From Candidatus Omnitrophota bacterium (GTDB taxonomy: Bacteria > Verrucomicrobiota > Verrucomicrobiia > Limisphaerales > UBA1319): a stretch of DNA of 34,181 nucleotides. The translations under genes were made by a program, and so were the position numbers. The first letter of the stretch is position 1, and the number at the start of each line of letters is the position of its first letter. The DNA lies in contig JAMCZD010000448.1 of NCBI GenBank assembly GCA_023473405.1, positions 1-34,181 of the forward strand, in the 5' to 3' direction. The notes under the pieces were generated by a model that made no database searches, had not been told where the DNA came from, and worked only from the letters and a program-made list of their open reading frames with translations. This document shows, in pieces, positions 1 to 34,181 of this stretch.

Positions 1-1803
1 CGGTTGCTGCCGGTAAAAGTCCTCAACCTGCTTCAGCACCGCGGTGGTGCGTTGGGCGGTCGCGCCAACAGGCAACTGGATGGTGGTAATGAAGAAGCCC
101 TGGTCTTCCTCCGGCAGAAACGACGAAGGCAACCGGAGATAAAGGAAGGCCATCACGCCCACCACGACCGCGTAAACAAGCATGCTGCGGACCGGTCGTT
201 TCAACCAACCCGCCACCCAGCCTTGATACCGGGTCGTGCTCGCGGCAAAGAACCGGTTGAACCAGCCGAAGAAGCCGCGTTTCCCGTGTTTGTGTCCTTT
301 TTGGATTGGCTTCAGCAGGGTGGCACAGAGCGCGGGTGTCAATGACATGGCCAGGAGGACCGAGAACAACATGGCCGACACCATGGCCAGCGAAAACTGC
401 CGGTAAATGGTGCCCACCGAACCGCTGAAAAACGCCATTGGGATGAACACCGCGGTGAGCACGAGCGTGATGCCCACCAGCGCGCCCGTGATCTGGCCCA
501 TGGCTTTCCGCGTGGCCTCGCGTGGTGCCAGCCCTTCGTCGTGCATGATGCGCTCCACGTTTTCCACTACCACAATGGCGTCGTCCACCAGGATGCCGAT
601 GGCCAACACCACTCCGAACATCGTCAGCACGTTGATCGAGAATCCGAACGCATAGAGGCTCAGGAAAGTGCCAAGCAGCGCCACCGGAATCACAATGGTG
701 GGAATTAGAGTGGCGCGGAGATTCTGCAGGAACAAATACATGACCAGAAACACTAAAGTAATGGCCTCGAGAAGTGTCTTGATCACTTCCTCGATCGAGA
801 TGCGGATGAAGTCCGAGGAGTCCATGGGATAACCCACCACGATGCCCGCGGGGAAGAATTTCGCCAGCTCACGCATCCGTTGTTGCACGGCGGTGGCGGT
901 GGACAAGGCATTGGCTCCGGACGCCAGCTTGATGGCTATGCCTACACCCGGCTGGCCGTTGGCGCGCGCCATCATGCTGTAGCTCTGGCCGGCCATTTCA
1001 ACGCGGGCCACATCGCTCAGTTTCACCCGCGAGCCATCCGGGTTTACCCGAAGGAGAATCCTTTCAAACTCGGCGGGCGTTCGCAAGGTGGCCTGGGCGC
1101 GGAGAGTGACATTCAACTCCTGGCCCGGCACTGCGGGACGGTCTCCCAGTTGCCCGGCCGACACGTCGGTGTTCTGAGCGGCAATGGCAGCCGTGACGTC
1201 ATTGGCCGTAAGGTCGTAACTATTGAGTCTGTCCGGATCGAGCCAGATGCGCATGGCGTATTCGGACCCGAACATGTTCGCTTCGCCCACACCGGAAACC
1301 CGCCGAATGGAATCCAATACGCTGGAGGACACGAAATTGCCGAGCGCGTATTGGTCCAGATTGCCATTGGTGCAGGAGAGGCTGATGATCATCATGAAAT
1401 TGTGCGTGGCCTTTGCCACCGTCACACCCTGTTGTTGAACGGTCTGCGGAAGGCTTGGCATGGCCAGTTGCACCTTGTTTTGCACCTGCACCTGAGCGGT
1501 ATCGGCGTTGGCACCCGGCTTGAAAAACAATGTGAGCTGTGATTGGCCGCTGCTGCTGCTGCTGGCGGTCATGTATTGCAGGTTATCGAGACCGGTCATT
1601 TGTTGCTCCAGCAGCGTAGTGACCGTGTCCTGGACCGTTTCGGCGGAGGCCCCGGCGTAATTGGCCGAAACCGAAATGGAAGGCGGTGCGACGTTGGGGT
1701 ATTGCGCCACGGGCAAATGCGTGATCGCCAGCACACCCGCCAGCATGATCAGGATCGAAATAACCGTCGCGAATACCGGGCGGTCTATGAAAAACTTGGC
1801 CAT
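1..1803 (-). CDS. acrB: RND efflux permease, AcrB/MexB family (3' part outside window)
   Basis: Not in ORF track. ATG at 1803 after AAGGAA; translates [41 protein letters not shown]...[14 protein letters not shown]...[16 protein letters not shown]. Confidence 0.95.
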
Positions 1804-1815
1804 ACCTGCGATTCC

Positions 1816-3063
1816 TTAGCGAGCCGACACCGTCGACGCGGATACTTGTGTGCCATTGGTATAACTGGACTGGAATGGGGTCGGCACCACGGTCATACCC
1901 ACCCTGACCTTTTGCAGTCCCTCGACAATGACGCGCTCGCCGGCTTTCAAACCGCTGCTGACGATCCACTTGTCGCCGGATACCGACTCCGTCTGGATGA
2001 GCCGTTTTTCAACCTGGTTCCGGGCGTTGACGACCAGAACACTGGCCTGGCCGACGGCATCCCGCGCCACCGCGCGCTGGGAAACGGCTAGGGCCTGGCT
2101 GTTCACCGCCACTTCAACCTTGCCGCGGACGAACATGCCCGGAAGCAGCGTCTCGTCCGGATTGTCGAACCTGGCGCGCAGCGTCACTGAATCCGTGCTT
2201 TCATCCACCGAAATATCGGAGAAAAGCAGCTTGCCCGTGCACGAATAGACCGACCCGTCTTCAAGGATTAATTGAACCTTGGCCTCACCCGTCCCGATGC
2301 CCTGCAGTTTGCCCCCTTCCAGTGCATGGCGCAGTTTCAGGATTTCGGCGCTGGATTGGGTGAAATCCACATAAACGGGATCGAGCTGCAGAATGACGGC
2401 CAATTTGGTGGCCTCGGTCGCGCTGACCAGCGCGCCCTCGGTCACCAGCGACTTGCCGATGCGCCCCGATATCGGCGCAGTCACCTTGGTATAGCCCAGG
2501 TTAAGCGAGGCCGTCTGCAAAGCCGCTTTGGCTGCCAAGACATCCGCCTGGCTTTGCAGGGCAACGGCTTTGGCTTCCTCGTAAACCTGCTGGCTGACGC
2601 CGTTGATCTTCACCAGAGTCTCTTTGCGCCGGGCATCCGCCTTTGCCCGCTCCTCCGTGGCTTCCGCTCTCGCCAGGTTCGCCTTGGCGCTGTCGTAAGC
2701 CGCCTGCAGCGGCGCGGGATCGATCTGATACAGCACTTGATCGGTTTTCACATCGGCCCCTTCCTCGAAAAGCCGTTTCAACAGAATACCCGTGGCGCGC
2801 GCCCGCACCTCGGCGACTCGAAAGGCGCTCACACGCCCCGGCAATTCGACCGTCACCGGTATCGATTCGGGAGCGATTGTCACCACCCCTACTTCGGACG
2901 GCGGCATCGCGCCTCCCGGCGGTCCGCCGCCGGCACCGCCTTTGGGAGAGCGCCCGCAGCCGGCAATAGCAACCAGGATTGAGGTCGCGAACAGTATCGT
3001 TGCGCTCTTGTGATCGCACCACATGAGCAGCCATTTTAGGGTACGCATAGAGAATTTGGTCAT
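1816..3063 (-). CDS. acrA: RND periplasmic adaptor (AcrA/MexA) lipoprotein
   Basis: Lipobox IAGC; ELPGRVSAFRVAEVRARATG, LYQIDPAP, APISGRIG, LLPGMFVR, EGLQK motifs. Start may lie slightly downstream. Confidence 0.93.
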   Translation of the reverse strand: MTKFSMRTLKWLLMWCDHKSATILFATSILVAIAGCGRSPKGGAGGGPPGGAMPPSEVGVVTIAPESIPVTVELPGRVSAFRVAEVRARATGILLKRLFEEGADVKTDQVLYQIDPAPLQAAYDSAKANLARAEATEERAKADARRKETLVKINGVSQQVYEEAKAVALQSQADVLAAKAALQTASLNLGYTKVTAPISGRIGKSLVTEGALVSATEATKLAVILQLDPVYVDFTQSSAEILKLRHALEGGKLQGIGTGEAKVQLILEDGSVYSCTGKLLFSDISVDESTDSVTLRARFDNPDETLLPGMFVRGKVEVAVNSQALAVSQRAVARDAVGQASVLVVNARNQVEKRLIQTESVSGDKWIVSSGLKAGERVIVEGLQKVRVGMTVVPTPFQSSYTNGTQVSASTVSAR

Positions 3064-4547
3064 TGCCAGCCTCCACCCAAGGCCTCGTAGAGTGAAACTT
3101 GGCTGGCCAACTTGTTGAATCGAGCTTGCAGCAGGCCTTGCTGCGCGCTGTAAAGGTCCTGTTGGGCCGAGAGGACGTTCAGGTAAGAGTCTTCGCCTTC
3201 CCGGTAGCGTGCGGTGGCCAACTCGTAGCGCCGCTGCTGGGTGACTACGAGCGCGCCTTCGTCTTTGATTTGCTGGGCAAAAGTGCTGTTGGCCACCAGC
3301 GCGTCGGCCACTTCGCTGAATGCCGTCTGGATGGCCTTTTCATAATTGGCTATTTCGATTCGCTTGCCCACCTTGGCGGACTCGAGACTGGCGAGGTTTC
3401 GTCCGCCGGTGAAGATCGGCAGCGTGATTTGCGGCGAGAAATTCCACACACCGGTCCCACCGCTGAAAAGCTCCGAGAGCTCGGAACTCGTGGAGCCAAT
3501 AGCCGCGGTTAGAGTGATCGCGGGGAAGAACGCCGCGCGGGCGGCGCCGATATTGGCGTTGGCCGCCTTCAACACATGCTCGGCTTGCAGGATATCGGGG
3601 CGGCGCTCTATCAACTCGGAAGGCAGGCCAGCCGGGATTTCGGATAATAGATTGGTATTCAGGAAGGGACCGGGCGCGGGCAGGTTCGCAGGCAATGTCC
3701 GGCCAAGCAGCAACGCCAGGGCGTCCTGCGCCTGCGCCAATTGCCGTTGGTATGCCACCATGTTAATTCTTGCCGTCTGCACCTGCCCCTCCGATGTGCG
3801 CAAATCCAGCTCATTGTTGGCCCCGGCCTCGAAGGCAGCCTTGTTCAGTTTGTAGGAGTCCTCGACCGCCACCAGCGTCTGATTCGCCACCTTCAGTTGC
3901 TCTTCGGCCTCCCGCAGCGCGAAATATTGGATGGCGACTTCGGCCATGAGCGAAATCTGCACGCTGCGCCGGGCTTCTTCTGTGGCGAAATAATCTTCCA
4001 GTGCTTGTCGATTCAAGCTGCGCACCCGGCCCCACAGGTCCACCTCATATGCCGTTGACCCGAGACTGGCGCTCCATTGGCTGAGAGTGAAAGAGGAAGA
4101 CCCGCCGGAACCGGCGTTGCCCTGAGGGAAGCCTGCCAATGAAGACTTCGAACGGGTGAAATTTCCGTTGGCATCCACCGTCGGGAACAACGCAGACCGC
4201 GTGATCCGATACTGGGCCCGGATTTGTTCGACTCTGAGGGTCGCTGCCCGCAAATCACGGTTGTTCGCCAGCGCCAATTCGACCAGCCTCTTCAGACGTT
4301 TCTCGGCAAAAAAGTCCTTCCACGGTATCTCCGCAGAGCGGTTTTCATTGGCTCCGGTAACGCCCGGGTACTGCGAGGGAACGGGCGCAGCCGGCCGTTC
4401 GTACTTCGGAATCATCGTGCATCCAGGCACGAAGAGCGCCGCGATGAGGAGGCAAACCCGGCTTAGGCTCGCCTTTTCGGGGCGCTTGGCGGGTTGATCC
4501 TCGGTGCGAGTATCGCTCATGGCGGAGTCTATGACTGCTCGTTTCAT
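3060..4547 (-). CDS. Efflux outer-membrane lipoprotein, OprM/NodT family
   Basis: GCTMIPKYERPAAPVP, LALANNRDLR, YEVDLWGRVRSL, RRPDILQAEH, ARAAFFPAITLT, LYEALGGGW; ATGA overlaps with both neighbours. Confidence 0.93.
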   Translation of the reverse strand: MKRAVIDSAMSDTRTEDQPAKRPEKASLSRVCLLIAALFVPGCTMIPKYERPAAPVPSQYPGVTGANENRSAEIPWKDFFAEKRLKRLVELALANNRDLRAATLRVEQIRAQYRITRSALFPTVDANGNFTRSKSSLAGFPQGNAGSGGSSSFTLSQWSASLGSTAYEVDLWGRVRSLNRQALEDYFATEEARRSVQISLMAEVAIQYFALREAEEQLKVANQTLVAVEDSYKLNKAAFEAGANNELDLRTSEGQVQTARINMVAYQRQLAQAQDALALLLGRTLPANLPAPGPFLNTNLLSEIPAGLPSELIERRPDILQAEHVLKAANANIGAARAAFFPAITLTAAIGSTSSELSELFSGGTGVWNFSPQITLPIFTGGRNLASLESAKVGKRIEIANYEKAIQTAFSEVADALVANSTFAQQIKDEGALVVTQQRRYELATARYREGEDSYLNVLSAQQDLYSAQQGLLQARFNKLASQVSLYEALGGGWQ

Positions 4548-5239
4548 TTGGATGGTCGTTTCCTCGATTCCCCCGGCAGAGGCGCCCTGAATGCGGCGGC
4601 TGCGAATGCGACGAATCTGTTGATGTAAGTCTCCGCGTCCATCCGCAGGCTTCTCATACCTGGAAGTTGCCTGTGCAGCAGCAGCAGCGATTGATGCAAG
4701 GCCCCCAAAAGCAGGTGCATACGCCAGAACACGCCCTCAGCCCCCAGTTCCGGCATCAGCCGCCGCAGGGCCGCGTCAAAGCGTTTCACCACCGGCTCGA
4801 AATGGCTGTGTATCACGTTTTCAACGGCTGGATTCGGCTCAACGAAACTACGCGCCATCAGCATTCCAAAGGTATTGCCGCCGCGCTTTGGGTCCATCGC
4901 CCGCTCGACTGCGGGGCGGAACATCGCTTCGAGAATCGCCTCAAGTGTCGGGGGCTTGTCTCCAGCCGCTTTTTCCACCGCCTCCAAGGCGAGGAGTCTC
5001 TGCTGAGAAACCGAGGAAATCCCGCGCTCAAATACCGCTCCGATCAGCTTTTCCTTGGTGCCAAAGTGGTAGTTGATGGCCCCAAGATTGGCGCCCGCTT
5101 CCCCCGTGATGTCCCGGATCGACACCGCATCCAGGCCGCGCTCGGCAAATAGCCTTTCAGCGACGTCCAACACCCTCTCGCGGGTTGCGCCCAGAGGCTC
5201 TTCCTCCATCCCCCGTTTTGATGCGCTTTCTGCCTGCAT
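4544..5239 (-). CDS. TetR-family regulator, PsrA-like
   Basis: HTH TRERVLDVAERLFAERG...GANLGAINYHFGTKEKL; C-terminal FWRMHLLLGA and FAAAAFRAP resemble PsrA. Confidence 0.9.
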   Translation of the reverse strand: MQAESASKRGMEEEPLGATRERVLDVAERLFAERGLDAVSIRDITGEAGANLGAINYHFGTKEKLIGAVFERGISSVSQQRLLALEAVEKAAGDKPPTLEAILEAMFRPAVERAMDPKRGGNTFGMLMARSFVEPNPAVENVIHSHFEPVVKRFDAALRRLMPELGAEGVFWRMHLLLGALHQSLLLLHRQLPGMRSLRMDAETYINRFVAFAAAAFRAPLPGESRKRPSK

Positions 5240-5240
5240 A

Positions 5241-5286
5241 AATCATTCAAACGTATGATTGATACAGGTGAACGAATCCTTGTCAA
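5241..5286 (-). promoter_or_regulatory. Promoter of tetR-efflux operon with PsrA-box-like operator
   Basis: TTGACA at 5286-5281, weak -10; TTCAAAC-GTAT-GATTGAT at 5246-5263 resembles TTCAAAC-N4-GTTTGAA; overlapping AATCAT-N8-ATGATT palindrome at 5241-5260. Confidence 0.6.
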
Positions 5287-5489
5287 CTCCCTTCCTGCAA
5301 GCGCGCCACGAAGGATATTGCGGCCGTCCGGCTTTCTGTGTAAAGAAGAGAACCGATATAAGCCAACGTATGAAAAAAATTGTTCGTCCCGCAATTGGCC
5401 CGCTCGAACCCGCCCGGAAACAGGCGGTTAGCCGGCCAGGTTCGTGATCCCCCGCGAACGCCTGGAATCATCAAAACAAAGGAACCGCC

Positions 5490-6923
5490 ATACCAACCCA
5501 ACTGCAATCCCGAGTTCAAGCCAACTGGCATTACCTGCTGCCCATCTGCGTGGTGGCCACGCTGGGAGGCCTGCTGTTTGGCTATGACACCGGCGTAATC
5601 TCCGGCGCCATCGAGCCGCTTACCGCGTGTTTCCGGCTCAACGACGTTATGAAAGGCTGGGCGTCCGGTTGCGTGCTGGTCGGATGCGCGGCGGGCGTCC
5701 TGATGGTCGGACCAATCTCGGACCGCTTCGGGCGCCGGTTGGCGATGTTTCTCGCGGCCGCGATGTTTCTCGCCTCCGCCATCGGCACGGCCCTGCCGCG
5801 AGACATCTGGACCTTCATATTCTTCCGACTCATTGGCGGCCTAGGCATTGGCATCGCTTCCATCTCGACACCGATGTATATTGCGGAAATCACGCCGGCG
5901 CACCTTCGCGGGCGCATGGTTGCGGTGAACCAGATCGCCATCGTGATCGGCATTGCCGCCACCGCCTTTATCAATTACTTCATCGCGCACTCCAGGGGCG
6001 ACCCCGCGGAACCTGAGATACAGGCTTGGCTCGTCAATTCCGGCTGGCGCTGGATGTTCGGCACGGGCATCGTGCCGGCACTCCTGTTCGGCCTGTTGCT
6101 GATTCCATTGCCCGAAAGCCCGCGTTGGCTGATCGAGAAAAAACACGAGGACAGGGCGCGGTGCATTTTGGGTAAGGTCGGCGGACCGGCATTCGCCGCC
6201 GGGGAGTTCGACCGCATCAAGGCCGCGATGTCGCAAGCGCAGGGTTCGTGGGGCGAACTGTTTGCCGCCAAACTGAAGCGTCCGTTGTTCATCGGGGTTC
6301 TGCTCGCCATCCTGCAGCAGGTGACCGGCATCAACGTCTTCCTGTATTTCGGCGCCACTATATTCAAGACCATGAGCGCCAAGACAGGTGTGGATGCCGG
6401 CCTGCTGACGCAGATTGTCATCAACGGGTCCTGCGTGTTGTTCACTGTGGTTGCGATTGCGACCGTGGACAAATGGGGCCGCAAGCCGCTGATGCTCCTG
6501 GGCACGACCGGCATGGGCATCAGCCTCGCCGCCATGGGTTTGATGGCTCAAGTCGGCACCAATCCCGCCACAGCGAGCAACTGGATGCTGTTCCTCATCA
6601 TCCTTTACATCGCGTGTTTCGGGCTGTCCGTCGGCCCGGTGACTTGGGTGATCCTGTCCGAAATCTTCCCCACAGCGGTGCGCGGACGCGCCCTTGGCCT
6701 CGCCACGTTCTTTCTGTGGACCGCTGATTATGCCGTCACGCAGACCTTCCCGATGATGGACGCGAGAGACTCCTGGTTCGTGAAGCAGTTCAATCACGCT
6801 TTTCCGTTTTATGTCTATGCCGCCTTCTGCGTGGCGCTCGTGGCGTTGGTGCTGGCGCTCGTGCCTGAAACCAAGGGCCGATCGCTGGAGGAGATCGAGC
6901 AAAGTTGGACGCGCAAGCGTTGA
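5490..6923 (+). CDS. Sugar porter family MFS transporter (XylE/AraE-like)
   Basis: GGLLFGYDTG, DRFGRR, PMYIAEITP, PESPRWL, LQQVTGIN, SEIFP, PETKGRSLEEI. Frame is open upstream of GTG 5550 to an ATA at 5490 with SD AAGGA. Confidence 0.92.
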   Translation: MPTQLQSRVQANWHYLLPICVVATLGGLLFGYDTGVISGAIEPLTACFRLNDVMKGWASGCVLVGCAAGVLMVGPISDRFGRRLAMFLAAAMFLASAIGTALPRDIWTFIFFRLIGGLGIGIASISTPMYIAEITPAHLRGRMVAVNQIAIVIGIAATAFINYFIAHSRGDPAEPEIQAWLVNSGWRWMFGTGIVPALLFGLLLIPLPESPRWLIEKKHEDRARCILGKVGGPAFAAGEFDRIKAAMSQAQGSWGELFAAKLKRPLFIGVLLAILQQVTGINVFLYFGATIFKTMSAKTGVDAGLLTQIVINGSCVLFTVVAIATVDKWGRKPLMLLGTTGMGISLAAMGLMAQVGTNPATASNWMLFLIILYIACFGLSVGPVTWVILSEIFPTAVRGRALGLATFFLWTADYAVTQTFPMMDARDSWFVKQFNHAFPFYVYAAFCVALVALVLALVPETKGRSLEEIEQSWTRKR

Positions 6924-6949
6924 ACCACCCGCGGAAATCGACATTACGA

Positions 6950-7228
6950 AACCGGCTGGAACGGCTGCCGCGGCCCGTCGGCCCGGGGTGCGACATTGGC
7001 GCATTTGAGTTAATGCCGGCCCCTAGAGTCACCAGGGATTCACCTGATGCGCTTCAGGTTGAGATGTTGCTGAAACCCTCGAGCGATTACCAAATTGAAA
7101 CCTCGAGCGATCTGGTAAACTGGACCTTGTTCACCACAGTCCGCTCGGATGATCAGGGCAAGGTTGCCTTTTCCGCCAGCACGGAGGACAATGGGCCATC
7201 TCGCTTTTACCGCGCCGCCACTCCTTAA
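6950..7228 (+). pseudogene. C-terminal remnant of a secreted protein (DIGAFE anchor motif plus Verrucomicrobia-type terminal domain)
   Basis: RPVGPGCDIGAFE then YQIETSSDLVNWT...SRFYRA-stop; no N-terminal body or signal peptide. Confidence 0.6.
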
Positions 7229-7345
7229 CCATTGGTATTCTACCGCACCGTGAAACCTTAATTGGTTTGCGGTTATCGGCAGCGTTTTCTTCCGGTTAAT
7301 TCGTCCGAAACCAGGTGCCAAGAATGATCGAACTGGCGTTCGATG

Positions 7346-9286
7346 CTACTTTGCTTTATTCAAATGCGATAAGGCGCGCAGTTCCCCGATTGTCCAGGGA
7401 ACTTCCCGCGGCACGAATCTGACTCGAATCGAGCTCTTTCCACGCGTCAATTTCGGCGGAAGTTCAAGATCGCTCTCGGCCAGGCGTTTCCAGGGGTTCC
7501 GATCCGGGTCATACCAGGTGCCTGCCGGGGTATCGTCCACGAATACGAAAGCGCCTTGAGGACCGGCTGACTGGTCCAGCACGCGGCGCAGTCGCACCCC
7601 CGAATTCGCCGGATTGATGCGGAGGACCCGGGTCACCGCATCTGTGGTTTTGAGGATGTCAGCTCTGACCAGAACATCGTCATCGTCACCTTCGAAATAG
7701 TTTTGAAGCGTTTCGACGTCCGGGCCGGAGAACGAGACGGCATCGCTCTGGACCAGGCCGATGGGGTCGCGCGCATACCAAAAGGCGAGGCTGGCGTAGC
7801 GGCTGTCGGTGTCGTTGACGCCACCATGCTCGATGCCGCAGCGGATGGCGCTGCAAAAGCGCACGGGCGCTTCCAGGTGGACCCGGTAATAGCAGGCGGG
7901 AAAGTCATAAAAGGTCTTGCCGTTTCCCGCGCGTTCGGCCTCGGCTACAACATCCCCCACGCACCCGTGGAACGGGGTGTGGTTATCCGAGTTCGGCCAG
8001 CAGGCTTGGTGATAGTAATCTTCCGTGCCTGTCCCGTAAAAGGCCGGTGACCGGCTGCCATCGATGTAGAAGCGGATGTCGCCCTCGCAGTAGTGCCCGC
8101 CTATGAGCCGATGCACCACGCCGACGTACTGGCCTTGCCCCTTGGTATCGAGGAAAATCCAGTCGCGCCCGCGGGTGGTTGACCCCTCATGATACCAGGC
8201 GCGAAAGTATCCCGTCCGCTCTTCGGCGTAGGGTTCGGACCGCCAGCTCACGCGGAAGCCAATTTGCGCGGCCGATTTGGTCCCGCGATTCTCGAGCCGG
8301 ATGCGCGCGCTTTTCCAGAACGGCATTGGGAAATAGGAGTAGCCTTCGTCTCCACGAATCCCAAAGCATAGAGACGGAATGTCCTGCCACCGCACGCCAG
8401 CCCCGAAGAAAAAACCGAGGGGGGCTTCAACGTCCTTTGCCTGGCCATCCCAGGACATAACCAGCCAGAGCGATTGAATGGCGTCCTTGGCCAGGGGAAT
8501 CCTGATCCGGATGGAGGCCACCGCCCCCGCGCCGTTGAGGTCTAAGAGGTTTGTCGAGGCGCCCGGGGCGAGACTCGCCAGCCCCGAAACCTCCTCAAGC
8601 CCGGCCCAATGCTTCGGGTCGCTGCCAATTTGCGTCCAGTCCGACTTCAATGCCGAGAGGTCCTGGTCGCGGCTCCACGGCGTTACCAGGGCGGGATTCC
8701 GATACCGCTCGGCGATCACGTGGTAGAAAGGGCTGGGGTGGCGAGTGGTGATAAGGCATCTCTCTCGAAAACCGAGCGGGACAAAGGACCAGTGCGAGAC
8801 GCACTTCCAGGGACCGCTGGCCACCAGCGCTTTCCTTACCAACGGAAGCGGGAAACCGGGGATGCGTCCCTGGAAAAAGTCATCCTGCGCGGCATCGACG
8901 ACTACCTTTCCGTCCAGTTCGATCCAAATGTCGTGCTCGCCGAGACCCCAAAACGTTCGGACGCAGCCAGGGCCTATCGCGTCGAAGAGGACCGCGCGCC
9001 GGGCGTTGGTTTCCGAGTTGCTGGCAGAATCAGGAGGGGCGTCGTAAAGGCAGTAGCCGCCGTCGCCGTTCAAACCTTGCTTGTTATGGCTGGACACCTG
9101 GTAGGTGGATATGTCCGGAGCAAGCAATGGCAAATCCGTTACCTCGACCGCGCTAATCCGGCCAGGCAGGCATCCCAATAAACCCAGCGCCAACACCAGG
9201 ATTCGCGCCGGCAGATCAAGGCGATGCTTTGGAAATACGTCGGTAACACCAGGCCCCGATCGGGCGGGCGTTTTGGAATTCTTCAT
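7346..9286 (-). CDS. DUF2961 / GH172-like secreted glycoside hydrolase
   Basis: QVSSHNK, GPGCVRTFW, APLGFFFG, YFPMPF, GQGQYVG, CEGDIRFYIDG, GTGTEDYY, IEHGG. Likely start at 9286, not 9469. Confidence 0.8.
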   Translation of the reverse strand: MKNSKTPARSGPGVTDVFPKHRLDLPARILVLALGLLGCLPGRISAVEVTDLPLLAPDISTYQVSSHNKQGLNGDGGYCLYDAPPDSASNSETNARRAVLFDAIGPGCVRTFWGLGEHDIWIELDGKVVVDAAQDDFFQGRIPGFPLPLVRKALVASGPWKCVSHWSFVPLGFRERCLITTRHPSPFYHVIAERYRNPALVTPWSRDQDLSALKSDWTQIGSDPKHWAGLEEVSGLASLAPGASTNLLDLNGAGAVASIRIRIPLAKDAIQSLWLVMSWDGQAKDVEAPLGFFFGAGVRWQDIPSLCFGIRGDEGYSYFPMPFWKSARIRLENRGTKSAAQIGFRVSWRSEPYAEERTGYFRAWYHEGSTTRGRDWIFLDTKGQGQYVGVVHRLIGGHYCEGDIRFYIDGSRSPAFYGTGTEDYYHQACWPNSDNHTPFHGCVGDVVAEAERAGNGKTFYDFPACYYRVHLEAPVRFCSAIRCGIEHGGVNDTDSRYASLAFWYARDPIGLVQSDAVSFSGPDVETLQNYFEGDDDDVLVRADILKTTDAVTRVLRINPANSGVRLRRVLDQSAGPQGAFVFVDDTPAGTWYDPDRNPWKRLAESDLELPPKLTRGKSSIRVRFVPREVPWTIGELRALSHLNKAK

Positions 9287-9305
9287 CGGCCCTATTACGC
9301 CCGAA

Positions 9306-9452
9306 TCAGGCAACCACATCAAACGAAATTCCTTCCAGCATCTCCGCCAAAATCTCAGCCACCGTTCCCACGCACTTCGCGCCGGTCTTGTGCAGCAGGT
9401 CCTGCTGAATGAAACGCTCCCGCCCCTCGGATGTCCGCAGGTCGCAACCCTC
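9306..9452 (-). pseudogene. C-terminal remnant of a C_GCAxxG_C_C family protein
   Basis: GCDLRTSEGRERFIQQDLLHKTGAKCVGTVAEILAEML resembles the family C-terminus; N-terminus absent. Confidence 0.55.
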
Positions 9453-9468
9453 CGGCTGGCGCTCCCCA

Positions 9469-11667
9469 TCAGGGATGCGAGAGAGCAGGGGAGGCTGCCT
9501 GGGGTGGTTGGTGGATACCCAGGTTGTATGCCTGGAACGCCCAGACATCGGCGGTTTGGGCAATGCGCTTATCGGTGGGCATGTAGCCGTGACTGGTCTT
9601 GGTTTCAACCCGGATGAGCACCGGGTTGTTGCAGCCCTGGTCATGCTGGAGAGCGGCGGCGAACTTGTAGGAGTGGCTCGGCACGACTCGGTCGTCATGG
9701 TCGGCCGTCGTGATAATGGTCGGAGGGTAGCAGACGCCTTTTTTTAGATTGGCCAGGGGCGAGTAGGTATAGAGCCAGTGAAAGGCCTGCTCGTTATCGG
9801 ACGTTCCGTACTCCGGGGCCCAGAGCGCACCGCCCGAGAATCGCTGGTAACGGAGCATGTCCAGGACGCCGGCGCCGGCGTAGGCGGCGCCGAACAGGTC
9901 CGGATGCTGGGTGATGCTCGCGCCGACGAGCAAACCGCCGTTCGAGTAACCCTGGATGCCAAGCCGCCGGGACGAAGTATACTTCCGCGCGATCAGGTAT
10001 TTGGCGCCCCAGGCGAAATCATCAAACACATTCTGCTTGCGGCCGAGCATGCCGGCTTCGTGCCAGGTCTCGCCATAGGTGCCGCCGCCCCGCAAGTTGG
10101 CCACCGCATAAACGCCGCCAAGCTCGAGCCAGACCGGCAGCATCGGGTTGAACCGCGGGGTGATGGTGATGTCAAAACCGCCGTAACCGTAGAGGATGGC
10201 TGGGTTGTTGCCGTCGAGTTTGACGTTCCGGCGGCTTGGCATCCAGGGCGGGATTTGCGTGCCGTCCTTGGAGGGATAGAAGACCTGCTCGAGACTGTAG
10301 GGAGAGGCATCAAAGCGAACCTCGGGTTTGAAGAACACTTGCGTCGCGGCGTGCTCGAGGTCGTGGCGATACACCGATTCGGGGTAGAGGAACGAGGTGA
10401 AACCATAATAAACGGTCGGTGAATCGTTGCGCGAGGAAATGCCGCTGACCGAACCGATCGCCGGCAGAGCGAGTTCGCCCTCGGGTTTGCCTTGGATCGA
10501 GAAGAGCGCAAGCCGGCTCTTGGCGATGATCTGGTAATCCACGAGGATTCGTCCGCCGGCCATCGCCGCGCCCTGAATTACCCCCTCGCCTTCCGGCACC
10601 AGGACGCGCCAGTTGGCGGGATCGTGTTGGTCGAGGCTGGCGGCGACGATGCGGCGCCTGGGCGCATCGAGGGTCGTTTGGATGTAAATGGTAGTTCCGG
10701 CGTGGCCAATCACGCGGTATTCGGCGTCGTTCTTCGTGTAAAGAGGTTGTGGTGTTCCCGAGACGGAGGGTTTGAGGGGGTCACCCAGGTCCAAGTAGAA
10801 GAGTTCGTTTTGAGGCGCGGTGCCGTTTTGGAGATAAACGAAGAGGTAGCGGCCATCCTCGGTAACGCTGCCGCCGATGGTCCACTCCGGCAGGTCCGGA
10901 CGGGCATAGATGAGGGCGTCGGCGCTCTGCTCGGTTCCCAGCCGGTGATAGTAAAGCTTCTGGTCGATGACTCGCTCGGTGATGGCCTGGCCCGCGGGCG
11001 GCTCCGGGTATCGCGAATAGAAGAAGCCTTTGCCGTCCTCGGTCCAGGCAATATCCGAAAATTTCACCCAACGGATAGTGTCCGGCAGGTCCTTGCCGGT
11101 TGCCACATCGCGGATGCGAATGGTGAGCCAGTCCGAGCCACCTTGCGAAAGGTTGTAGGCTAGGTACAGGCCGCGAGGAGAGGATTGGTAGCCCAGCAGT
11201 GCAACTGAACCATCCGGAGAGAGTTTGTTTGGGTCGAGCAGTTCGCGCGGCTCCGCAGAGGGCGAGTCCTGGACGAACACCACCGATTGGTTTTGCAGGC
11301 CGGCATTCCTGCTGAAAAATATCCGACCGCCGCCGACCATCTCAGGCGTGCTCTCGCGCGCATAATTCCAGAGCGTGGTGAGCCGGGCCTTGATCCAGTT
11401 CCGGACCGGTATTTTATCCAGGTAAGCGAACGTGAGCGCGTTTTCCGCCTCGACCCATTGCCGCACCGCCGGGCTGTCAATGTCCTCCATCCACTGGTAG
11501 GGCGCGGGGACCCGGGTGCCGAAATAGGTGTCCACGATGGAATCCCGATGCGCCGGCGGATAATTCAATCTCGAGGAGGTGTCGGGGGCGGGGACTTGCG
11601 CATTGGCGAAGGGCACGGCGGTTACTAAAGCCGAAACCAGCAGGGCTAGAGTGTATAGAGGTCGCAT
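9469..11667 (-). CDS. Secreted prolyl oligopeptidase (S9A)
   Basis: Signal peptide, PYQWMED, WVKFSDIAW, LYGYGGF, NLRGG, catalytic GYSNGG, DHDDRV, SHG. Confidence 0.95.
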   Translation of the reverse strand: MRPLYTLALLVSALVTAVPFANAQVPAPDTSSRLNYPPAHRDSIVDTYFGTRVPAPYQWMEDIDSPAVRQWVEAENALTFAYLDKIPVRNWIKARLTTLWNYARESTPEMVGGGRIFFSRNAGLQNQSVVFVQDSPSAEPRELLDPNKLSPDGSVALLGYQSSPRGLYLAYNLSQGGSDWLTIRIRDVATGKDLPDTIRWVKFSDIAWTEDGKGFFYSRYPEPPAGQAITERVIDQKLYYHRLGTEQSADALIYARPDLPEWTIGGSVTEDGRYLFVYLQNGTAPQNELFYLDLGDPLKPSVSGTPQPLYTKNDAEYRVIGHAGTTIYIQTTLDAPRRRIVAASLDQHDPANWRVLVPEGEGVIQGAAMAGGRILVDYQIIAKSRLALFSIQGKPEGELALPAIGSVSGISSRNDSPTVYYGFTSFLYPESVYRHDLEHAATQVFFKPEVRFDASPYSLEQVFYPSKDGTQIPPWMPSRRNVKLDGNNPAILYGYGGFDITITPRFNPMLPVWLELGGVYAVANLRGGGTYGETWHEAGMLGRKQNVFDDFAWGAKYLIARKYTSSRRLGIQGYSNGGLLVGASITQHPDLFGAAYAGAGVLDMLRYQRFSGGALWAPEYGTSDNEQAFHWLYTYSPLANLKKGVCYPPTIITTADHDDRVVPSHSYKFAAALQHDQGCNNPVLIRVETKTSHGYMPTDKRIAQTADVWAFQAYNLGIHQPPQAASPALSHP
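9950..10248. repeat. Perfect 21-bp inverted repeat within peptidase gene
   Basis: CCCTGGATGCCAAGCCGCCGG at 9950-9970 and its exact reverse complement at 10228-10248. Confidence 0.9.
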
Positions 11668-11698
11668 AGACTATATGGGGAGGTAAGCGGTGGTGGCG

Positions 11699-12988
11699 TT
11701 ATGCTGCCTTGGCGAGGTCGAGGAATACAATGATCGATGGGTTACCGACCGGGATGTAGTGGCCGGTGAAAACCAGCCGGCCGGTGTTGCGGTCCACGCG
11801 GAAAACCGCGATGTTGTCGCCGCGCTGGTTGCAGGAATATAGGAACTGGCTGGTCGGATCGAAGCTAAAGCTCCGTGGATAGTTGCCGCGTGTCCATTCA
11901 TCGCCAACGAATGTCAACTCCCCATTATTACCGACCGAGAATATACCGATGCTGTCATGCAGGCGGTTGCCGGCATAGACGAACCGCCCATCGCCAGATA
12001 CCTTGATCTCGGAGCAGAAATTGCTGCCGGCGAAACCGGGCGGCAGACTGGAGATGGTCTGCCGCGACGCTAGCCGCCCATTCGCGGCGTCATAGTCGAA
12101 TAGAACGATGTTGGAGCCTTCCTCTTGGAGCGAGTAGCACCAACGTCCGTTGGGGTGGAAGAAGAAATGCCGTGGCCCATCACCCGGCGGAAGCGAGACG
12201 GCGTGGGGTTCGTTGGGTATCAGAACGCCGCTGTCCTCGTCAAACTTCCAGACAAAAATCCGGTCCAGCCCCAAATCGACGTGCAATACGAAACGTCCCG
12301 AGGGGTCAGCCTCAATCATGTGCGCATGCGTTCGCTCGTGGCCGCTGAACGCGAAACTACCCGGCGGCGCGTGAGTGGCCTTTTTCGGTCCGACCGCGCC
12401 GCTATCGTGCTTGATATCCGTGGCCGTCCCCAGGCGGCCATCGGGCAGAATCGGCAACACCGCCACGCCGCCGCTAAAATAATTGGCCACCAGCACAAAT
12501 CTTCCCGATGGATGAATGCTCGCATAGGTTGGCCCCGCCCCGCCGGACCGGACGGTGTTGAGCAGGGTCAACTGACCGTCAATACGGTTGATCGCGAAGG
12601 CGCTGACCGTGCCCTGGTTGCCTTCGCCTACCAGGTCCGTCTCATTGGTAGAATACAGGCGGGTGCCGGCGGCATTCAAAGCCAGGCAACTCGGGCTCGT
12701 TCCCAATTCATAGACACCGCTTGGCGTCACGGCCCCGGTGGTGCGGTCCACCTGAAACAGGTGAATGCCGCGACCGTTGCCAGGCGGCAAATCCACCTGG
12801 GTCGGCGGCATATCGCGGAGCGGAGAGCTGTATGTGCCCACATAGGCCATGAGCGGAGCATTTCCTCCGGCCGATTGCGCTTTGACCGCTTCCGCAAAAA
12901 GCGGGGCCCCTCCAGCGAGCACGGCCGACGTTTTTAGAAATGAGCGGCGGGAAACTGCCGGCGAAATTGGACGGACACTAGATTGCAT
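11699..12988 (-). CDS. Tat-exported lactonase family protein (6-phosphogluconolactonase-like beta-propeller)
   Basis: SRRSFLK; YVGTY, VANY, HAH, DLGLD, GPRHFFFHP, GNRLHDSI, YPRSF. Confidence 0.9.
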   Translation of the reverse strand: MQSSVRPISPAVSRRSFLKTSAVLAGGAPLFAEAVKAQSAGGNAPLMAYVGTYSSPLRDMPPTQVDLPPGNGRGIHLFQVDRTTGAVTPSGVYELGTSPSCLALNAAGTRLYSTNETDLVGEGNQGTVSAFAINRIDGQLTLLNTVRSGGAGPTYASIHPSGRFVLVANYFSGGVAVLPILPDGRLGTATDIKHDSGAVGPKKATHAPPGSFAFSGHERTHAHMIEADPSGRFVLHVDLGLDRIFVWKFDEDSGVLIPNEPHAVSLPPGDGPRHFFFHPNGRWCYSLQEEGSNIVLFDYDAANGRLASRQTISSLPPGFAGSNFCSEIKVSGDGRFVYAGNRLHDSIGIFSVGNNGELTFVGDEWTRGNYPRSFSFDPTSQFLYSCNQRGDNIAVFRVDRNTGRLVFTGHYIPVGNPSIIVFLDLAKAA

Positions 12989-13294
12989 AAATTGGGCGAA
13001 TGGTAGAAGAAGGCCGTACCAACGGTCGAGTCAAATCCGCCGCTTATCTCGGGGACCAGCAAAAGCCGCTGCCGGTCTCGCTCATCGGCGAGAACGGCCT
13101 CTGGTTCGTAATCCGCGGTGCAATTTCCTTTTCTTGCAGATATTTCGCGGTTACCATGCCCGCAGATGCACTTGCTCCCCAGACCGCGGGATTGAGCACA
13201 CGCTGCCAAGTGCGATTTTGGCCTGGGGCAAGACGCGAGCGCGGCAACAGAGCGTGCTCTGTCCCACAGCCTGGGGACCAGTACAAATATGGCT

Positions 13295-13456
13295 ATGCGC
13301 GAGTTCTTGATTATCACCAAGACGCTGGCGGACAAGAACCGGGTCCGAATGCTGCCGGCCCTGCGGGGCGGGAAGGTGTGCGTCTGCCATATTACGGAGC
13401 TGTTTGGGCTGGCGCTTGACCCGGTGGAATTGTGCAGGCGGAATTGCGGGAGATGA
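13295..13456 (+). pseudogene. arsR: ArsR repressor with internal deletion of the HTH/wing
   Basis: Not in ORF track. MREFLIITKTLADKNRVRMLPALRGGKVCVCHITELFGLA joined to [13 protein letters not shown]; 53 aa; ATGA overlap with arsC. Confidence 0.75.
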
Positions 13457-13896
13457 AACCAACGGTCCTCATACTCTGCACCGGGAATTCGTGCCGGAGC
13501 CAATTGGCTGAGGGAGTGCTGAGAGCGGCGGCCGGCGAATTGCTGGATGTGCAGAGCGCCGGATCGAGACCGGCCGGTTATGTGCATCCGCTGGCGGTAC
13601 AGGTGATGAACGAGATCGGCATCGATATTTCGGGCCATCGTTCGAAGCACCTGAACGAGCTTTTGCAGCGGCCGGTGGAGACGGTGATCACGGTCTGCGG
13701 CGATGCAGACCAGGCCTGCCCGGCGTTCCCGGGACAGGTGAATCGGCATCACTGGGGATTTGATGATCCGGCGAAGGCCTCTGGAACGGAGCAAGAGAAG
13801 TTGGCGGTGTTCCGGCGTGTGCGCGATGAGATTCGAAAGGTGTTCGAGGCCTACGCAGCCGGAAGGCGAGATCAGTCCATGAGGAATGGCAATTGA
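13453..13896 (+). CDS. arsC: Arsenate reductase, LMW-PTP (thioredoxin) type
   Basis: [46 protein letters not shown]. Confidence 0.92.
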
Positions 13897-13963
13897 ACTG
13901 ATAAACTGGCTCGGCTAATAATCGATGGTCGGACCCGGCAAGGCCCGTTTTCTTCGTCCCTGA

Positions 13964-14016
13964 GGAAAACAGGAAGGAAGGAAATGCATCTTACCTCTCT
14001 TTGTTTCCTGTTTCCC
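13964..14016. repeat. Imperfect inverted repeat, possible terminator
   Basis: GGAAAACAGGAA (13964-13975) pairs with TTCCTGTTTCCC (14005-14016); exact complement also at 17435-17446. Confidence 0.45.
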
Positions 14017-14274
14017 CAAGCGATATATGGGGATGAATCGGGGGCTCTCGCGTGGCAATCCGAAATCCCCGGCGGCGCCGAAGCCGGGAAAGGCAAGCAA
14101 GAATATAAGGGACACATATTAACAATTGTTTTGGCTGAAATTTCTTGAAGCCCCGCCGAGAATGCTGTTATCTGCTGCGTATTCAGATCATCAGATATGA
14201 AAAGCCATTATTGAGCTATGCACAAACACACGAGAAGTGAGAATCCGGCATTGAACCTACCGTGGAGCCTAACC

Positions 14275-17142
14275 ATGAAAATAGCGATCCTCATACTATT
14301 ATGCGGCCTGTTCGCGGCGCCATCCATCACAGCCGATGAAACGCTCGATGTCGTCAAGCCTCGGGTGCCGGACAAACTCAGCCGCGTGACGCTGAGCCAA
14401 CGGGAACTCGGCGGGGAAATCGACCGCCGCATCCAGAGCCTGATCTACAAAAACTACATGGTGATCGATCTGGACGACGGGTGGCTCAATCATTTTCTCC
14501 ACCGCACTGACCGCGGCGGCGCGAGCCACGTTTATTATGGCATTGGCAAGGTGTTCGACGCCGGCAGCCTTTTCACCGCCTATACGGGAGACCCGAAAGT
14601 CGCCGCACGCACCCAGTACATCATCGATGAACTGGTGAAATCCCGCGACGCCGACGGCTACATCGGATTCTGGAAGGTCGAGCCGGGAAACCTGCAAGAC
14701 TACATCAATTGGATTCTCCACGAGCAGGAATATATCAACCTTGCGTTCGTGCGGAATTACCGCTGCACGGGCAATCCCGACTCGTTGGCCGACGCGAAAA
14801 TCATGGGCGACTACATCCTCAAGACGTTTCCCACGCCCCAGAATCCATGCTACGACCCGGGCCTGATCTGCACGGCTGGTCTGCCCGAAGGGATGTTGGA
14901 ACTCTACCGCGTGACGGGCGACAAGCGTTACTTCGATTTCGCCGCCAACGTGCCGCACGGGAACAACAGAGGGGAGGTCAAACTTGCCTCCTTGCGGACA
15001 TGGGAGCAGGATTTCAGCCACCCCCCACGCCATGTGTACGTGATGCTCGCGCGCTGCTACGCGCAGACTGAATTGTACCGCCTGACGGGTGAAGACAATC
15101 TCCTGAACATGAGCCGGTTTATGCGAAACGAACTGCTCAAGAAGGGTGAGGGCGGCATGCTGGTCACCGGCTCGTGCTCCGACGGCGAGCAATTCTCCTA
15201 CAACCAGAACGGGCGCGGTGCCATCGGAGAATCGTGCGTTACAGCCTATGTGCTGCGCTGGATCGACAGCCTGATGCGGATGGAGGGGGATATGCGCTAC
15301 GGCGATCTGCTCGAGCGTACCATTTATAACGCCCTGTTCGCCGCCAACTCGCCCGACGGACGCCGAATCTGCTACTTCACCCCGTTTACCGGCCAGCGCC
15401 AGTTCCAGACAATCGATACGTTCTGCTGCAACGGGAATTATCGCCGAGCCGTGGCTGAATTGCCGCAGAAGGTGTATTACCGGACACCGGAGGGCGGAAT
15501 CGCGTTGAATCTGTTCACCCGTTCGAAGAAGGCCTTCGACGTGAAAAGCCAGACTGTCACAATTCTCCAGGAAACCGCCTACCCGAACGACGGCGACGTT
15601 AAGCTGACGTTTTCCACCCCGAGTCCCGTGGCGTTCCCCTTTCAGTTCCGCACACCGCGATGGTGCGAAACAATCACGCTGCGGGTGAACGACGAGGCGC
15701 CGGTGACGATCAACCCGCTGGGGCAGAAACTTGGGTGTTACGTGTTGAACCGGACATGGAAAGAGGGCGATGTGGTGAAGATTTCGATGCCTATGGAGTG
15801 GCGGTTCCTGCGCGGTCGGGCGGTCCAGGATGGCCATGTGGCGCTCTTGCGCGGCCCGGTGGTGTTTTCGGTTGGCAAAGCTCAAAACGCCGCACTGCTC
15901 GCCGAGTGCCCCGAACCGCGGAACCTCGTCATCGATCCGGCATCCATCGCCGAACCGGTGAGAGATGATTCGATTCGCCCGAACGGTCTGAAAGCCCTCG
16001 CCAAGGCTTGGCTGAATCCGGAATGCACCGGCGAAAAGGTGGATGTGATTCTCACAGAATTTATCGATCCCAGCAGTCAGGATGTGTATTTCCGCGTGCC
16101 GACAATTGAGGACACGGCGCCTGTGCGGTTGACAGACGACGAAATCGTGTCCTGGCCGAACGAGTTCGTTAATGCACACGTGCTGAAGGCGTTGTACGGG
16201 CCGAAGGCGGATGGCGATCTTAAAGCGATGTTCGAGGTCCGGGGCGATGTCGTCGCGGATTTGGCGGCCGATTACGTCAACCCGGGCGGCAAAACCGGTG
16301 TGAAAGCGGATTTTCCCGACGCTACGGGCGGGCGCTGGGCGTTTTACAACTGCAAGAACGGTGGGCTGTTGTCTACCGCTGCCGCCGGCGAGGTGAAGCC
16401 GCTGAACTCGCAATTCAAGGCGTTTGGCTCGCCGCTGGGTTACGCCTATGGGCTGGAAAACCAGGACGATGAACTCGGTTTCGTGTCGAACTACGCCCCC
16501 AGCGACCGGCAAGAGGACTCGTGGCGGAGGCATTACACCGAACAAATGTTCGACCAGGTGCTGTCCGCTCCCGAGCGGAAGAATTTCCTCTACACGCACC
16601 CGATTTCCGATACGGCGTGCTACAACGTTTTCCGCTGGACGCCCTCGTCCGACGTGCAAAAAAAGGACGTCACCCTGTGCGGTACGCTGTTCTCGGACCT
16701 GGGCAACGGCGTCCAAGTCCGCGTCATCCGCTGGAACGACGACACACGGCACGATGTCCTCGGCACCTTCAACACCAGCGATTTGACGGTCGGCAAATGC
16801 GGTACCGCTGAGTTTATCTTGCGATTGCCGTCCGGCAAGGTTGGCCAACACCTGGACTTCGTCCTGGACAACGCCGGCTCCCACAACGGCGATGCAACGG
16901 CCTTGAAAATCCGGGCATACACCAACGTGCGGACCGCTGCCCAAACCGACGTGACGGAAAAGGTCCAGGCGAAATACCACAACCGCCTCGTGACGTCCCT
17001 AGGTTCCTACTCCGACCTGTTCGGCGAGGGTGCACCCGGTGTGGAGAAGACGCTGAAGGTCAAGGTGGACTACTGGCTGGACGGTGTGGTGAAATACCTT
17101 GAATTCCCGCAGAACTCGGCCCTGGATTTGACCGAAGAATAG
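14275..17142 (+). CDS. GH127/GH146-like beta-L-arabinofuranosidase with C-terminal accessory domains
   Basis: GGAG then MKIAILILL signal peptide; DADGYIG, GEQF, ESC, LERTIYNAL, FCCNGN, TAYP, LLRGPVVF. Confidence 0.85.
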   Translation: MKIAILILLCGLFAAPSITADETLDVVKPRVPDKLSRVTLSQRELGGEIDRRIQSLIYKNYMVIDLDDGWLNHFLHRTDRGGASHVYYGIGKVFDAGSLFTAYTGDPKVAARTQYIIDELVKSRDADGYIGFWKVEPGNLQDYINWILHEQEYINLAFVRNYRCTGNPDSLADAKIMGDYILKTFPTPQNPCYDPGLICTAGLPEGMLELYRVTGDKRYFDFAANVPHGNNRGEVKLASLRTWEQDFSHPPRHVYVMLARCYAQTELYRLTGEDNLLNMSRFMRNELLKKGEGGMLVTGSCSDGEQFSYNQNGRGAIGESCVTAYVLRWIDSLMRMEGDMRYGDLLERTIYNALFAANSPDGRRICYFTPFTGQRQFQTIDTFCCNGNYRRAVAELPQKVYYRTPEGGIALNLFTRSKKAFDVKSQTVTILQETAYPNDGDVKLTFSTPSPVAFPFQFRTPRWCETITLRVNDEAPVTINPLGQKLGCYVLNRTWKEGDVVKISMPMEWRFLRGRAVQDGHVALLRGPVVFSVGKAQNAALLAECPEPRNLVIDPASIAEPVRDDSIRPNGLKALAKAWLNPECTGEKVDVILTEFIDPSSQDVYFRVPTIEDTAPVRLTDDEIVSWPNEFVNAHVLKALYGPKADGDLKAMFEVRGDVVADLAADYVNPGGKTGVKADFPDATGGRWAFYNCKNGGLLSTAAAGEVKPLNSQFKAFGSPLGYAYGLENQDDELGFVSNYAPSDRQEDSWRRHYTEQMFDQVLSAPERKNFLYTHPISDTACYNVFRWTPSSDVQKKDVTLCGTLFSDLGNGVQVRVIRWNDDTRHDVLGTFNTSDLTVGKCGTAEFILRLPSGKVGQHLDFVLDNAGSHNGDATALKIRAYTNVRTAAQTDVTEKVQAKYHNRLVTSLGSYSDLFGEGAPGVEKTLKVKVDYWLDGVVKYLEFPQNSALDLTEE

Positions 17143-17169
17143 CACGCCGCAGCTGGGAATCCCCGCACA

Positions 17170-17557
17170 GGAATGGGGACAGAGGAATTTGGGAATATCA
17201 GCAGTCAGGAGTCAGCAGTCAGAGGTCAGAAGACTGGGGAACGGACGATGACAGTGCTTTCTTCGTGATCTTCGTTAGCTTCTGTTTTTTCTTTTCAATC
17301 CGCGTGATCCGTGAAATCCGTGGTTGATTAGGGTAAGGGGGAGAGACGGGGGTCAGGAGTCAGCGGTCAGTGGTCTTGTAGTCCAGGGGGAAAGGGTCGA
17401 TTAGCGTTTATTAGCGTCCATTAGCGGTTTTTCTTTCCTGTTTTCCCGCCTTCCTTAGCGGTACGTTTTTAACAACGGATGACAGAGGAATCTACCGGCT
17501 TTATTCCCTTGTCCCCATTCCTTTGTAATAATTCTTCTATCATAATTCCTCTGTCCC
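17170..17557. repeat. Intergenic mosaic of short-period tandem repeats inside an inverted-repeat pair
   Basis: 7-bp TCAGnnG x5 (17198-17232) and again 17351-17375; 9-bp CTTCGT x3; 9-bp ATCCG x3; 10-bp ATTAGCG x3; GGAATGGGGACAGAGGAAT mirrored near 17503 and 17545. Confidence 0.8.
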
Positions 17558-17770
17558 GATTCGGGTACCGGGGGTTGTGCGGCGAGACCGGCGTCGGTAT
17601 GATGTCCGCATGAAGTTCCAGGAAATTGGGCGGGAAGCCTTAGGATTGAGCAAGAGCGAGCGGGCGGAAGGATCATGCTCTTGTTCAGTGCGACGTCGGC
17701 GGGGAACATCGGTTGCTTTCATTGTTGAACCAAAGTGCCGCCAAACAACAATCAACCAAAACGATCTCAC

Positions 17771-19279
17771 ATGAAAAACATCCTGCAATTATTGCTTGTC
17801 GGTCTGTTCGCTTTCAGCCTGCATGCCGCTGTGCCGGCAAAGAAGCCCAACATTATTTTCATTCTCGCCGATGATTTGGGCTATGGCGACATTGGGCCGT
17901 TCGGACAGAAGATCATCCACACGCCCACGCTAGATCAACTCGCCCGCGAGGGCATGAAGTTCACGCAGCATTACGCCGGAAATCCGGTGTGCGCACCCTC
18001 GCGTTGCGAGTTCATTACGGGTCGGCATCCGGGTCATGGGTATGTCCGCAACAACCATGAAATCGGCTCCTGGTATTCATTTCAAGGCCAGCTTCCGCTG
18101 CCGGTTACCGAGCCAAGCATCGCCGGGGCATTGAAATCAGCCGGCTATGTGACAGGCGCTTTTGGCAAGTGGGGACTCGGCGGCGGCGGTTCGCCGGGGG
18201 ATCCGCTCAAGCACGGTTTTGACCAATTCTTCGGATTCAACTGCCAGCGGCATGCGCACAATTATTATCCGCAATACCTGGATGAAGATGAGGGCAAGTT
18301 TATATTGACCGGCAACGGGAACGTCTCCGAAAAGGGAGACTTGTCGCTTAGCCCCGGCGCGGACCCGAACGATTCGGCCAGCTATGCCCGTTTCATCGGG
18401 CAACAGTATGCGCCGGATTTATGCCGTGAACGGGCGCTCAAATTCATCCGTGATAACCAGGACACACCGTTTTTTCTTTATTATCCGACGACGGTGCCCC
18501 ACCTGGCATTGCAGGTGCCGAAGGATTCGCTCGAAGAATACCGGGGCAAACTCGATGACCGGCCTTACGTTGGCGGAAACTGGTATCTGCCGCAACAATA
18601 CCCTCACGCTGCCTATGCGGCGATGGTTACGCGCATGGACCGTGACATCGGGAAAATGGTGCGATTGGTGAAGAGTCTTGGGCTTGAAGAGAACACAATC
18701 TTCATTTTCACCTCCGATAACGGCGCTGTGTTTCCGTTGTCCGGCTTCGATCCTGTCTTCTTCCATTCCACCGGTGAGCTTCGCGGCTACAAGGGAGACG
18801 TTTATGAAGGGGGCATCCGGGTGCCGCTCATTGTGAGATGGAAGGGGCATATTCCCGCCGGCACGACCTCAACTTTTGTATCCGGTTTCGAGGACTGGTT
18901 TCCAACCTTGCTGGAGTTGGCCGGTGCGTCAAACAAGGTGCCGAAAGGCCTGGATGGGGTCAGCCTGGTCCCTACTTTGCTCGGCGGTACACAACCGCCA
19001 CGCCCGTTCCTGTATCGTGAATTTCCCGGTGGCGGCGGGCAGTTGGCGATGCGCGTCGGCGATTGGAAACTGGTCAGGCAACACCTGATTGGCACGCCAA
19101 AGAAACCGGCCTCACCAACCACCGAGCTTTACAATCTCGCCACCGATCCGTCCGAAAAAGACAATGTCGCCCAGGCGAACCCGGAGAGGGTTGCGGAACT
19201 TGAAAAACGGGTGGCAGAGCAGCACATACCCTCGAAAGAATTCCCGTTCCCGTTGATCGACAAACCCCCGGTGCAATGA
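17771..19279 (+). CDS. Secreted S1 sulfatase (Cys type)
   Basis: Signal peptide; KPNIIFILADDLGYGD, CAPSR, GKWGLG, FTSDNG, YEGGIRVP, ELYNLATDPSE. Confidence 0.95.
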   Translation: MKNILQLLLVGLFAFSLHAAVPAKKPNIIFILADDLGYGDIGPFGQKIIHTPTLDQLAREGMKFTQHYAGNPVCAPSRCEFITGRHPGHGYVRNNHEIGSWYSFQGQLPLPVTEPSIAGALKSAGYVTGAFGKWGLGGGGSPGDPLKHGFDQFFGFNCQRHAHNYYPQYLDEDEGKFILTGNGNVSEKGDLSLSPGADPNDSASYARFIGQQYAPDLCRERALKFIRDNQDTPFFLYYPTTVPHLALQVPKDSLEEYRGKLDDRPYVGGNWYLPQQYPHAAYAAMVTRMDRDIGKMVRLVKSLGLEENTIFIFTSDNGAVFPLSGFDPVFFHSTGELRGYKGDVYEGGIRVPLIVRWKGHIPAGTTSTFVSGFEDWFPTLLELAGASNKVPKGLDGVSLVPTLLGGTQPPRPFLYREFPGGGGQLAMRVGDWKLVRQHLIGTPKKPASPTTELYNLATDPSEKDNVAQANPERVAELEKRVAEQHIPSKEFPFPLIDKPPVQ

Positions 19280-19303
19280 CGCAGGCTCAATGTCAGCCTT
19301 TGG

Positions 19304-20509
19304 CTACGGACTCCGCTCCGAGGCGATCGACCAGTAAATGGCGGCCTGAATTACTCCACTGGCGGGCAGGATGGGAATGTCATAGCCAGGAACAGTTACG
19401 CAGGCATCCGTCAAGGGCCATGCGGGATTGATGTAGAGTATGTTGTCGGCGGGTTCCGGGGGTTGGGCCGGTTGGACGTCAAAATAGACAAGGTTCACTT
19501 TCATGGCTTTGGCCTGGTCTACCAGCTTTTGAGGAGCGAACTGATAACCGACATACAGGACAAGTTGTGGTGGGTGGCCGACGTCGAGAAGGTCTTTGTC
19601 TTCCCAAGCGGGAACTGCGGCGAAACTGGCCAGGGCGATGGTGCGCGGGTCTTGAGCGTGACGAGGGAACATGTGGCCGGTGACCAGTGCCGTCACCGAG
19701 GTTGCCTGGTTCCACCATCGGGCTGCCTGGATGATTTTGGGCATTTGAGTGTTGCGTATATCTCCCAGCATCGATTCAATCCGGTCCAGGTAAGCCCGCC
19801 CTAAAACCCCGGCAGGGACGGGCTCGATAGTCAAATCCTCATGGAACTCTTTCCCCTGGTATTTCTTTCCCCGCTCGGGACCTCCAGGCAATCCGTAGCT
19901 TTGGTAGAAGACCGGCATCTTTCCCCGCCGCGTGCATGCCGCAGTAAATTCCCCCGTCCAAGTCCACAGGTCCACGACATTAGCGACGGTGTCGATAGGG
20001 AAACGGCTCTTGTAGAGTCCGGCTGCGGAGCTGAACTTGATTACCGTAGCACCTCCCCTTTGCCATTGATCGATGACCTCGAGGTCCTTGGGCCCCAGCA
20101 AACCTGGCACAGCATAGAGGATTACATCGTGCTTGGCGGGAATTCGCCGGCCCAAGGGAGCGATTGGCATCAAACCGCCGGCACGACCACACGCTTCGGC
20201 AAGGAAATCAGCCTGCCGACCCGCTACCCAGAGATTTCTTCCCGCCACGAATTCATTGGCAGCGTGATCGGAGGATTCTGCCAGTGTTGCCAGGTTCGAC
20301 CGGGTCAGCGCGATGGAGGTATGGAGGCGCGACAGGTAATTCTCCGCTTCTGCTCCTGGAGACTGTTGAACCAGGCATAACAGAACGGCGGCAAACAGGA
20401 GGGCGCCATACATCGGGCGGAGTTGATCACACACAGTCCGTCCCAGGTGCATCGCACGAAGTGAACGGCTTGACCGAAGGAGAAAGTCTCGTCTCATTCC
20501 AGGCTGCAA
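19304..20509 (-). CDS. Hypothetical, probably secreted protein with SIS-like domains
   Basis: Hydrophobic segment ALLFAAVLLCLV; AEACGRAGGLM and DACVTVPGYDIPILPASGVIQ resemble SIS-fold motifs. True start probably downstream (about 20412). Confidence 0.6.
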   Translation of the reverse strand: MQPGMRRDFLLRSSRSLRAMHLGRTVCDQLRPMYGALLFAAVLLCLVQQSPGAEAENYLSRLHTSIALTRSNLATLAESSDHAANEFVAGRNLWVAGRQADFLAEACGRAGGLMPIAPLGRRIPAKHDVILYAVPGLLGPKDLEVIDQWQRGGATVIKFSSAAGLYKSRFPIDTVANVVDLWTWTGEFTAACTRRGKMPVFYQSYGLPGGPERGKKYQGKEFHEDLTIEPVPAGVLGRAYLDRIESMLGDIRNTQMPKIIQAARWWNQATSVTALVTGHMFPRHAQDPRTIALASFAAVPAWEDKDLLDVGHPPQLVLYVGYQFAPQKLVDQAKAMKVNLVYFDVQPAQPPEPADNILYINPAWPLTDACVTVPGYDIPILPASGVIQAAIYWSIASERSP

Positions 20510-20581
20510 TCGTATTCTGTTTCTATGGCTGTTTCAACGATTTTGACGGCGCCTGCGGACCGCCATTATCTCCTTGATTCA

Positions 20582-20671
20582 AAACCAAAACTGAGTCAAT
20601 ATGTCTCAATGAAACCAAAAAATCTAGTTTGTTCAGGGTATCCCAGTTCAAGCCAATAAATACTGTTCGGC
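20582..20671 (+). mobile_element. Candidate integron attI site
   Basis: AGCCAAT-aaatact-GTTCGGC (20651-20671), inverted core boxes with 7-bp spacer; AT-rich; AAACCAAAA repeated at 20582 and 20612; ORF starts at 20685. Confidence 0.5.
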
Positions 20672-20684
20672 ATGAAATGACACA

Positions 20685-21662
20685 ATGAATGCAGCGGTCA
20701 TATCCACGCCGACGGATATGCGGCCATTCGTGGGCGGTCACGATCATGCTGTGCCACACTTGGTTTTTTTCAGGGAAGAATACGAGCCGACAATCCGCCA
20801 CCTGGTCGATGCGATCTTTCAGGACATGCAGTACATCGGTGCCGATGAGGCTGAACTCGTAAGCAGCTACCTCGACGGTATCACCTAACCCCTCCAGGAA
20901 CTCAAACGCTACGGAGTGTCGATCCTCGCCTTAAGCACGCGGGGGACGATGAAACTCGACAACGGTTCAGCTGTCCCGGACTGTATCAGGACGTACTTCT
21001 TCATTGTTCCGACACTTGGCTACTTCAGGGTCGAGGCCGATGGCAAGAAGTTCCATCATTTCGACGCCGGTTGCCGCGCGGCGATGTCTGACCTCTCCGA
21101 AGCCATGCGCAAGAAGACCGGCTTGAGCACGAAACTCGACGCTCAGTTGATTCGGGAGGAACACGAGAATGACGTCCCATGGTGCGAGCATTGCCGCCTG
21201 GATGAGATGATTTCGGTATCGGGGACCACCGTATCGGTCAAGCCGCCGACTCTCCGCGTCACATGCCGAGTCGTCGAACGCTCTATCGCAGACGCCGAAG
21301 TCCTTCTCAAGACAACTGGACCGCCCAGCGCGGTTGATCGAGTGCATACTGCCCTGCACGGATACCCGAAGACGGTTTGCGCTGACGCGCAGATCAGCGT
21401 TGGCAAGGACCCTGGCATCACGGAGTTGTTCAGCCTGATTCGGCAGTATCATCCGCGGCTCCAGAGCCTTGGGGAGCATCAGGAGACAGTGTTGAAGGTC
21501 CTTCGGGCGCTGTGCAAAGTGGTTGACGCCCTCAATCCGGCTCGCGATAGGGGAAGCATGGCACACCCAAACGAAGCGCTGTTGGATGCGCCAGAAGCGA
21601 GGTTGTTCATCAACGCGGCGAGGTCGCTGCTACACTATTTGGATGAGAAACTGTCCGGATGA
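20685..21662 (+). pseudogene. Cassette gene: unknown N-terminal domain plus abortive-infection (Abi_C-like) C-terminal domain, with in-frame stop
   Basis: ORFs 20685-20888 and 20916-21662 are in one frame, split by TAA 20886-20888; SAVDRVHTALHGY, ALNPARDRGSMAHPNEALL, INAARSLLHYL. Confidence 0.7.
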
Positions 21663-21676
21663 GGTTGAAACGAAAT

Positions 21677-21772
21677 GGCGAACAAGATCACTGGAGCGAA
21701 CGCGGGCGGGCGACGTCAGTTGCCAATGCGGACGCGCTGGGCAGCCCGCGTCGCTCAGTTCGATCGTTGGAC
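21677..21772 (+). mobile_element. attC site 1
   Basis: R'' GGCGAAC; L'' GAGCGAAC vs L' GTCGCTC with extra base; GCGGGC/GCCCGC stem; R' GTTGGAC. Confidence 0.8.
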
Positions 21773-21893
21773 CGTACACCGCACGTCCTGCGCAAGCAAG
21801 CTTGCTCCGGACGGATCGGCGCCGGTCAACAGCCGCCGTTGGACCAAGAGCTATCTCGACGTACGGCGGTGACAATGGTAACCTTTTGGCGTC

Positions 21894-22175
21894 ATGAAAA
21901 TTCTCGAATTAAGTCCGCGTCCGGGATTCCGGTTGTTTTTGCGGTTTGAGGATGGTGTTACGGGCGAGGTCGATTTATCCGATTTGGCGGGGAGAGGAGT
22001 ATTCTCTGCATGGCTGGAGTCGGGAGTTTTTGATCAGGCTCGCCCTACTGAGGCGGGGGCGGCGGAGTGGCCGGGAGAGATTGACCTCTGCCCTGATCTT
22101 CTTTACATGCGCTTGACCGGGAAATCTCCTGAGGAGGTGCTCCCCGCTCTTCGAAGGATTTCGGCCCATGCCTGA
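21894..22175 (+). CDS. DUF2442 protein (putative antitoxin)
   Basis: LFLRFEDGVTGEVDLSDL, GVF, WPGEIDLCPDLLY. Confidence 0.85.
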   Translation: MKILELSPRPGFRLFLRFEDGVTGEVDLSDLAGRGVFSAWLESGVFDQARPTEAGAAEWPGEIDLCPDLLYMRLTGKSPEEVLPALRRISAHA

Positions 22176-22428
22176 ACTTTCCCGGTTCTACGGCATTGTC
22201 ATTCATATGTACTATGGAGATCATCCTCCCCCGCATTTTCACGCAATTTACGCGGGGTGTAGGGCGACGATTGATATCGAGACGCTGGCATTCATCGATG
22301 GTCATTTACCGGCGCGTGCGCGTGGTCTGGTGATTGAGTGGGCAACATTGCATCAAGATGATCTACGTGAGGCATTCCGCAGAGCTTCGGCGCTGGAGAG
22401 GCCTGAAAACATAGCCCCTCTGGACTAG
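22168..22428 (+). CDS. DUF4160 protein (putative toxin)
   Basis: MPELSRFYGIVIHMYYGDHPPPHFHAIY, LVIEWATLHQDDL, IAPLD. Confidence 0.9.
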   Translation: MPELSRFYGIVIHMYYGDHPPPHFHAIYAGCRATIDIETLAFIDGHLPARARGLVIEWATLHQDDLREAFRRASALERPENIAPLD

Positions 22429-22451
22429 TAGGTTCAATCCAATATGAAGAG

Positions 22452-22520
22452 GTCCAACCAATCGTGTGAGCGAATGAGCCTCCGCTGCGCTCCGGCTCAT
22501 CGCTGCACTCAGCGTTCGAT
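22452..22520 (+). mobile_element. attC site 2
   Basis: R'' GTCCAAC is the exact complement of the GTTGGAC opening this cassette; AGCGAATGAGCC...GGCTCATCGCT stem; R' GTTCGAT. Confidence 0.85.
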
Positions 22521-22534
22521 GTGAGAGAAAGAAC

Positions 22535-22609
22535 ATGCCCCTCGACCACATCCACAGCGATGAGCAACAGCGCGTGACGCTCAAGGGTGAAGAGGTAACC
22601 TATGACGAG
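22535..22609 (+). pseudogene. 5' stub of a cassette gene
   Basis: ATG 14 bp after the attC2 core with purine-rich leader; MPLDHIHSDEQQRVTLKGEEVTYDE then runs into the IS91 remnant. Confidence 0.45.
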
Positions 22610-22805
22610 AGGCGGATCAGTTCCTCGGGTTCCAGGAATGCAACACGCCCAGCATCCCCAGTTGGGCGCCCAGACGCTGCGGATTGGCCGCTAGATCCTG
22701 GAGGGCCTGGGCACTGGCGGCAAACAAGGCGTCGTAGCCCAGTTGCGGGTGCGAGCGCATCCAACCGCGCAAGCCCTCCGGCACCGTAAAGGTCAGCAGG
22801 AAATA
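22610..22805 (-). mobile_element. IS91-family transposase remnant
   Basis: Minus frame YFLLTFTVPEGLRGWMRSHPQLGYDALFAASAQALQDLAANPQRLGAQLGMLGVLHSW; then LEPEELIR in another frame, resembling the distal LxxxEFIRR motif. Confidence 0.8.
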
Positions 22806-22892
22806 ACAAGCAGATGCATCGAATCCCGCGATGACGCTTCAGCATCATATCGGCAGCCAGTGGCGCGGGGTTGTTGATCTGGGACGTTGGCG
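22801..22892 (+). mobile_element. attC site 3 (degenerate)
   Basis: TAACAAGCAGATGCATCGAATCCCGCG...CGCGGGGTTGTTGATCTGGGAC-GTTGGCG; R'' abuts the IS91 remnant. Confidence 0.7.
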
Positions 22893-22937
22893 CGCCGTGT
22901 GCCGAGTGCAGGCAACGCACAAGCCAAAGGGCCGCGC

Positions 22938-22966
22938 TTGAACAATTCCCGGCAAAGGGATAGGCT
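22938..22966 (+). promoter_or_regulatory. Sigma70-type promoter of TA cassette, probably leaderless
   Basis: TTGAAC-17 bp-TAGGCT, 6 nt before ATG 22973, no SD. Confidence 0.55.
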
Positions 22967-22972
22967 TGACGC

Positions 22973-23194
22973 ATGAGAAGGGAATTTGCACCGATCTTCA
23001 AGCTGGGCCGGGCCGAGCGTCTGCAGCTTGTCGAGGACCTCTGGGACAGTATCGCCGAGGAGGACGCGCAGTTGCCCGTGCCGGAGTGGAAGCACGAGGA
23101 GTTAAGGCAGCGCAAGGAGCGATTTTCGCGGCATCCCTCATCAGGCAGGACCTGGGATCAGGTCAAACAGCGGGCACGGGCGCGACATGATTGA
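22973..23194 (+). CDS. Addiction-module antidote protein
   Basis: ERLQLVEDLWDSI, VPEWKHEELRQR, TWDQVK. Confidence 0.88.
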   Translation: MRREFAPIFKLGRAERLQLVEDLWDSIAEEDAQLPVPEWKHEELRQRKERFSRHPSSGRTWDQVKQRARARHD

Positions 23195-23495
23195 GCGCGT
23201 CGTTTACACACCGGAGGCTGAGCAGGAGGTCGCCGACGCCTACGGTTGGTACGAGGCCCGCGAACCGGGATTGGGCGAGGATTTCCTGCGCTGCATCGAG
23301 GCGTGCGTGCTCGCCATCCAACGACATCCCCAGCTCTATCCGCTCGCAGTGGACGAGTTCCGCCGAGCGCTTGTCCGGCGGTTCCCATTCGAGGTTTTTT
23401 ATGAGTCGGACGGAGATCGCATCATCGTTTATTCTGTCTTTCATTGCTCACAGGACCCGCAGAAGTGGCGTTCGCGACTTGGTCAGGCTGGGTGA
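23187..23495 (+). CDS. RelE/ParE-family toxin
   Basis: PEAEQEVADAYGWYEAREPGLGEDF, RRALVRRFPFEVFY, VFHCSQDPQKWRSR. Confidence 0.9.
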   Translation: MIERVVYTPEAEQEVADAYGWYEAREPGLGEDFLRCIEACVLAIQRHPQLYPLAVDEFRRALVRRFPFEVFYESDGDRIIVYSVFHCSQDPQKWRSRLGQAG

Positions 23496-23509
23496 CAAGG
23501 CGTCGAATG

Positions 23510-23720
23510 AAGGGATTGCGGATCGCCAGGATTCCCCGCTGTCCGGCGAAATGGGCATAGGCGTATGGCTCACTGCGGTAAGGGCCACCCAGTATCATCA
23601 GAGCGCGGGCCAGAATGGAGGCATTGTGTCGGGCCCACTGGATCATGCCGGCCAGGAACGTCCAATCCTTCGGCGGATTGGGGAATAGTCATGTTGCGCA
23701 TTCCGATGACTTCGGACACT
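23510..23720 (-). pseudogene. Internal fragment of a glycoside-hydrolase-like gene
   Basis: DWTFLAGMIQWARHNASILARALMILGGPYRSEPYAYAHFAGQRGILAIRNP; no complete gene. Boundaries approximate. Confidence 0.45.
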
Positions 23721-23766
23721 CATTCCAAAAATATTCGGACAGTTGCCGGAGCGGTGCTGGAAGCTC

Positions 23767-26529
23767 CTAATGGTTGATCCTTGTGTATCGCACCAGCAGG
23801 CTTCCCGGCGCGGTCTCCAGCGTGACGCGGAGCCGTGAGAGTTCCCGGCCGGACAACCGGCGTTTCTCCTTCACGTCATAGGTCTCGGCAAAGGTCACCT
23901 CGTAAGCGGCGTCGGGGTCCAGTCCCTTGAGAGCAATTTCGGATGCCAGGTAGGGACTGGCGGCCCGGCGGAACAACATCGCAAATCCTTGACCGAGGTC
24001 CGGCCGATCAAACTGCCAGCCGCACCAGTGCTTCTCGTCCAGGTCCATTTCGAGTAGCGGGTAGTAATCGCCCAGGTATAGTTGGCGGAGCGATTTGACT
24101 TCTTCACTGGCGCGCTTCATGAGACCAACCGGGAACTGCGGAGAGCGCGTGTCGAAGCAAACCGAGGTCCCAAAGCGGGCGACGCTGCGGACCATGTACG
24201 GCTCGGCGCCCCACATCAGGCACGAGGCATGCAGCGGCACATAGAGGCTCAGTCCAGCCAATTGAGGTTGTTTCGAGGTGAGGTTGCCGAAGTCTTCGCT
24301 GCACGTCCACGAACCGGCGGAGCGCATCAGCACTTCGAGGTCCGGGCCGGTGCCGCGCCAGTTGGCGTTGTCGATAATCAGTCCGGGATGCCTTCGGAGC
24401 AATTCGTCCCACATTGCATAGAGTCCCTCGACGTGGCGAATCTCAGTGATCCCCTGGCGGTCGGGCGGGTCATTATCGCGCCAATAAATAAAGGGTCGCA
24501 GGTTGCGGTCCTGGCGATAAACGTCGATGCCCCAGTCGTCGATACACTTCGAAAGCAGGTCGGTCATCCACTGGCGCGCCTCGGGATTTCCTAGATTGAA
24601 CAGGCGTCCGCCGTTTCCCACCAGGTGGAACAAATCCCCTGAGTTCCCCGCGTTAGGCGAACCGCCCTTATAAGAGAGCAGCCATTCCGGATGCTCGCGT
24701 GCAATCAAGGTGTTGGTGCCGACTACACGTTCGGGTTCGAACCAGACGATAAATTTCAAGCCCAGTTTGTGTGCGGCGTCACCCAGCGGACGCAGTCCGT
24801 GAGGGAAATGGTCTTTTCTGGGGAACCAGTTCCCGATCCCATTTTCCCATCCGCCTTCAAACCAACCCGCATCCAGCCAATATGCTTCCAAACCCATGGC
24901 CGGCATCTTGGCGATAGCGGCCAACTCGGTCTGCTCGGTGGTCTCGTTGCCGCCGTTGAGCAAGAACCACATCATCTGGGACATTAATGGCACGACCACC
25001 CGGCCGTTCACTCGCGGGACATAGTGGTCAACGAGCAGACGCCGCAGCAGGTTGTGTCCGCGCAAACGATCGGGGCCCCGCCAGTGCACCAGCAGGATTC
25101 GCGGCGTGCGGATCGATTCGCCGGGAAGGAGCTTTAGGTGGGTGATTTGCTGACCCGCCTGGAGAGCCAATTCACGGCCTCCGTTGCGTTGCGCGTCCAG
25201 TTCCCATTGCCCAGTCCAGCCGATGGCCCCCACCAAGCCGCCGCCTCGCCATTCCAGGTTAAAATAGGGCAGGAAATCCTGGGCGATCTTACGGTTGCCT
25301 GGCAGGGAAATCTTCTGCCCGGGAGCGAGAGTGGCGTCGACCTCCGCATAATCATCGGGGGTGCCGTTGCTGCCATTGGCGTAATGGAAGACAGCGGATT
25401 CGCGATTGCCGAGCCCGATCTCGAGATTCAGCACTTGCACATCCTGGAGAATCGGCGTGTTACGGTCGGATGTGTTTTTGAAGTGCAGCACCCATTCCAC
25501 AGCCGGGAAATCGCTGAACATCTTTGCCTGGCAGGCAACTTCGAGCCCCGTCTTGTCGTCCAGCCAGGTCAACGTGTGCCGCTCGATGCCGTTGGCGGGC
25601 GGCTCATGGCTTTCATGGCGTTTCCAGTTGCCGAGTAATTGTGAAGAAGGTTCATCGTCAAAGGTGAACGAAAAAGGAATGCCTCCCTCCAATCCGCGAT
25701 TCTCCCCCGACAGTATCGGAATCTCATCAAGCCAGAGTCGTGCCCCGTCCTGCGTGATGATAGCTGCGTCCGCCCAGTCACCGTGGTCCGAGCCGGGTCC
25801 ATCACCGGCATCGAACACCTGGAGGACAAAATCGCGAGCGCCTTTCAGTTCGAGGTGCAGCGGGATTGGGGGTTGGCCTTCGCGCATCACGCCCGATGTA
25901 TAGAGGTTGTTCCCGTCCGCCGTGACCTTGAAGACCACACTGCCCCGGCCACCGGAGGTGTCCATGTTCTCATCGACGCCGATCACGGCCTCAAAAGACT
26001 GGGCAGGTTGAGCCAGGTGGACCACGAGTTCACTGGTCGAATGGCTGCCCAGCCCGTGCGGGTAAGTCATTCCTCCCAACCGCAATGGCGTCTTTATAAC
26101 CGACTCGCGGACCCCAAGGTGGTAATCGCTGCGTCGAACCTCTGTCCATGGCCGGACCGGTTCGCTGGGCGGCCGATTTGTTACAAAGAGCCATTGCCCG
26201 ATCCATTGGCGCATTGCGCTCCGTTCATCCGGTGTTCCGCGCATTTGCAGAGCCGGTGACTCAGCCTGCGCTTGTCCTCCCCAGGAGAACAAATATCCAA
26301 TTGCAATCGTCAAGAGCCAGATCCGCTGGCAAAAGGGCACGCGGGGGTCTTCGCCGGTGGGTTCCGGTGACGTTCCGGCATCAGAACTGGACAGAACACC
26401 GGGCGATGCGCCCGGTTGACTCGCTGGAGGGGACTTCTGCGCTCCTTTGGTGTTGGCCTTGGTGAAGAGCTGTCGGGTTTCAGTTTTTGATTGCATATTC
26501 CTGTGGAAAGGCTGTGTTCCCGTGTTCAT
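23767..26529 (-). CDS. GH36 alpha-galactosidase-like protein with N-terminal NPCBM domain
   Basis: NPCBM: HGLGSHS, GSVVFKV, DHGDWADA; GH36: WLDAGWF, FPHGL, WFEPE, YRQD, IDN, GDYYPL. Start uncertain. Confidence 0.85.
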   Translation of the reverse strand: MNTGTQPFHRNMQSKTETRQLFTKANTKGAQKSPPASQPGASPGVLSSSDAGTSPEPTGEDPRVPFCQRIWLLTIAIGYLFSWGGQAQAESPALQMRGTPDERSAMRQWIGQWLFVTNRPPSEPVRPWTEVRRSDYHLGVRESVIKTPLRLGGMTYPHGLGSHSTSELVVHLAQPAQSFEAVIGVDENMDTSGGRGSVVFKVTADGNNLYTSGVMREGQPPIPLHLELKGARDFVLQVFDAGDGPGSDHGDWADAAIITQDGARLWLDEIPILSGENRGLEGGIPFSFTFDDEPSSQLLGNWKRHESHEPPANGIERHTLTWLDDKTGLEVACQAKMFSDFPAVEWVLHFKNTSDRNTPILQDVQVLNLEIGLGNRESAVFHYANGSNGTPDDYAEVDATLAPGQKISLPGNRKIAQDFLPYFNLEWRGGGLVGAIGWTGQWELDAQRNGGRELALQAGQQITHLKLLPGESIRTPRILLVHWRGPDRLRGHNLLRRLLVDHYVPRVNGRVVVPLMSQMMWFLLNGGNETTEQTELAAIAKMPAMGLEAYWLDAGWFEGGWENGIGNWFPRKDHFPHGLRPLGDAAHKLGLKFIVWFEPERVVGTNTLIAREHPEWLLSYKGGSPNAGNSGDLFHLVGNGGRLFNLGNPEARQWMTDLLSKCIDDWGIDVYRQDRNLRPFIYWRDNDPPDRQGITEIRHVEGLYAMWDELLRRHPGLIIDNANWRGTGPDLEVLMRSAGSWTCSEDFGNLTSKQPQLAGLSLYVPLHASCLMWGAEPYMVRSVARFGTSVCFDTRSPQFPVGLMKRASEEVKSLRQLYLGDYYPLLEMDLDEKHWCGWQFDRPDLGQGFAMLFRRAASPYLASEIALKGLDPDAAYEVTFAETYDVKEKRRLSGRELSRLRVTLETAPGSLLVRYTRINH

Positions 26530-27119
26530 GGCGCTATTGGCGTCCTTCTGTTGATTCTGAGAACGTTTCTTCGATTCGTGTTTGAACGACGATTTCTTGC
26601 CAGCCTATGCCGGAGAAGTCAAGAGATCGCAATAAAACGTCGATGTTGACGGCACTCGGCCCTTTGTATAATTGGGTTACTGTTCGCCCTATTGATCGAT
26701 AGCATCGCCGCGGAGCCTCGATACGGTCGGCACCTGTACAATGATCATTGGCTGTTTTGTCTTCTTAAAGGCGCTTCGCTGGAAACCGACACTCAATTCG
26801 CGGCCGTAGACTTTCCCGTCCAGGACTTGGCACATGTGACCTTGCCGCGCACGGCGCGCTCGAGGGCCAACCGGTCGACATTGCGCCATGGGCATATGAA
26901 TGGCGGGCTGATCGGGCGGTCCAGGAAAAACCGGAATCATATTTCATCCCGCGGCGGCTCGAGCGAATGGGCAAGGTGTATCGGACACTATTCCATGAAG
27001 TGCCTGAGCAGGAGCGAAGGAGCATCTCCTACATGATGCCCGAATTGCTTGAACCGTTGCTTCCAAAACCCAAAGGCGCGTTGCAAGCAGGCTTGCTCTG
27101 GACGGGCGGATTGTCCGAT

Positions 27120-27601
27120 TACCAGGTTGTCTTGATGGATATTAACCTTCCTGGGATGAGCGGTATCGAGTGCGCCGCGCGTTTAAAGTCATTGGAGCCT
27201 GCGATGCAAATCGTCATGGTCACCGTCTACGAGGACAATGACCAAATTTTCAAGGCCCTCCGGGCTGGAGCAACCGGCTACCTGTTAAAACAAACACCTC
27301 CGGATGAACTCCTGAACGCCATCCAGGAGGTTCACCGAGGAGGTTCTCCCATGACCGGCAGCATCGCCCGCAAGATCGTGCAATCGTTTCACCAGACCGG
27401 CGGACTGAATCGCCCGCCCGGCAACCTGTCGCCCCGCGACAGGAGATTTTAGAGTTGCTTGCGCGCGGCTACTTTTACAATGAGATCAGCGAGGCGCTCA
27501 ACATGGCCTACGCCAGCGTTCATTCGCACATCCGCCGGATTTACGAAAAATCACAGGTTCGCTCCCGCGGGCAAGCGGTCGCAAAATACTTGCAACCATG
27601 A
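27120..27601 (+). pseudogene. NarL/FixJ response regulator, 5'-truncated and frameshifted
   Basis: VVLMDINLPGMSGIE...GATGYLLK...LSPR; 1-bp loss near 27439; continues QEILELLARGYFYNEISEAL...HIRRIYEK...AVAKYLQP-TGA 27601. Confidence 0.85.
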
Positions 27602-27626
27602 GTGTCAAGGACCGCGCCGAAGTTTC

Positions 27627-28100
27627 TTAGTCAGCAGGCTCGAACGATTGCAGGGCGAGATAGTTGGGGCCAAAACGCTTGATGTTTTCGAGTTGCTTAT
27701 CGAATCCGTCGTAATGGGACTCCTCGTCGTTAACGAGCGATTCGAAAACCTGCTTCGATGCGGCGTCGGCGTTTTGGCTGCACTGGAGGGCGAACTGGTT
27801 ATACACGTCCACGGCTTCATGTTCCATCTGGGCGGCTTTGGCCAGGATGGCCTGCGGTTCTTTGATGGATTGAATGGAGCCCGCCACGGTCATATCGACA
27901 TCGCCATTCAGGAACAAGATACGTTCCGCGAGTTTCTCGATGTGTCCCATTTCCGCAATGGCAACCTTTTTTAACAGGGCAGCCAGGGGAGCGAAACCCT
28001 GGTCATCAAGGTGGAAATGCCAGTACATGTATTGATGCACGGCTTGCAGTTCGTCGGCGACTGCTTTGTTGAGTAATTCGACGCTTTTCTTGGTATCCAT
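27627..28100 (-). CDS. bfr: Bacterioferritin
   Basis: LLNKAVADELQAVHQY, EMGHIEKLAERILFL, MEHEA, DEESH ferroxidase ligands. Confidence 0.88.
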   Translation of the reverse strand: MDTKKSVELLNKAVADELQAVHQYMYWHFHLDDQGFAPLAALLKKVAIAEMGHIEKLAERILFLNGDVDMTVAGSIQSIKEPQAILAKAAQMEHEAVDVYNQFALQCSQNADAASKQVFESLVNDEESHYDGFDKQLENIKRFGPNYLALQSFEPAD

Positions 28101-28107
28101 AAGACGG

Positions 28108-28136
28108 ATTTATGCAAAAGGGTGCGTTTATGTCAA
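28108..28136 (-). promoter_or_regulatory. Candidate bfr promoter
   Basis: TTGACA (28136-28131), 17 bp, ATAAAT, then 7 nt to ATG with no SD. Confidence 0.45.
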
Positions 28137-28324
28137 TATCCAGGCCAAGGGCACCAGTTATTTCTCTCTCAAGTTCCGTTTCACTTCGTCTCCTATTTGT
28201 TTGCCAATACGGGCAAGAAAGAGGCGACGGGGTTGTCGATGAAGTAAAGGATTCACTTCAGGGTAGCCACGATGAGACTTGCCCAGGCTTCCCTCGCGGA
28301 GGTTAAGGCGTCGACATTCGCAAC

Positions 28325-28340
28325 TGACACAACGATTGCA
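28325..28340 (+). promoter_or_regulatory. Degenerate sigma54 -24/-12 promoter
   Basis: TGACAC-aacga-TTGCA vs TGGCAC-N5-TTGCA; conserved GG reads GA. Confidence 0.4.
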
Positions 28341-28352
28341 TTGATATTGCCT

Positions 28353-28499
28353 GTGACGATTGCCATCCTCGTCTTAAAGGAACATATCTCGTCGGTGTTC
28401 GGCAGGGCCGCATGGTTGCCCCGGATCCCCCGCAGGCCCGGGGAGGAGGGGGGACGTCACGAACTCGTCATCGCCCAGGCGGACATCCGAGGGCATTGA
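28353..28499 (+). pseudogene. N-terminal remnant of NifB/NifX-family protein
   Basis: VTIAILVLKEHISSVFGRAAWL resembles MKIAIPxxxxxISxxFxxA; only 48 codons. Confidence 0.45.
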
Positions 28500-28501
28500 A
28501 G

Positions 28502-29359
28502 ATGAAAAGCACACTGGATTGCATTCCGTGTTTCGTATCTCAGGCGTTGAAGATCGCGAGACTGGCGACTCCTGATGAGCGCGCACACGAACGAATTTTG
28601 CGCGAGGCGCTATGGCGCGCCAGCAAGGCCGACCTTACACAGACGCCGACCCGGTTTGGAAAGGGGATTCTTCGGTTGGTCCGCGATTTGACGGGGCAGG
28701 CGGATCCTTACCTGGTGATCAAGGAAGAATCCAACCGACTCGCGCTGGCCTTGTTGCCGGCTTGGCGGGAGCGCTTGCGGACGGCGACAAACCCGCGGTT
28801 GGCTGCGGTAAGACTCGCCATCGCCGCCAACGTCATTGACTTTGGCATTAAAGGCGACATGACAGCAGAGCAAATTCCTGAGGCGCTGGAAAGCTCATTT
28901 GCCGGGCCGTTCAGGGGCGATGCCGACGGATTCTTTGCGGCAGCGGAAGGTGCGAACGATATCCTGTTCCTGGCGGACAATGCAGGCGAACTGGTCTTTG
29001 ACCGGCTGCTTCTCGAATTGCTGCCGCACGAGAAAGTCACGGTGATCGTGAAGGGCGGGCCGGCCATCAACGACGCGTTGAAGGCAGATGCGGCGGCAGC
29101 GGGCCTGGAGAACTGGGTCAAGGTGATGGACACGGGATGCGACGGCGCGGGGATTACGTTGGAGGACTGCAGCCCGGAGTTCCAGAGGAGATTCTCGCGT
29201 GCCGACGTGATTATTGCCAAAGGCCAGGCAAATTTCGAATCGTTGGATGGTTGCGGACGAGATATTTTCTTTCTATTGAAGGTGAAGTGTCCCGTAGTGG
29301 CCCGGCACATCGGTCGTCCCGTCGGGAGCCTGGTCTTGCACCGTGAGTGGAAGAAATGA
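28502..29359 (+). CDS. ARMT1-like / DUF89 damage-control phosphatase
   Basis: MKSTLDCIPCFVSQA, DPYLVIK, AIAANVIDFG, LADNAGELVFD, PAINDA, IAKGQANFESL, LLKVKCPVVA. Confidence 0.92.
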   Translation: MKSTLDCIPCFVSQALKIARLATPDERAHERILREALWRASKADLTQTPTRFGKGILRLVRDLTGQADPYLVIKEESNRLALALLPAWRERLRTATNPRLAAVRLAIAANVIDFGIKGDMTAEQIPEALESSFAGPFRGDADGFFAAAEGANDILFLADNAGELVFDRLLLELLPHEKVTVIVKGGPAINDALKADAAAAGLENWVKVMDTGCDGAGITLEDCSPEFQRRFSRADVIIAKGQANFESLDGCGRDIFFLLKVKCPVVARHIGRPVGSLVLHREWKK

Positions 29360-29438
29360 TTGAACTGACGTTCGATTCTACGGTGTGTGGTAGCCGGTGT
29401 GAGCCGGCTCTGAAGTGCCGTAGACCTTTTCATTACCT

Positions 29439-29575
29439 TAGGCCGGATATTTCACACTTCCTTTGAAACGCCAACACCCCACCGTGTGAGGGCACACGGC
29501 CTACAGCCCTCAAAAGCCCGTCCCTGTAGGCCGGGTCCCGTGACCCGGCGTTCAACGTATGAAATATCCGGATTA
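29439..29575. mobile_element. MITE-like palindromic element containing a GTAG REP pair
   Basis: Terminal repeats TAGGCCGGATATTTCACAC and GTATGAAATATCCGGATTA (perfect 12-bp core); internal CGGCCTACAG...CTGTAGGCCG. Confidence 0.7.
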
Positions 29576-29578
29576 GGC

Positions 29579-30031
29579 CTACTTTTCCCCCTTTTGCCCG
29601 AGCAGGATCAAGTCCAACCCCAGTGGCACGAACTGCTCAAAACCACGGTCGAACGTCACAAAACGCATCTTCGCGCAGATGGCGAATGACGCCAGATAGG
29701 CGTCCATCCACCGTTTTGGTGCCGGCGATGCATGTCGAGCCAGTTTAAACCATCGTGCCTCCAAACCTGCGGGTTCGTTGGCCATAAAGCCGATGCGCGA
29801 GTCGCTTTGCAATTTATCCAAGGCAGCCAGCGCCTCCTCATTCGATCGCACCTCAACTTTTAGAATGGGCTCGACCGTGAGCAACCGGAGAAAGGCCAAC
29901 TGAGTCGCACGGCAAAAGAGCGCAGTCACCCCCTCCGGCAACGTTTCGATCCAGGCCACTGCCCGGGAGTGATGAGGATGGGTGTCCAGCGTTAAGGCCA
30001 GGAAGACGTTGCTATCGCAGAGCAGATTCAT
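29579..30031 (-). CDS. vapC: PIN-domain VapC toxin
   Basis: MNLLCDSNVFLAL, FLRLLT, WMDAYLASFA, FVTFDRGF. Confidence 0.9.
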   Translation of the reverse strand: MNLLCDSNVFLALTLDTHPHHSRAVAWIETLPEGVTALFCRATQLAFLRLLTVEPILKVEVRSNEEALAALDKLQSDSRIGFMANEPAGLEARWFKLARHASPAPKRWMDAYLASFAICAKMRFVTFDRGFEQFVPLGLDLILLGQKGEK

Positions 30032-30278
30032 GGCGAGCCAGGTCGTCCAGCAGGTCGGCGCGATACGCCGCATCATCGGGAATGGCAAGCGGCGCTTTAC
30101 CGCGCGACGTCAGGACGGGAAACTTTATCCGACGGGGCTTTCGCGGCTCTGGCGGCGCGCCGAAGAGCACCATCCGCAAACCTTCGGCGACCACATCCTT
30201 GAGTTTGCGTCCCTCCAAGGCGGCCTTGGCCTTGGCCTGGCGAAACAAATCATCGGGTATATCGAGTGTCGTCTTCAC
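30012..30278 (-). CDS. vapB: VapB-like RHH antitoxin
   Basis: GTG start; KTTLDIPDDLFRQAKAKAALEGRKLKDVVAEGLR; overlaps vapC start. Confidence 0.88.
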   Translation of the reverse strand: MKTTLDIPDDLFRQAKAKAALEGRKLKDVVAEGLRMVLFGAPPEPRKPRRIKFPVLTSRGKAPLAIPDDAAYRADLLDDLARHESALR

Positions 30279-30346
30279 ACAATCCACTTTTCCATATTCC
30301 CATAAAAACGTCAATGATCCGGCTCACGTTCGATTCCTCGAGACGT

Positions 30347-33300
30347 TTAACTGCAACCGAGGCTTTCGCCGCAGTTCAGGCATTTGAAGCATGCCCCGTT
30401 ACGGACGGTCATGTGGCCGCAAGTGGGACATGCTGGGGCGTCTTCCTGGAAATGGGCGATGGCGTCGCTGAGGTTTCTGATGGGTCGGTCAGCAGGGTTC
30501 GGCTGTGGAGTTGGTGCTGATTTTTCGTCGACGGCAGTTGCCTCGTCGGGCGAAGTGGCATTGGAGGCGAGTTCGGCTTCCTCGGCTCGGGCCAGGTCAG
30601 GCACCGGGCGATTCACTTTTTTTTTGATCTCCTCGAGCAAACCGGGAATGGGCAAATCGGGTTGGTGGCTATTGGGCGAGGTGGCATCGCGATAACCGGG
30701 GATGAACTGGCAGGCCATCCAACGGAAGATATAATCGATGATGGATGATGCCTGGCGGATTTCGGGGTTCTTGGTGAAGCCCGAGGGTTCGAATCGCTGA
30801 TGAGCGAACTTGCGAACGAGGGTTTCGAGCGGAACGCCATATTGCAGGGCCATGCTGGTGAGGGTGGCGACGCAGTCCATAAGGCCACCGATGGTGGAGC
30901 CTTCTTTTGCCATGGTGATGAAGAGTTCTCCGGGTTGGCCGTCTTGGAACAAACCAACCGTCAGGTAACCCTCGTGACCGGCGATATCGAACTTATGGGT
31001 GATGGCCTGGCGGGTTTCCGGGAGGCGATGGCGAATAGGTTTGTCCACCTGCGACTTGAGCTTGGGAACGATGGCCTCGAGTTCATTGACGCGTGCCGCG
31101 AGGTGTTCGGCGGTGCGAGTGCCTTCGGCGGCCTTTTGGGTGCTCAGGGGTTGAGAGCGTTTAGAACCGTCGCGGTAAATGGCCACGCATTTAAGCCCCA
31201 TTTTCCAGGCCTGGACATAGGCGTCCATGATTTCTTCCGCCGAACAGTCTTTGGGCAGATTCACCGTTTTCGAGATGGCACCGCTGATGAAAGGTTGCGC
31301 GGCAGCCATCATTTTGAGATGAGCCATGTAACTGATGCTGCGCCGGCCACGGAAAGGTCTGAAAGCGCAATCGAAAACGGGCAGATGTTCCGGTTTGAGA
31401 CCGGACCGGATGGTCTGGCCTTGTTCTTCAACGTCTTCGATAGTGTCGTATTTCTCGATATGCGCCACGATGGCCTCGACTTCCTGGTTGGTGTAATGCA
31501 AACGAGCCAGGGCCTCTGGCACGATTCGGTTCACGATTTTCAACATTCCTCCGCCGGCGAGGAGCTTGTACTTGGCCAGGGCGATATCCGGTTCGATGCC
31601 GGTGGTGTCGCAGTCCATCATGAAAGCGATAGTTCCGGTAGGTGCCAGGACGGTTACCTGGGCGTTGCGATAACCGAGGTTTTGTCCCTGTTCCAAGGCG
31701 CGGTCCCAGCACCGGCGGGCTTCCTCTTTGAGGTAATGGAATTCGGCGCTTGGTTGAATTGATTCGACGGCGTCCCGGTGCATTTTGATGACGCGGTGCA
31801 TCGAGTCGACATTGTTTGGCGCGGCCGGCTTTTCCACGCCGGCGCAATGCGAATCGCGATAGCCGGGGAAGGGTCCCATGACGCCGGCGATTGCGGCTGA
31901 TTGCTCATAGGCCTGGCCGGTCATTATGGCGGTGATGGCCCCCGCAAGGGCGCGGGCTTCATCTGAGTCATACGGCAGCCCATAACTCATGATGAGCGAT
32001 CCAAGATTGGCGTATCCAAGGCCGAGGGTGCGGAAGTGGTGTGAGTTTTCGGCGATGTCCTTGGTGGGATAGCTGGCGTTATCGACGACGATCTCCTGGG
32101 CGGTGATAAAAATCCGGACGGCGGCTTTGAACCGTTCGAGGTTAAAAATCCCATTTGCATCCTTGAACTTCATCAGGTTGAGCGAGGCCAGGTTGCAGGC
32201 GGTGTTGTTCAAAAAGACATATTCGGAGCAAGGATTGGTCGAGTGGATGGGACCAGTGCCTTTGCAGGTGTGCCACCGCTGAATGGTGTCGTCGTATTGC
32301 ATCCCCGGGTCGCCGCAGACATAAGTGCCTTCGGCGATTTTTCGCAGCAAGGCGCGGGCGTCCTTCTTTTCGAGTTGCTGGCCCGTGGTCACGGCGCGCG
32401 TCCACCATTCCCGTCCTGCCAGGGCGGCTTCCATGAATGAGTCACTGACGCGGACCGATAGGTTTTCATTTTGATACATGACGCTGCCGTAAGCCTCGCC
32501 GTTGTAGGAGCCGTCATAGCCTTGCTCTATCAAAGCCCAGGCTTTCTTTTCCTCCTTTTGCTTGGCCTCGATGAACTCCTCGATATCGCCATGCCAATCG
32601 TGCAAGGTGTTCATCTTGGCCGCGCGCCGAGTCTTGCCGCCCGACTTCACCACGTTCGCCACTTGATCGTAAACCTTCAAAAAAGAGAGCGGGCCGCTCG
32701 GACGCCCACCCCCGCTCAGCTTCTCTTTGTGGGAACGGATCGGTGAGAGATCGGTGCCCGTGCCGGAGCCGAACTTGAAGAGCATGGCCTCGCTTTGGGC
32801 CAAGCGCATGATCGATTCCATATTGTCCTCGACCGATTGGATAAAGCACGCGCTGCACTGCGGGTGGACGTATTGGGAGGAGGCGCGTTCCGCCACCTCT
32901 TTACCGGCCTCGAAGTGCCAATTGCCGGGGGCGGAGCTATTGCCCACGCCATATTGATGAAAGAGTCCCACGTTAAACCAAACCGGTGAATTGAACGAGC
33001 CGTACTGATTCAGGCACAACCAGGTCAACTCGTCGCAAAAAATTTCGCCGTCGTCTTTTGAAAAATAGCCGTCCTTTACCCCCCAATCCGCTATCGTTCG
33101 GCAAACCCGATAAATCAATTGCCGAACCGAAGTCTCGCGTTCAGGCGTATTCTGTTCGCCGTAGAAGTACTTCGAGACGACCACTTTGGTTGCCAAAAGC
33201 GACCAGGTCTTTGGGACCTCGACGTTCTCCTGCTTGAAAATCACCTTCTTGGCGTCGTCAGTGATTTCGGCCGTTCGGCGTTCCCATTCAACCTGTTTGA

Positions 33301-33478
33301 AGGGATCAACCGCCGGATCGCTGAACACCCGTTCCACGCGCACCATAGACTGTCCCAGCGGTCTCGGCTGTCTGGACTGTCCCTGGGCGCCGCGATTTTT
33401 GTTGCCAATCGATCCGGCAACGGGGCCGGTCGACGGTGAGAAATCCGGCAATACGGCTTCCTTCCGAGCATCATTCAT
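30347..33478 (-). CDS. nrdJ: Vitamin B12-dependent class II ribonucleotide reductase
   Basis: FNSPVWFN, PQCSACFI, KTRRAAKM, NPCSE, CNLASLNL, APTGTI, ISKTVN, YRDGSK, TSCPD-like domain, C-terminal CPTCG...CLNCG. Start 33478 or further upstream. Confidence 0.96.
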   Translation of the reverse strand: MNDARKEAVLPDFSPSTGPVAGSIGNKNRGAQGQSRQPRPLGQSMVRVERVFSDPAVDPFKQVEWERRTAEITDDAKKVIFKQENVEVPKTWSLLATKVVVSKYFYGEQNTPERETSVRQLIYRVCRTIADWGVKDGYFSKDDGEIFCDELTWLCLNQYGSFNSPVWFNVGLFHQYGVGNSSAPGNWHFEAGKEVAERASSQYVHPQCSACFIQSVEDNMESIMRLAQSEAMLFKFGSGTGTDLSPIRSHKEKLSGGGRPSGPLSFLKVYDQVANVVKSGGKTRRAAKMNTLHDWHGDIEEFIEAKQKEEKKAWALIEQGYDGSYNGEAYGSVMYQNENLSVRVSDSFMEAALAGREWWTRAVTTGQQLEKKDARALLRKIAEGTYVCGDPGMQYDDTIQRWHTCKGTGPIHSTNPCSEYVFLNNTACNLASLNLMKFKDANGIFNLERFKAAVRIFITAQEIVVDNASYPTKDIAENSHHFRTLGLGYANLGSLIMSYGLPYDSDEARALAGAITAIMTGQAYEQSAAIAGVMGPFPGYRDSHCAGVEKPAAPNNVDSMHRVIKMHRDAVESIQPSAEFHYLKEEARRCWDRALEQGQNLGYRNAQVTVLAPTGTIAFMMDCDTTGIEPDIALAKYKLLAGGGMLKIVNRIVPEALARLHYTNQEVEAIVAHIEKYDTIEDVEEQGQTIRSGLKPEHLPVFDCAFRPFRGRRSISYMAHLKMMAAAQPFISGAISKTVNLPKDCSAEEIMDAYVQAWKMGLKCVAIYRDGSKRSQPLSTQKAAEGTRTAEHLAARVNELEAIVPKLKSQVDKPIRHRLPETRQAITHKFDIAGHEGYLTVGLFQDGQPGELFITMAKEGSTIGGLMDCVATLTSMALQYGVPLETLVRKFAHQRFEPSGFTKNPEIRQASSIIDYIFRWMACQFIPGYRDATSPNSHQPDLPIPGLLEEIKKKVNRPVPDLARAEEAELASNATSPDEATAVDEKSAPTPQPNPADRPIRNLSDAIAHFQEDAPACPTCGHMTVRNGACFKCLNCGESLGCS

Positions 33479-33640
33479 ATTGACCTGCGGTTTCGATAAA
33501 GGTTTATCGTTGTTCAAAATTAAAGGCCGGCTCATTTTAAAGGCCGGCTTATTTTCGGCCACCGGGCCGGAATAATGGCTTTAACCAATACCCGATGTTG
33601 ATCGGCCTACCCCATTTAGTGGGATATTTATAAAACGTTA

Positions 33641-33656
33641 ACACTATGGGTTGTGG
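33641..33656 (-). promoter_or_regulatory. Candidate NrdR box
   Basis: CCACAACCCATAGTGT resembles acaCwAtATaTwGtgt, in AT-rich DNA upstream of nrdJ; second box unclear. Confidence 0.45.
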
Positions 33657-33780
33657 CTGCAAGCAAATTTTGAAACTAATCTTCTTCATTGACTTTTCCC
33701 CGTTCGAGCTGATTCGCAATGGGTAAAATAGCCTCATTTTCGTCGAGAATTGGGGCGCAACACCTCCGAATCTGTTTTTC

Positions 33781-33826
33781 GTAGCGCGATTCCAAGTCTG
33801 CTGTATCGCGGATTTCCAACCGGCGT
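33781..33826. repeat. GTAG-type REP-like half element
   Basis: GTAGCGCGATTCCAAGTCTGCTGTATCGCGGATTTCCAACCGGC with internal (T)TCCAA repeat. Confidence 0.4.
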
Positions 33827-34008
33827 TGCTTTGGGCCGGGGCACGGTCTGTTGTTGTTCGCTTCTGACAGACCATAGGGATATGTTCATCGCTGGCGCCT
33901 GGGCTGAGGGCAAGATCCCGTGCCGCAAATGTTTAGCTATTTCCTGGGCACCACGCTAGGATGGGCCTGAATAGGGCAAAGAACGTAACGTCAAATGCTT
34001 GAGCGAGT

Positions 34009-34181
34009 ATGAAGCGAACAACTGCATTCGTCTTGGTTTTGCTGGCTCCGTTAGCGGTTGGACGGGCTCAATTCTTATCCGGTGATGCGCTCGGTGGCGC
34101 GGTGTTGGGCGGATTAGCCGGCGGCATTATTGGGCATAACAGTCATGGGCACACGGCCGAAGGAGTCGCGATTGGAGGGTA
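34009..34181 (+). CDS. Glycine-zipper exported protein (runs off window)
   Basis: MKRTTAFVLVLLAPLAVGRAQFLSGDALGGAVLGGLAGGIIGHNSHGHTAEGVAIGG. Confidence 0.7.
   Translation, partial: MKRTTAFVLVLLAPLAVGRAQFLSGDALGGAVLGGLAGGIIGHNSHGHTAEGVAIGG

Follow-up and report, generated by a model that had tools for sequence, protein, structure and literature searches.

The interval 20575-23500 of the 34,181-nt contig that we analysed (C311; this whole stretch is called the window below) is, very probably, the integrase-proximal end of a Verrucomicrobiota chromosomal integron that has lost its integrase gene, intI, and is eroding, i.e., an attI-bearing CALIN (Table 1). An attI core ending in G/TTCGGC is followed by cassettes delimited by the attC type of this bacterial order's integrons. 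The assembly is a MAG (75% complete), and the contig also carries genes for ribonucleotide reductase, a sulfatase and a GH127 enzyme, a chromosomal context. The kind of element is already known, and the locus is an additional example of it without a new mechanism.

CALIN are, in the accessible text of PMC4889954, at least two attC sites without a neighbouring integron integrase; here, two firm and one weaker attC lie inside 1.2 kb on a contig without an integrase. Like the CALIN introduced there in 2016, the window has two to three attC spaced <1 kb from each other and cassettes that share one orientation, and it lacks intI for 20 kb leftward and 10 kb rightward of the array; it differs in retaining a recognisable attI and possibly Pc too. 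Since IntegronFinder annotates attI by exact match and for classes 1-3 only, attI retention among CALIN in general goes unreported in what is accessible of that source (PMC4889954). An intI with an IntI-specific domain beside attI, as in a complete integron, was not found on the 34-kb contig. The earlier note on this DNA, made from its letters alone, had seen no tyrosine recombinase in the window either, and none of the genome's 10 matches to TIGR02249 and 7 to PF00589 falls there.

Table 1. Features of the locus, by position in the window
Feature	Position	Strand	Details
Eroding integron remnant	20575-23500		attI core and 3-4 cassettes, intI absent
Possible Pc-like cassette promoter	20575-20603	+	TTGATT, 17 nt, CAATAT; conjectural
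Putative attI core	20625-20671	+	R box GTTCGGC 20665-20671; crossover G/TT at 20665/20666
Cassette 1	20666-21766	+	1101 bp; Abi_C/AbiJ-like gene 20685-21662, in-frame TAA 20886-20888
attC1	21677-21773	+	97 nt; R'' GGCGAAC, R' GTTGGAC (21766-21772)
Cassette 2	21767-22514	+	748 bp; DUF2442 DhiA-like antitoxin 21894-22175, DUF4160 DhiT-like toxin 22168-22428
attC2	22452-22521	+	70 nt; R'' GTCCAAC (22452-22458), R' GTTCGAT
Cassette 3	22515-22886	+	372 bp, chimeric: 27 codons of an ORF from 22535, IS91 remnant, attC3
IS91-family transposase remnant	22613-22808	-	about 65 codons, model positions 86-145 of 356
attC3	22801-22893	+	93 nt, degenerate; R'' AAATAAC, R' GTTGGCG (22886-22892)
Cassette 4, truncated	22887-23500	+	antitoxin 22973-23194, ParE-family toxin 23187-23495
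Putative glycoside-hydrolase gene fragment	23512-23667	-	right-hand breakpoint marker

The attC sites and their family in related genomes

The three attC-like hairpins proposed by the earlier note were recovered in place, all in the orientation of the genes, with covariance models of our own. These models (R1-R3) are family-specific: R1 was built solely from attC1 and its copy on contig C463, attC1 and attC2 are among the training sites of R2 and R3, and R3 comprises 27 sites with attC3 excluded. A training member of all three models, attC1, scored 106 (R1), 103.5 (R2) and 90.2 bits (R3); a further copy, on C71, is 89% identical to it. Because R1 contains only attC1 and the C463 copy, the score of attC2 with R1 (22.5 bits, E 6.3e-4; filter-off search of 44,934 bases) is an independent test, and with the later models, trained on it, attC2 reached 49-52 bits. 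The degenerate attC3 gave 27.9 bits with R3 (E 2.2e-5; 74,470 bases searched) and a noise-level 6.8 bits (E 9.7) with the narrow R1; its L' box has one U:U and two G:U pairs, and its geometry is retained, bulged C and A included. The ends of an attC follow the consensus RYYYAAC (R'') and GTTRRRY (R'). All three sites of the window keep AAC and GTT unchanged, and their agreement with the R/Y consensus at the outer four positions is partial; the bulged bases of the bottom strand are C and T in attC1, C and T in attC2, and G and T in attC3.

Alignments of attC were taken from the models because MAFFT misaligned attC2. Folding of the bottom strands, proposed earlier as a check, bore out attC1 (z -3.05; 1 of 300 shuffles as good) and failed to single out attC2 (z -1.44; 30/300) and attC3 (z -0.47; 89/300), whose energies are unremarkable; these values are for the exact sites, and padded windows gave z of -1.28, -0.61 and -0.42 for attC1, attC2 and attC3, respectively. 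Folding energy, which discriminates attC1 alone, was therefore set aside as a test of attC, as was a permissive L-box regular expression, which returned 71 mostly spurious hits, the C463 copy among them.

A genome-wide search for more attC, suggested by the earlier note, placed the same hairpin family on at least six contigs of the MAG. Its sites, 61-127 nt long, have the geometry of attC: an R box, a spacer of 5-6, a bulged L box and a loop that varies, with two single-base bulges. Across the 27 family sites, 95.1% of pair cells are paired, compared to 74.7% in shuffles and 25-39% when the partner is slid; both sides have changed in 13 of the 16 pairs and in all 13 L-stem pairs. AAC/GTT invariance holds in 27/27, 27/27 and 26/27 sites. 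On the top strand, 17 of the 27 sites have C and 8 have G at bulge 1 (thus G or C on the bottom strand), and 25 have A at bulge 2 (bottom-strand T).

Matches to the attC model (E<=0.01) were found in 63 of 101 related genomes, and intI above the TIGR02249 cut-off in 38 of the 101. In a relative from the same bacterial family (G005:C24), 24 hits of this attC family, all in one orientation, follow an intact intI (446.8 bits), and co-oriented attC arrays likewise adjoin intI in G012:C144, G014:C66, G006:C97, G007:C39, G017:C37 and G069:C183. The ends of adjacent G005 cassettes are complementary at 7/7 positions in 18 of 20 cases and at 6/7 in the other 2, with 0/20 below 6/7; non-adjacent pairs of a real array give 7/7 in 31 and at least 6/7 in 158 of 400. 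This sedentary chromosomal integron of G005 resembles the window in its attC family (the model from the window's genome gives its first attC 96.8 bits), in the R-box rule, in an attI ending in GTTCGGC and in small ORFan cassettes. It differs in that its intI is intact, whereas the window has none, in its cassette number (at least 24, against 3-4 in the window), and in the upstream part of its attI, which is unlike the window's and carries two AGGAAAGTTTTCCT repeats.

Non-integron palindromic repeats (REP or MITE-like) that merely resemble attC would also recur across at least six contigs and, as these hairpins do in four metagenome runs, in other contexts, and in Rfam, which is not expected to contain attC, the region 20000-24000 has no match at E<=1. 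Such repeats are, nonetheless, an explanation to which we give almost no credence: the hairpin arrays begin beside intI, are fully co-oriented with single ORFs between the hairpins, have complementary neighbour ends in the G005 array, and possess the attC geometry.

The attI core and the putative cassette promoter

The left end of the array, as judged by sequence comparison, supports the earlier proposal of an attI. The site itself stood, and its extent was corrected to the conserved core and crossover of Table 1. The core is homologous to a motif of about 45 nt that adjoins intI, divergently, in three relatives (G006:C7, G007:C39 and G012:C144); the motif, ..AGTTnnAGACAATAAATACTGTTnGGC, has 16 invariant columns among 8 sequences (alignment A6). 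A CTTGA(A/T)T box lies at an equal distance 5' of the core in the window, C420, G007, G002, G005:C277 and G006 (A6), and the homology between window and relatives extends to about 100 nt when this box is counted. The proposed Pc was not called by a consensus promoter scan. In G007, G012 and G005, the R'' box of the first attC is complementary to the R box of attI at 7/7 positions; in the window the match of attI to the R'' of attC1 is 6/7, a level that non-adjacent control pairs equal or exceed in 158/400.

Because the attI is homologous to the intI-adjacent sequence of relatives, an attI-retaining array that lost intI, as the earlier note had it, is the best reading, and arrays of the same attC family adjoin intI in related genomes. 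Insertion of cassettes at a secondary, non-att site by a distant IntI, at a place that was never a platform, is an origin of CALIN discussed in the accessible parts of the literature (PMC4889954; PMC8618304; 10.1101/2022.09.11.507474); we regard it as very improbable here, since the left boundary is no bare GTT and instead carries the homology to the relatives' intI-adjacent attI. As attI remains, the array would have become a CALIN when a platform lost its integrase side and not by off-target insertion, and the locus offers a clean, checkable case of that origin. The attC model and the family attI motif may be reused in an under-studied phylum.

The cassettes and their cargo

A once-circular cassette begins with six bases (TTRRRY) that are complementary to the R'' of the attC it carries. 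Cassette 2, for which the earlier note had pointed out perfectly complementary ends, shows them at 7/7 (R' of attC1 to R'' of attC2), a match that is supportive and not decisive alone because non-adjacent pairs reach 7/7 in 31/400; cassette 1 scores 6/7, and cassette 3, whose start TTCGAT faces AAATAAC, scores 4/7 and fails the end rule.

The earlier claim that every recognisable cargo gene is Abi- or toxin-antitoxin (TA)-like held for the Abi_C, DhiA/DhiT-like and ParE genes and not for cassette 3, with its IS91 remnant. The cassette 1 gene matches Pfam Abi_C (PF14355, 2.3e-10) and PADLOC AbiJ (1.1e-4), and its frame is broken, so that the HEPN-like domain, C-terminal in proteins of this kind, is present and an intact Abi_C protein is not: a 67-aa upstream ORF aligns with residues 1-67 of the closest Abi homologues (316-345 aa), and the premature TAA at codon 68 stands where homologues have Glu and those of 327 aa read through. 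No homologue of either part of the Abi gene was found in 100 relatives.

Both genes of cassette 2 have Pfam matches (DUF2442, 2.4e-8; DUF4160, 6.3e-18). Like DhiTA of Dickeya dadantii, as presented in the accessible part of PMC8198452, they pair a DUF4160 toxin with a DUF2442 antitoxin in overlapping genes; the toxin gene comes first in Dickeya and the antitoxin gene in the window, whose antitoxin has 93 aa against a 160-position model, and both genes score below the NCBIfam equivalog cut-offs (DhiT 75 bits, cut-off 100; DhiA 22 bits, cut-off 200). Cassette 4 encodes a predicted type II TA pair of the ParE kind (Unstab_antitox PF09720, 1.4e-15; ParE_toxin PF05016, 1.9e-10), with the antitoxin gene first and an 8-nt overlap at 23187-23194; the antitoxin scores 52.8 bits with TIGR02574 (cut-off 31.9). 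No attC above 6.1 bits followed it across 22894-23900 (R3). In run X2, from another study, 151-nt pieces are 99-100% identical to the antitoxin and ParE genes; at 5% of the sampled words, these matches are too few to name a habitat or claim cassette transfer.

TA and phage-related genes are the cassette functions reported most often, according to the accessible text of PMC8618304, and defence cassettes of sedentary integrons are treated in 10.1101/2024.07.02.601686, likewise seen in part. TA cassettes in integrons are well known, and the window resembles the Vibrio superintegron and such defence arrays in its two-gene TA cassettes and abortive-infection-type gene; it differs from them in that its defence gene is broken and its TA genes are predicted to belong to a DhiAT-like family and to the ParE family, the latter with a TIGR02574 antitoxin. 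By analogy with the TA cassettes of Vibrio superintegrons, both TA pairs probably serve as addiction modules that protect the region from deletion.

The IS91 remnant matches NCBIfam NF033538 at 6.1e-18 and, being a fragment, reaches 65 bits against a cut-off of 125. It is 93% identical over 192 nt to C331:1400-1591, and C331 carries more IS91 pieces. An independent assembly contig spans 20300-22668 with 0 differences; independent contigs end within the IS91 repeat, 22669-22733 is unbridged by any perfect contig, and the depth of 11.3 before the repeat drops to about 6 on its right. Consequently, it is the MAG assembly that ties attC3 and the ParE cassette to cassettes 1-2. These breaks, and the order on C331 (an IS91 remnant and then an antitoxin-like ORF), would suit a chimeric contig in which the right part (attC3, antitoxin/ParE and the glycosidase fragment) is foreign, joined through the 190-nt IS91 repeat shared with C331. 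We consider a chimera unlikely, as about 7% of positions distinguish the two copies of the repeat, so that longer k-mers or read pairs can separate the window from C331, and depths of short contigs are noisy; even then, attC3 and the TA cassette would belong to a cassette array.

Flanks and proposed history

To the left of attI lies an unrelated 401-aa ORF without a Pfam match at E<=0.01. Synteny with relatives, suggested earlier as a check, gave no history of the site and no date for the loss of intI: no homologue of the left-flank protein came up among 40 relatives (E<=1e-20), and the Abi parts, too, lack homologues in relatives. On the right, the glycosidase fragment aligns by tblastn with the C-terminal part of a 705-aa ORF of C154, a putative glycoside hydrolase (36.5% identity over 52 aa).

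In an integron, the strand to be recombined is chosen by two bulged bases of the attC bottom strand. By this standard mechanism, IntI would have inserted the cassettes singly at attI using the folded attC bottom strand. The intI gene and its side of the intergenic region would then have been replaced or deleted, with a breakpoint between about 20414/20509 and 20575. An IS91-family element would have inserted into cassette 3 and later been largely deleted, the distal end would have been severed within the ParE cassette beside the glycosidase pseudogene fragment, and a nonsense codon would have arisen in the Abi gene. Cassette movement today would require IntI in trans.

The integrase search and orphan attI copies

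The genome-wide search for intI, also suggested earlier, yielded one truncated copy, on C414 (212 bits, to model positions 4-194 only), and no intact intI in the 75%-complete MAG. Neither the attI motif (<=3 mismatches) nor an attC (R2 and R3 models) was found beside this truncated gene. The window could, alternatively, be a working satellite platform that retains attI and Pc on purpose and is served in trans by an IntI from elsewhere in the genome, from its unassembled 25%, or from a mobile element. The attI core and the upstream TTGA box are conserved despite the absence of intI; half of all CALIN occur in IntI-encoding genomes, as given in the accessible text of PMC4889954; and in G006 one attI copy sits beside an intact intI (C7) and two are orphans (C3 and C103), that on C3 followed by three attC matches (49.6, 30.3 and 18.8 bits). 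We nevertheless think a working satellite rather unlikely. The sole intI of the assembly is without its catalytic half, and the array itself has decayed (nonsense codon, IS remnant, last attC missing, 4/7 cassette). In addition, G002 (one contig, marker completeness 96%) carries three loci headed by attI and lacks intI (best TIGR02249 score, 82 bits), and the R'' boxes of its attC are mutated from AAC to ACC. Excision joints were not seen among the contigs of the sequencing runs, which cannot reveal rare variants. An eroding remnant of an integron that lost intI, therefore, remains our preferred reading of the window.

As for the wider family, attI together with its cassette promoter might be a multi-copy, dispersible module whose arrays, several to a genome, are satellite platforms served in trans by a single resident IntI or by an incoming one and outlast intI, an idea we hold tentatively and with considerable doubt. 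If it were true, the term CALIN would conceal a class of integrase-less, attI-competent platforms. A literature search on orphan attI brought mostly noise and nothing to the point, which is no proof that they are unpublished. The observation that stands out is the recurrence of orphan attI-headed arrays in this Verrucomicrobiota family, with two copies in the MAG (the window and C420), three in G002 and two in G006.

A cassette array in an ordinary chromosomal setting

The small plus-strand genes of the array form a block of 3.2 kb between two minus-strand flank genes (Table) on contig C311 of the MAG (547 contigs, 75% complete, 58% G+C). The contig otherwise has ordinary chromosomal gene content, with a class II ribonucleotide reductase (70-81% identity to Verrucomicrobiia/Limisphaerales counterparts), a prolyl oligopeptidase, a GH127 gene, a sulfatase and an efflux system. 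We checked the assembly against contigs of sequencing run X1, which hold 94% of the region's words and probably derive from the source sample, so that they are not independent data. One run contig spans 20300-22668 with 0 differences, confirming that left flank, attI, cassette 1, cassette 2 and attC2 are joined in this order. Since the run contigs end within the IS91 repeat, with depth falling from 11.3 on its left to ~6 on its right (22841-23900), linkage of attC3 and the ParE cassette to the array is less certain; strain heterogeneity could explain the depth change, as could a join that is itself uncertain.

Features of the array and of attI motifs beside intI in related genomes
Feature	Coordinates	Strand	Remarks
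Left flank gene	19304-20509	minus	401-aa ORF, no Pfam match
attI core	20625-20671		
Block genes		plus	Abi_C-domain gene; DUF2442/DUF4160 pair; Unstab_antitox/ParE pair
attC1	21677-21773		
attC2	22452-22521		
attC3	22801-22893		
IS91-family transposase remnant	22613-22808	minus (opposite to array)	cassette 3; model positions 86-145 of 356
Right flank gene	23767-26529	minus	NPCBM/melibiase-type glycosidase
attI motif, G006:C7	925-941		intI 1502-2428
attI motif, G007:C39	33383-33399		intI fragments 34108-34871
attI motif, G012:C144	16699-16715		intI 15396-16082

The hairpins are attC sites

The three hairpins that the earlier note had taken for attC sites matched no Rfam family (20000-24000 scanned), and the folding energy of attC2 and attC3 by itself was unremarkable. 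We built family-specific covariance models from the MAG's own sites. A loose pattern search found an attC1 look-alike on contig C463, and the R-box/L-box pairs read from both sites gave model R1. Beyond this training pair, R1 matched contigs C71 (67.5 bits) and C420 (37.8 bits) and, independently of training, attC2 (22.5 bits, E 6.3e-4; filters off, 44,934 bases); attC3 scored only 6.8 bits. Model R3, trained on 27 aligned sites with attC3 left out, found attC3 at 27.9 bits (E 2.2e-5); its L' box is degenerate, yet the full geometry is kept. Pair cells in the 27-site alignment (61-127 nt per site) were paired in 95.1% of cases, versus 74.7% when shuffled and 25-39% with partners slid, and compensatory changes occurred in 13/13 L-stem pairs. 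These independent hits and the L-stem covariation uphold the attC assignment. The R-box AAC/GTT was invariant except in one site, and the R''/L'' arm carries two single-base bulges, the first a G (17/27) or C (8/27) and the second a T (25/27) on the bottom strand; the canonical extrahelical bases of attC sites are G and T.

Across four runs, only the attC1 core (~21680-21760) was common to other contigs, whose flanks are unrelated; an attC type serving many cassettes would show this pattern. The 97-nt attC1 type (21677-21773; locus L065:7038-7134) is ~90% identical across different families of the order, unusually high for attC, and scores 84-97 bits in G005, G093, G050, G033, G029, G083 and G089. 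At C463:3842-4994 (L009, minus), the ORF upstream of the attC runs through the entire site, and a 113-aa membrane-like ORF begins 4 nt past the R' box.

We also examined cassette ends. Adjacent R' and next R'' boxes in the array of G005, which belongs to the same family, were 7/7 complementary in 18/20 cases and 6/7 in 2/20, versus 7/7 in 31/400 non-adjacent control pairs. The corresponding values in the window were 6/7 for cassette 1, 7/7 for cassette 2, whose perfect complementarity had been noted earlier and is confirmed, and 4/7 for cassette 3. A second GTTGGAC (21838-21844) lies at the head of cassette 2 with GGTCAAC 8 nt upstream; this R''/R'-like pair (21823-21845) has no stem, reaches only 6.4 bits with R3, and may be a collapsed attC remnant or chance.

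A conserved attI heads the array

The last 18 bases of the attI core (20654-20671), ending GTTCGGC, recur in the same MAG at C420:326-343, where the box's fourth base differs and an attC follows 2 kb downstream. Matches with ≤2 mismatches across the order were mostly noise, as reversed-pattern controls yielded similar counts; exact and near-exact copies were concentrated in the window's own family. Three of these adjoin intI divergently (Table), and in G007 and G012 the motif's GTT box is complemented 7/7 by R'' of the first attC, supporting the candidate attI proposed from the sequence. An eight-copy alignment revealed ~45 conserved bases with 16 invariant columns, and a CTTGA(A/T)T box ~90 nt upstream that is a possible cassette promoter by sequence and was not called by a promoter scan. 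The attI of the G005 integron is unlike the window's in its upstream part, whereas the end, AAATTGTTCGGC, is alike.

Probable loss of the integrase

C311 has no match to TIGR02249 or PF00589, in agreement with the reported absence of a tyrosine recombinase. A genome-wide check found attC copies elsewhere (C463, C71, C420) and intI in truncated form only: the sole integron-type integrase of the MAG, on contig C414, matches its model over positions 4-194 of 315 (212 bits), ending ahead of the catalytic half, with neither a window-type attI motif nor attC sites found beside it. This gene (C414:23299-24365; L001:1489-2553, minus) comprises the N-terminal half plus a 150-aa leader, and a 257-aa ORF upstream is, by resemblance, a putative IS200/Y1-type transposase.

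Among 101 related genomes, model R2 (five training sites) had matches at E≤0.01 in 63, and an integron integrase exceeded the TIGR02249 cut-off in 38. The two coincide on G005:C24, where intI (446.8 bits, minus strand) is followed by 24 plus-strand attC matches over 16 kb; comparable neighbourhoods occur on G012:C144, G014:C66, G006:C97, G007:C39, G017:C37 and G069:C183. Other attI motifs head orphan arrays. On G006:C3 the motif precedes three attC matches. G002, assembled as one contig and lacking intI (best match 82 bits), has three motif copies (C1: 4157000-4163000, 2222500-2231000 and 3473000-3481500; L097, L103, L104), two of which head arrays of four and five ~95-nt CTAAC...GTTAG repeats, a second attC type, with R'' changed from AAC to ACC in some. 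Repeated loss of intI with attI kept fits these orphan arrays; that they are attI modules served in trans is less likely.

The window array is real and an element of known kind, a CALIN by the published definition, which asks for two or more attC sites with no neighbouring integrase (PMC4889954). Origins described for CALINs are intI loss, rearrangement and off-target insertion (PMC4889954; PMC8618304), and integrons are already on record in Verrucomicrobiota (PMC8618304). The locus adds direct evidence for one such origin, attI being retained, together with an attC/attI description that can be used for this lineage.

Cassette cargo and its decay

The reading of an attI-retaining array that lost intI stands with corrections; the claim that every recognisable cargo gene is Abi- or TA-like fails on the IS91 remnant in cassette 3. 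TA and phage-related genes are given as the commonest known cassette cargo (PMC8618304). Cassette 1 has an Abi_C protein whose nearest homologues are 316-345 aa long. A 67-aa ORF (20685-20885) aligns with their residues 1-67 and ends at a TAA (20886-20888) that is in frame with 20916-21662 and stands where 327-aa homologues carry Glu. ORFs 20685-20888 and 20916-21662 are a single broken Abi_C/AbiJ-like gene (weak AbiJ match with PADLOC), probably inactive, barring an N-terminally shortened product. Cassette 2 is DhiA/DhiT-like (DhiT 75 bits vs an equivalog cut-off of 100); DhiTA was shown experimentally to be a type II TA with the DUF2442/DUF4160 domain pair (PMC8198452).

Only 27 codons of the original cassette 3 ORF precede the IS91 remnant, which is 93% identical over 192 nt to a copy on contig C331, where further pieces of the same transposase gene lie (1054-1694, minus); the homology stops at R'' of attC3. 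The two remnants sit in different cassette-type loci of the MAG, and behind each comes an antitoxin/ParE-like pair on the opposite strand. Cassette 4, made up of the antitoxin/ParE pair, lacks an attC. The 50-aa stretch directly past the ParE stop resembles the C-terminal region of an ORF of 705 aa on contig C154 and is read as a putative rest of a glycosidase gene. Downstream of the ParE-like gene on C331 lie two ORFs (2256-2781; L062) that are, by resemblance, a putative BrnT/BrnA toxin-antitoxin pair, with a weak attC match after them (2750-2812; 22.5 bits, R3), and C331 appears to be a further cassette locus rich in TA genes.
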